A model generated the notes under the pieces. The model was not told where the DNA came from. It searched no databases and worked only from the letters and a program-made list of their open reading frames with translations. Made by a program: the position numbers and the translations under genes. Below, in pieces: positions 1 through 60,314 of a stretch of 60,314 nt of DNA. Source of the stretch: Acidobacteriota bacterium (GTDB lineage: Archaea > Nanobdellota > Nanobdellia > Woesearchaeales > DATGWN01); assembly GCA_035299465.1 (NCBI GenBank), contig DATGWN010000029.1, forward strand, positions 1 through 60,314, read 5' to 3'. Position 1 is the stretch's first letter, and every line of letters begins with the position of its first letter.

Positions 1-1131
1 GACCTTGAAGGTTCTTATCAAAAAGGCCCTCGTTCCGTAGACGAATTCCTCAAGCAAACGGCAATCTGTAATCCTCACCTCACAATCATCTATACTAATC
101 CAAAAGCGGAACAAATCATTTTCCCACGTGCGACTGACCAAAAACCAGTGCTGCCAAAGGAAATCAAACCGCACCCATATGGCGTCGAACTCGGAACACT
201 TATCGCAATGTTGCATAAGACTGAGTGCAAGACAATCTCAAGTTTCTTACAAGAAGAATTCACACGAGTAAGTCCAGGCGTCGCAAAAGAAATCTGCGAA
301 CACGCAGCACTCTTGCCAAATACAAAACCGCAAGATGCATCCCGCGAACAAGCAGAAGCGCTCATCAACGGCATCAAAAAGACAAAAATCATGGCGCCGC
401 CAGCAGATTGCATCGCGCCAATTGGTGAAGACCTTCTCCTTCGAGGCCTCAAAAAAGAAATCAACGCGGAATTCTATGCGTCAATCTCACGAACTCCAGA
501 AGTCTATCGAGGAAATCCATTCGTTATCGAAGTTGCTATCGCGTACGGCGGACAGCAACCTGCAGACCAACAAATCAACATCCTTCGATTCGCAAACCGT
601 GTTCCATTGCTCTATCAGCAAGGTGCATGCGGTTCCGTACGTGCAGTAATGGCGACAGCGTGGAAAAACTATGGCCTGTCACAATCAAAAGGAGCAATCC
701 CAGTCGGCCCTTGTACAGTACTCATACACATCGCATCAGTCTGGGTTCCGTTCACTTCAGAATCAAAAGAAGCAATCGCTCACTATCCTGAAATCCTCAA
801 GGAAATGCGACTTGCGTTACAAGACTGCGGTCGAAAGCTTGCAAGCTATGTAAACAAGAAACACAAAGTCGGCATCGAACTCAAGAAACGATCATACATT
901 GAGAAATATGTCCCACACATTTCAGAAGCACTTATCTCGCTACTAGACTTACCTAAAACAGAAGGACCTGTCATCGAAGAAAACCTCGGCAAGATTCTTG
1001 AAAAAGAACGAGGAAAACTCGACACAATGGAATTCGACGAATCAAAGAATACTGACTTTGACGACGACTTCTCCAAGATTGGTAAGGATACTGAGACTGA
1101 AGACGACGGTGAAATGAAAGATGAGTACTAA
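1..1131 (+). CDS. top6B: DNA topoisomerase VI subunit B (5'-partial; reading frame open from base 1)
   Basis: Frame 1 is open from the window edge (DLEGSYQKG...). H2TH region (RVSPGVAKEIC), transducer motifs (YRGNPFVIEVAIAYGG, RFANRVPLLYQQGAC, VPFTSESKEAIA), overlapping top6A. Confidence 0.96.
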   Translation, partial: DLEGSYQKGPRSVDEFLKQTAICNPHLTIIYTNPKAEQIIFPRATDQKPVLPKEIKPHPYGVELGTLIAMLHKTECKTISSFLQEEFTRVSPGVAKEICEHAALLPNTKPQDASREQAEALINGIKKTKIMAPPADCIAPIGEDLLLRGLKKEINAEFYASISRTPEVYRGNPFVIEVAIAYGGQQPADQQINILRFANRVPLLYQQGACGSVRAVMATAWKNYGLSQSKGAIPVGPCTVLIHIASVWVPFTSESKEAIAHYPEILKEMRLALQDCGRKLASYVNKKHKVGIELKKRSYIEKYVPHISEALISLLDLPKTEGPVIEENLGKILEKERGKLDTMEFDESKNTDFDDDFSKIGKDTETEDDGEMKDEY

Positions 1132-2245
1132 AAAGAAAGAAGCGACACCTGCGCCAAAAGCTCCAAAAGAATCACTAACACCTATTCTCAAAATCGCAAA
1201 AGAAGTGTATGAATCCATCAAAGCCGAAGAAGCTCCGCAAGTTTCAATGCCGCTGCGATCATTACAAAACGTACACTTCCGAACAGACATCGGATATTTC
1301 GAACTTCTCGGTAAGATGAAAGAGAGACAGCTCTCAGCGTCAACCATCAAAACATTCGCTCAAACATTGCACATGCTAAATCTCGCAAAAGAACTTGCGA
1401 TCACAAACGACGAAGCAACGAAGAGAGAAGCGTATTACATCTCCAAGAACTGGGGAGAAGCAAAATTCAACGAGCAGCCAGAGTCGGACACAGTCATGGA
1501 CGACATCGAAGCGATGCTCATGATTAACCGTGAAGTCATCGGTTTTGTTCCAGAAGAAAAAGGCGGCGAAATCGCAGGCAACCTCCTTGTCATCGATAAA
1601 GACCAAGAAACAGGAGAAACACTTCGAATCGACTGTACTAAATTTGGATCAGGTGCCTACTCAATTCCGTCAAAAGTCGAAGACCTCAAATTCGAAACAA
1701 AAGCAAAATTCATCCTCGCAATCGAAACTGCCGGTATGTTCCAACGATTATCCAAACAAAACTACTGGAAAAAGGCAAATTGCATCCTTATCTCAATGGG
1801 TGGCGTTCCTACGCGAGCAACTAGACGCTTCATCCGACGACTTGCCGATGAAATGAAACTGCCAGTCTACGTATTCACTGACGGCGATCCATACGGATAC
1901 CTCAATATCTACAGAACGCTTAAAGTCGGTTCAGGTAACGCTGCGCACATCAATAAGTACTTCTGCGTTCCGCAAGCAACATTCCTTGGCGTCACACCGC
2001 AAGACATCATCGACTACAAATTACCAACTCACGCACTTAAAGACATCGACGTCAAGCGTACAAAAGACGGTATGAAAAACGACCCATTCATCCAAAAATA
2101 CGACGAATGGAATAAAGCGCTCAACCAGATGATCGCGATGAAAGTCCGTGCGGAGCAGCAAGCGTTGGCGAAATGGGGATTGAACTTCGTTATTGAAAAG
2201 TACCTTCCAGACAAAATCGCTAACACAAAGAAATTCTTGCCTTAG
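1121..2245 (+). CDS. top6A: DNA topoisomerase VI subunit A (Spo11 family)
   Basis: Catalytic Tyr region (TKREAYY), Toprim acidic motifs (IETAGMF, FTDGDPYG), operon with top6B. Confidence 0.97.
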   Translation: MSTKKKEATPAPKAPKESLTPILKIAKEVYESIKAEEAPQVSMPLRSLQNVHFRTDIGYFELLGKMKERQLSASTIKTFAQTLHMLNLAKELAITNDEATKREAYYISKNWGEAKFNEQPESDTVMDDIEAMLMINREVIGFVPEEKGGEIAGNLLVIDKDQETGETLRIDCTKFGSGAYSIPSKVEDLKFETKAKFILAIETAGMFQRLSKQNYWKKANCILISMGGVPTRATRRFIRRLADEMKLPVYVFTDGDPYGYLNIYRTLKVGSGNAAHINKYFCVPQATFLGVTPQDIIDYKLPTHALKDIDVKRTKDGMKNDPFIQKYDEWNKALNQMIAMKVRAEQQALAKWGLNFVIEKYLPDKIANTKKFLP

Positions 2246-2299
2246 ATTTTTTCTATATTTGACTAAACATTTTTAAGACAATGTTTGAATAAATAGAAC

Positions 2300-2815
2300 A
2301 TGGATAAATCCAGCGTTATTTTTGCACTTATTCTCATCGGCCATTACGTCATGAGTCAATTGATCCCAAAAGAATACAAAATTATGTCTTATTTCATCGC
2401 ATTTTTTACCATAGCGATCGGCGCAATCGTCGCAGCTCTAGTTATGCAAAAAGAGTCCGTATCAAAATGGGCAATACTTTCTGTCGTAATATTGATTTCA
2501 TACACTATCTCAAACGCGGTCCTAAATGCACTCGTCATAAAAATCGAGAATAAACTTGCCGTCGTACAAACAATAAACTTGCTCATTTTTGCCATTACCC
2601 GATTGTGGCTCAAACTCACAAAAGGATTAAGTGCAAACGTCGTCGTTAGTCTATTTTTTGGCGTCATACTTATCTGCCTTTTAATCGTGAACTTTGCGCA
2701 AAAAACATTAGACTTCTCAATCGAACTAAAGATAATTTCTGCAGCGGTGATTATCGGGATTGCAATTGTAGCGAATATGCTGGCGTCAATGGCTTCAGAA
2801 AAATGGGCAGCTTGA
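2300..2815 (+). CDS. hypothetical integral membrane protein (about 5 TM helices)
   Basis: 171-aa ORF almost entirely hydrophobic segments; TATA-like element upstream. Confidence 0.7.
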   Translation: MDKSSVIFALILIGHYVMSQLIPKEYKIMSYFIAFFTIAIGAIVAALVMQKESVSKWAILSVVILISYTISNAVLNALVIKIENKLAVVQTINLLIFAITRLWLKLTKGLSANVVVSLFFGVILICLLIVNFAQKTLDFSIELKIISAAVIIGIAIVANMLASMASEKWAA

Positions 2816-2816
2816 A

Positions 2817-3425
2817 TTATTTTCTATTTTTGTACCAATCAACAAATTGTGACTGACAGCCATAATTTCCGACCTTGTCCGTCCATGACTTGAACTCTTC
2901 TTTCGTCAACTCTGCAAGCGTCTTTGTCCCGTCTCCAAACGTTTCGATGACCATGATCTGCGGTAAATCAGACCAATGCCACGGCTCGCGTTTACCTTGC
3001 GGTTTTGGCGCAACAATACCTTGCAGCTCATCATAGAAAACCATCGGCTCACGGAGAGTATCATCCATGTAAGTCAAACAGTGTTTCGCTTTGAAAAACG
3101 GAACAACACCGCCATTGAACGAATACACCGCATTAGCTATAAACGCAGGTCCCAGTGATGGATTACCCATTATCTGACTGACGAATGCACCTGGCCATCC
3201 ACCGAGTGCTGGAATGAAAAAACCCGCGTCAAGTGTAACACACGGAGCTTTGATACGTTCGAATGCGTAGAGAATTTTGAATGATGCAACTTTTTTTACG
3301 TCGTTTTCCTGTGGTTCAGGAATATCCATTTTGTACTGCTTCAGATTTACCGGATAGTCGCCGAATTTAAGTCCCAGTGTATTGACTTTTCCTACATTTG
3401 ACGTTGCAAAGTACAATGGATCCAT
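2817..3425 (-). CDS. non-canonical purine NTP pyrophosphatase (Ham1/RdgB/ITPase family)
   Basis: FATSNVGKV N-terminus, EPQ...K, TLDAGFFIPALGGWPG motifs; start moved to MDPLYF at 3425. Confidence 0.88.
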   Translation of the reverse strand: MDPLYFATSNVGKVNTLGLKFGDYPVNLKQYKMDIPEPQENDVKKVASFKILYAFERIKAPCVTLDAGFFIPALGGWPGAFVSQIMGNPSLGPAFIANAVYSFNGGVVPFFKAKHCLTYMDDTLREPMVFYDELQGIVAPKPQGKREPWHWSDLPQIMVIETFGDGTKTLAELTKEEFKSWTDKVGNYGCQSQFVDWYKNRK

Positions 3426-3542
3426 GCAATACGGTGACACGCTTTTATTTATAAAATTACTACTAAAAAGTGGTTTAGAAATGTCCTGACGAGGACCGCA
3501 TCGGAGAAGCTTTATAAACGCTCTATCTGTCCTACAACCCAT

Positions 3543-3617
3543 GCTCGTGTAGCCTAGCCTGGATAGGGCGACAGCCTTCTAAGCTGTAGGTCGTGGGTTC
3601 AAATCCCATCACGAGCG
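3543..3617 (+). tRNA. tRNA-Arg (TCT)
   Basis: Cloverleaf GCTCGTG...CACGAGC; anticodon arm ACAGC-CT-TCT-AA-GCTGT; T-loop TTCAAAT; TTTATAAA box about 25-30 nt upstream; no encoded CCA. Confidence 0.96.
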
Positions 3618-3685
3618 TTTTTTCTGAAGTTTTTGGTCAAGCTTTTTCAAAAAAGGTTGCGTGGAATCCCATCACGAGCGTTTTT
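3602..3685 (+). repeat. 21-bp direct repeat of the tRNA-Arg 3' end (3602-3622 and 3665-3685), att-like
   Basis: AATCCCATCACGAGCGTTTTT occurs twice, 63 bp apart. Confidence 0.9.
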
Positions 3686-4337
3686 CTTCGCCCAGCGAGT
3701 ATGATTCCAACGCGAAGCGCGTCAGTGCCAAGAATCGTCCAACTTCGGAACGATAGTATGCCGCAGAAGCAGGAACTTTTGTTAAATCAGTAAAACCCAC
3801 TAAGCTCACTTTTAGAATGCCAACATCTCGAAAAGTTCTATCACGCAATTCATTTGCATGCACCGCATGTTCGTAACCAAATCCGGAGTCATTTACCGAC
3901 AACAGACCTTTTCTGTGCACGTCAAAGGCAGGAACATTTTTTGCAGTAGAAGCGTTATCAAGATTCTCTAAACCAACATTCACGCGTTGAAATTCTGTAG
4001 AATTTGCGTCGGGCTTATGTGGCACCGGATTCTGTGCATATGTCAGAAGAGCGATAAGACTATTATGCGCGTATCGAATCGGCGCATCGAATTTTGGATT
4101 TGCCAATCTTGTTCTTAGGGAAAAACTGACGAGTTCTAATCGACGCGCAAGTTCATCGTAGACAGTGATAATTTCAGATATTCTTGGATCATAACCGCAT
4201 GCAAGAACAGGAAGTTCTTCCGACAAATCATAGCCACGCATAGAGACGTTGTCCGGCACCATGGATCGTTCTAAAGTAACTGTATCGATGGCTTGCGAAA
4301 ACTTATTCGCTCTTACGAGATCTGCGATTTGTGTCAT
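3672..4337 (-). CDS. hypothetical protein
   Basis: 221-aa ORF with an ATG start and upstream TATA-like element; no family recognised; stop codon lies inside the second tRNA-end repeat. Confidence 0.7.
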   Translation of the reverse strand: MTQIADLVRANKFSQAIDTVTLERSMVPDNVSMRGYDLSEELPVLACGYDPRISEIITVYDELARRLELVSFSLRTRLANPKFDAPIRYAHNSLIALLTYAQNPVPHKPDANSTEFQRVNVGLENLDNASTAKNVPAFDVHRKGLLSVNDSGFGYEHAVHANELRDRTFRDVGILKVSLVGFTDLTKVPASAAYYRSEVGRFLALTRFALESYSLGEEKRS

Positions 4338-4411
4338 AAAAAAGAGGAAGATATTTCTCTTTAAATAGTAGACGACGATACGGTTTTAAAACCCTACAGA
4401 TTCCCACGTCT

Positions 4412-4756
4412 ATGAGTTGGATGTACGACTTTGCAAAAACCTATGTTCGATGTACGCTCGCTAACACGGCAACGACTTTGACTGTAGCAAGTATCGCAAC
4501 AGGAATCGGCCTTACATTTGCGCCGACTCAAAAAGCAAAAGAATTCGGAACATGTTTAGCGTTAGTAAGCAGCGTCATCTTTCTTGGCACAGGATGCGGA
4601 TTTCACACGCATTATGTATACGCAAAAACTCGCCGACATCTCAAAAAACATGGCTATCTTGACAGTGACTTTGAATCCAAATGTGTAACATATTGCTCTC
4701 ACGTTGGAAAAGAACTAGCGCTCAAAGACGCCGGACTAGAAAACCTCATAAGATAA
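4412..4756 (+). CDS. hypothetical membrane protein (2 TM)
   Basis: 114 aa, two hydrophobic helices; TAATG coupling to the next gene. Confidence 0.7.
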   Translation: MSWMYDFAKTYVRCTLANTATTLTVASIATGIGLTFAPTQKAKEFGTCLALVSSVIFLGTGCGFHTHYVYAKTRRHLKKHGYLDSDFESKCVTYCSHVGKELALKDAGLENLIR

Positions 4757-6189
4757 TGCAAACAACTCCAATCAGTAAGGAATCGATAATCACCGGACTT
4801 GCAAATCTCTACGATAAAAACGTTCCATTGCGAGCAGACGCAATCAGCCAAGCAGATCCGCATTTGTGGTACTGCCTCTACGACAAAACGCAAAGCGGCG
4901 GAAGAAAATACGAATCGTTAAAAGACGCTAGAAGTGATCTCGCCCAATATTTCGCTCAACTAGGACGAGACAAAGACAGCAGAAAAGTACTCACCTATAA
5001 TTGGAAGCAGCCGTCGCCAACACGTCTATCTACCGCACAAAGAAATGCCAAAAAACGAGAACTGCTTGCAACGCTCAAACAAAAACTCAACGCAGAAGAA
5101 GACCTAAGGTATCGCGCACAGCAACAAACCGATCGAAAGTTTGCAAGCGCAGGATATAGATACTTCAATGGTTGGGATTCATTTCTCAACGCAGCGGGGA
5201 TCGATCCACTTTATTTTGCTCGTCAAGTAAAATATCCTCTCCAAATGTATCTCTGCGCTTTATATGATTGGTATCTCCAGGGTAATCCCATGGATATGAC
5301 GACAGTATCCGACACGCTCCCAGACATTGTGGCCGCGCTCTCGCAACGATGCAACGGATACTATAGCGCCCTCTCAAAAATGGAAAAACTTTTGCTCAAG
5401 TGTAATTTGCCCGATGACGCACAAGAATGTGCACCACAACAGTGGATGAATAGTCTAAAAAAACAAGTCGGTATAGAAAATAAAGTGAGAAAAGAAGAAC
5501 TTCGCCAAACGATGATCTCCATGAAATTAGACGAGGCATACCCGGTACACTACGTGCACAGACTTGGGATAGGGCATACTACTGATTTCATAAGAGGCCG
5601 AGACGTGCGAGACTTTTTGATACATAGTAAACGCTGGACAACGCCTGCCAAATTGGCAAGGGATATGAAGGTGTCCGAAGTCACACTGCTGCGCAAACTC
5701 CCCTTCATTGCAGAAGACGTCGTGAAAATACAAGAGAAAAACCGACCGCGTTATTTCGTTCTTAAGACCGCTGCGCAGAAATTACAAATTAGAACTCGTC
5801 AAGAACAACCATACACGTCATTAACAGATATCGCGATGGAATGTGAAGTCGATTACTGCGTCGTGCGTCGACATAGAGACCAACTGCAACTTGGTCGAAA
5901 AACGAAAACAGGAAGAAAACACTACGTGCTTTCCAAAGACGATGTTCTCACACTCAAAAAGAGCGTTATCGACGAAAAACAACGAGGAATTGAAAACGTG
6001 AAGAAATGGATCCAGGTACTGGGCACACAACCACGCTGGACACCAAAAGAACTTGTCCGTGCGCAGATTCCAGCATCACACTTCTATCAAGAAGCAGCGC
6101 GCCGTCGAATTCCAGCCTCATCTTACGCCATTCCCGCAGTCACACTTATCTCATACTTTTCGCGCGTATCGAAAATAAATGCTGCATAA
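4756..6189 (+). CDS. putative DNA-binding protein: N-terminal homing-endonuclease-associated-like repeats plus C-terminal HTH-like segments
   Basis: Start at TAATG overlap (MQTTP). YFNGWDSFLNAAGID resembles the FGSWxxALxxAG repeat; later TPAKLARDMKVSEVTL and SLTDIAMECEVDYCVVRR look like HTHs. Confidence 0.6.
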   Translation: MQTTPISKESIITGLANLYDKNVPLRADAISQADPHLWYCLYDKTQSGGRKYESLKDARSDLAQYFAQLGRDKDSRKVLTYNWKQPSPTRLSTAQRNAKKRELLATLKQKLNAEEDLRYRAQQQTDRKFASAGYRYFNGWDSFLNAAGIDPLYFARQVKYPLQMYLCALYDWYLQGNPMDMTTVSDTLPDIVAALSQRCNGYYSALSKMEKLLLKCNLPDDAQECAPQQWMNSLKKQVGIENKVRKEELRQTMISMKLDEAYPVHYVHRLGIGHTTDFIRGRDVRDFLIHSKRWTTPAKLARDMKVSEVTLLRKLPFIAEDVVKIQEKNRPRYFVLKTAAQKLQIRTRQEQPYTSLTDIAMECEVDYCVVRRHRDQLQLGRKTKTGRKHYVLSKDDVLTLKKSVIDEKQRGIENVKKWIQVLGTQPRWTPKELVRAQIPASHFYQEAARRRIPASSYAIPAVTLISYFSRVSKINAA

Positions 6190-6224
6190 TTTATTAATCA
6201 CTAAAATATTCTCTGCTAAAAAAA

Positions 6225-6629
6225 ATGACAATTGACATCAACGTCAGAGCTGCAATTATCTACGATGGCGAACTGCTCGTCTTAGGTCGCAAGAACGGAG
6301 GCGGCAAATTTCGGTACGAACTTCCTGGCGGCAATATCGACAAAGACGAAACGCATCTTAGTGCACTAGAACGAGAATGCGTCGAAGAAGTAGGGAAAAA
6401 ACCAGACATCCAGCCGCAGGTATTCGCTCGTGCAAAAAACCATCAGAAGAACATGGAAAACTGGATTTATCTTGCGACGATTCGCTCAAAGCGACGGCCA
6501 ATTCCAAAACTCGAAGACGGCTTCAAGAAATACAAATGGATCAGTAGCGAAAACCGTGCCAAATACCGTTTCAATCAAAGCACCGAGTATGCTATCAACA
6601 AACTCATAAGTGACGGGTACTTAAAGTAA
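6225..6629 (+). CDS. NUDIX hydrolase
   Basis: Nudix box PGGNIDKDETHLSALERECVEEVG. Confidence 0.93.
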   Translation: MTIDINVRAAIIYDGELLVLGRKNGGGKFRYELPGGNIDKDETHLSALERECVEEVGKKPDIQPQVFARAKNHQKNMENWIYLATIRSKRRPIPKLEDGFKKYKWISSENRAKYRFNQSTEYAINKLISDGYLK

Positions 6630-6668
6630 AGCGCAATCTTTATAGCCGAAGTATATTCACCCTGTAAA

Positions 6669-6995
6669 ATGGTCAAAAATCTTACGGACGAAGAAATACG
6701 ATATTACAGCACCAGATATGTCAATCGCGAAATCACAGTCGTAAAAACTAACGATTTATTTGGCATCTATTTTGACAATGTAAGATTGTACGAAGATTTT
6801 CCCGGACTCATGGACAAAGCACTCGGACCTGTCCCTACGATTCTCTATACGCACAGTAAACCACACCACACACAAGATCATCCCGGCACGCAATCAAGTA
6901 ATTGGATACATCGATTCACGCCGCCTCTGACGCTAGAAGACAAAATAGCTCCAGTAAAAAAACATTCTGCCGTTGAGCCGATGCGACTTTTCTAA
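6669..6995 (+). CDS. hypothetical protein
   Basis: 108-aa ORF with an upstream TTTATA element; no family recognised. Confidence 0.6.
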   Translation: MVKNLTDEEIRYYSTRYVNREITVVKTNDLFGIYFDNVRLYEDFPGLMDKALGPVPTILYTHSKPHHTQDHPGTQSSNWIHRFTPPLTLEDKIAPVKKHSAVEPMRLF

Positions 6996-7031
6996 CATTT
7001 TAAAAAGAACTAAGCGCAAAACCAATTCACA

Positions 7032-7223
7032 ATGAAACGAATTATTATTGCAATGCTCCTTATATTGACACTACTTTCACTCACTGCTTGCAACGCTAAT
7101 GTCCATCTGTGTGACGCACCATATATGCCCTATGGCACTGGGTGCTGCTACGACAAGAACCAAAACGCGGTCTGTGACCTCGACGAGACGTCAGGCCAAA
7201 CCCCGCAGACAAACGCAACATAA
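7032..7223 (+). CDS. small secreted lipoprotein-like protein with a Cys/Asp motif (CxxPYxxxGxxCCxDxNxNxVCDxDE)
   Basis: Signal peptide ending LTAC; DxNxN is a possible Ca-binding loop; motif recalled from DPANN surface proteins. Confidence 0.7.
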   Translation: MKRIIIAMLLILTLLSLTACNANVHLCDAPYMPYGTGCCYDKNQNAVCDLDETSGQTPQTNAT

Positions 7224-7272
7224 GAATTCAGATTACCTTTATAAATCGACCATCCTTTCTGTAGACTAAATC

Positions 7273-7343
7273 GGGCGGATAGCCAAGCAGTAAGGCAAGA
7301 GGCTGCAACCCTCTCATCATGAGTGCAATTCTCATTCCGCCCT
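7273..7343 (+). tRNA. tRNA-Cys (GCA)
   Basis: Acceptor GGGCGGA/TCCGCCC; anticodon arm AGAGG-CT-GCA-AC-CCTCT; T-stem ATGAG/CTCAT with atypical loop TGCAATT; upstream TTTATAAA. Confidence 0.9.
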
Positions 7344-7389
7344 TTTTTCTGTACAAAAACTTATATATCAGACGACCGAAAAAAGACCC

Positions 7390-7881
7390 ATGCACACAAA
7401 AAAGAGCATTGGCATCGTCTTTATTCTGAGTTTGCTTCTCTTATTTGGCTGTACGTCACAACCAGAAAGCAGACCATTACAGACACAGCAGACAACGGAT
7501 CAAGTAATCACACCAGTCGACATTCCACAAGGATTTGCGACAGAAGATTCTCCATTCGTTACGGATAAGAAATTTGTCCTAAATCCATCCAGCGAAATCC
7601 AGACAACAATCTCTGTGTACAACGCAATGGACGTATCCTATAGCGCAGTACAGTTTAGAATCTCCCGATGCGTAGACAAATCGGGATCAAAAGTTGTCGC
7701 TGCCCTGCCTGAGTTGACAACACAAGCACAAGATCTTGCATCACACCAAGCAAAACAGTGGACCGTCACGATTGCAAAAGCTCAATTCGTAGCAGGCAGA
7801 TACATGTGCGAATTGCAAGCGTATTCTGGCGAAACAACGCTGCTGTCTAAACAAATGATAGTCGACGTAGTCAGTCCTTAA
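7390..7881 (+). CDS. secreted lipoprotein-like protein, beta-rich (possibly Ig-like) domain
   Basis: Signal peptide ...LLLLFGC; alternating beta-strand pattern; two further Cys. Confidence 0.7.
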   Translation: MHTKKSIGIVFILSLLLLFGCTSQPESRPLQTQQTTDQVITPVDIPQGFATEDSPFVTDKKFVLNPSSEIQTTISVYNAMDVSYSAVQFRISRCVDKSGSKVVAALPELTTQAQDLASHQAKQWTVTIAKAQFVAGRYMCELQAYSGETTLLSKQMIVDVVSP

Positions 7882-7952
7882 ATCTTATAAAGACTGGGCA
7901 TATCCCCTTCTCTACGGCTACAAATGCCACCTTGCATGAGGTGCAAGATACT

Positions 7953-8681
7953 ATGAAAAAAGTTCTCATCAATCCAGAAGATTCCTACGTCGTTGACGCA
8001 ACTAAAGATTTCCACTGCTCCCAAGGCATGATCCGTTCTAAAGATCTTCAAGAAGCGACACCTGGCTCTGTCATAAAGACCAACAAAGATTACTCATTCA
8101 CCGTCTTAGACGCACGATTCCAAGACGTCTACCCTAAGATCAAACGTGGCGCGGCGATCATTATTCCAAAAGACGCTGGCGCAATTTTAGCGCATTTACT
8201 CGTTGGAAACCAAGACACGGTTCTCGATTGCGGCGCAGGAAGCGGCGCACTTTCACTATTCCTTGCCCGATATGTTAAACACGTCCACTCCATGGACAAT
8301 AGGCAAGAACATCTTGACATCGTCAATAAAAACATCGAAATGCTCGACGTCCAAAACATTACGACGCACCTTGGCGATTTACAAAAGGAAGTGCCGAATA
8401 TTCAAGTAGACGCGGCGACATTAGATATGCCCGATATTGAAAAATCATTGGAGAATGTCCATAAAATACTCAAAATCGGCGGCAGTATCGCATGCTACGT
8501 GCCAAATACCAACCAACTGCAAACACTAGTCGTGCAGCTGCAAAACGATAAACGATGGCTGTTCAAAGAAGCAATCGAAGCAAACGAGCGTATCTGGGTT
8601 GTGGACGAGAAAAGATGCAGACCTGGACATGAAAGTCTTGCTCACACTGCATTCTTAGTCTTCGCAAGAAAAATCGCCTAG
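7953..8681 (+). CDS. trmI: tRNA (adenine-N1)-methyltransferase (TrmI/Gcd14 family)
   Basis: IKRGAAIIIPKDAG, VLDCGAGSGALS, TLDMPD, YVPN and AHTAFLVFARK motifs; SD GAGGTG before ATG 7953. Confidence 0.92.
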   Translation: MKKVLINPEDSYVVDATKDFHCSQGMIRSKDLQEATPGSVIKTNKDYSFTVLDARFQDVYPKIKRGAAIIIPKDAGAILAHLLVGNQDTVLDCGAGSGALSLFLARYVKHVHSMDNRQEHLDIVNKNIEMLDVQNITTHLGDLQKEVPNIQVDAATLDMPDIEKSLENVHKILKIGGSIACYVPNTNQLQTLVVQLQNDKRWLFKEAIEANERIWVVDEKRCRPGHESLAHTAFLVFARKIA

Positions 8682-10459
8682 ACATAATAATAAATCTTCT
8701 TTGACTTTTGTTCAGAGTCAAGCTGTGAACCAATTTTGTTCGCGCGTGGTCTATGGGATTCTTCATCGCGTCTGAAAGTCAGCGCGACATCAGCAAGGAA
8801 ATGATTCATACCGCCCTGTAAATCAAACGGACCGTGTGTTTCACCACGCACCGCTGGAACACCATCAAATACTAATATCTTATCGCTAATATAGTCAATG
8901 AAGAGTAAATCGTGATCGATAATCAACGCAGTTTTTCCTTTTTCAGTCATCCAATCTTTGATGATTTTAGACATGAGTAGTCGCTGTTCAGTATCCAAGT
9001 ATGCTGACGGCTCGTCCATCAAGTACAGATCAACGTCCTTAGCAAGGCACTCAACGATTCGCACCGTTTGCAATTGACCGCCCGACAATTCGTTCATCTT
9101 CTGCAAGAACAATTTCTCAAGCTTCAGCGGCTTGATCAACTGGCTTTCGTAGTGCGTCTGAGCACGTGAAAGTACGTCCATAACAAGTTCTTCTGATGAC
9201 GTGTCGATGTGCTGTGGCTTGTATGCGATGTCGACTTTCTTTAGGACGGATCCAGAGTCCGCCGAAATTTCGCCGGCAAGAATCTTTGCAAACGTCGATT
9301 TACCGATACCGTTTTCACCTAAAATACCGACGACATCGTGACGTTTGACTTTACCAGGATTGATGCTGAGTGAAAATGAACCTTGTTTTTTCTTGACAGT
9401 ATCCCATGACGTCAAAGGCGCAAGATCGTCTTCTTCTCGTGGAGGTCTCGCATAGAATTTAATTTCATTCTCGCGGAAACGTACGTTTTCCTCTTTGAGA
9501 TATCCTTCAAGATAAATATTGATACCATTCTTTACTGATTTTGATTGGCTGATGACACCGTACGCGCCTTGGCTACCGTAGATGATGTGAATCAAATCTG
9601 TCATGTAATCAAGAATAATCAAATCGTGCTCGATAACGATGACCGCAGTCTGCTCGTTTGCAAGTTCTCGGATCGCTTTAGATACAAGTAATCGTTGTTT
9701 GATGTCCAGAAAACTAGATGGTTCATCAAACATGTAGACGTTCGCATCCTTGAGCATCGTGGCAGCGATTGCAATACGTTGTAATTCTCCGCCTGATACC
9801 GTCTTGATGTCGTGCTCTAAAATTGCTGTCAACTGTAACGTATCTGTCATTTTCTTGACGCGAGCGACGTCAGATGACACTTGCGAAAGCAAATCTTTAA
9901 CTTTTCCATTGAATTGTGTTGGAATAAGATTGATACCTTGTGGCTTGAATGCGACCGAGATTTTTCCGTCACGCATTTTTTCAAAATATTGTTGCGCAAC
10001 TGTTCCTTTGAAATATGCGATAAGATCTTCTATCTTGCAGTCTTCTGGCTTTTTAGTCAAGTCGCCCATATTCGGACGAAGCATACCTGAAAGAATTTTG
10101 ACTGCAGTGGATTTACCAATACCATTTCGACCCAAAAGACCAACAACTTTTCCAAACACCGGGATAGGAAGATTATACAATCGAAAACCGTTGACACCAT
10201 ATTGATGAATTGGCTTACCTGACGCTTCTTGTGGCAAACGGACAATCTTGATAGCGTCAAACGGACATTTTTTCGCGCAGATTTGGTGAGCTTCCGTAGT
10301 CACTTCTTCAGCAATCGTCGCTTTTCCATCAGGACCAAGGTGAAAACCCTCGCCGCCCGACCTATTAATAGGGTCGTACTTGATGCACTCCTTTGCGCAT
10401 CGAATTGGATCGCATTTTTGCTTATCGATGAATGCGATACGTCTGCTGCTTTCTAACAT
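8678..10459 (-). CDS. rli1: ribosome recycling/biogenesis ABC ATPase ABCE1 (Rli1)
   Basis: N-terminal Fe-S Cys cluster (CDPIRCAKEC...ICAKKCP), two NBDs (GRNGIGKST, SGGELQR, GENGIGKST), hinge TFRRD. Confidence 0.97.
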   Translation of the reverse strand: MLESSRRIAFIDKQKCDPIRCAKECIKYDPINRSGGEGFHLGPDGKATIAEEVTTEAHQICAKKCPFDAIKIVRLPQEASGKPIHQYGVNGFRLYNLPIPVFGKVVGLLGRNGIGKSTAVKILSGMLRPNMGDLTKKPEDCKIEDLIAYFKGTVAQQYFEKMRDGKISVAFKPQGINLIPTQFNGKVKDLLSQVSSDVARVKKMTDTLQLTAILEHDIKTVSGGELQRIAIAATMLKDANVYMFDEPSSFLDIKQRLLVSKAIRELANEQTAVIVIEHDLIILDYMTDLIHIIYGSQGAYGVISQSKSVKNGINIYLEGYLKEENVRFRENEIKFYARPPREEDDLAPLTSWDTVKKKQGSFSLSINPGKVKRHDVVGILGENGIGKSTFAKILAGEISADSGSVLKKVDIAYKPQHIDTSSEELVMDVLSRAQTHYESQLIKPLKLEKLFLQKMNELSGGQLQTVRIVECLAKDVDLYLMDEPSAYLDTEQRLLMSKIIKDWMTEKGKTALIIDHDLLFIDYISDKILVFDGVPAVRGETHGPFDLQGGMNHFLADVALTFRRDEESHRPRANKIGSQLDSEQKSKKIYYYV

Positions 10460-10609
10460 AACGCGAGGAGTCACGTTTTTCTTTATAAATATGCACAGCC
10501 CATGTATCACATAATATTAAACGAAATGGTATAAATATACCAAAAAAACGGGACCAGTTATATAAACCGCTCACCCATATGTACATACTTCCTTAGGGGA
10601 TTTAGAGAA

Positions 10610-11113
10610 ATGTCAATTGATATGCCACCAGAAGCAGTAACGGTGTACACTACACCAGCTGCAATCGTAAAAACGGTTTCTGAATTCATCGCAGAAAGAG
10701 CGCACGTACTTCACGTCAACCGCCATTACAGAGGCGATAGCCAGGCACCATTTGCCGATCACTACGTCGCACCAAGCAACGAATTGTCCGTCAAAAACTA
10801 CGACGGTAACGGCGCATTCATGGGCAAATCATACATCACGCTCTCATTCGATTTAGATACAGACGGCCTCAAATCATTTAGCGCCTCTCCCGACGAAGAA
10901 TCAAAAGCAAGCGCACTTGACTACATCGTAAGTGAAGATTCCGATGCGAAATCCATTGAAGATTTGTTTGCAGATTACAGAGACTATCACCTTGCAGTCG
11001 GTGTCGTAGGCTATCGCGGAAAGATGAACACGAGCTTTGAACGGACTCCTCAATATCTAGAAGGAAGTATCGTTCAAGAACGCAACATGTCCGCTTATTC
11101 CACGGACAAATAA
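10610..11113 (+). CDS. hypothetical protein
   Basis: 167-aa acidic ORF with an upstream TATA element; no family recognised. Confidence 0.65.
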   Translation: MSIDMPPEAVTVYTTPAAIVKTVSEFIAERAHVLHVNRHYRGDSQAPFADHYVAPSNELSVKNYDGNGAFMGKSYITLSFDLDTDGLKSFSASPDEESKASALDYIVSEDSDAKSIEDLFADYRDYHLAVGVVGYRGKMNTSFERTPQYLEGSIVQERNMSAYSTDK

Positions 11114-11144
11114 ATTCTTAAATCCTTTTTCTTTCTAGTATTTT

Positions 11145-11309
11145 ATGAAGTGCAGCATTACAGGAAAAGAAATCGAGCAGAATTTTCTAGGCAAATTGAT
11201 TGGCACCACGATTAAAGACGAGAAAGGAAAGAAATATGCAGTCAGTGCAGATGCTCAAAAACTGTACAAAAACGATAAAACAGAAATTCTCAAGCACATC
11301 AAGAAATGA
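11145..11309 (+). CDS. small hypothetical protein (54 aa; absent from ORF track)
   Basis: MKCSITGKEIEQNFLGKLIGTTIKDEKGKKYAVSADAQKLYKNDKTEILKHIKK*; ATGA overlap with the next ORF. Confidence 0.7.
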   Translation: MKCSITGKEIEQNFLGKLIGTTIKDEKGKKYAVSADAQKLYKNDKTEILKHIKK

Positions 11310-11608
11310 GACACCCTGGCGACTTTAGCGCACGAAACAGCCTTCTTATCCATCTAGGAATCTACGTAGACAATCCGACACCTCTCAACGCCCATGTTTT
11401 CTTTTCGGAATATCTCTACGACGGATTGGAAAACATTCAACAAGTCAGAAAGCATCACGACTATAATGCATACTCTGACGACATAAACGACATATTCGAA
11501 GAAATCTACAAGTGCGCACAATTGTGGGAAAAGAAAAAGCCAGTGGAAAAGAAACTCAAAAAAATCCACGACGCAATCAAACGTCTCCAACTAGACCAGC
11601 CGCAATGA
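11306..11608 (+). CDS. hypothetical protein
   Basis: 100 aa, ATGA-coupled to the 54-aa ORF. Confidence 0.6.
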   Translation: MRHPGDFSARNSLLIHLGIYVDNPTPLNAHVFFSEYLYDGLENIQQVRKHHDYNAYSDDINDIFEEIYKCAQLWEKKKPVEKKLKKIHDAIKRLQLDQPQ

Positions 11609-11653
11609 ATCATCCAAAGAAACCATTAAAAATACAAACCGATTCCCACATCC

Positions 11654-12085
11654 ATGACACTTACCAAACATCTGATCGACGCAAAATACCGACAAGGCAA
11701 TGCAGTCGGCGAGTTTCTCGCAGACATAGAATTACTAGATCCCACTGAGCAAGAAATCGTTCGATTCGGCGGCAAAATCACTGACCGCGCAATCGCGCCA
11801 ATGCCAACACAAGATTTGTACGGGATGCTCATACCGCACGCCAAATTATGCCTCTTTCTCAAATTACCAGGAGATAGATCGCCAATACATTCAATCATAT
11901 ACGAAACGATGCACCGTGGCGATGATCCATTGAATACGTACTACGAAGGCAATTGGTATTCGATCCCGCCACTTGGAAAATCACTCTTAGAAAAAAATCC
12001 ATCACCTGACCTCTATTGGATTTTAAAGACGACAACAGAAATCTTCTCGGAAGGCACAGTTAATTTCACAATTTCTAGAAAGTAA
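11654..12085 (+). CDS. hypothetical protein
   Basis: 143-aa ORF ending at the tRNA-Thr 3' end. Confidence 0.6.
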   Translation: MTLTKHLIDAKYRQGNAVGEFLADIELLDPTEQEIVRFGGKITDRAIAPMPTQDLYGMLIPHAKLCLFLKLPGDRSPIHSIIYETMHRGDDPLNTYYEGNWYSIPPLGKSLLEKNPSPDLYWILKTTTEIFSEGTVNFTISRK

Positions 12086-12156
12086 GCCTCTGGTGGGGAT
12101 TGAACCCACGACCTTCTGATTACGAATCAGACACTCTACCGCTGAGCTACAGAGGC
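12085..12156 (-). tRNA. tRNA-Thr (CGT)
   Basis: Reverse strand GCCTCTG...CAGAGGC; anticodon arm TCTGA-TT-CGT-AA-TCAGA; T-loop TTCAATC. Confidence 0.96.
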
Positions 12157-12240
12157 GCGATATCCTGTGTGAAACCCCGTTTCATTTAAAAAGCTACTGG
12201 GCGTAGTTATATAAAGGGAAATTTATTCTCCAGTTCTTCC

Positions 12241-12744
12241 ATGGAATTAGAATCATTCAAAGCAGTAGTAGTGCATTCATATGCACGAGAGCTCCCATAC
12301 TTACGTACAGGATCATACCAGTTCAACTATGTGAACAAAGACGTCGTAACAGGACATGCGACAGTGCGTGTGTGGTCAGAAGGTTTTATGGATGTCACCG
12401 AACTGTTCCCGATGATGTATGTGGGCACCGTCAGAAAGACACGCTACGGCACATTCTGCCTATACGCCTCATTGCTCATGCTCCAAAAGCTTGCTCGCGT
12501 GAACGACGACAAACCCTATATTGAATTCCAATTCCCGAACGAAAAATCAAAAGGACTCATGCCAAAAATCGGAATGAAAAATGGCTTTGCATCCCCACTA
12601 GACAAAGTCATAGAAAACTCCAGAAGATTTTTGCTAGAATCCGGCTATAGCCAAACTACATTAGAAAACGTCGTCAACTATGTATTTACTGACGCAGAAT
12701 TGCCTTCATCACGACAGTTGCATAAGAGCCTACGGGCAAAGTAA
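12241..12744 (+). CDS. hypothetical protein, possibly a degenerate GNAT fold
   Basis: RKTRYGTFCL resembles GNAT motif A (R/QxxGxG/A) and NEKSKGLMPKIG resembles motif B; weak. Confidence 0.5.
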   Translation: MELESFKAVVVHSYARELPYLRTGSYQFNYVNKDVVTGHATVRVWSEGFMDVTELFPMMYVGTVRKTRYGTFCLYASLLMLQKLARVNDDKPYIEFQFPNEKSKGLMPKIGMKNGFASPLDKVIENSRRFLLESGYSQTTLENVVNYVFTDAELPSSRQLHKSLRAK

Positions 12745-13789
12745 ACGACACAGTCAGCTTAGAAAATTGTTCTGGTTTTTTTGCCAAATCATCAGCCACC
12801 GGTTTTGAAACGACCACATCAGTCAGCGCAATCGCCGCATCACGAACTGCAGTCACATCTTTTCCAGCCAATTGCTGCAGATGAAAATCGACTAGACCTT
12901 CTTTCTCTAAAATTGCAGCGACGCATGGATGTGAAAAAGAAGAAATCATCAACGGAATTTGCGACGGTAATGAAATTTTTTCAAGCGGGAACGACAACGA
13001 ACCAACGGCATATTTCACGACGAAATATTTTTTCTCACGCACAAGCGAATTCAAAACCTGATTCCATAAGTAGCTCTGATATGCTTGCATATGCAATACT
13101 TTCTCATGATAAGCAAACGCATTATATGCCGCCTTCCATCCATCACGCAAGCCGACCAAGTATGGTTTACGAAGCATCACATGGTTTAATCTCTCAACCA
13201 CGTCTTTTTGTTTCCACCGCGAGGATAGCATGCGCTTCTCGGCGCGAATTGCGGCAGGTTCATGTGGTGATGAAACCGTCAACAATAATTTAACAGCCTG
13301 TTCGTACTCGCCGGCGATGACCAACTTGCCGACAAACGTCCCATCGATATATGAACCGAATCGTTGGGAATCATAATAATTAGGAACAGCAAGCGAAAGT
13401 AGCGACTGTGCCCGCGTGTATGCTTGCGCGGCCTTGCCGTTGGGAATTTGACGCACCGTTATAGTAAATGAGTTTGCCGAATGAGAACCAACGCTCAATG
13501 GCGAATCCAAGAATCCGACGTGTTTGAGAGTGTAGCTTCTGTCTGACAGCGCCTTTAATTCCTTTGGCACAGAAATATATTGAATTGTTTTTGCGTGTTT
13601 ATCCTTTCGACCACAAACACCAACTGCATCCGAAGCTACTTTGTTTGCCTTGCAAATCAGCTGTACCGCCGTGTGTGTATCAATTCCTGACTTAGATAGC
13701 GTATACACCCAATATTTTCCCGATTCTAAAAGAGGTATATCTAACTTCTCTTCTACAATAAAATCCTCAGGAATACGTTTTAGTTTCAT
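12686..13789 (-). CDS. truD: tRNA pseudouridine(13) synthase TruD
   Basis: PEDFIVEE, CGRKDKHAKTIQ (catalytic Asp), NSFTITVR, PNYYDSQRFG, FTLPVGSYATV. Confidence 0.95.
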   Translation of the reverse strand: MKLKRIPEDFIVEEKLDIPLLESGKYWVYTLSKSGIDTHTAVQLICKANKVASDAVGVCGRKDKHAKTIQYISVPKELKALSDRSYTLKHVGFLDSPLSVGSHSANSFTITVRQIPNGKAAQAYTRAQSLLSLAVPNYYDSQRFGSYIDGTFVGKLVIAGEYEQAVKLLLTVSSPHEPAAIRAEKRMLSSRWKQKDVVERLNHVMLRKPYLVGLRDGWKAAYNAFAYHEKVLHMQAYQSYLWNQVLNSLVREKKYFVVKYAVGSLSFPLEKISLPSQIPLMISSFSHPCVAAILEKEGLVDFHLQQLAGKDVTAVRDAAIALTDVVVSKPVADDLAKKPEQFSKLTVSFTLPVGSYATVVMKAILRQ

Positions 13790-13794
13790 ATGAA

Positions 13795-13861
13795 TGTGCC
13801 TCGGAAGGTTCTACGTCATGCTACAAGGAAGCTCTGTTCTTGATTTTTCGTCATCAGCACA
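13795..13861 (-). ncRNA. candidate box C/D sRNA (or K-turn leader of truD)
   Basis: Minus strand TGTGC-TGATGA...CAGA...ATGACG...CCGA-G-GCACA: terminal stem, box C, D'/C'-like boxes, variant box D; TTTTATAA about 25 nt upstream. Confidence 0.4.
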
Positions 13862-13954
13862 GAAAAGAGCACCGACTTCTCTTATAAAATCATCGTACAC
13901 ATGCCTAAAAACGCGTGGTACAACTTTATAAACAGAAAATAAAAGAAATAACCC

Positions 13955-14539
13955 ATGAAAGCGCTCATCGTCTATTCGAATCCCAACATGGAAGGCCATT
14001 GCGGCACAATCCTCAAGTCCGTGCAAGAAGAACTACGACAAAGAAATATCCCTCACGCAGTCCTCAATTTAGAAAAAGCCGAATTCAATCCAGTAATGTC
14101 CATCGAAGAATACAAAGGCGCAGCATCAGAACAGACAAAACGCTACCAAGAACTGCTCGCCGCAAACGACAAACTCATCTTCATCTATCCTGTCTGGTGG
14201 AATTCAATGCCCGCCATCATGAAAGGCTTCTTTGACAAAGTCCTCGCACCACGATTTGCGTACAGATACATCAAATATCCGATAATACCGTTCGCAATTC
14301 CAAAAGGACTCCTTACAGGAAAGAAGGCCGCAGTGTTCATGACGAGTGGATCCAAGAATTGGCAGAGTTTGCTCGTTATGGGTGACCGCTTCAAGAAATT
14401 AATAAGAAAAGATATTCTTGGCTTTTGCGCGATTAAATCAAAAGTGTTTAGACTCGACGGATGCATAACACCAGTTGAAACGAGAAAAAAAGAAATTGAA
14501 AAACTCGCAAAAAAAGGAATAAAATATTTGTTTGATTAG
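13955..14539 (+). CDS. NAD(P)H-dependent oxidoreductase, flavodoxin-like fold (Flavodoxin_2)
   Basis: KALIVYSNP, IFIYPVWWNSMPAIMKGFFDKV, GLLTGKKA motifs. Confidence 0.92.
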   Translation: MKALIVYSNPNMEGHCGTILKSVQEELRQRNIPHAVLNLEKAEFNPVMSIEEYKGAASEQTKRYQELLAANDKLIFIYPVWWNSMPAIMKGFFDKVLAPRFAYRYIKYPIIPFAIPKGLLTGKKAAVFMTSGSKNWQSLLVMGDRFKKLIRKDILGFCAIKSKVFRLDGCITPVETRKKEIEKLAKKGIKYLFD

Positions 14540-15060
14540 CGCAGCATCCGCTCCATTTGTTTTATCTCTGCGGACTGCACATCTTCAACATTGCGCGCAA
14601 ATGTGTCAACATCGGCACGTACACCCGGCAAGCTATGCAATTGATTTGCCATCATTATAGCCATTTTGTGGTGCATTATCATCCCAGACAAAAATGCGCG
14701 GTCCCGTTCTATGCCGGAAAGTGCATTCAAATTCGGCATCATCGGCTTATACGCGGCAACGTAAGTGCTATCTGGATGATACAAAATCATCCACTCTTTC
14801 AACTGCTCAATCTCCGAAGATTGCGTATCAACTATTGACAACGCAAGCAGTCGCAACTCCGCATTTTGAGTGGAATTCAAGATTATTCGTGCAGAATCTA
14901 CCGCTTCTTGGTGGTGCGGAATCATTTCTGCAATAAACTGTTCTTGTGACTTGATGGTGTGACTCTGCATATTAGCCATATGGCCGTGATCCACCGTGCA
15001 GCCCGCTAATATAAAAGACAAAACTAGCAACAAAGCCTGTCCAACTCCCATATATTTCAT
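14536..15060 (-). CDS. DUF305 (CopM-like) His/Met-rich secreted ferritin-like protein
   Basis: Signal ending LAGC; duplicated motif FIAEMIPHHQEAV / FLSGMIMHHKMAIMMA; Q..EI..M. Confidence 0.9.
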   Translation of the reverse strand: MKYMGVGQALLLVLSFILAGCTVDHGHMANMQSHTIKSQEQFIAEMIPHHQEAVDSARIILNSTQNAELRLLALSIVDTQSSEIEQLKEWMILYHPDSTYVAAYKPMMPNLNALSGIERDRAFLSGMIMHHKMAIMMANQLHSLPGVRADVDTFARNVEDVQSAEIKQMERMLR

Positions 15061-15072
15061 ACGAACCTCGCC

Positions 15073-16416
15073 TTACTTCACGATTATCGTACCAGGTCCA
15101 GCCATACCCATCGAACAACTGAAATCAAATGAGCCCTTTTTCGTAGGCGTGAATTCAATGACTGTAGGCGCCGTGGACGACAACGTTTTTCTAATACCAA
15201 GTGACGGTGCTATTAAAGATTTTGCACAGCCTGCGGCCTTGGATGCATTGATAGTCCATCTTACCGGAACTCCCGCAGTCACAGTCAATGTTGACGGTTC
15301 ATACTTATAGCCAGCTACAGTCATAGAAATTTCCTGAACCTGTCCAGCTATCGGCGAAGGTACTTCGTTATAATCCGACGTTGTGTCAGTAGTGTCAGTC
15401 GTGCCACCAACCGAATAGAGCGTTAATGCAGCTGGTACACTTATCGCGCCTAGAATAATCACGATTATACCTGCCACTACCATCGCATACTTTCGTACGG
15501 ACGAACTGAAGTATTTCGTAATTGAGCCAACGAACATAAGCACCGGTAAAGTTCCGAGCGCAAACACGAATAACAATGATGCGCCTGTAAAGAAATTACC
15601 GGATTTTAGTGCATATAGTTGCAATGCCTGTGTAAAACCGCACGGCAAAAAGAACGTAAGTGCACCAACAACACCTGCTCCGATCGCAGTTTTATTTGGA
15701 TTTTGCGTCATTCCCTCGATTTTTTTAACCCAACTCTTAGGTGTAAACGATGGTACTTTCACTAATCCTACTAATTGCAATCCAAGTAAAATCATGATGA
15801 TGCTTACGATAATCGTCAATACTGCACTCGCTCGCGCTGACAAGGAGAGTGTTTCGCCAAGTAAACCGAGAAGACCCCCTAATAATCCATAAGACAGTAA
15901 TCTACCTACGCCAAATGAAAGCACGAAATTCCACTTCTGATTATTTTCAATACTCGACGTAAGTGCTAGGAGAAGACCACCAGTCACCGCTAAGCAACTT
16001 GACACGGACGCGATAAGTCCCAAAACGAACGCGGATGGAAGTCCGACATTATCAGAAAGAGCACCTGCATCAAAATAAGAAAGACTTGAAGGGTGGGTGA
16101 GAATCCAAACAGCGCCCATGAATAAAGCACAAATAACTACTGTCCACCATACTTTTGTCATCGGCGACGACACCTGTGAATGCTCAGGCACTAGCGAGTA
16201 GCCCGCTGACTCAAGCGACTTATTTGTACGCTCTAAAGAAAATGAATTATTGGTTTCCAACGTAACTTCTTCGTTGTGTCTGTTGACGTGAACCGAGCGT
16301 ATTCCTTTTTGATTTTTGAGGAGTTTTCCAACTACATGTTCACATGCTGCACAGTGCATTCCTATAACTTTAAACTTCATTTCTGTCATTTGTTGCCTCA
16401 TTCGAAAATCAGACAT
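15073..16416 (-). CDS. HMA + TauE/SafE(DsbD-like) membrane domain + cupredoxin fusion
   Basis: GMHCAAC; multi-TM region with SSCLAVTGG and LPCGFTQ; C-terminal YEPSTLTV...GC...FSCSMGM. Confidence 0.88.
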   Translation of the reverse strand: MSDFRMRQQMTEMKFKVIGMHCAACEHVVGKLLKNQKGIRSVHVNRHNEEVTLETNNSFSLERTNKSLESAGYSLVPEHSQVSSPMTKVWWTVVICALFMGAVWILTHPSSLSYFDAGALSDNVGLPSAFVLGLIASVSSCLAVTGGLLLALTSSIENNQKWNFVLSFGVGRLLSYGLLGGLLGLLGETLSLSARASAVLTIIVSIIMILLGLQLVGLVKVPSFTPKSWVKKIEGMTQNPNKTAIGAGVVGALTFFLPCGFTQALQLYALKSGNFFTGASLLFVFALGTLPVLMFVGSITKYFSSSVRKYAMVVAGIIVIILGAISVPAALTLYSVGGTTDTTDTTSDYNEVPSPIAGQVQEISMTVAGYKYEPSTLTVTAGVPVRWTINASKAAGCAKSLIAPSLGIRKTLSSTAPTVIEFTPTKKGSFDFSCSMGMAGPGTIIVK

Positions 16417-16432
16417 TCTCGTCGTTCGGTAC

Positions 16433-16512
16433 TGTTACATAGCCTGTAACAATATTTAAATAGTTCTGTAACAATCATATGCTGGGGGAAAAAACGTTAC
16501 ATGAAACGTAAC
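16433..16512. promoter_or_regulatory. paired palindromic operators GTTAC-N7-GTAAC at a divergent promoter
   Basis: TGTTACA-tagcc-TGTAACA (16433-16451), half-site TGTAACA (16467-16473) flanking ATTTAAATA, and GTTAC-atgaaac-GTAAC over the ATG at 16501. Confidence 0.65.
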
Positions 16513-17007
16513 ATCAAATTCTATCGCACGACAACTCTTGTTGCGCTAGTTGTATCACTTGTAATCGTGGTGCTGCTTGTGTTAGCAGCGTATGCATATC
16601 CCCAACTCGCCGACTCTGTTCCTTTCTTTTCGTACGCAGTCCATTTTCATTTTGCGCTCATGGTCATCGCAATTCTTTTGTCAATCATTTTTGGCTTTGT
16701 CTGGGCTCGAATATTGACCAACGAATTAGAAGTGCAAACTGCGCAAACGCAAACCCTCGGTGACGTCGTGTTACAATTTCTCTCAGTAGAAGAACGGGCG
16801 ATCTTGCAACATCTGACGAAGAAAGGCGGCAGCTGCCTACAGCAAGAATTCGCATACCTCAACAATATGGGTCGTGTCAAAGCAATGCGTACAGTGCAAA
16901 AACTCGCACAACGCGGAATCATTTCTGTTCATCCGCACGGCAAACAACGACAAATAAAACTGCTGTTTGAAATTGCCTCCCATAGCTCTGAACAGCATAA
17001 TAAATAA
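16501..17007 (+). CDS. membrane-anchored winged-HTH transcription regulator
   Basis: Two N-terminal TMs, then LSVEERAILQHL...LQQEF...RVKAMRTVQKLAQRGII...KQRQIKL. Confidence 0.8.
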   Translation: MKRNIKFYRTTTLVALVVSLVIVVLLVLAAYAYPQLADSVPFFSYAVHFHFALMVIAILLSIIFGFVWARILTNELEVQTAQTQTLGDVVLQFLSVEERAILQHLTKKGGSCLQQEFAYLNNMGRVKAMRTVQKLAQRGIISVHPHGKQRQIKLLFEIASHSSEQHNK

Positions 17008-17008
17008 C

Positions 17009-17347
17009 ATGCCAAATTCTTTCGTTCACGTACTCGCAAATGCCCTTTTCTTCTGCGTAATGTACGCACTAGGACTAGAACCAACGCTTCAAGTTCTTGT
17101 ATTTCTGCTCTTAAGCAATATCATCGACGTAGATCACTTGTTAGCAAAGCCAATATATGATAAAAATAGAAATAGCATCGGTTTTCATTTTCTGCATAAA
17201 CCACAGATTTTCGTCATATATATCGCAGGCTGCTTCTTGCCAGGCGTCTATAAGTTCTTTTTCATAGGCGTTTTGTTACATCTACTTTTGGATTGGGTAG
17301 AATTTAAGTATTTTGTAGAAAAGAAAAAATTACGGAACAACAATTAG
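17009..17347 (+). CDS. DUF6122-like membrane protein
   Basis: NIIDVDHLLAKPIYDKNRNSIGFHFLH and GVLLHLLLD motifs. Confidence 0.75.
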   Translation: MPNSFVHVLANALFFCVMYALGLEPTLQVLVFLLLSNIIDVDHLLAKPIYDKNRNSIGFHFLHKPQIFVIYIAGCFLPGVYKFFFIGVLLHLLLDWVEFKYFVEKKKLRNNN

Positions 17348-17361
17348 TCCGCCATGTACCA

Positions 17362-18195
17362 TTAATTCACCTGCTCAGATGTTAATGGTAATATGTGCAC
17401 CATATCTAGTGATGTATTGGTTTTTGCCAATATGCCGACAACGACAACATCATTTCCAAAAAAGCCTCGAATGACATCACCAGGTTTGCTGAATAGCTTT
17501 TCCTCTTTCATGATCATAGCTTCATCATAACCGACTAAAAGCGGGCTATAAGTCACACCCGCTAAAACATCCATCTTATAGTTGTCTAATGATCCCTGCG
17601 TCAAAGAGAATGCCAGCTTGGGAGTAACATCAATCGTAACATTTGACTCGTTAGACATACTCGCGAACAATTCTTCAGGCATCAACGTATAGAATAACTT
17701 AGCCATTGAGTCATCTACAACCCTAACAAACAATCTATTCTGCTCCGCGGTCAACGATGCAAAATTGGAATCGCTTAAGAAGTGGAAATCATCGACTACA
17801 GTACCTGTTTTTTCCAATACTCCACCAATGATGACATCAGTGCCGAAAAATTCCGACAGCTTATCATTAGTAGTGTTAAAGAGTTTTTCAGACTTCATCA
17901 TAGCCGCCTCGGCAGATCCAATAACCACTGAATTATACTCAGGCACAGCATTTCCTTCCTGCACACGAAGCTTAGCCAAATCATTATTCTTTGCAAGGGC
18001 AAATATTTTCAAAACGCCCTCCGGAGTATATGCCGCTTTCAGTTGTAGATCACTTTTCAAAATATCGATCGCTTGCGGCGACATCACGTTAACAGAGGCA
18101 GGCACCCATAAAAAGTAAGCTAATGTACCTATCATCAAGAACGCCATCGTTAGTACAATCGATGTTTTGTTTTTTGAAAAGAATGTATCTGTCAT
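17362..18195 (-). CDS. membrane-anchored protein with an internally duplicated domain
   Basis: One N-terminal TM; repeats VVIGSAEAAMMKSEKLF...FFGTDVIIGGVLEKTGTVVDDFH and LLVGYDEAMIMKEEKLF...FFGNDVVVVGILAKTNTSLDMVH. Confidence 0.75.
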   Translation of the reverse strand: MTDTFFSKNKTSIVLTMAFLMIGTLAYFLWVPASVNVMSPQAIDILKSDLQLKAAYTPEGVLKIFALAKNNDLAKLRVQEGNAVPEYNSVVIGSAEAAMMKSEKLFNTTNDKLSEFFGTDVIIGGVLEKTGTVVDDFHFLSDSNFASLTAEQNRLFVRVVDDSMAKLFYTLMPEELFASMSNESNVTIDVTPKLAFSLTQGSLDNYKMDVLAGVTYSPLLVGYDEAMIMKEEKLFSKPGDVIRGFFGNDVVVVGILAKTNTSLDMVHILPLTSEQVN

Positions 18196-18214
18196 TTTGT
18201 TCCTCGCTTGTGAC

Positions 18215-18817
18215 TTATCTTCTACCACAACCACAGCCACCCATGCTACAACTTCCTCCAGTTGGCTCAGGTACTGATGCAATTTGTGCCGATACAGCTT
18301 GCTTATTTGCAAGGTCTATATCATCGACAACAATAAAGTTCCCCCGAATCATTCCCATACCGCAGCTGAAGGGTATTGTTCCGTTTTGAGTCGGCGTAAA
18401 CGTAATCGTCGTCTTTTCGCCTTGCGTTAGCTGCTGGTAAATATTATACGCGTAGACTTTGACATCGTTATTGCAACCGGTCAATTCCACGGCATCAATT
18501 ATCCATCGCACAGGAACGCCTGTCTTTAATACAAATGTTCGTGGCGAAAATCCTGAGCCGTCGGCGGTCATTTTGATTTCTTGAACACCATCCGCAGAAA
18601 GTGTCGCGGCCTGATCTACATTTTGCAGCGAGTAATCTCCACTAAACTGCACGTAAGGACTAGTTTGCAATTGCTCCGATTGATTTGGTTCGCGAAAAAG
18701 CAAAAAGCCCACTCCAAGTATAGTAACCATAATGATGGCAGTCATCAATATAATCGGTAATTTTGACTCAGTTTGCGTCACTTTTTTCACTTTTGTACGT
18801 TTTGTGTGTCCTTTCAT
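18215..18817 (-). CDS. membrane-anchored cupredoxin-domain protein with a Cys-rich tail
   Basis: FSPRTFVLKTGVPVRW, GC, FSCGMGM; C-terminal GGSCSMGGCGCG. Confidence 0.85.
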   Translation of the reverse strand: MKGHTKRTKVKKVTQTESKLPIILMTAIIMVTILGVGFLLFREPNQSEQLQTSPYVQFSGDYSLQNVDQAATLSADGVQEIKMTADGSGFSPRTFVLKTGVPVRWIIDAVELTGCNNDVKVYAYNIYQQLTQGEKTTITFTPTQNGTIPFSCGMGMIRGNFIVVDDIDLANKQAVSAQIASVPEPTGGSCSMGGCGCGRR

Positions 18818-18821
18818 CGGA

Positions 18822-21104
18822 TTAACCTTGATTAAGCTTAAGTCGTCGTAAAAGCAGCGAATTGCTCACCACGCTCACCGAACTTAATGCCATTGCGCCA
18901 CCGGCAATGATCGGCGACAATAGCCAACCCGTGGAATAATATAATGCGCCGGCAGCTACAGGAATACCTACCACGTTATAGATAAATGCCCAGAAAAAGT
19001 TCTGTCGTATTTTAGACATTGTTTTTCTGCTCAACATAATTGCTCGTGAAACATCAGTCAAATCATTTCGCATCAACACAATATTTCCGGATTCTAGTGC
19101 AACATCAGTTCCACTTCCCATGGCAATTCCGATGTCGGCTTGCGCTAAAGCAGGTGAATCGTTGATTCCGTCTCCGACCATCGCAACCTTGCCGTTCGCT
19201 TGGAGCTGCTTCACATATTTTGCCTTGTCTTCAGGCAATACTTGTGCAAAGATGTTCTCAATACCGGCTTGTTTTGCGATCGCCTTGGCGGTTCGCTCAT
19301 TATCTCCAGTAATCATGTAGACAGCGATTCCTTGCTTTTTGAGAGCAGCAACTGCAGAAGCGGATGATTCCTTAATCGTATCAGCCACAGCAATTATGCC
19401 GAGAACCTCTTTATTTGTTGCAAGCATCATTGCAGTTTTTCCTTCATTTTCCAATTTTTCAAGTGTAGTTTCAAGCAACGCAGTGGTTGGCAAACCCTGT
19501 TTATGGATCAATCGCATATTTCCGAAGAAATATTCTTGAGAACCTATTTTTGCGCTAATTCCGTGACCAGGAATCGCCTGAAAATGTGACACTTTATCCA
19601 AGACAACATTATTTTTTTTAGCGTGCGCTACGATGGATTCGGCCAATGGATGCTCAGAATGCTGTTCAATACTTGCGCCGATTTCTAAAATTTGTTGAGT
19701 CGTCTTTTTACCCAACGGTACAATGTCAGTCAAAACCGGTTTTCCGTGAGTAATTGTTCCCGTCTTGTCAAAAACGACGTACTTGAGCTTATGAGCAGAC
19801 TCTAATGCATCTGCTCCTTTAATCAAGATGCCGTGTTTTGCTCCAACGCCAGTACCAACCATTATGGCAGTAGGTGTTGCAAGGCCCAATGCGCAAGGGC
19901 AAGCGATGACAAGAATTGAGACTGCTATGATTAATGCAAAAGATACACCCAGCGGCGTAAACCAATTCCAGTATACGAATGCGCCAGTCGCAATTATGAG
20001 TACTGCTGGGACAAAATAACCGGAGATTATGTCCGCAATACGCTCGATAGGAGCTTTCTTTCCTTGCGCATCTTCAATCAATTTGATTATTCTCGAGAGT
20101 GTCGTTTGTGCGCCAACGCTCGTGGCTTTAAATTTAAAACTTCCAAATTTGTTTATAGTACCGCCAATAATCTTGTCGCCCTTGTTTTTTTCCACCGGTA
20201 TGCTTTCGCCAGTGATCATACTCTCGTCAATGCTCGTTTTACCTTCAATCAAAACACCGTCAACTGGAACTCGTGCGCCAGGTTTTACAAGCACAATATC
20301 CCCGACAAGAACATCATCAATCGAGATCGTCATTTCCACGCCATTTCTGACCACGTCTGCAGTCTTAGGAGCAAGACTCATCAATTTCTTGATGGCATCT
20401 GACGTCTTACCTTTTGCAGTGAGTTCTAATAATTTACCTAACAAGATTAGCGTCAGAATTGTCGATGCCGCTTCAAAATATTGACCGGCCATGCCATCGG
20501 TGAAGAACAATACGTATATGCTGTAAAAATATGCCGCACTCGTACCTATTGCGATAAGACTATCCATGTTAAAGGACTTATTCTTAAGAGCCATCCATGC
20601 GCCACTATAAAATCGCGCTCCAACAATGAATTGAACGGGCGTCGTCAAGACAAATAATAAAAATATAGACTTGGGCAACTCATAACCAAAATAAAAAAGA
20701 CCATCCTTCATGAAAACCATGCCGATTATGAATGCAGGTACGGAAAATATGAGACTGAACCAAAATAATTTCTTTAGATCTTCAATTTCCTGTTTCTGGC
20801 GTAGTTCCTTTAAATCGTGCGCGCTAATCTTAGGTTGAGTTTGGGACACTGGAGCAACGATAGTTTGTGCAGGTGTGGTAGGTAAAACATCGGTAAGAAC
20901 AGTTGCACTATATCCTTTTGATTCAATCGCATTTACAAGCGCAGAAATGTTGATCTTAGAGTCATCCATAGTAACCGTTGCTTGTTCCGTCCCATAATTG
21001 ACGCTTGCCGTTTTTACACCATCCACTTTTTGTAACGATCGTGTAATTATAGCTGAGCAACTTGCACAATGCATCCCGCCTACCGATATTTGTATTTCTT
21101 TCAT
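18822..21104 (-). CDS. copA: Cu(I)-translocating P1B-type ATPase
   Basis: GMHCASC, TGES, CPC, DKTGT, EHPL, GDGIND, YN and MALSS motifs. Confidence 0.97.
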   Translation of the reverse strand: MKEIQISVGGMHCASCSAIITRSLQKVDGVKTASVNYGTEQATVTMDDSKINISALVNAIESKGYSATVLTDVLPTTPAQTIVAPVSQTQPKISAHDLKELRQKQEIEDLKKLFWFSLIFSVPAFIIGMVFMKDGLFYFGYELPKSIFLLFVLTTPVQFIVGARFYSGAWMALKNKSFNMDSLIAIGTSAAYFYSIYVLFFTDGMAGQYFEAASTILTLILLGKLLELTAKGKTSDAIKKLMSLAPKTADVVRNGVEMTISIDDVLVGDIVLVKPGARVPVDGVLIEGKTSIDESMITGESIPVEKNKGDKIIGGTINKFGSFKFKATSVGAQTTLSRIIKLIEDAQGKKAPIERIADIISGYFVPAVLIIATGAFVYWNWFTPLGVSFALIIAVSILVIACPCALGLATPTAIMVGTGVGAKHGILIKGADALESAHKLKYVVFDKTGTITHGKPVLTDIVPLGKKTTQQILEIGASIEQHSEHPLAESIVAHAKKNNVVLDKVSHFQAIPGHGISAKIGSQEYFFGNMRLIHKQGLPTTALLETTLEKLENEGKTAMMLATNKEVLGIIAVADTIKESSASAVAALKKQGIAVYMITGDNERTAKAIAKQAGIENIFAQVLPEDKAKYVKQLQANGKVAMVGDGINDSPALAQADIGIAMGSGTDVALESGNIVLMRNDLTDVSRAIMLSRKTMSKIRQNFFWAFIYNVVGIPVAAGALYYSTGWLLSPIIAGGAMALSSVSVVSNSLLLRRLKLNQG

Positions 21105-21120
21105 GTGTCCCGTAACCGCC

Positions 21121-21348
21121 TTATTTCTCAGTAATCTTATAGTCGCCGGCGCTTTTCACTAGTGCTATTATATCAGCAGCAGGCTTTACTGCATCAACCA
21201 CCAAAACACCCGTCTGTTTTTTTGTATCAATGTCAAATTTTGAAACTTTGACGCCTTCGTCCTGCAATATATCAGTAATCAATATTTTACAGCTCGGACA
21301 ATGTACGCCAGTGACATCAAATGTCAGTTTCGTCATAGTTTTACTCAT
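21121..21348 (-). CDS. heavy-metal-associated (CopZ-like) chaperone
   Basis: 75-aa HMA domain with GVHCPSC. Confidence 0.88.
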   Translation of the reverse strand: MSKTMTKLTFDVTGVHCPSCKILITDILQDEGVKVSKFDIDTKKQTGVLVVDAVKPAADIIALVKSAGDYKITEK

Positions 21349-21677
21349 CGTTTTATCTCCTTGCGTTTTTTCTTCTCTTCGACGACATGCATGCAATAAT
21401 TATTGACATGAACGTTCATGAGTTTGAACAACGGTTCAATCGTTGTCTTATTCAGACTGTACACGCGCTCTTTGCCATTTTTTCGGACAGTCACAAATCC
21501 GCATTCAGTAAGTCTACTCAGACTATGCGAAATACTTGTTTGATCGTAATCTAATTGGGACACAATATTGGATACATTGGATTCTCCCTTAACTAAAATA
21601 TTCAATATTTCTAATCGAATTTGATTCGCTAAAGTGCCGAAGAATTGGCGGTAGGGTTGTTTTAGTGCTGTTTTCAT
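21345..21677 (-). CDS. ArsR/SmtB family metal-sensing repressor
   Basis: LANQIRLEILNIL, QTSISHSLSRL, RKNGKERVYSL; C-terminal HVNNYCMH. Confidence 0.92.
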   Translation of the reverse strand: MKTALKQPYRQFFGTLANQIRLEILNILVKGESNVSNIVSQLDYDQTSISHSLSRLTECGFVTVRKNGKERVYSLNKTTIEPLFKLMNVHVNNYCMHVVEEKKKRKEIKR

Positions 21678-21715
21678 GTTTCTGCTCGTAATTTCTCAAT
21701 AATATCTAGCCCAAT

Positions 21716-21735
21716 ATATGTTAATAGTAGCACAT
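21716..21735. promoter_or_regulatory. candidate ArsR-family operator ATATG-N10-CACAT
   Basis: Near-palindrome lying between the TATA (CTTTATAAG, minus strand, about 21749-21757) and the arsR start. Confidence 0.45.
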
Positions 21736-21893
21736 GATATTACTGACACTTATAAAGTTTATGCAACTTCCAGTCCTGGATCGCGTTAAACGCTTCGCAT
21801 TAGACACTTCAGCGGCCAAAAAAAGCTTAAAGTTTAAATTTCCAAATCGCCAAAAGAAATATTTATATAGAAAAAAACAATTGAAATCGTTAA

Positions 21894-22499
21894 ATGGTTA
21901 TATTAGAATTGGGGGATCTTAAATCAGTCTATCGCTGTGCAGTAGAACAGCAAGAAGAATCAGAATTTGCGCAGCGCGTCGATTTTAACGACATCGCCCA
22001 ATTACCTATCAATCTATGCGTCAACTACGGCACGGGAAATATATTCCTGCCTCGACCGATGCACCACTTCGCAAGCGAGCTTTCAATCACACCAGACAAT
22101 TTCTTCGGCACATTTTACTTACAAATATCAAAAGATGAAAAGACGTGGAATAATTCTGGCCTGCACGTGATGAAGACATATGACACTTTCCAAGGCATCT
22201 CAAAACGTCTACGAAGACAAAAAAGGCACAAATTCGAATCACTTGACAACGAATTGGCATTCATGCAAGGACAAGACATCAAATACGCTCTTAGTGTCGA
22301 CGAAGGCAGCGAAACGATTGATTTTGCATTCGGGCATGCCGGCACAATGACGCAAATAGCAGAAGATTTCACCGATTTAGGCAAAAAGTTGCACGACGTC
22401 ATAAAAACCTACGAACATATCATCAATTGCGCGTACAAAAAGCCAAATCCGATTCGCCTATTCGTCCAATACAAACCCTTATTTGACGAAGAATTCTAA
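21894..22499 (+). CDS. hypothetical protein
   Basis: 201-aa ORF with an ATTTATATA promoter; no family recognised. Confidence 0.7.
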   Translation: MVILELGDLKSVYRCAVEQQEESEFAQRVDFNDIAQLPINLCVNYGTGNIFLPRPMHHFASELSITPDNFFGTFYLQISKDEKTWNNSGLHVMKTYDTFQGISKRLRRQKRHKFESLDNELAFMQGQDIKYALSVDEGSETIDFAFGHAGTMTQIAEDFTDLGKKLHDVIKTYEHIINCAYKKPNPIRLFVQYKPLFDEEF

Positions 22500-22534
22500 A
22501 CCTTTTTAAGCCAAATCCATACCCCATTTATAAG

Positions 22535-23590
22535 ATGAAAATAGCATGTCTTGTCAGCGGCGGAGTTGATAGTTCAGTAGCTTTGCGCCTATTAAAAGAC
22601 GAAGGACACGATATAACGGCGTTTTATCTAAAAATCTGGCTCGAAGACGAACTCTCGTATCTTGGTGATTGCCCATGGCAAGAAGACCTCTCATATGTCG
22701 AAGCCGTTTGTAAACAAGCCAATGTACCTCTCAAAGTCCTCAATCTCCAAAAAGAATACTTTGATCTCGTCGTAAAATACGCGATAAAGGAAGTAGAAGC
22801 CGGAAGAACGCCAAACCCGGACATGTTCTGTAATTTTCGCGTAAAATTCGGTGCATTCTACAACGCAATCGATGATTCGTTCGATAAAATAGCGACCGGC
22901 CACTACGCAGACATTGAGGAGAAAGACGGCGTATTCTATCTCAAGCGAGTCCCAGACCAAATCAAAGATCAAACATATTTCCTGGCCCACCTCACGCAAA
23001 AACAACTCAGTAAAGCATTATTCCCTATCGGCAGATACAAGAAAACAGAGGTCCGTGAACTAGCCAAAAAATACGACCTGCCCAACAAAGACAGAAAAGA
23101 CAGTCAAGGCATCTGCTTCCTAGGAAAAATAAAATACAACGATTTTCTCAAACACTATTTTGGCGAAAAACCCGGCGACATCATCGATGTCAAGACGAAA
23201 AAGAAAGTCGGAACGCACAAAGGATATTACTATCACACTCTGGGACAACGAAAAGGCATGGGACTCGGTCACGGCCCTTGGTATGTCGTGTCTAAAGATC
23301 CACAAAAGAACATAGTCTATATCTCCAACGAATACAAAGACGTTCCGCGAAATGAATTCTATGTCAATGAATTGAATCTGCCGTCAGGACCACTCCCAAA
23401 AGAACATCTCAAAGTCAAAGTCCGCCATGGTCAGCAAGTCTATCGTGCAACAGTCTCAGAAGTCAAAAACGGCATCTACAAAGTACACATCGAAGGGCAG
23501 GATCAAGGATTAGCACCAGGCCAGTTCTGTGTATTCTATGACGACGTTTATTGCTACGGTTGTGCGACTATTATTGATTACGAAGACTAA
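22535..23590 (+). CDS. mnmA: tRNA 2-thiouridine(34) synthase MnmA (bacterial type)
   Basis: SGGVDS PP-loop, TPNPDMFCN, ATGHYA, KDQTYFL, DSQGICF, GQRKG, APGQ. Confidence 0.96.
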   Translation: MKIACLVSGGVDSSVALRLLKDEGHDITAFYLKIWLEDELSYLGDCPWQEDLSYVEAVCKQANVPLKVLNLQKEYFDLVVKYAIKEVEAGRTPNPDMFCNFRVKFGAFYNAIDDSFDKIATGHYADIEEKDGVFYLKRVPDQIKDQTYFLAHLTQKQLSKALFPIGRYKKTEVRELAKKYDLPNKDRKDSQGICFLGKIKYNDFLKHYFGEKPGDIIDVKTKKKVGTHKGYYYHTLGQRKGMGLGHGPWYVVSKDPQKNIVYISNEYKDVPRNEFYVNELNLPSGPLPKEHLKVKVRHGQQVYRATVSEVKNGIYKVHIEGQDQGLAPGQFCVFYDDVYCYGCATIIDYED

Positions 23591-23609
23591 AAACGAGCTC
23601 GGCGCAGCC

Positions 23610-24344
23610 CTACTTTTCTAAAATCCAGCCATACCCGCGAGATTCGAGCTGATCAACCAACGAACCGTCACCAGAAAGCGCAATCTTACCGTCGATAACT
23701 ACAGCAATAGTATCGGGTCGAACATATTCAAGAATACGTTTGTAATGAGTAATAAGCAAGACAGACTTTGAAGCGTCTTTCCACACGTTGACACCAGCCG
23801 AAACAGCGCGAAGCGCGTCGATATCAAGACCGGAATCTGTTTCGTCAAGTATAGCCAAAGATGGATTCAAGACAGACAACTGCAGGATCTCGCATCTTTT
23901 CTTCTCACCGCCAGAAAAACCCTCGTTGAGCGATCGATCCAAGAATTTCTTATCCATTCCAAGCAAAGCCATTTTTGATTCTAATAATTTGCGAAACTCA
24001 AGAACGGATAGTTTTGGAGTATGGATTGCGTTGTACGCAGTGCGAAGGAAATGCGAAATGCCAACACCAGATATTTCTGATGGATATTGAAACGACAAGA
24101 AAAGACCAAGCTTAGCTCGTTCATCGGCACTCAGGCCGACAATTTCCGTGCCGTTATATCGAATCGAACCGGATGTGACAACGTACTTTGGGTGCCCCAT
24201 CAAAACCGACGCAAGCGTAGATTTTCCAGATCCGTTTGGACCCATCAATGCGCAAATCTTTCCAGATGCCAGCGTCAGAGAAAAACCTTTCAAAATTTCC
24301 TTTCCTTCTACAGTTACGTGAAGATCTTTGATTTCTAATGTCAT
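23610..24344 (-). CDS. sufC: Fe-S assembly ABC ATPase SufC
   Basis: MGPNGSGKST, FLSFQYPSEI, NEGFSGGEKKR, LDETDSGLDIDA; ATGA-coupled to the upstream gene. Confidence 0.96.
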   Translation of the reverse strand: MTLEIKDLHVTVEGKEILKGFSLTLASGKICALMGPNGSGKSTLASVLMGHPKYVVTSGSIRYNGTEIVGLSADERAKLGLFLSFQYPSEISGVGISHFLRTAYNAIHTPKLSVLEFRKLLESKMALLGMDKKFLDRSLNEGFSGGEKKRCEILQLSVLNPSLAILDETDSGLDIDALRAVSAGVNVWKDASKSVLLITHYKRILEYVRPDTIAVVIDGKIALSGDGSLVDQLESRGYGWILEK

Positions 24345-24736
24345 TGTGATACCTTTGGAGAAGTGGAAGAAGGCGTCAACGCATCCTGCGTTATTTCCAG
24401 CGCAAGTAATGCGCATTTGAGCCGCGCCGCACTAACGGGAATTCCCAGTAGCGCAAGCATTTCATCAGAAGAAATACCAAGCGCAGTGTGGATACTCATA
24501 CCTTTCACTTTCTCAGTAATCAAGGACGCGCCAGCTGTTGATATAGCACATCCCGATCCAGCGAATTTAGCGTCGACGATAATTCCATCTTTCACCAAAA
24601 ATTGAATAGTGAATCCATCACCGCAGGAAGGATTTTCTTTGTGAGCCTGATGAGTGTGATGCGCGATAGAACCTTTATTGAGTGGATGCTTATACAAATC
24701 CAAAATCTGTTCCTTATACATGTCGTAATTACTCAT
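24341..24736 (-). CDS. sufU: U-type Fe-S scaffold/sulfur-transfer protein (SufU/IscU family)
   Basis: NPSCGD, GCAIS and RLKCAL give three conserved Cys plus Asp. Confidence 0.92.
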   Translation of the reverse strand: MSNYDMYKEQILDLYKHPLNKGSIAHHTHQAHKENPSCGDGFTIQFLVKDGIIVDAKFAGSGCAISTAGASLITEKVKGMSIHTALGISSDEMLALLGIPVSAARLKCALLALEITQDALTPSSTSPKVSQ

Positions 24737-25959
24737 TGTCGCCCCGCAAACAATGCAACGATTTTCTTAAGACTGTCAACGAGCTGATCAACCATCTGCG
24801 TTGTCGTTTCGTGATGAAAACTGACGCGCGCAGTTGAATTCACGCCGATGACTGTCGACAATGGCATTGCACAATGATGTCCTGCCCGTACGCAAATAGA
24901 ATCGTTTCCCAAAAGGGACGCGATGTCATGCGCATGCACTCCGTCCAATGTAAAGCTGATGATGCCTATACATTTGTGAGCCGGACCGCAATAGAAACGC
25001 AGTCCTTTCACCGTCATCAGTTGCTCTCGCGCATACAACGACAATTGCTGTTCCCACGAGTGTATATCATCAAGTCCAATCGTCTGTAGATAACCAACAG
25101 CAGCTGCGAGACCTATCGCTTCGACAATCGGCGCAGTGCCCGCCTCAAACCGCGCAGGAATTCCTGCCCACGTTGCGTCCGTTTTTGAAACCGTCTGAAT
25201 CATATGTCCACCGTAAAAGAACGGAGGCAACTTCTCAAGCAATTGCTTACGACCGTATAAAACGCCGATACCAGTTGGACCACAGAGTTTGTGACCGCTA
25301 AAGACGTAAAAATCACAACCAATTGCGTAGACGTCAACTGGCATATGTGCTACCGCCTGAGCACCGTCTACGACCGTCACGATGAATTTATCCTTCGCCA
25401 TCCGACAGAGTTTTGTGACGTCTTGTATTGTGCCAAGTACATTTGACACATGAGAGAAGGCAAACAACGCTACGCTATCGTCTAACTTTCTTTTTGCATC
25501 TTCCATATCTAACTGGAAGTCGTTAGTGATGCGAACAAAATCTATAGTGAAACCGTGCCGTTTCGCAAACTGTTGCCAAGGAACAATATTTGCATGGTGT
25601 TCTAATTCAGTCAAGAGGATTTTTCGCCGTCCGTATGGCAAAAGCGAAAGAATACTAAGAGCCAGTTTGTTGATACCATCGGTCGTCCCAGAAGTAAAAA
25701 TAATCTCTTCAGAACGTGCACCAATGAAATGTGCGATTTTTTGACGTGAAAACTCAAACTGCGTCGTGGCATCTTCCGATAATTTATACAGTCCACGGTG
25801 TACATTTGCGTACGACGAACGATAGAATGAATCCATCGCGGATAAAACTATTTTTGGTTTTTGAGAACTTGCAGCATGATCTAAATAGACCAGACGTTCA
25901 TTATGCGTCAATAGTGGGAAGTCTGAGCGGAAAGCCGCTGCGCGTTCGTTTGTTATCAT
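24733..25959 (-). CDS. sufS: class II cysteine desulfurase SufS
   Basis: YLDHAASSQKP, DGAQ, SGHKLCGPTG, FEAGT, RAGHHCA. Confidence 0.96.
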   Translation of the reverse strand: MITNERAAAFRSDFPLLTHNERLVYLDHAASSQKPKIVLSAMDSFYRSSYANVHRGLYKLSEDATTQFEFSRQKIAHFIGARSEEIIFTSGTTDGINKLALSILSLLPYGRRKILLTELEHHANIVPWQQFAKRHGFTIDFVRITNDFQLDMEDAKRKLDDSVALFAFSHVSNVLGTIQDVTKLCRMAKDKFIVTVVDGAQAVAHMPVDVYAIGCDFYVFSGHKLCGPTGIGVLYGRKQLLEKLPPFFYGGHMIQTVSKTDATWAGIPARFEAGTAPIVEAIGLAAAVGYLQTIGLDDIHSWEQQLSLYAREQLMTVKGLRFYCGPAHKCIGIISFTLDGVHAHDIASLLGNDSICVRAGHHCAMPLSTVIGVNSTARVSFHHETTTQMVDQLVDSLKKIVALFAGRQ

Positions 25960-26966
25960 TTTCCTTGCAAAGGATCTAAATCCTGTGCCTCCTGTGCCTG
26001 GTAAAGTCGTTCTGTAATCGTTGCCGAAGTCTTGCATTGCACATCAAGTGGCGTATGCATTAAAGTCTGAGCCAGCAAGCCCTCGACTAACAATGCAATC
26101 GCCTGTGCACGATTCATACCGCGGCTTTGCATATAATAAATGTGCTCTTCGTCTAGATGCCCTACGCTTGAACCGTGGCTGCATTTGACATCGTGATTAT
26201 GAATCTCTAAATTAGGAATCGCATCTGCTTCGGCAGTCTGGGAAAACAAAAGAGCTTCTTGTTTTTCGTATCCTTCGCTGCCGTTCGCATGCTGTCCAAT
26301 CTTCACAAGACTTCGCGAAACCGATTTAGCATTGCCAAACACTAATGCCCGCGCAAGAATATCGCTTTTTGTGAATGCCGCTGCGTGGAAAGACTCCGTG
26401 AACAGATCTTGCTGTGAATTACCTTGCAGAACGCTTGCTGCGTGGATATAGGCGCTTGCACCGGCCGAGTTCAAATGATTAATGATAGACTGTTCACTAA
26501 ATCCTCGACTCAAGTCAAGCATATGTATCGTAACGCTCGCATCTTTTGCGATATCTGATTGTAGCAACGAGAAAATGTGAGAGTGCACCGCGGAATCGGC
26601 CACAATAGTAACGAATGCGTTTGAACCAGCGTTAGCAGTGATTCGTTGTGTGACTGCGTATGAACCTTGGACTGAAAGCAGAATCGTCAACGACACAGTT
26701 GCATTTTCTGGAATCACCCACTCAATCTGGTCGACACATAAGCCTAACGCATCCAGCGAAGCAACAATTGTTGGACTGGAACAAACGATTCGTCGAACTG
26801 GATGAAGAGTGAATTCCGATTTGTGATCAAACGTATCTTGCGCACCTAATCCATGCAAAGTCAACGCAGCCGACGTACACCGAGAAAAGTCGACTATTGG
26901 TCGATTCAAGGATATGGTAAGACCGTGTTTGACTAGTTCCGTCTGCTCGTGATTGTCCGTGCTCAT
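25956..26966 (-). CDS. sufD: SufD family protein
   Basis: AEADAIPNLEIHNHDVKCSHGSSVG...YMQSRGM; N-terminus divergent. Confidence 0.9.
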   Translation of the reverse strand: MSTDNHEQTELVKHGLTISLNRPIVDFSRCTSAALTLHGLGAQDTFDHKSEFTLHPVRRIVCSSPTIVASLDALGLCVDQIEWVIPENATVSLTILLSVQGSYAVTQRITANAGSNAFVTIVADSAVHSHIFSLLQSDIAKDASVTIHMLDLSRGFSEQSIINHLNSAGASAYIHAASVLQGNSQQDLFTESFHAAAFTKSDILARALVFGNAKSVSRSLVKIGQHANGSEGYEKQEALLFSQTAEADAIPNLEIHNHDVKCSHGSSVGHLDEEHIYYMQSRGMNRAQAIALLVEGLLAQTLMHTPLDVQCKTSATITERLYQAQEAQDLDPLQGK

Positions 26967-28378
26967 CCGAGTGTACCTTCCATTTCCAGCTCGATAAGGC
27001 GGTTCAACTCGACAGCATATTCAAGTGGTAATTCCTTCGTGATCGGTTCAATAAAACCAGCAACAATTAATTGCGTCGCAGCTTCTTCGGAAAGTCCACG
27101 ACTCATCAAATAGAATTTTTGCTCGTCGCTAATGCGTCCAACGCTGGCTTCGTGCGCAACAGTTGCAGATTGTTCTCGGATATCCATGTACGGATACGTA
27201 TTGGATTGTGATTTGTTATCTATCATAAGCGCATCGCATTCGACATTTGTCGATGCACCAATTGCGCCACGGCGGATACTGACTTGTCCGCGATAGCTGG
27301 AGATGCCCCCGTTCTTAGAGATAGATTTTGACACTATAGTAGACGCAGTATGTTTTCCGACATGGATAACTTTACAACCAGTGTCTTGATGTTGCCCTTC
27401 ACCTGCAAATGCGATGCCGATAAAATCGGATTTAGAACGATCCCCGATAAGAAGCGATGCAGGATATAGCATAGTCACACCACTTCCTAAGTTGCCGTTC
27501 ACCCATTCGATAATTCCATCCTCGGCGACTATCGCTCGCTTCGTGTTCAAATTAAATGTATTCTTTGACCAATTTTCAATCGAACTATATCGTGCGCGAG
27601 CACCGCGTTTGACATGAATTTCAACGCATCCTGCGTGCAATGACGACGCAGCATATTGTGGCGCAGAGCAGCCTTCGATATAATGCAAGTACGCTCCTTC
27701 GTCCACGATGATGAGTGTGTGTTCAAACTGTCCACCACGAGCAGCGTTCATTCTAAAATATGCTTGTAACGGAAGATCGACATGTACACCTTTAGGAACA
27801 TAGATGAAAGTTCCACCAGACCATACCGCCGCGTGCAATGCAGAGAATTTGTGAAGACCAATCGGCACGCATGTCGTCATAAAGTGCTCGCGCACAAGAT
27901 CAGGATATTGTTTGACTGCTTCGTCGCAATCCAAGAAGATGACGCCTTTCTTTTCTAAATCTGAACGAAGATTATGATAAACGACTTCTGATTCGTATTG
28001 CGCACCAACGCCTGCAAGTGCAGCACGCTCAGCTTGTGGAATACCTAATTTTTCAAACGTGTTTTTGATATCAGCCGGAACGTCGTCCCATGTACGCGCA
28101 TTACGCTGTGCATCTGGACGCATGAAATAATGAATAGCATTTAAGTCCAGCTTGGATAACGAAGGCCCCCACGTCGGCATGGACAATTCATTGAATAATC
28201 GCAGACCTTTCAAACGGATAGCCAGCATCCAATCAGGTTCTTGCTTTACACGAGATATTTCGCGAACGAGTTCTTCAGATAATCCAATCGGCGCTTTGAA
28301 ACGCAGACGTTCCTCGTTACTTTGGTCATACGTCTGTCTATTGATTTCAAAGGTATTTATGTCTACTGTCATGGTCAC
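26963..28378 (-). CDS. sufB: Fe-S assembly scaffold SufB
   Basis: GLSEELVREIS, GAQYESEVVY, WSGGTFIYVP, GQFEHTLII, YIEGCSAP, HEASVG, LPLEYAVELNRLI. Confidence 0.97.
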   Translation of the reverse strand: MTMTVDINTFEINRQTYDQSNEERLRFKAPIGLSEELVREISRVKQEPDWMLAIRLKGLRLFNELSMPTWGPSLSKLDLNAIHYFMRPDAQRNARTWDDVPADIKNTFEKLGIPQAERAALAGVGAQYESEVVYHNLRSDLEKKGVIFLDCDEAVKQYPDLVREHFMTTCVPIGLHKFSALHAAVWSGGTFIYVPKGVHVDLPLQAYFRMNAARGGQFEHTLIIVDEGAYLHYIEGCSAPQYAASSLHAGCVEIHVKRGARARYSSIENWSKNTFNLNTKRAIVAEDGIIEWVNGNLGSGVTMLYPASLLIGDRSKSDFIGIAFAGEGQHQDTGCKVIHVGKHTASTIVSKSISKNGGISSYRGQVSIRRGAIGASTNVECDALMIDNKSQSNTYPYMDIREQSATVAHEASVGRISDEQKFYLMSRGLSEEAATQLIVAGFIEPITKELPLEYAVELNRLIELEMEGTLG

Positions 28379-28605
28379 AACCAGGGGTCCATTGCCCTAA
28401 GCGACTATAGAGGAGGAAACCTCTGTTCATTTAAAAAGAATTCGTTGACCCATTGCCACAAATACGGTGAATCTCAGTGAATCTCTATAATTAATCGGCA
28501 ATTCAATACAGACAAATTCATACAGAGCGATAAATATGCGCAAAAACGACGAATGGCGACATATACACCACGTCAAAGCAAAGAAACCAAAGCAACCTGA
28601 AAAAC

Positions 28606-29205
28606 TCAAACACCGCTAGCAAACTTATACAAGAACGCGGGCCGATGAGAAACATCTTTTTCTCGCACAGCAGTCTTCACTACAACGCCGCCATCTATCA
28701 TCCGCTTTCGAAAATTGCGATTGTCGTATTTTTTTCCTTCAATGACTTCATACACTTCCTGCAACGTGTTAAGCGCAAACGGTTCGACGACTAGATGTCG
28801 CAACAGCGACGTATCTATACGCCGTTTCAAGTAATCGCGAGCACCCATGAGGATCGCGCCATGATCAAACGCGAGCAATGGCAGTGATTTTACATCATAC
28901 CATTTCACCGACGAGGAAATATCATATGGCACAAGTGCAACATAGCCTATTGAAATCGTTCGGCCGCGTGGATCGCGATGTGGATCGGAGAAAACGCTGA
29001 ATTGTTCAAAATAGAATTCATTCGTGCCGCACACCGTCGCAATCTTTCGTCGCAATGTTTCGTCAACAGTCTCAGAATCTTGTACGATTCCGCCGTACAA
29101 TTCAAACGAACCAACATAAGGTTGTTTTTCGCGTTTGGCAAGCGCCACCAGCAAGGCACCATTTTTCACGGTGAAAAGCACAGCATCAATTGCTATCGTA
29201 ACCAT
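28606..29205 (-). CDS. nrtR: NrtR-family regulator (degenerate Nudix domain + C-terminal winged HTH)
   Basis: AIDAVLF, RDPRGRTISIGY, LAFDH, DNRNFRKRM, RPAFLYKF. Confidence 0.88.
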   Translation of the reverse strand: MVTIAIDAVLFTVKNGALLVALAKREKQPYVGSFELYGGIVQDSETVDETLRRKIATVCGTNEFYFEQFSVFSDPHRDPRGRTISIGYVALVPYDISSSVKWYDVKSLPLLAFDHGAILMGARDYLKRRIDTSLLRHLVVEPFALNTLQEVYEVIEGKKYDNRNFRKRMIDGGVVVKTAVREKDVSHRPAFLYKFASGV

Positions 29206-29261
29206 GGCTCCTATTTCACATTCCGCCTTTATAAAGTACGTGACAAGGACGCTATCTTATT

Positions 29262-29330
29262 GTATTGACTACGCTAACTTTATATAGAAGCTCCTATATA
29301 CACTGTTATGCTTTGCGTATTTATTACGCT
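29262..29330. promoter_or_regulatory. two candidate NrtR boxes (GT-N7-AC core)
   Basis: GTATTGACTACGCT (29262-29275) and GCGTATTTATTACGC (29315-29329), flanking the palindrome TATATAG-N6-CTATATA (29281-29300). Confidence 0.6.
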
Positions 29331-29342
29331 TAGTGGAGAAAA

Positions 29343-29723
29343 ATGTCGTATTTTTTGTTACACAAACACGACCCAGACTGTAAAGACCACAGCAAGAACC
29401 CACATCGATGGGACGTCTATGACAAGATGTCGATGCACCGAGATTTCCCTGCGGCGCAAAAAGCGTACTTTGGAAAATTAGCCGAAAATCCGATTTTAGC
29501 CAAAGTACTTGACGGCCCACCCAGTGAACTCGGTCCGTACGTAATTGCGGCGTACTATCCGAAAAAGTATGGCAGCTATGACTACCTTGGCGACTTGAAC
29601 TACCACATTCCATCCCACGAAGTCGCGCGCTGTTCCAAAGACGACCTCAAATCTGTGTTGGAAAGAATGGTCAAAGACAAACCATCAAAGATTTTTGTGG
29701 GCATCGAACAGAAAGTCATGTAG
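29343..29723 (+). CDS. hypothetical protein divergent from nrtR
   Basis: 126 aa, SD-like GTGGAG before ATG; no family recognised. Confidence 0.7.
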   Translation: MSYFLLHKHDPDCKDHSKNPHRWDVYDKMSMHRDFPAAQKAYFGKLAENPILAKVLDGPPSELGPYVIAAYYPKKYGSYDYLGDLNYHIPSHEVARCSKDDLKSVLERMVKDKPSKIFVGIEQKVM

Positions 29724-29795
29724 TTAGTGTATTAGTCCCTTTCGCATGGACAGATGGCAAAAGGCTTTTATAGTCATCATGCGAAAAAATTGGAT

Positions 29796-30311
29796 ATGAC
29801 ACGACCATCTGTTATTGTACTCGGCGGACTAAGTCACAAAAACGAAGCATTCGTCCAAACTCTTAGCGAAGAGTTTTCAAAATTCACCCCGACGCAATAT
29901 CTTGCATACGATCACTGGAAAACCGACGGTCATATGGATTTCGACGCAGAAATAAAAAAGCTCGTTGAAACAATTGGGCGTAACACAAACTTCATCCTCG
30001 TCGCAAAATCAGCAGGCATCTTAGTCTGCCTAAAAGCGATCATGGAACACGGCATAGTACCAAAACACTGTTTCTTCTTTGGTACACCAGTCACATTCTC
30101 AAAAACAGTCAACATGTCCTTTGAAGAATTGATGAAATATCCTCCTGCAAATGCGGTCTTTATCCAAAACGAACACGATCCAGCATACTCGGCAAGCGAA
30201 CTCAAGCCGATCGTCGAATCCAAAAAATGCACGCTCATTACACTAGCAGGTTCAACACACGAATATGCCGTACAAGACGTGTTAGATATAGTCAAAGGAA
30301 CAATAAAATAA
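29796..30311 (+). CDS. minimal alpha/beta hydrolase
   Basis: Nucleophile elbow AKSAG, Asp in EHDP, His in STHEY. Confidence 0.75.
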   Translation: MTRPSVIVLGGLSHKNEAFVQTLSEEFSKFTPTQYLAYDHWKTDGHMDFDAEIKKLVETIGRNTNFILVAKSAGILVCLKAIMEHGIVPKHCFFFGTPVTFSKTVNMSFEELMKYPPANAVFIQNEHDPAYSASELKPIVESKKCTLITLAGSTHEYAVQDVLDIVKGTIK

Positions 30312-30389
30312 TTTTATACGCAAAGGTACGCATCATTCTGAAATACATAATAATTTTAATGAAATTCAACTTCTGCAAATCAATCAAAG

Positions 30390-30803
30390 CTATGGAATCT
30401 TAAATCCGCCAAAAATGAGTCGACGACCAAGCGGTATGCGAAGTTTGTCAACGCCAAGTTTTCCTTCACCTTTTCGTGTCACCCGATACATGCATCTGTA
30501 CATCGGCGGAATGAATTCCAACTCTGGCTCGTACATCGTACCGCCATAAATTTCGCTGATTTCTACAAGCTCTACCAAACCCACGCGCTGTGCACGTTCT
30601 TCAGTATAATCAAACGTCTGCTGACCGAATTCAGGATTGAAAGGTATTTTTGCAAGCAACTTTAGTTTACCAATTTGCAAGTCATACTCTCGCGGCATGA
30701 ATGCAACAACACCGCCTCGTGGAGCTGTGTAAGGCAACAATTGGCCTTTAGAACCTATGTAGAGCGTCTCGCCAAGCAAATCTCCCTTCTGTAACATGCG
30801 CAT
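30390..30803 (-). CDS. hypothetical protein
   Basis: 137-aa ORF; no family recognised. Confidence 0.55.
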   Translation of the reverse strand: MRMLQKGDLLGETLYIGSKGQLLPYTAPRGGVVAFMPREYDLQIGKLKLLAKIPFNPEFGQQTFDYTEERAQRVGLVELVEISEIYGGTMYEPELEFIPPMYRCMYRVTRKGEGKLGVDKLRIPLGRRLIFGGFKIP

Positions 30804-30952
30804 AGAAAAAAAGAAAATATTTGGCTTTTATATGTGTATGGATTTGAAAAAAACTATTCTCAAGTATTGCAATTGTTCCCCCATATTCTCCAATTATTAT
30901 ATAGACCAATTACTATTACATTGAAACAGAAAATCAAAAATAAAATCCAAAA

Positions 30953-32149
30953 TTATTCATAACGCAACGCATCAACAGGCCGTAGTCGTGCAGCTTTTAG
31001 CGCAGGCAACGTGCCCGCAAAAATTCCCAAGATGACGCTGAAGAGAAACGCCTGCAAGAACAACATATAGTCTGGCTCAAATGTGAATTTTACAAAACCA
31101 AATGCGTTAAGCGGCAACATGAACAAGAACGCAAGAAACGCTCCAAAAATAATGCCACATATACCGCCAGCTGCACCTAATATGGCGCTTTCTGTGACGA
31201 AGATTGAGAAAATCTGAAAGTTCGTCGCACCTACAGCCTTCATCGTTCCGATTTCTTTCGTACGTTGAAGAACCGATGTGTACAATGAGTTCATGATACC
31301 AAGCGACGCAACAAATAACGAAACAAATGCAATACTAAGAACTACAATATCAACGACACCAAGTAACTGACCAATCTCCTCCTTAATGCCGGCAGGAGTT
31401 ATAGTCGCAAAATCTTCTTCTCCACGATAATCTTCAAGTGCGTTTCGGATTCGTTGGTCCATTAAATCAAGATCGGCGCCCGGTGAAATTCGAATGCTCA
31501 GCGCAGTGACAGCATCAGAAACGCCAAGTACATCGCGAATAGTTTCAATATTACCGACAATCAGATTATCGCTTGCCAGATTGCCCTCTTCTTTGAATAT
31601 GCCTACGATTGTGAATTTCTGCCCGTTCATTTGGATCGAATTTCCAACGAACAATTCTTTATCAAACATTTCAGTCGCAACACGATGTCCGATATTGATA
31701 CTATATCTATCATCCGATTCAAGATAACGTCCAGATTCGATATCCATACTCAAGAATCTGATGAAATCATCGCTGATTTCTGTACCTCGAATTTCGACTC
31801 TTCTTTTTTCCCGCCCGACTTCCGCATCCATGTTGATACGAAGCAGTTCCTGAACAGATTCCACTTGCGGCAGACTTTCAATAATATCCGCGTCTTTCGT
31901 CGTGAATTTACCAATACCCTTTGGACCACCGTTTCCACTGCCTTCAAGACCAGCTTTTGGCGCCGCAAGGATAACATCTGATCCAAAACTATCCAACTGA
32001 CCGGTGATGCCTTGCTTAAGCGCACCAGACAGTAAAATAAGTGAAATCATCGCACTAATGCCAATGGTGATACCAAGTACTGTGAGAAGACTACGCAGCT
32101 TTCGCTGAGAGAACTGTCTCCAGACCACAAGGAATATTCTTTTGTTCAT
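30953..32149 (-). CDS. MacB/FtsX-type ABC transporter permease
   Basis: RKLRSLLTVLGITIG, periplasmic core domain, SVLQRTKEIGTMKAVGA, PVDALRYE. Confidence 0.94.
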   Translation of the reverse strand: MNKRIFLVVWRQFSQRKLRSLLTVLGITIGISAMISLILLSGALKQGITGQLDSFGSDVILAAPKAGLEGSGNGGPKGIGKFTTKDADIIESLPQVESVQELLRINMDAEVGREKRRVEIRGTEISDDFIRFLSMDIESGRYLESDDRYSINIGHRVATEMFDKELFVGNSIQMNGQKFTIVGIFKEEGNLASDNLIVGNIETIRDVLGVSDAVTALSIRISPGADLDLMDQRIRNALEDYRGEEDFATITPAGIKEEIGQLLGVVDIVVLSIAFVSLFVASLGIMNSLYTSVLQRTKEIGTMKAVGATNFQIFSIFVTESAILGAAGGICGIIFGAFLAFLFMLPLNAFGFVKFTFEPDYMLFLQAFLFSVILGIFAGTLPALKAARLRPVDALRYE

Positions 32150-33354
32150 GAGTCACGCAACGTATCGATGATTTTCTTTCGAGATCCCAAGTAAGATGGG
32201 ATAAAACCAGATACCATTCCTACAACGAATGCGAACAGCAGACAACCAATAACTGTGACAGGCGATATGCTGATAGTTAATAGCGTGAAGCCTGCTGCGG
32301 ACGCAATTGCGCCGACGGCAAACGAAATACCGATACCAATAACAACCCCGACAAGCCCGCCAATCATACCAATCAGTCCGCTTTCAATTACGAATAACGC
32401 TAAGATGTCGCTATTTCGTGCGCCTACTGATTTCATGATACCTATCTCTTTTTCCCGTTCTAAGACCGATGTGAACATGGTGTTTGCAATACCTATCGCG
32501 CCGACAAACAGACTGATTGACGCAATCGCAAGCAAGACGCCTTGAACAATAAATATGATTGTGTTAAATTGGCGAAGCACCGCTTCAGGAGTAAGAATCG
32601 TGTATTGATCCTCACCCTTAGTTCGTTCAAGCAGACGATCAAGTTTCTCAGCCACAAGAGTCATGTCCGCACCGTCTACTAAAATAGCGTCGATTGCCGT
32701 CACTTCAGATGTTTTGTTGAATATCAATCGAGCATCTTCTAAGGGAATAGTGATTGCATTGTCATCATCGCTTCCAAATCGCTTGAAGATGCCAATGACT
32801 TCGAATTTATGTCCTGCAATAGTGATAGAGTTCTTCAAGTCAATTTGCTTACCAAACCATTCGTCGTTCACATTATTTGCGACGTTGTAGCCAAGAATCG
32901 CAACGTTTCGTTCTCCTTCATCGAAGAAAGTACCAACCGTAATGTCTCTGTCGTATTTGTACTGTCTAACAATATCGTCGACGTTTTCGTTGGGCGTACC
33001 GTAAATCGATGCGTATACAATCTTGTTCTTGTACTCCACTTGCTGCGCGGACTCGATTAAAAATGGAATAACCAAATCAAATTCCGGAATTGATTCTATG
33101 ACATCAACATCTTTTTCAAGAAGTCCGACGCTCGTCAAACCTGCGAAACCACCGTCTCCGTTCATGATAAATATTCTATTAGTGCCAAAATCTTCAAACA
33201 AAGCCACAACCGCTTGCTGCAGCCCGCTTGATAATGTAAAAAGAACAAGAATGACTGCAATAGATACGACAATACCCAAAATCGTTATCCAACTTCGGAT
33301 GCTTCGCTCTCGCAAGGACTTGACAGCGAGGCGAGCATGTTTTATCAGTATCAT
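32146..33354 (-). CDS. MacB/FtsX-type ABC transporter permease (paralog)
   Basis: RSWITILGIVV, SVLEREKEIGIMKSVGA, IDTLRDS. Confidence 0.94.
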   Translation of the reverse strand: MILIKHARLAVKSLRERSIRSWITILGIVVSIAVILVLFTLSSGLQQAVVALFEDFGTNRIFIMNGDGGFAGLTSVGLLEKDVDVIESIPEFDLVIPFLIESAQQVEYKNKIVYASIYGTPNENVDDIVRQYKYDRDITVGTFFDEGERNVAILGYNVANNVNDEWFGKQIDLKNSITIAGHKFEVIGIFKRFGSDDDNAITIPLEDARLIFNKTSEVTAIDAILVDGADMTLVAEKLDRLLERTKGEDQYTILTPEAVLRQFNTIIFIVQGVLLAIASISLFVGAIGIANTMFTSVLEREKEIGIMKSVGARNSDILALFVIESGLIGMIGGLVGVVIGIGISFAVGAIASAAGFTLLTISISPVTVIGCLLFAFVVGMVSGFIPSYLGSRKKIIDTLRDS

Positions 33355-33369
33355 GCAGTCTTTCTCAAT

Positions 33370-34608
33370 TTAGCGTTGTGCCTTCTTCTTGCGTCGGATG
33401 ATCCAGAACACAATTACTGCGATGACAACAAGCCCTACAATCAACAAAACTCCGCCATTAGATGCTGGAATCAAACCGATTTGTTTTGCAGTTTGTTGGT
33501 CATAGATTTTGTTTGTCAACGTTACATCTTTTGTGTGGATTTGATCATACGCATCTTTGTACGTCAAGACAAAGCTCAGTGGAACTGAACCTGTGACCGT
33601 AGGTCGAACATAAATTTCGAACTGGCCAGTCTCAAAGTCGTCGCTCTCAAGATTTCCAAGATAGGATGTATCCGTACCGATGATTTCATAGTCTTCAGAT
33701 TCCTTTAACTTCAATACTACGAAGTTCAAGTCGGATTTTCCGATGTTTGAAATACTCGCAACGACTTTGCCTTTTTGTCCTGCCATGAAGATTTCAGTTC
33801 GTTCAAGATTAGCAAGATATTCTGACTTTGCGCTGACTGGAATACCAATCGTCGTGGAAAGAGTCGTTTCTCGTCCTAAACTATCGCTGAAAGTGACAGT
33901 GACAGGAACCGAGTGAACCTTTACTGGTGCACTTGCATCAACAAAGTAATCGAAAGAGTATGTATGCACTCCTTTCCCGCTGATTCGGTTGATTGTCTTT
34001 TGGTTAGTGTCGCCGAATGGGATAAAGTATGCCTTGTCTGCATCGATGCTGACTTTGACATTGCTGATGAAATTAGTTGCAAGGTTTTCTACGTCAAGAT
34101 TTAGCTTGAACGGTTCTCCTGCTGAGATTTCAGTTGGCGTCAAAACGACATTGCCGATGTTTGCAAGACCCTGTGTAGATTCAACACGGATGGATTGCGT
34201 GACAATTGTCTTTTCACCACTGCCGTCTGCACGGAAATATTGTAGTCTGATAGTATTGTCGCCTTCAACAGCGCTCGCATCAACGCGTGCTCTAAAGTAA
34301 AGCGTTGCACCATAATCAGCGGACTGATAACCGACGACGGACTTTGATGTTATCTCGGACGACGTCTGTTGATCTACGCTAAATGGGTAGTCTTCAATAA
34401 GTTGAAAGACATAGTCTTCGCTCTTACCACCTAAGTTTGTGACTCTCCATCGAAGATCCACATAGGTGCCGGGTTCGACCGGGTCTGGCGTTTGGCTGAT
34501 GAAGTCAACTCGTAAAATGGAGTTGTCTTCAGAGACTGCAAATGCAGTCGATATCAAAGACAGTGCGACCAAGAACAGTAGCACAATCTTTGCAAGTCCT
34601 TTATTCAT
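33370..34608 (-). CDS. COG1361-type S-layer-domain protein
   Basis: Signal peptide, three Ig-like repeats (PDPVEPG, PTEISAG, YLGNLESDDFET), C-terminal TM and basic tail. Confidence 0.85.
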   Translation of the reverse strand: MNKGLAKIVLLFLVALSLISTAFAVSEDNSILRVDFISQTPDPVEPGTYVDLRWRVTNLGGKSEDYVFQLIEDYPFSVDQQTSSEITSKSVVGYQSADYGATLYFRARVDASAVEGDNTIRLQYFRADGSGEKTIVTQSIRVESTQGLANIGNVVLTPTEISAGEPFKLNLDVENLATNFISNVKVSIDADKAYFIPFGDTNQKTINRISGKGVHTYSFDYFVDASAPVKVHSVPVTVTFSDSLGRETTLSTTIGIPVSAKSEYLANLERTEIFMAGQKGKVVASISNIGKSDLNFVVLKLKESEDYEIIGTDTSYLGNLESDDFETGQFEIYVRPTVTGSVPLSFVLTYKDAYDQIHTKDVTLTNKIYDQQTAKQIGLIPASNGGVLLIVGLVVIAVIVFWIIRRKKKAQR

Positions 34609-35401
34609 TTGATACCTCGTTAGTACTCGTTTTTTTTATCGTAGATGTTACCAGCGTCTTTGCAGACACTTCATCTTCGATTTTTTTCACTGCCGCGCGT
34701 CTTTCCGCTTCGGAGTGTTTGACTTCTGACACAATCTTGCCATCTGACAGAACAACAGTACGTTCCGCCCATTTTGCTAAATCGTCGTCGTGAGTAACCA
34801 TGATTATCGTGACACCATGCTTCTTGTTTAATTCGAGCAAAAAGTCCATGATTTGCTTACCGGTTTTACTGTCCAAATTTCCCGTAGGTTCATCTGCAAG
34901 TATGACTTCCGGATCGTTGATGAGTGCGCGTGCAATTGCAACACGTTGTCGCTGACCGCCAGACAATTCCGCAGGTTTGTGATCGATTCTATCTGAAAGT
35001 TGTACAAGTTCAAGGACTTTTTTCGCACTTTTCTCTAATTTCTCCGACGAAATATCCTGAAATATCATTGGAAGCGTTACATTTTCCCAAACACTCAAGG
35101 TCGGCATCAGATTGAACGTCTGAAAGATAAAACCGATTTTCATCCCGCGCACCTGCGCAAGCTCGCTTTCGCTCATTTTTGCGATGTCATCGCCGTCAAG
35201 CATGACTTTACCAAACGTCGGCGTATCCAAACAACCGACCTGGTTGACGAGTGTAGATTTACCAGATCCAGATTTTCCGACGATTGACACGAATTCGCCT
35301 TTTTTCACTTTAAGCGAAACGCCATTGAGCGCTCGGACTTCCACGTCGCCCATTTTGTAGATCTTTTTCACATCCTGTAATTCTATGATTATATCAGTCA
35401 T
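34601..35401 (-). CDS. ABC transporter ATP-binding protein (MacB/LolD type)
   Basis: GKSGSGKST, LSGGQRQR, LADEPTGNLD; ATGA overlap with the tetR stop. Confidence 0.96.
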   Translation of the reverse strand: MTDIIIELQDVKKIYKMGDVEVRALNGVSLKVKKGEFVSIVGKSGSGKSTLVNQVGCLDTPTFGKVMLDGDDIAKMSESELAQVRGMKIGFIFQTFNLMPTLSVWENVTLPMIFQDISSEKLEKSAKKVLELVQLSDRIDHKPAELSGGQRQRVAIARALINDPEVILADEPTGNLDSKTGKQIMDFLLELNKKHGVTIIMVTHDDDLAKWAERTVVLSDGKIVSEVKHSEAERRAAVKKIEDEVSAKTLVTSTIKKTSTNEVSNE

Positions 35402-35988
35402 ACGAACATCTCCTCGATTGTTGCTTTCCATAATTTGTTAAAATCGATTTTTGAATTCACGCAATCAGAACCACCCGTCGCGCTCATATGAATCCCTATG
35501 CTTTCAGCAATGAAGAATATGCGAGTCGTCAATAGATGGGTATCTGCAGAGCGAAACGCCCCAAGTGTAACCCCACGCTGCACAAGAGCACGGATGAAAT
35601 CCATCTTTTGTTGCTTCAGCGTTGAAATCCACTCACCAATACGTTTGTTCTTTCGGGCTTGGATATGTAATTCTATGAACAAATTGTTGAAATTATGATC
35701 TGTAGAATGCACTTTGATAAGGCGCTGTCCCATGTCAACTAAATACGCCAATAATTGTTTTTTCGTGAACGACTCGACATCAGGCGCTACCGGAATGCCA
35801 TGTTCATGCATAGCGTATTGTACAACGTCGAAGAAAAGATCTTCCTTGGCCTTGTAATGATGATAAAGCGCACCCTTCGTTGTGCCAGAAGACGCCACAA
35901 TCGTGTTTATACTCGTCGCATCATAACCTTGGGATGCAAATAGCTTGTAAGCAGTGCGTAGAATCCTCTCTTTTGCGTCCCGAGCCAT
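35398..35988 (-). CDS. TetR/AcrR family regulator
   Basis: ERILRTAYKLFASQGYDATSINTIVASSGTTKGALYHHYKAKEDLF. Confidence 0.95.
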   Translation of the reverse strand: MARDAKERILRTAYKLFASQGYDATSINTIVASSGTTKGALYHHYKAKEDLFFDVVQYAMHEHGIPVAPDVESFTKKQLLAYLVDMGQRLIKVHSTDHNFNNLFIELHIQARKNKRIGEWISTLKQQKMDFIRALVQRGVTLGAFRSADTHLLTTRIFFIAESIGIHMSATGGSDCVNSKIDFNKLWKATIEEMFV

Positions 35989-35992
35989 AAAA

Positions 35993-36006
35993 ACCGACCA
36001 GTTGGT
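35993..36006. promoter_or_regulatory. candidate TetR operator ACCGAC-CA-GTTGGT
   Basis: Near-perfect 6-2-6 palindrome 5-18 bp upstream of the tetR ATG and downstream of the TATA (about 36027-36034). Confidence 0.65.
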
Positions 36007-36107
36007 ATGTTTTAACGAGCCACGACTTATAAATGTTTTGTGTATATATCTGCCCAGACTCAGCCATAGTGACGATGGACAGTATCCACGCGTCCACAAC
36101 TAAGTTG

Positions 36108-37148
36108 CTATTGATTCATACGTTCGTATAGTGTCAATCGGTCAGCTACATCAGCAGAAAAGAGAGCCGAAGCTTCTTTTGTAATGTGATCTGCATCATA
36201 CATCAGAGAACTATCATTGAAAAAGTAATCATAATAATTAAGCACAGTGTACCCTTGGACAAAAACCTCTTGCGTCATAGAATCAATGTGTTGGTAGTAA
36301 CTGTCTAGCGAGATGTTTCGGCGGACTAATTCCTCGTCGAACTCTTTTGAATGAGGATACACTATGAGAATTACGGAAATGTTGTTCTCCTTTGCGAGAG
36401 AGAGAATAGCGGTGTAAAAATCTACAAGAAGCGGCTCAAACTCAGCGCCGCTCATTTTCTTAGACACACGGTTGACGGCAGACTCTTTCATCTCATTAAG
36501 AGGAACTTGGTGAACACCGATAGAATCGCCTCCGATGTTAAAAAAGAATGGGATATGTCCATCGCGCCGCAAAAAATCAATCCCATTACCCACAGATGGC
36601 AACCATCGGTATGTAAGGAACTTCAGCAAAGATATGTTTGAGTTTTCATACAAAGAATACAGTGTGGCAAATGGAACGACCTGAGAATAGAAGTAAATGT
36701 TGTCGGGCGTCAATGACGTATCCTTCAACATTTCGGAGCGAAAAGAATGCGGATCCACTTGTAGTACGATTGTATGAGTAAAGTTTGCGCGCCGCTCAGT
36801 AAGAATACGAAGCTTATGATATGTAATTGCGTAATTTTCCGAAATGCTCGCCAGATTCACAGAATTCGAAATATATTGGGCATCTATTGCGAAATATGGG
36901 TGTGAATCCCCGACAAAGACATATTGTAAAGAATCGTTACGAAGCAAAACTGAATCAAACACTGAGTTTGTTTGAAATACAATTTTTTGTGGTATAACAT
37001 ATTGTATGTACAACAAATTCACCAGCGACACCATGCATGCAAATATAAGTGCAAAAGCTAATACATGAATCAAAAAAGTTCGAAGCTCACTACGTTCAGA
37101 TACAACACGCACGTCAGACATAGCTCGTATAGTCGCTGTCCCCGCCAT
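36108..37148 (-). CDS. membrane-anchored SGNH-like protein (AlgJ/DltD/PatB-like partner)
   Basis: N-terminal TM, GDSH block I, NLASISE, DADH catalytic motif; directly follows the MBOAT gene. Confidence 0.75.
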   Translation of the reverse strand: MAGTATIRAMSDVRVVSERSELRTFLIHVLAFALIFACMVSLVNLLYIQYVIPQKIVFQTNSVFDSVLLRNDSLQYVFVGDSHPYFAIDAQYISNSVNLASISENYAITYHKLRILTERRANFTHTIVLQVDPHSFRSEMLKDTSLTPDNIYFYSQVVPFATLYSLYENSNISLLKFLTYRWLPSVGNGIDFLRRDGHIPFFFNIGGDSIGVHQVPLNEMKESAVNRVSKKMSGAEFEPLLVDFYTAILSLAKENNISVILIVYPHSKEFDEELVRRNISLDSYYQHIDSMTQEVFVQGYTVLNYYDYFFNDSSLMYDADHITKEASALFSADVADRLTLYERMNQ

Positions 37149-37149
37149 A

Positions 37150-38574
37150 CTAGAATTGGAAGTATATGAACGCTTTTTCATCAAACACCCCAAACAAATA
37201 TATAGACAAAGCCAGTAATAAGAATGCACTAAAAGCAAACCACTTTTCCTTACACACCCGCCATGTTTCAACAATTCCGCTTTCTTGTGCGTATTCCACA
37301 ACGAGTAGTACTACAACAAGAATCAGCGAAAACGTAGGAAAGTCGCGGACTAATAGCGTAATTGCATCGCTATATTGCGACGGATCCAGTAAAAGCACGA
37401 AGAATTTAGAGATTGACTTCAAATCAGGCATACGAAAGAATAGCCAAGCAACACAGCTTAGGAGAAACGTACTGAGCATACCTTTGATATCCCATAGAAA
37501 CGACTCTTTTTTACGAAAATACGTGCGCGTCATATCTTCCATCACAATAAAAAATCCATTAAGTAATCCCCACAACAGAAAAGTCCAATTTGCACCGTGC
37601 CAAAGCCCGCTTATTGCAAAGACGACAAAGATGTTGAATATCCATCGTCGCTTTGAAACGCGATTACCTCCTAACGGAATATACACATAGTCCCGAAACC
37701 ACGTACATAATGAAATATGCCATCGTCTCCAGAATTCAGAAATGCTCTTGGAAAAATATGGCCTATTGAAATTCTGCGTTAACGAGAAACCCATCACACG
37801 CCCAATACCCACCGCCATGTCAGAATATCCTGAAAAGTCACAATATATTTGGAATGCAAAAAAGAGTATACCCACAACCACCAAAAACGAATTGAAATAA
37901 TATATAGTCGACATTGTCGGAACGAATGCATCCACCGTCAGCGCAAGCGTATCAGCAATGACCATTTTCTTGAAGAGGCCCCACAGTATCAAGCGCAGAC
38001 CACTCATGACGCGAGCGTACTCAAATGTATGCTCAATCTCGAATTGCGGCATCAAATGCTGTGGCCGCTCGATAGGACCTGCAACCAATTGAGGATAAAA
38101 CAAAACATAGAGCGCATATTTTCCAAAATGTGTCTGAACTGATTGTCTGCCACGATACACTTCGATCACATAGCTCATGCTCTGAAACGTGTGAAATGAC
38201 AAACCGATTGGAATAATGATTGAAAGTACGGCGAGGTTGTACTGCAGATGGAACGCAGATGCGACATCGTTGATGATCGTTGCAAAAAAACCCAAGTACT
38301 TGAACACAAACAGATACGTACACGTACACAGAATACTTCCTGTCAATATCCATCGTTTATGCGATTTCTTTGAGGAACGAGATATCCATATTGCGGCACA
38401 ATAGTCAATCACTATTAGCCCAACTAGCACCAGAATATACACAGGAATATATGACATGTAAAAATAGACACTCGCCGACAAAAGCAAAATCCATCTATAT
38501 GCCTGTGGCAAAACAAAATACAATGTCGTAACAATAACAAAAAAGAAGAAAAAATCTATCGAGTTGAATAACAT
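37150..38574 (-). CDS. MBOAT O-acyltransferase (AlgI/DltB/PatA family)
   Basis: PIGLSFHTFQSMSY, YPQLVAGPIER, GLFKKMVIAD, YCDFSGYSDMA, FWRRWHISL, GLWHGA. Confidence 0.95.
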   Translation of the reverse strand: MLFNSIDFFFFFVIVTTLYFVLPQAYRWILLLSASVYFYMSYIPVYILVLVGLIVIDYCAAIWISRSSKKSHKRWILTGSILCTCTYLFVFKYLGFFATIINDVASAFHLQYNLAVLSIIIPIGLSFHTFQSMSYVIEVYRGRQSVQTHFGKYALYVLFYPQLVAGPIERPQHLMPQFEIEHTFEYARVMSGLRLILWGLFKKMVIADTLALTVDAFVPTMSTIYYFNSFLVVVGILFFAFQIYCDFSGYSDMAVGIGRVMGFSLTQNFNRPYFSKSISEFWRRWHISLCTWFRDYVYIPLGGNRVSKRRWIFNIFVVFAISGLWHGANWTFLLWGLLNGFFIVMEDMTRTYFRKKESFLWDIKGMLSTFLLSCVAWLFFRMPDLKSISKFFVLLLDPSQYSDAITLLVRDFPTFSLILVVVLLVVEYAQESGIVETWRVCKEKWFAFSAFLLLALSIYLFGVFDEKAFIYFQF

Positions 38575-38614
38575 ACAGTTGTCGTCGATTCAAGATATAA
38601 AAAACTTACGTACG

Positions 38615-39118
38615 CTATTTGAGAAGTTCCTTGCCAAACAACAAGAGAACTATAGCCGTCACAATCTGTATCGAGTCAACCCAGATGCAATATTTGCACG
38701 TAGCGTCGATGATGAAAAATTGTACAATCAAAAGCCAAGATGAAAACAATGCGCCAACGACATTGCCCCAGATAAGTGCGTACATCGCCTGTCGTGAGAT
38801 CAATTTAGTATGCATATCGCCAAAGAACGCGCGCAAAAGAAAATATGCAAAAAGTACACTAAACAATGAGTACACATAAATTCCCAACAATGGATTAGAT
38901 AATGCAAACCATTGTGTGGTGAAGCCAAAATTGGTCGCGTAGATACTCGTCTGAACCGTCGCACATCCGCCATCACCCAAGAAACATTCTTCAATAGTGT
39001 CTGCGGATTTTTGCTCATTCAACACTTTCTGATGTTCAATATATGACGAAAGACAAATGTTAGCGATCGCACCAATCAAAAGCAAGACAAGTATGATAAT
39101 TCGACTGAATTTTTTCAT
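38615..39118 (-). CDS. vitamin K epoxide reductase (VKOR) family disulfide-formation protein
   Basis: Loop cysteines CFLGDGGC, conserved Ser (TSIYA), TM CKYC. Confidence 0.9.
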   Translation of the reverse strand: MKKFSRIIILVLLLIGAIANICLSSYIEHQKVLNEQKSADTIEECFLGDGGCATVQTSIYATNFGFTTQWFALSNPLLGIYVYSLFSVLFAYFLLRAFFGDMHTKLISRQAMYALIWGNVVGALFSSWLLIVQFFIIDATCKYCIWVDSIQIVTAIVLLLFGKELLK

Positions 39119-39594
39119 CGTATGCTGCTCAGCCCCGCGATTTTTGCAAGAACGTTTTTAGCGTGTCCGAGCGCGTTCACATTTTCGAACACAGCGACAA
39201 TTTTTTTCTGTTCATCAAGAACAAACGTTGAACGCTGGATTCCCAGGCCGATCTTGCCCATAAAAGACTTCTCCCCGTACACGCCAAAAGCCTTGGATGT
39301 CGAATAGTCCGTGTCGGAGAGAAGAGTGATAGTCAGTTCATTTTGCGTGCAGAATTTGGTTTTAGACGCCGCGTCACCGCCCGATATGCCGATAATAGTG
39401 ATGCCACGGGATTCAAATTGCTGTTTCATCACAGAGAAATCGCGCGCCTCAAGTGTGCAGCCTGTGGTATTGTCTTTCGGATAGAAGTAGACGACAGTGT
39501 ATTTTGATTTAATATTTTTAAGTGAGTGTAATTTGCCATCTTTATCCGGCAAAGTGAAATCCGGCGCTTTTGTTCCGACAGTTAACGCAGCCAT
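39115..39594 (-). CDS. bcp: peroxiredoxin, BCP/PrxQ type
   Basis: YFYPKDNTTGCTLEARDF, RSTFVLD. Confidence 0.94.
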   Translation of the reverse strand: MAALTVGTKAPDFTLPDKDGKLHSLKNIKSKYTVVYFYPKDNTTGCTLEARDFSVMKQQFESRGITIIGISGGDAASKTKFCTQNELTITLLSDTDYSTSKAFGVYGEKSFMGKIGLGIQRSTFVLDEQKKIVAVFENVNALGHAKNVLAKIAGLSSIR

Positions 39595-39601
39595 ATCACA
39601 C

Positions 39602-39859
39602 CTAATCGTACTTGAGTCGGCAACAGCCGCCCTTCAATCGGCATTGGCAAGCCAATCGTTCTTTGTCAGTCAGGCCAAAATCAATTTCTTCTTGTGTTTT
39701 TGCAGTGAGATTTTCGCCGCCTTCCACAACCACAACACGACACGTGCCGCAGATTCCCTCTGTGCACCCAAACGGAATGCCAATTGATTCGGCTTCTTCT
39801 ACAAAGCGTTCGCCGTCTTTCACTGAAAATTCCTTGTCGTCAATGATGATTTTGCCCAT
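39602..39859 (-). CDS. [2Fe-2S] ferredoxin
   Basis: IPFGCTEGICGTC ... RLACQ. Confidence 0.93.
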   Translation of the reverse strand: MGKIIIDDKEFSVKDGERFVEEAESIGIPFGCTEGICGTCRVVVVEGGENLTAKTQEEIDFGLTDKERLACQCRLKGGCCRLKYD

Positions 39860-40034
39860 ACAGAAAAAAAGCCGTACGAGCATTATAAACTTTATGCAAT
39901 CTGTTTATGAACTATATAAGCCGACAAATAAACGCCAATCAGTCCACGCGAATCAAATTCAATTTCAATTCTTGACAATATCATATATATTCCACCAAGG
40001 AAAGTCTTAAAAACACACCGCCGATTTTTTTAAT

Positions 40035-40319
40035 ATGACAAAAAAGACAGAATACATGCATAACGGCGTTGAACCGTTCATCCACGCGCAAGTGGTTGGT
40101 TACGAAAAAAGAGATAAGACATATGTGTTGGGACTAGATGACGGAAAGTTTCTATCTCTAGCCAAACTACAGCAATCGGAAGTAGATGGTTTAGTTGGAA
40201 AAGTACTCAGACTTTCACAAGAATCTGTGGAAGCCGACGAAACCGATCCAGACCTCTATCATACATCGTATGCGAAAGTCGCGCAAAGCGTAATGATCAG
40301 TATTGAGAAAATAGATTAA
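40035..40319 (+). CDS. hypothetical protein
   Basis: 94-aa ORF. Confidence 0.55.
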   Translation: MTKKTEYMHNGVEPFIHAQVVGYEKRDKTYVLGLDDGKFLSLAKLQQSEVDGLVGKVLRLSQESVEADETDPDLYHTSYAKVAQSVMISIEKID

Positions 40320-40717
40320 CCATTCAACGTTTTTTTTATTCTTTTTTGCATGAGCTCAAGCACACAAAGCAACTCTTCAAAATCTTTTTCCAAACCGTCT
40401 AATTGGAATTTTGAAATATCATTCGTTATCTTGCGCACATCAGCGATTTCTTTGTCTAAGCACTTAAGTAAGTCTCGATTATGGATACGCTCAAGTACTC
40501 GCGCCTCAAATTGTAAGTATCGCAAAACCACATCTTTGAGTTCCTGCAGGTGCTTTTGCTCATCGACAGTTATGTCAACCTTCGAATAATACATATCCTC
40601 AAGCTTTTTGATGAAAGGGATAATAGACTCTTTGATAAGAACGATGAACTGCGTCGTTAATTCCTCAAGTGTGATCTCATCTTTGAGCAAATTTGCAAAA
40701 TGCTTGTGAAGCGTCAT
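40316..40717 (-). CDS. hypothetical helical protein
   Basis: 133 aa, TAATG-coupled to the upstream membrane gene. Confidence 0.65.
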   Translation of the reverse strand: MTLHKHFANLLKDEITLEELTTQFIVLIKESIIPFIKKLEDMYYSKVDITVDEQKHLQELKDVVLRYLQFEARVLERIHNRDLLKCLDKEIADVRKITNDISKFQLDGLEKDFEELLCVLELMQKRIKKTLNG

Positions 40718-41352
40718 TATACTTTACCGATGAGGTCCGCTGTGCCTGCGCCTAATACTGCTAATACACTGATACTTGAGACCGTTCCCAGTGCAGCGTG
40801 TAACGGCGTGGTAAAGTTAATCGTATCGAACAAGAATAGTACTGCAACACTTACCAAAATTGCAGAGAAATACAATAACATCGCACGAACTGGCAAGAAT
40901 CGGAAGACGAATTTATCGTCAACTTTTCTAAATCCAGTGAAATAGATGAATAAGACGATAATCAAAAACGACGTCAGCAAAAGAAGTAATGACCGTCCAA
41001 TCGTATAGTGTTCGGCAAGTCTAAAACCGTCGGCGAACGCGAAATCCCCAATGATCGCAAACGCTGCACCAACCATACCTTTCGTGAGATCCTTGTAGGT
41101 AATTCGTCGCAGCGGGCTTTCTTTCAAATTCTTTTTCAAATCGCTTTCTAGTGCCTTAAGCTCTGCGAATTCCTGCGTTTCATTATCGGCAATTTTTCCT
41201 GGCGGCAATGGAACAACTGGGTCATCCGACTTCTCCGGACTTTTGGACACTAATTTTTGATCCGCGACCCACTTTTTTTGAAACGTGATGACAGAAGACA
41301 ATTTCTTTTCAATAGAGTCTAATCGCTTCGCTACAGAAATCTTTTGCCCCAT
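40717..41352 (-). CDS. membrane protein, DUF2391-like
   Basis: Coiled N-terminus then about 4 TMs (KDLTKGMVGA, YFTGFRKV). Confidence 0.6.
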   Translation of the reverse strand: MGQKISVAKRLDSIEKKLSSVITFQKKWVADQKLVSKSPEKSDDPVVPLPPGKIADNETQEFAELKALESDLKKNLKESPLRRITYKDLTKGMVGAAFAIIGDFAFADGFRLAEHYTIGRSLLLLLTSFLIIVLFIYFTGFRKVDDKFVFRFLPVRAMLLYFSAILVSVAVLFLFDTINFTTPLHAALGTVSSISVLAVLGAGTADLIGKV

Positions 41353-41400
41353 ACTTGATTTTCTGGCAAATCTATTTATAAACGTTACGCAAAGACCGGC

Positions 41401-42411
41401 TTATTTCTGCTCGGAGAACACACTTGTCTTAACTATAGCCAGCAATTGCCTTTCATCAGCAGCCGCAAGTATCTTTTGTTTGAGAACAGCGCCATTTTTC
41501 GCCTCGCGTACAGACCAAAGCGCATGATCCTTTAGTTCAGAAATCTTGAAACGATTTTCACGCTCTTTGTACAGTGCGACAAACTCTTCAAAGTCAGCAA
41601 CGGAATCGCGCCTGTTCTTATCGTACGTCGTATCAGGCTTTGGCGGAATAGATTCTTTTCGCGCATACCATGCATTCAATCGCGTGAAAAGTGATGGATT
41701 ATTCTGAGCTCCCCGTGCGCACATGATATAATCGCACTTTGTATGCGCAAAACCCATATACGCCATGTATTCGTTCGTCACGTCGCCAGATAATATAACG
41801 GGAATCTTCACTGCTTCCTTGACTGCACGGACCAATTGCCAGTCTGCACGGTCGCGATATCCTTGCTCACGAGTGCGAGCATGAACCGTGACTGCATCAA
41901 CTCCAATTTTCTCAAGCAATTGCGCAATCTCCACAGCGTTTTTGCTGTGTTCGTCCCATCCTGCACGGATTTTGACCGTGAATGGGACTTTAGTGATTGC
42001 TGCTCGCATCGCGGTGATGAGCTTTTCAAGCATATTCGGGTGTTTTGAAAGATATACGCCGCCTTTTTTACCAAGCATGTAAGGTAACGGACATCCGACA
42101 TTCAAGTCGATAAGCGTCGCAACTGGTTCTACAGCGGCAATCGTAGCGAGCATATTTGGAATATTTGCGCCACCAAGCTGCACTGCAAGCGGATACTCGT
42201 CTTTTTGTGGGTTAATGAAGTGTTTTACAGCCGCCTCAACACCGCCGTTTTTCGAAGCCCACTCCATAAAGACATCTGCATCAATCATATCAGTATAAAC
42301 AAGACCAGCCCCTCGTCGCGCACAAAGCACTCTAAAAGAAGCGCAATTGACAGCCTCCATAGGAGCGAGAAAAAAGGGACTCTTTGGTGTAAATGAACCG
42401 ATTGGCTTCAT
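41401..42411 (-). CDS. dus: tRNA-dihydrouridine synthase (Dus family)
   Basis: FLAPM, VQLGG, DLNVGCP, TVKIRAGW, VHARTR, SGDV, MCARGA. Confidence 0.94.
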   Translation of the reverse strand: MKPIGSFTPKSPFFLAPMEAVNCASFRVLCARRGAGLVYTDMIDADVFMEWASKNGGVEAAVKHFINPQKDEYPLAVQLGGANIPNMLATIAAVEPVATLIDLNVGCPLPYMLGKKGGVYLSKHPNMLEKLITAMRAAITKVPFTVKIRAGWDEHSKNAVEIAQLLEKIGVDAVTVHARTREQGYRDRADWQLVRAVKEAVKIPVILSGDVTNEYMAYMGFAHTKCDYIMCARGAQNNPSLFTRLNAWYARKESIPPKPDTTYDKNRRDSVADFEEFVALYKERENRFKISELKDHALWSVREAKNGAVLKQKILAAADERQLLAIVKTSVFSEQK

Positions 42412-42490
42412 GCGAGAAGGATTTTCTAGACTATTTAACAATTTTACCTACGCACTTAAGACATGCCTTCAAAACAAAGCAAAAAAAGAA

Positions 42491-43027
42491 TTATTTATGG
42501 AACTTTTCCTTGTACATCTGCTGCGCTTTTTCAATAACTTTGTATGCCTCGTCCTGATTCAGAATTTCGTAGACACGTACAACTTTATTTTCAAGCTCTT
42601 TGTAGATTTCAAGGAAATTGTGCAGTTCCTTTAGGAAGTGTGATGGTACGTCGTCGATAGTGTTCCATTCGCTGTATCTTGGGTCTTTTGCGTGGACAGC
42701 AACAATCTTGTCGTCTTCTTCATCGTCGTCAATCATCTTGATGACGCCAATTACTTTGACTTCACAAAGTGTCAATGGATATGTCTCTCGGTGCGTGATG
42801 ATAAAAACATCAAGTGGGTCGCCGTCAGTCCAAAGCGTCTGCGGCACAAAACCATAATCACCAGGATAGTGTACAGCTGAGAACATGTATCTGTCAAGCT
42901 TAAGTAAGCCAGTTTCTTTGTCTAACTCGTATTTAATTTTGCAATCTTTTGGAATTTCCACGATCGCATTAATGATTCGCGGAGCTTCTTTTCCGACTGG
43001 GACGTCATGCCATGGGTTCATTGTCAT
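42491..43027 (-). CDS. ppa: family I inorganic pyrophosphatase
   Basis: VEIPK, KYELDKE, YPGDYGFVPQT, DGDPLD, DDKIVAV. Confidence 0.97.
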   Translation of the reverse strand: MTMNPWHDVPVGKEAPRIINAIVEIPKDCKIKYELDKETGLLKLDRYMFSAVHYPGDYGFVPQTLWTDGDPLDVFIITHRETYPLTLCEVKVIGVIKMIDDDEEDDKIVAVHAKDPRYSEWNTIDDVPSHFLKELHNFLEIYKELENKVVRVYEILNQDEAYKVIEKAQQMYKEKFHK

Positions 43028-43077
43028 TGTATATGTTTAAACCTTGGAACTGTTTAAAAAGCTGATTATTGTATTTT

Positions 43078-44049
43078 CTATACACTAAGCGGATATGCCA
43101 TAGCGAATCCTGAAAAGGAAATGAACAGATGAGGTGCGCCAGCCACGTCCGTGATAGAAACCGCATACGTTGGTAGTTTGAGCGTCTGTAATGCGGCATA
43201 TGTGCTTGCAACAAACTCGTCATCAGTCAATTCCTCTGAATTCAAATAATTCACAAGAAGCGGTTTCACTTGAGTATCAATCGCATCATATGAATCAATC
43301 GCTCGATAAAGTTCAGTCAGCGAAGAAGACAAACCTGATACCCGTTCATACGGCCGGGCAATGAAGAAACTATACCGGATCTTAGCGTCATTGAATTCTG
43401 CGAAGTTCAAGTACGATTCTTTTGGGACCACACTCCACTGCGAACCATCATACGAAGTATCTTTGCGATCACGACCAACGCCATAAATCGTCAACGGCGT
43501 TTTTGACCAAACAAGCGCTTGGTATGTGCTCGCAGATGCCGACGCACCACCAGTACTTGTCGGATACACTGAAACGAAATAGCGCGAATCTGTCAAATCA
43601 AATTTGGAGAATGGACTTAACTGATTTCCTACTGAAAGTTTGCCCATCTTGGACGAAAGCGACGTTGCAAGTGCATCAGTATATGTTGCACGAAGTTCAA
43701 GGGCACACGTTTTAGAATTGACTAAAATGAGAGATCCGTCGTCTGACGTCATGCATGAGCGCGGCATTGTGACGACAGGCACTTGTGATGCCAAGAACTG
43801 CTGGCGGACAACTGAATCCATATATAACACGACGAAATCTAATTGTTTCTCTGCTTCAAGAACTCGTACTGACGCTATGTTAGCGTACTGAGGCACTTTC
43901 TTAGAATACATAGACAACGTCATAAATCCAGTCATAAGCAGTATCGTTGCAAAGATGATGAAAAGTACGCTAAAGAAATCTCCTTTCTTCCCGCAAGGAA
44001 ACAGCGAATATGAGTATATCTTGCTGCGTCCTTTATGAGTACATCGCAT
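43078..44049 (-). CDS. class III signal-peptide (pilin-like) protein, array gene 13
   Basis: ...GKKG|DFFSVLFIIFATILLMTGF; extracellular C-terminal region. Confidence 0.7.
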   Translation of the reverse strand: MRCTHKGRSKIYSYSLFPCGKKGDFFSVLFIIFATILLMTGFMTLSMYSKKVPQYANIASVRVLEAEKQLDFVVLYMDSVVRQQFLASQVPVVTMPRSCMTSDDGSLILVNSKTCALELRATYTDALATSLSSKMGKLSVGNQLSPFSKFDLTDSRYFVSVYPTSTGGASASASTYQALVWSKTPLTIYGVGRDRKDTSYDGSQWSVVPKESYLNFAEFNDAKIRYSFFIARPYERVSGLSSSLTELYRAIDSYDAIDTQVKPLLVNYLNSEELTDDEFVASTYAALQTLKLPTYAVSITDVAGAPHLFISFSGFAMAYPLSV

Positions 44050-44518
44050 AGTTTTCCTCCGTACACGACGACACATAGACATATGAGTGAGTAGAAAGCT
44101 GAGCTCGCGATTGCGCACCATTCGCATTAGATGACCCTGTGACAACGGTGCCGTCTTCAGTGAGACCACAGAAGTTCCCGTCTAAAAGGAAAATTTGTCT
44201 AAACCGCTCTTTGGTCAAATCCGAAATTGGATTCTCAGCTTTTCGAGAGTCTAAGACTACCCATTGTTGCGCCTGACCATTTCGTAATTGCAGTCCGTCA
44301 TATAATAAGTCTGACGAAGAAACAAACGATGCCGACGACGTATCTCCTTCAATTTGATTCGGTTTCAACACGAAGAGCATTATGACACAAATAATCAGCA
44401 ATATGACAAAAACCCCAATCGCCCCGATGAACACAATAGTCTCGACAAAACCGCGCTTACCGAATGCCTTAAGATTAAGCGGCGAATGTGTATTGTGTAT
44501 CGAAGTTTGAGAAAGCAT
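44033..44518 (-). CDS. pilin-like protein, array gene 12
   Basis: ...FGKRG|FVETIVFIGAIGVFVILL; TAATG-coupled. Confidence 0.75.
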   Translation of the reverse strand: MLSQTSIHNTHSPLNLKAFGKRGFVETIVFIGAIGVFVILLIICVIMLFVLKPNQIEGDTSSASFVSSSDLLYDGLQLRNGQAQQWVVLDSRKAENPISDLTKERFRQIFLLDGNFCGLTEDGTVVTGSSNANGAQSRAQLSTHSYVYVSSCTEENYAMYS

Positions 44519-44976
44519 TATCCCACCGCCCGTTTTGCGACATAATCAAATTGGATAATGACCGGTTTACCCGTGTCAGCATGTGTCGCTACGCGTTTTG
44601 TCGTTGTGATAATGTACGGCGTCTTTCCGACACCAGTGACTGCAAAATACTTGGTGAATATATCAGGATTATGATAGCCAGTGACGAGCACCGTTTTACC
44701 GTCGGCTTGATCGATGAATTGTATGCGTAATGCAAATTGCGCGTCGGCGCGTGATTGACCATAGATACTTTCCAGCGCCGCCGATTGTAATGACAGTGAC
44801 GAAACTACGCCGTCCACAACGTATGCGTTCACGAAACGCTCTTCCATCATTTCGGCGCGATACTGCCAGTCGACATATTCGCTGACCGCCCCTTGCGATA
44901 TCAAAAAGTACACCATCCCTACGAGCGCAACGAACATACCCACACGCACGATGTCAAAAATGACTTGATCAGCCAT
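44518..44976 (-). CDS. N-terminally anchored protein, array gene 11 (no basic leader)
   Basis: MADQVIFDIVRVGMFVALVGMVYFLI; strong SD GGAGGT. Confidence 0.7.
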   Translation of the reverse strand: MADQVIFDIVRVGMFVALVGMVYFLISQGAVSEYVDWQYRAEMMEERFVNAYVVDGVVSSLSLQSAALESIYGQSRADAQFALRIQFIDQADGKTVLVTGYHNPDIFTKYFAVTGVGKTPYIITTTKRVATHADTGKPVIIQFDYVAKRAVG

Positions 44977-45811
44977 TTGCGACCTCCTGCATCGCTTGCA
45001 CTATAGAAGCATACTCGCTTACAAATGATCCTGAAAGAATAAGAGCAACTGAAGAATCAGAAAGCGTTTCCTTGGCAACCGACGGATAATTCTGCACCGA
45101 TAATAAAGAAATCGGAGTCAACGAGCCACCGAATTTGTTTAATCGTTTTGCAAGCGCATTATTCAATACACACGCAACATCAGCAGACGAATCTTTGTAC
45201 ACAATCATCACCGTGCGTACTGTGTCTGGCGTCTCAATGATTTGAATTGGTGTCTTGCCCGCCGTGCCAAGCTGCTGTTTAGCAAACGTAGCGACTTGTC
45301 CGGTACCTTTTGGAAGGATTGTGACGCCCTTTACTTGAGCGCAATCTTGTTGGTATAGCGAAACAGGCCGTGCAGCTATGGTCGCTGAATTCGTGCCGAT
45401 AAATGAGAGGGAATTCGAATCTGAGACCAGCGTGACGACGCTACTTGGCTTATCGGAAAACGTGCTTGTGACAGTCTTTGATGTAGGCACCAACAGCGGA
45501 AAATATAGTTTGGTGTTTGAAGAAATCACTGTTATGCCACTACCGTTCACCGCATGGACAAACCCTTTCTTTTCGCGAATGGTTGTACCTAGCGACGTAT
45601 ATTGCAAAAAGACAGTGCCAGTTGTAGACATGACAGTATCTGCCGCGTTTGCAAGGTCACGCGCTTCAAACAGTACAAAATATTTTGTGTCTGCCCCTTC
45701 ACGAACGATGACTGCCATCATAAGAATGAAAAGCGCCGTAGGAATAATAACCAGACCAATAATATGCAAGAACTCATCACTTACTGTTCCTCTTTTTTGT
45801 AATCGACGCAT
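44969..45811 (-). CDS. pilin-like protein, array gene 10
   Basis: MRRLQKRG|TVSDEFLHIIGLVII. Confidence 0.75.
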   Translation of the reverse strand: MRRLQKRGTVSDEFLHIIGLVIIPTALFILMMAVIVREGADTKYFVLFEARDLANAADTVMSTTGTVFLQYTSLGTTIREKKGFVHAVNGSGITVISSNTKLYFPLLVPTSKTVTSTFSDKPSSVVTLVSDSNSLSFIGTNSATIAARPVSLYQQDCAQVKGVTILPKGTGQVATFAKQQLGTAGKTPIQIIETPDTVRTVMIVYKDSSADVACVLNNALAKRLNKFGGSLTPISLLSVQNYPSVAKETLSDSSVALILSGSFVSEYASIVQAMQEVANG

Positions 45812-45819
45812 GTGAAAAT

Positions 45820-46395
45820 TTATTGATTGATGAAATCGGCGAATTCAATCTTGACGTCATAACTTCCTGCAGTATTTGGTGTAACGTACATTCTATAGTT
45901 CAAAATGACGTGAATAGGATGGATCAATACGCGATCTCGCATACTTTCTGGGACTGCTCCTAGTTCATACGCCGTTGGATAGCTACTCATTTTTACCGAT
46001 CGAATATTAGAGTCAAGTGTAATACAAGATATTTTTTTATCCTTGCGTCCTGAGAGAAGACTTGAATATTGATACAGGCAAAGCTTGTAGGGTTGTTTGG
46101 TTCCCTCAAAGAGAATGTACTTGTCGTCGTCCAAAGACAGAGGGAAATCAATCACATACGGAACTGCCGAGCTATAATCAGACGAAGATTTTTTCATGAT
46201 GTATTGAGCTTGGTCAAGTTCACCGGTGATTGTTCGAAGCGCAATTACATCCGGGTCGTCACTTTGCAACATGCCAATGATTTGCCCACCGAAATAAAGA
46301 ATGAACAGAAAACACAGCGCATACAAGAGGGTCAAGAACACTTTTACCCATAAATTATCAACTGATTCCTGCGCTTTCTTATTCATACTACTCAC
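45820..46395 (-). CDS. pilin-like protein, array gene 9
   Basis: MSSMNKKA|QESVDNLWVKVFLTLL. Confidence 0.78.
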   Translation of the reverse strand: MSSMNKKAQESVDNLWVKVFLTLLYALCFLFILYFGGQIIGMLQSDDPDVIALRTITGELDQAQYIMKKSSSDYSSAVPYVIDFPLSLDDDKYILFEGTKQPYKLCLYQYSSLLSGRKDKKISCITLDSNIRSVKMSSYPTAYELGAVPESMRDRVLIHPIHVILNYRMYVTPNTAGSYDVKIEFADFINQ

Positions 46396-55178: not shown

Positions 55179-55221
55179 AACTCAAATCCTGAGCGCAGGC
55201 GTTTATAAAGATTTAGACATT

Positions 55222-56424
55222 TTACGCAGTGAGCCAAGCAAGTTCGTCTTCTGATAAATCCAGAGCCGTTGCAAGCGAAGTTGCAAACGATTTGTCTTTG
55301 CACATCACTTTGTAATAATCAATCTGACCAAACGCTGCCTTATTGGAACAGTGCGTCGCAACAGAAATTTTGTGCGCAATAACTTTTCTTTTTGCGTTTG
55401 ACATGTTGATTTGCCAGATTTTCAGTAATCTTGATGTTCGCTTGTAAGTCAGCGCATTCTTGTACGGCGCATCTTTTGCAAGTGCAACGCCCGCAGTCAT
55501 AAGTGCTCCTGCGTACACCATCAAATGCCATTCTTGATTTCGTCTGATGCGAGATAAGTAAACATCCGCTTTACTGAGTGCGCCGTATGCACGAGCGAGA
55601 TCCATTGGGTTTGTGTACTCATGTGCAACGTTGTAATCTAGCCAAAGCATCTGTTCGTCAATATCCTCGTCGACAGTTTCAAAGGCGCCGCGCGCAATAG
55701 AAGCGTCCATCGTCTTAAAAACAACAGTCAAAGCCTGCTCGATTGAGTCCGTACGTGCCCGCTCGGAGAGTAATTTGATATGTTCTTTTTTGATAGGTCG
55801 ATTTGAAGAAAGAACCTGCAAATCATTTATTGCTGCGCGAACATCACCATCAGAGAATCTCGCGATCGCAGAAATTGCATCAGCTTCCGCTTCGATGCCG
55901 TGCTGTGCACAAAGTCGCAGCAATATTTTTTCCACAAATGCATTGGCTAACTTATCGTATGCGAGCGCTTCACTGATTTTCAAAAGCGGCTTGAGTTTGT
56001 CAAGTTCAGTATCATTAGCTGTGAGAATAATCGGCACAGTGGATTCTTCTATGATTTTTACCAACTCGCCTACACCACCGCGATCTGCTGTGCCACTCGT
56101 TCCATCAATTTCATCGAGAAGTATGATTTTGCCGTCGTAAAAGAAACTTTTTTGTTTGACTGCCGGAGCCACTATTTCTAGAATCGCATCTTTGCCGCGC
56201 GTGTCTGATGCATTAACTTCAAGCAATTCAAAATTCAATTCTTTTGCAATTGCATGAACTACCGAAGTCTTTCCGCTCCCACATGGGCCGTATAATAACA
56301 AAGCTTTCTTGCGTTGTGACCCGTAATTCTGCACGAAATCCTTGATACGCTTGACTTCAGCGTCACGACCGATAATCTGTAAACTTGACGTCGGATTCGA
56401 GAATAGAGTGAGTGGCCCTTGCAT
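55222..56424 (-). CDS. rfcL: replication factor C large subunit
   Basis: LLYGPCGSGKT, ELNASDTR, ILLDEIDG, PIILTAND, GDVRAAINDLQ. Confidence 0.93.
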   Translation of the reverse strand: MQGPLTLFSNPTSSLQIIGRDAEVKRIKDFVQNYGSQRKKALLLYGPCGSGKTSVVHAIAKELNFELLEVNASDTRGKDAILEIVAPAVKQKSFFYDGKIILLDEIDGTSGTADRGGVGELVKIIEESTVPIILTANDTELDKLKPLLKISEALAYDKLANAFVEKILLRLCAQHGIEAEADAISAIARFSDGDVRAAINDLQVLSSNRPIKKEHIKLLSERARTDSIEQALTVVFKTMDASIARGAFETVDEDIDEQMLWLDYNVAHEYTNPMDLARAYGALSKADVYLSRIRRNQEWHLMVYAGALMTAGVALAKDAPYKNALTYKRTSRLLKIWQINMSNAKRKVIAHKISVATHCSNKAAFGQIDYYKVMCKDKSFATSLATALDLSEDELAWLTA

Positions 56425-56544
56425 ACACAAAGAGTCAGTTAATTAATTTATAAAAGTACGTGTATATGTTGTCGCGTGCCGAAAAAAGCGTTCTGCTGCG
56501 ATGCACAATATTTATATACCGCATCCATGACCACTCTACTTACC

Positions 56545-56901
56545 ATGAAAGTAAAAGAAATCAAAGCAAAAGCAGCGGTCGACGAAATCACACTCACTAT
56601 CGAGTCAATTGATGAACCACGAGAAGTTCGTGGAGGATCACTTCGAGTAGCGAACGCAACAGGAGTAGATGAAACTGGCTCTGTTGTTATCACGCTCTGG
56701 AATGACGACATCAATAAAGTCAAGACTGGCGACAAAGTCAAAATCACAAAAGGCTGGGCTGGCGAATACCAAGGCAAGATCCAATTGTCCGCAGGTAAAT
56801 TCGGTAAGCTAGAAGTTGTCGGCGCAGGTGCAGCAGCACCAGCAAAAGGCAAAAAGAAAGCCGAAGAAGTTGACTTTGCAGTCGACGAAGATATTATCTA
56901 A
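56545..56901 (+). CDS. ssb: single-OB-fold ssDNA-binding protein with an acidic tail
   Basis: DETGSVVITLWNDD, GDKVKITKGW, YQGKIQL; tail EEVDFAVDEDII. Confidence 0.9.
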   Translation: MKVKEIKAKAAVDEITLTIESIDEPREVRGGSLRVANATGVDETGSVVITLWNDDINKVKTGDKVKITKGWAGEYQGKIQLSAGKFGKLEVVGAGAAAPAKGKKKAEEVDFAVDEDII

Positions 56902-56920
56902 ATTTTTTCAATCTTTTTTC

Positions 56921-57304
56921 TTAATTAGTTAATAGAACTACACAATGTTCCATCTTAGTGAAATAGTCTGGACATTTGCCATCGCCCGTTCCTGTAATTC
57001 CACCTGATGGAGAACAGATTGCATTTCCGGACTGGTCATAGAGAAAATCAAGTCTGTCACAGCACTGTGATCTTGCGTAATAAACAGGTTGATCGTTATA
57101 GTAACATTTTGTCAAAAATCCACCGTAATTACTGTATTGGCCTTGTTGCGTCAACAAATCGTGGATCCATGGATTCTTTTCTAATTCCGCTTCAATATCC
57201 GTATTTATTTTATTGTGCTTGATGATTGCGAATGTAAAATATACGACGAGCAAGAGAACAAAAATGATCGCCATCGATTTCCAGATTTTGTCAAACGCCG
57301 CCAT
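56921..57304 (-). CDS. membrane-anchored DUF6970-like Cys-rich protein
   Basis: YNDQPVYY...CCDRLDFLYDQSGNAICSPSGGITGTGDGKCPDY. Confidence 0.75.
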   Translation of the reverse strand: MAAFDKIWKSMAIIFVLLLVVYFTFAIIKHNKINTDIEAELEKNPWIHDLLTQQGQYSNYGGFLTKCYYNDQPVYYARSQCCDRLDFLYDQSGNAICSPSGGITGTGDGKCPDYFTKMEHCVVLLTN

Positions 57305-57358
57305 GATTCTGTTTTACTCAACACCGCTCTTTAAAAAATAGTAGGGTCAAAAATAAGT

Positions 57359-57793
57359 TCACTTGATGGCAAAAGTGTGTATATCATCCGCCATCAGATA
57401 TTCGAACAACGTCGTTTTTGTCGGATCAAGACCAACCGTTTTGCATGCGCCCACAAACCATTCGCGCGTTTTTGGATTATTGTACGAAGATTGTTTTTCA
57501 GTGAAGTCAGACCATATTTTGATATCATCTGCCGATCGTGGAATTCCCGCAGTCAAAAGCCAATCTGCAATTTGCTGATCAGACAGTCCCGCCTGCACTT
57601 TTTCTTTTAGTTGCGCAGCTGTTATTCCTTTGTAAGAAAAAAGCATGTTGTCAACAGGACAATCATAGTGATAAAGTCCGATTTTCCCAGCGAGCAATGC
57701 GCGGCATTTGTCAATCGTTCGTCCTAGGATTACAAAACCGTTCAATCGTTCCGTCGGTTTTCGTGGCGGTTGTATCGTGAGATCGTTTATCAT
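57359..57793 (-). CDS. DUF5069 domain protein
   Basis: PPRKPTERLNGFVILGRTIDKCRA...YHYDCPVD..LF; DD..F end. Confidence 0.85.
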   Translation of the reverse strand: MINDLTIQPPRKPTERLNGFVILGRTIDKCRALLAGKIGLYHYDCPVDNMLFSYKGITAAQLKEKVQAGLSDQQIADWLLTAGIPRSADDIKIWSDFTEKQSSYNNPKTREWFVGACKTVGLDPTKTTLFEYLMADDIHTFAIK

Positions 57794-57845
57794 CGTATTG
57801 CAAAACAGCAAGAACCCTTTAAAACAATAATGCAAGAAAAAACAT

Positions 57846-57953
57846 TTACTCGACTAGCTGGCGTATCATCCACATCACGCCTTCACGTGAAAGAGTGATA
57901 CATAGTAGACAAGCGCCATAGACGACCAGCAGAACGACCACCGCAAGCCTCAT
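57846..57953 (-). CDS. 35-aa hydrophobic microprotein (micro-operon gene 3)
   Basis: MRLAVVVLLVVYGACLLCITLSREGVMWMIRQLVE*; ATGA-coupled. Confidence 0.55.
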   Translation of the reverse strand: MRLAVVVLLVVYGACLLCITLSREGVMWMIRQLVE

Positions 57954-58057
57954 AGTGATTCTTGCGGAACTCGCTGCGCATCTATCCAGTCAGTGTCTTC
58001 ATACTCGTCCAAATCTATGAACGAGTCTCGGCCGTATAATTCATACAAATCAGTCAT
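57950..58057 (-). CDS. 35-aa acidic microprotein (micro-operon gene 2)
   Basis: MTDLYELYGRDSFIDLDEYEDTDWIDAQRVPQESL*; SD-like GGGGGT. Confidence 0.55.
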   Translation of the reverse strand: MTDLYELYGRDSFIDLDEYEDTDWIDAQRVPQESL

Positions 58058-58058
58058 C

Positions 58059-58151
58059 TTATACCCCCAAAAACGTATTGTCCTTCCCGTTTTCGGTCTG
58101 CCAATTGCCTTCTCCTATCAATTCCGATAGCGATATTACGGCTTCCTGCAT
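58059..58151 (-). CDS. 30-aa microprotein (micro-operon gene 1)
   Basis: MQEAVISLSELIGEGNWQTENGKDNTFLGV*; SD GGGGTGA 5 nt before the ATG. Confidence 0.5.
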   Translation of the reverse strand: MQEAVISLSELIGEGNWQTENGKDNTFLGV

Positions 58152-58339
58152 ATCTCTCACCCCAGATTAAAAGGTGGAAAGAAGAGAAGATAATAGATTG
58201 CTTGCCTCAATATGTCCAAATATGTATTTTACATATACTCGTTTAAATAGAACGATTTACACATAAAATGCATAAAAAATTGGCTCAATTACACATGAAA
58301 ATCAATAACGCTATAAAGGCGGAAACACGATACGTACAT

Positions 58340-58828
58340 ATGAAACGCACATTATACATATTAGCACTTTTTGCGGTCTTGCTCATGTTCGCTGGCTGCA
58401 GTAAGGCAGCGCCAGAAGATACCTCATTGAAGGACAAACTCTGTACTCTTGAGTATGAACCAGTATGTGGCGCAGACGGTTCGACGTATGGTAATGAATG
58501 TATGGCTCAGGCAAACAAAATTGCCGTTGCGTACATGGGACCTTGCACAGCTGCTCCAGTCGGAACAGTTGAACAAGCATACGACGTGGAAATGATCCTC
58601 GGAAACAAAAATCCAACAAACATAATCTCATTGCCAGTGAATGCAGAATCAGTTATCAAAGTCACAAACCAGCGTGACGCGAAGACTGTCTTCTACCTTC
58701 CACAGCTCGACGTGTATGAATCTCTCGAAGTTGGTGAGACGAAGTACATCGCAGTCGTACCATCAAAGACAGGTTTGTACAGCGTGCAACTCAACAGTGC
58801 AGCATACGCAACCTTCCGAGTGGAATAA
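58340..58828 (+). CDS. secreted lipoprotein-like protein with a Kazal protease-inhibitor domain and a cupredoxin-like domain
   Basis: Signal ..FAGC; CTLEYEPVCGADGSTYGNECMA...GPC. Confidence 0.85.
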   Translation: MKRTLYILALFAVLLMFAGCSKAAPEDTSLKDKLCTLEYEPVCGADGSTYGNECMAQANKIAVAYMGPCTAAPVGTVEQAYDVEMILGNKNPTNIISLPVNAESVIKVTNQRDAKTVFYLPQLDVYESLEVGETKYIAVVPSKTGLYSVQLNSAAYATFRVE

Positions 58829-58885
58829 ATTTTCTTTTTTCTATGTAAATATTTATAAACCATCTAGAAACCCGCATCTATATCC

Positions 58886-58959
58886 GGGACTGTAGCTCAA
58901 CCTGGGAGAGCACACGACTGAAGCTCGTGTTGTTGGGGGTTCAAATCCCTCCGGTCCCA
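58886..58959 (+). tRNA. tRNA-Phe (GAA)
   Basis: GGGACTG/CGGTCCC; anticodon arm CACGA-CT-GAA-GC-TCGTG; T-loop TTCAAAT; TTTATAAA upstream. Confidence 0.95.
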
Positions 58960-58982
58960 TACTTTTTCAAAAGAGGAAGCAT

Positions 58983-59567
58983 ATGAGTATCCTCTATACG
59001 CCACTGGAAAAAGAATTTCTCGATAATCTAACAAAACCAAGAAGCGGCTGGGTAAATAGAGGCGTCCCACCAGAAATCGCCGAAACAGTGCAAACGCACA
59101 CATACAAAGTAATTGCGGCTGCATCGATTTTTGCAAATTCTCACCGACATTATGATCGCGCGCTTCTCATCGATTTTGCAAAAGTCCATGATTTCCCTGA
59201 ACGTCAAGCGCCGGACTTTACTCCATCTGACCAAATCAGCCCAGCACGAAAGTACGAAATAGAAGACCGTGCATTGCAGTCAATGACAATGCATAGAGGC
59301 GAAGAAGGCGCACGAATCTATCGACTTTGGAAACGATTTGAAGCCCAAGACACACTCGAAGCAATGATAGTCAAAGATTTGGACAAAATTGATCCTGCAA
59401 TCCAATCAATAGTATATGCACGAATGAGATACGAAGTAGATGACTTTATACCGTACACAAGAAACCACATCCAACATCGCTTCCTAAAAAAATTATTCGA
59501 TAAAGTCGTAGAAAATCCCGGCACCAATCCTTACAAAACATACTTCCAGGCGTTGCGTAGCGCATAA
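58983..59567 (+). CDS. HD-domain phosphohydrolase (YfbR/HDDC2-like 5'-nucleotidase)
   Basis: PRSGW...ETVQTH, VHD, EA..VKDLDKID. Confidence 0.88.
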   Translation: MSILYTPLEKEFLDNLTKPRSGWVNRGVPPEIAETVQTHTYKVIAAASIFANSHRHYDRALLIDFAKVHDFPERQAPDFTPSDQISPARKYEIEDRALQSMTMHRGEEGARIYRLWKRFEAQDTLEAMIVKDLDKIDPAIQSIVYARMRYEVDDFIPYTRNHIQHRFLKKLFDKVVENPGTNPYKTYFQALRSA

Positions 59568-59599
59568 CTTCATATAGCCAAGCAAAATCCTACTCAATT

Positions 59600-59896
59600 A
59601 TGAAACCAAAAACAATCTGCCAAATCGCACTTGCTGCCGTCAGCCTTCCTGCCGCAGGACTTTGGAAAGGCTCAGAGAAGTCAGTTAATTCCGCAATCTT
59701 GTTAACAGTGTTAGGCATGAGCGTTCAATCATTCGTGTTCATTAGTTCATACATCGCGCAACGAAAATTTGCCGATTATCATCCAGCGCCACCAAAATCG
59801 CATGCAGAAGTATTTGCGTGTTTCACGACTAGCTATGGCTTGTACAAACTCGCAGCGCCAAAAGAAACGTATTCAACGCATGCTCGAAGCGACTGA
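59600..59896 (+). CDS. hypothetical membrane protein
   Basis: 98 aa with hydrophobic segments. Confidence 0.55.
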   Translation: MKPKTICQIALAAVSLPAAGLWKGSEKSVNSAILLTVLGMSVQSFVFISSYIAQRKFADYHPAPPKSHAEVFACFTTSYGLYKLAAPKETYSTHARSD

Positions 59897-60247
59897 AACA
59901 TCTAAGATAGTATTGTCATATATTATCATCTGACGTAAATACGGATTCGTACCAAAGACAATCGTCTGACGATGCGGACTACTCGGATCGACATAGCGTG
60001 CACCAACCGGTGCCATCTGAAGCACTTTCTCAAGACCATCCTGCATCGTCAATCCCATACGGCCGATACGAGGCGCCATACGAATCAAATCGCTACGACA
60101 CTCCGCATGCAACAAATATGGCTTACCATCCCACATCAAATCATATTTTACTTTTTCTTCTTCAACTTCTCGTGAACGCCGACTCGGCGCGCTTTTTTGC
60201 GCAACTTCTCCATACGTTGCACCTACATATTTGCCATCTTGCAGCAT
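59873..60247 (-). CDS. hypothetical protein
   Basis: 124-aa ORF; no family recognised. Confidence 0.5.
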   Translation of the reverse strand: MLQDGKYVGATYGEVAQKSAPSRRSREVEEEKVKYDLMWDGKPYLLHAECRSDLIRMAPRIGRMGLTMQDGLEKVLQMAPVGARYVDPSSPHRQTIVFGTNPYLRQMIIYDNTILDVSVASSMR

Positions 60248-60314
60248 AACCGAAAAAGACTTCTTGAAAAAATCTGCAGAGTATGGTGGTCGACCGAGCG
60301 CGTGTAGCCAACGC

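Follow-up and report, generated by a model that had tools for sequence, protein, structure and literature searches.

The window analysed here is a stretch of 60,314 nt, one contig (C29) of an assembly of 1.21 Mb in 108 contigs that is approximately 95% complete. The organism is archaeal; ABCE1/RLI, an RFC-like AAA+ protein, an Ssb-like OB-fold protein and HerA are encoded in the window, and the genome appears to be a small one of the DPANN type. The locus of interest is a spacer of 546 nt (57794-58339) between two divergent genes: a gene encoding a DUF5069 protein on the minus strand (ATG at 57793), and a gene encoding a Kazal plus cupredoxin-like lipoprotein on the plus strand (start at 58340), beyond which a tRNA-Phe gene is located (58886-58959). 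The NCBI annotation uses exactly these two flanking starts, while the micro-ORFs described below are left uncalled. The DUF5069 and the Kazal lipoprotein genes each have their own TATA box at leaderless spacing, and therefore the micro-ORF unit stands alone. The neighbouring genes code for the DUF5069 protein, the Kazal lipoprotein, a DUF6970 protein and an OB-fold protein; no DNA-binding regulator was found among them. Upstream of the long genes of the genome, TATA elements cluster sharply at -32 to -25, indicating that most mRNAs of this genome are leaderless, and a subset of these genes has Shine-Dalgarno (SD) 4-mers at -12 to -9. SD-led starts are a real signal class in this mostly leaderless genome.

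Three micro-ORFs are arranged in a chain on the minus strand of the spacer. ORF1 (ATG 58151 to TAA 58059) encodes 30 aa, MQEAVISLSELIGEGNWQTENGKDNTFLGV; ORF2 (ATG 58057 to TGA 57950) encodes 35 aa, MTDLYELYGRDSFIDLDEYEDTDWIDAQRVPQESL; and ORF3 (ATG 57953 to TAA 57846) also encodes 35 aa, MRLAVVVLLVVYGACLLCITLSREGVMWMIRQLVE. The frames are co-directional, with a gap of +1 nt (base 58058) between ORF1 and ORF2 and a gap of -4 nt (an ATGA overlap) between ORF2 and ORF3, and SDs stand at 5-nt spacing before ORF1 and ORF2, which is the layout of a translationally coupled polycistronic unit. ORF1 and ORF3 are in the same frame and ORF2 is at +1; the frame of ORF2 is open for 18 codons 5' of its ATG, overlapping ORF1. 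All elements listed in the initial annotation, that is, ORF1-3, the two SDs, the ATGA overlap, a T-run, a TATTTAAA box and a palindrome, are present on the minus strand where it had placed them. An alternative start of ORF1, GTG at 58160, would yield 33 aa and lacks an SD (about -0.8 kcal/mol). Upstream of it, a 20-codon TTG frame ("ORF0", 58219-58157, minus strand), whose TGA overlaps this GTG, also has no SD (+0.6 kcal/mol) and has a codon score of -0.12, with its TTG at leaderless distance from TATTTAAA; most likely, it is just the 5' leader. Coding genes on the plus strand of the spacer were looked for as well, and none was found: the opposite frames score as negative or non-coding, and a plus-strand gene was rejected on the basis of these negative coding scores.

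SD duplex energies were computed against the 3' end of the genome's own 16S rRNA (GAUCACCUCCU, contig C104), which ends in GGAUCACCUCCU. The SD of ORF1, GGGGTGA (58163-58157, minus strand), located 5 nt before the ATG, has a duplex energy of -10.6 kcal/mol, placing it in the top 0.4% among small ORFs and the top 2.2% among long genes. The SD of ORF2, GGGGGT (58068-58063, minus strand), also 5 nt before the ATG, reaches -9.8 kcal/mol (top 0.7% among small ORFs); it falls within the 3'-terminal part of ORF1 and belongs to a T5G5 homopolymer pair. Upstream of genes of this genome, GGGGG and GGGGT rank among the 5-mers with the highest enrichment. For ORF3 the duplex energy is only -2.5 kcal/mol, i.e., this frame has no SD of its own. 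Among 468 coupled pairs of 25-70-aa ORFs found genome-wide, just two have both SDs at -7 kcal/mol or better, ORF1-ORF2 and a pair on another contig (C107:2848-3038), and both fall among the 20 coupled pairs located in ORF-free spacers. The number of double-SD pairs expected per genome is 0.06-0.09 at -9.8 kcal/mol or better and about 0.09 at -9 kcal/mol or better. Small ORFs with a strong SD in spacers are about threefold in excess (8 observed vs. 2.5 expected), and the list of them contains recognisable real small proteins, e.g., an L37e-like ORF.

Coding potential was estimated with a frame-periodic fourth-order Markov model that had been trained without this contig, and the scores were compared with those of 2337 small ORFs. 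In addition, each peptide was recoded 2000 times, using either uniform synonymous codons or the codon usage of the genome, which separates codon choice from composition. The Markov score of ORF2 is 0.41 bits per codon, higher than those of all 2337 small ORFs and of 96% of real-gene segments, and its codon choice beats 99.9% of uniform recodings and 97% of genome-usage recodings. ORF2 is very probably a genuine unannotated gene, and it is the best supported of the three. Its product contains seven Asp and four Glu residues, two Arg, three Tyr, one Trp and one Phe, resulting in a net charge of -9 (0.13% tail), and AlphaFold predicts it to be largely disordered (pLDDT 58). The peptide is acidic and aromatic and probably disordered.

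The score of ORF3, -0.11 bits per codon, falls in the non-coding range because of the hydrophobic composition of the peptide, and its recodings are compatible with either model. Its maximal 19-residue hydropathy, 2.87, is in the top 0.07% among small ORFs; AlphaFold predicts one helix (pLDDT 95), and the C-terminal tail is SREGVMWMIRQLVE. These features point to a real, coupled, single-helix membrane peptide as the probable product of ORF3. ORF1, at -0.06 bits per codon, is also in the non-coding range; 93% of its uniform recodings show a better codon choice, and among genome-usage recodings ORF1 falls in the 0.4% tail. Given this un-gene-like codon choice, ORF1 probably represents a young ORF, or a leader that is translated, rather than a long-selected gene. 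The proposal of three coupled microproteins is supported for ORF2, by its coding score and the recodings, and is not supported for ORF1. A hidden small-protein unit as such is probable, given the coding evidence for ORF2, the SDs of ORF1 and ORF2 in the top 0.4-0.7% and the coupled, membrane-like ORF3.

No proteins matching the ORFs, either exactly or as homologs, were found among 15, 5.8 or 1.84 billion sequences. A word-indexed search of 5.8 billion proteins yielded no match for the ORF2 frame, the ORF3 frame or the ORF1-3 concatenate, and HMMER with ORF2 against 1.84 billion representatives yielded no genuine homolog; the single match obtained, an acidic repeat in a eukaryotic EGF-repeat protein, was discarded as spurious. 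Pfam, PADLOC, PHROGs, NCBIfam and PDB contain no match for any of the three peptides, and for ORF3 nothing was retrieved from Pfam, NCBIfam, PADLOC and PHROG at E-values up to 1. Neither 40 relatives nor 400 genomes of the order contained a match when searched in six frames, genome and viral contig collections were equally negative, and no paralogs or tandem copies were found in the genome itself. One match to ORF3 with 45% identity, in genome G031, was rejected, being an alternative frame of a 729-aa gene.

The gene neighbourhood is not conserved either. In the only genome of the same genus the DUF5069 gene is kept (60% identity) with a 350-aa gene upstream and no micro-ORFs. Across the homologs of the DUF5069 gene compared, from this genus, from the family and from 12 metagenome loci, other genes stand upstream and micro-ORFs are absent. 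An ortholog of the Kazal lipoprotein is absent from the same-genus genome. Clustering at 90% identity leaves both flanking proteins as singletons, and no close strain is present in the collections. As far as these searches reach, the peptides are lineage-specific orphans confined to one assembly.

According to the initial annotation, three back-to-back ORFs with SDs and coupling are unlikely to be aligned by chance. This argument did not hold for the bare chain, which is ordinary genome-wide: 4450 ATG ORFs of 30-60 aa form 172 coupled pairs and 3 coupled triples, with about 6.6 triples expected under independence. SDs are missing from the other two triples, of which one falls entirely within real genes and the other is located mostly in a stretch free of ORFs. 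For a triple within one 546-nt spacer, Markov simulations give P = 0.0009, a figure that is conditional on where one looks. The most serious alternative to a small-protein unit is that the frames arose by chance in a non-coding spacer between divergent promoters, that nothing is translated, and that coincidence accounts for the G-runs, the hydrophobic frame and the T-run alike. Triples that are no commoner than expected, the non-coding scores of ORF1 and ORF3, the lack of homologs in the databases and of conservation in the same genus, as well as the selection of features after the fact from a 60-kb window, are all in line with such a reading. It does not account for a coupled pair with SDs of a strength expected less than once in ten genomes, for an ORF2 score above those of all small ORFs compared and codon usage in the top 0.1% of recodings, or for the low probability of a triple in this spacer, and we consider it unlikely. 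On balance, the data somewhat favour a lineage-specific unit of small-protein genes, unannotated and transcribed from the minus strand of the spacer.

The frame relationships allow another explanation, a broken or mis-assembled larger gene: either a gene of about 66 codons, combining ORF1 and ORF2 and split by a one-base difference in the T5G5 tract (58063-58073), or a 0/+1/0 relic of a decayed gene. Indeed, ORF1 and ORF3 share a frame with ORF2 at +1, the frame of ORF2 extends 18 codons upstream into ORF1, the ORF1/ORF2 junction lies within TTTTTGGGGG, a typical indel site, and a strong coding signature is seen in ORF2 and not in its neighbours. Against this, the ORF1-2-3 concatenate matches no protein of 58-184 aa among the 5.8 billion searched; GGGGGT is a full-strength SD at ideal spacing, which would have to be a coincidence (0.7% tail); the poor codon choice of ORF1 would make one half of the fusion non-gene-like; and the ORF2/ORF3 junction has no homopolymer. 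A split or decayed gene is, in our opinion, improbable.

Candidate promoters were searched for with a BRE/TATA matrix learned from this genome (consensus CCGAAAcaTTTATAAA, site start at -38, median score of 11.5 for true sites). In the cases checked, its predicted starts were exact; for a gene on contig C107 with an ATG at 3070, for instance, the matrix gave a start at 3070. The best candidate for the micro-ORF unit, GAGCCAATTTTTTATGCA (58286-58269, minus strand), scores 8.5 and predicts a transcription start at about 58248 and a leader of about 97 nt; sites scoring at least 8.5 have a background of 4e-4 per position, so that approximately 0.05 would be expected in the 120 nt upstream of ORF1. 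A near-symmetric TATA box, TATTTAAA (58249-58242), can be read on both strands, with a score of 2.6 on the minus strand (predicted start at about 58219) and 6.6 on the plus strand (in the direction of the Kazal lipoprotein gene, with the start predicted at about 58272). Promoter support for the unit, as judged from these matrix scores, is weak and ambiguous. At the other end of the spacer, the TATA box of the leaderless DUF5069 gene (57809-57833) also scores on both strands, 5.9 on the minus strand (start at 57795) and 11.4 on the plus strand; the latter reading predicts a start at about 57847, antisense to the 3' end of ORF3. Reverse scores of at least 11 at the TATA box of a leaderless gene are seen in only 3-7% of genes.

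The palindrome ATATGTA-N3-TACATAT (58220-58236), a perfect 7-3-7 repeat, had been interpreted as an operator, an interpretation that finds no support beyond the position of the motif. The motif is the sole copy in the genome, and no recurrence at co-regulated promoters was found genome-wide. Perfect palindromes with 7-nt arms occur in spacers at 0.92 per kb, so that about 0.5 are expected in this gap, i.e., the frequency is at chance level. A palindrome stands between the TATA box and the start in only two of 275 leaderless promoters, no regulator gene is located nearby, and the adjacent TATA box scores 2.6 in the orientation needed vs. 6.6 in the divergent one. As an RNA hairpin, the palindrome would contribute only -3.2 kcal/mol.

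The minus-strand RNA of the spacer is predicted to be more structured than its complement. For 57835-58250 the fold has z = -3.07, vs. -2.03 for the plus strand, and the signal is concentrated in the 3' part (57835-58010, z = -2.62). The main element there is a hairpin with the core CCGCAAG/CUUGCGG (57933-57975, minus strand; -21.3 kcal/mol, z = -2.56), which encloses both the stop codon of ORF2 and the AUG of ORF3; three of 200 shuffled sequences fold equally well. As ORF3 has no SD of its own and its AUG is in the hairpin, its start would require termination on ORF2, and ORF3 would be reachable only by ribosomes terminating there. Three bases past the ORF3 stop, a T6 run (57842-57837, minus strand) is a candidate archaeal oligo-T terminator; runs of at least six T no more than 15 nt from the stop are found for 7.2% of long genes vs. 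1.3% of small ORFs. Rfam returned nothing above noise for the locus.

Taken as a small-protein unit, the locus might operate in the following way, its transcription, translation and coupling all being read from the features described above. A weak promoter, either 58286-58269 or TATTTAAA, would produce a leadered mRNA of about 400 nt, which is unusual in a mostly leaderless genome. The two very strong SDs would load ribosomes, and translation of ORF1 would open the structure around the SD of ORF2. Translation of ORF2 would then yield the highly acidic, aromatic and presumably disordered peptide of 35 aa, and ORF3 would be made solely via termination on ORF2 and restart at the AUGA, with a yield approximately one-to-one with that of ORF2 or below. 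Finally, the T6 run would end transcription just before the leaderless promoter of the DUF5069 gene. As to function, the likeliest guess pairs a small membrane peptide with an acidic, soluble partner.

A more specific reading, which overlaps with the small-protein unit, takes the spacer for a toxin locus of type-I-like character or for a structured RNA of dual function, where a hok-like ORF3 is silenced by structure and coupling and by an antisense RNA starting at about 57847. ORF3 agrees with the descriptive criteria for such toxins (PMC2887945), being shorter than 70 aa, having a single transmembrane region and a polar/aromatic C-terminus where a Trp follows the helix, and lying in a locus within a spacer; moreover, the minus-strand RNA is unusually structured, the AUG of ORF3 is masked by a hairpin of -21 kcal/mol, and the plus-strand BRE/TATA score of 11.4 (box 57809-57826) is one seldom reached when a leaderless promoter is read in reverse. 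These points are outweighed by the absence of similarity to known toxin families and of tandem copies or paralogs, by the fact that the antisense promoter may be simply the DUF5069 TATA box read backwards, and by the plus strand having no T5 terminator before the Kazal gene, and hence we regard this reading as quite improbable. The chance is slimmer still that ORF3 is a hok-like toxin of a DPANN-like archaeon, gated both by the ORF2 coupling and hairpin and by an antisense RNA from the neighbour's TATA box; if it were, ORF2 might neutralise the ORF3 peptide directly, and the literature searched would offer no precedent for such a type-I-like toxin system in an archaeon. The membrane toxin with an acidic antidote suggested in the initial annotation is unsupported, and neither this pairing nor a nucleic-acid mimic is indicated by homology to any entry of Pfam, PADLOC, PHROG, NCBIfam or PDB.

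If the unit is real, it adds to the growing number of archaeal small proteins that annotation has missed, the host in this case being an uncultivated archaeon with a small genome. It would also mean that a mostly leaderless genome keeps a minority of leadered mRNAs with strong SDs and chains of mini-cistrons, two such loci having been found. The combination of double SDs, synonymous codon choice and location in a spacer may offer an inexpensive way to pick out real micro-genes in MAGs. As the peptides are orphans of one assembly, the locus has little biological reach so long as no toxin-like or regulatory activity is demonstrated, and it is a lineage-specific curiosity and not a new system.

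Among known systems, type I toxin-antitoxin loci share several features with the locus. The published criteria for type I toxins are a length below 70 aa, one transmembrane region and a polar or aromatic C-terminus (PMC2887945). Like Hok, Ldr/Fst, TisB and Ibs, ORF3 is small, with one transmembrane helix and a polar tail containing Trp and charged residues, and, as in type I loci, the structured locus lies within a spacer. Unlike these toxins, ORF3 shows no sequence homology to known families (Hok, Ldr/Fst, TisB, Ibs, ShoB, TxpA and others) in the searches of Pfam, NCBIfam, PADLOC and PHROG and no tandem duplication, and the antisense RNA is only predicted. No example of an archaeal type I toxin system was found in the literature searched. 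The resemblance of ORF3 to these toxins is descriptive and does not extend to homology, and we leave the locus outside the type I toxin-antitoxin class. A type II system is not suggested either, as none of the three peptides has any domain match that would indicate a toxin fold or a DNA-binding antitoxin, ORF2 is predicted to be disordered, and the palindrome is at chance level.

The closest parallel within the genome is the C107:2848-3038 pair, whose conservation was examined in order to calibrate the double-SD criterion. It has a similarly weak promoter (6.4), a leader some 55 nt long, an ATGA overlap and strong SDs before both ORFs (-8.3 and -9.8 kcal/mol), and its end coincides with the BRE/TATA of a leaderless gene downstream. 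It differs in having no sequence similarity to the present locus and two ORFs instead of three, both with gene-like coding scores; no conservation of this pair was found in relatives either.

Termination-reinitiation at AUGA with a start masked by structure is known from hok/mok and from many operons. The locus resembles such coupled overlapping cistrons in that ORF3 has no SD, overlaps the ORF2 stop by AUGA and has its AUG in a stable hairpin; it differs from them in that the coupling is deduced from sequence only and in that the partners are peptides of 35 aa.

Archaeal small proteins have been detected by Ribo-seq and peptidomics, e.g., in the small proteome of Haloferax volcanii (PMC10117724), and in Methanosarcina mazei spRNAs with antisense partners have been described (bioRxiv 10.1101/2025.10.28.685009). 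In contrast to the small proteins found by Ribo-seq, the present locus is known from its nucleotide sequence alone, its host is an uncultivated archaeon with a small genome, and three frames are chained on a putative leadered, SD-dependent mRNA. In other respects it is similar to archaeal small ORF-encoded proteins, which are up to 70 aa long, missed by annotation, located in spacers, often lineage-specific and sometimes accompanied by antisense RNAs.

Two classes of gene starts were distinguished across the genome, a leaderless majority and a minority led by SD motifs. The leaderless class is marked by the BRE/TATA element CCGAAAcaTTTATAAA, whose first base lies 38 nt upstream of the ATG, and in the examples checked the matrix trained on it placed the start codon with single-base precision; the enriched motifs of the SD-led class are GGGGG, GGGGT, AGGTG and GAGGT.

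The spacer holding the three minus-strand micro-ORFs, ORF1 (58151-58059), ORF2 (58057-57950) and ORF3 (57953-57846), is flanked by a DUF5069 gene (57359-57793, minus strand) and by a divergent archaeal lipoprotein gene (58340-58828, plus strand). The former is patchily distributed: among 40 related genomes it was found only in that of the same genus (60% identity) and in one family member (40%), with a different neighborhood in each genome that has it. The latter encodes the lipobox LMFAGC, a Kazal-type protease-inhibitor domain and a cupredoxin-like domain; paralogs with the Kazal domain, some of them carrying several Kazal repeats in tandem, were present in each of the nine family relatives searched, and no clear ortholog of the Kazal/cupredoxin-like lipoprotein was found in the same-genus genome.

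The DUF5069 gene is leaderless, and its TATA box (57809-57826) scores 11.4 when read on the plus strand, far above the 5.9 of the gene's own orientation. From the plus-strand score, a transcript antisense to ORF1-ORF3 is predicted to start at about 57847, and no T5 terminator was found on the plus strand between this start and the Kazal gene. On the minus strand, the homopolymer pair TTTTTGGGGG (58063-58073) coincides exactly with the ORF1 stop and the ORF2 SD; a one-base change in its length would join the two ORFs as a single frame of about 66 codons.

Elsewhere in the assembly, small ORFs of 40-55 aa whose sequences are protein-like and whose SDs are very strong (-9.7 to -11.7 kcal/mol) were found in otherwise ORF-free spacers (C58:3379-3510, C28:4476-4643, C99:17673-17840, C16:9821-9943 and C89:22235-22381, each named by contig), and are candidates for unannotated small proteins.

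Contig C107 carries a second hidden locus (2755-3070). Coding scores are gene-like for both of its ORFs, of 33 aa (MKRMTYDPYVLYINAVFFERMKLLSMTASRGVR) and 30 aa (MSLSTFLQRAGHPVLEWALEDSTCERDLGA), and a search of 40 relatives found neither of them conserved. A weak BRE/TATA promoter (score 6.4) and a leader of about 55 nt precede the pair, the end of which adjoins the strong promoter (13.7) of a leaderless gene of 190 aa. With both ORFs SD-led and joined by an ATGA overlap, the locus has the same architecture as the ORF1-ORF3 spacer.
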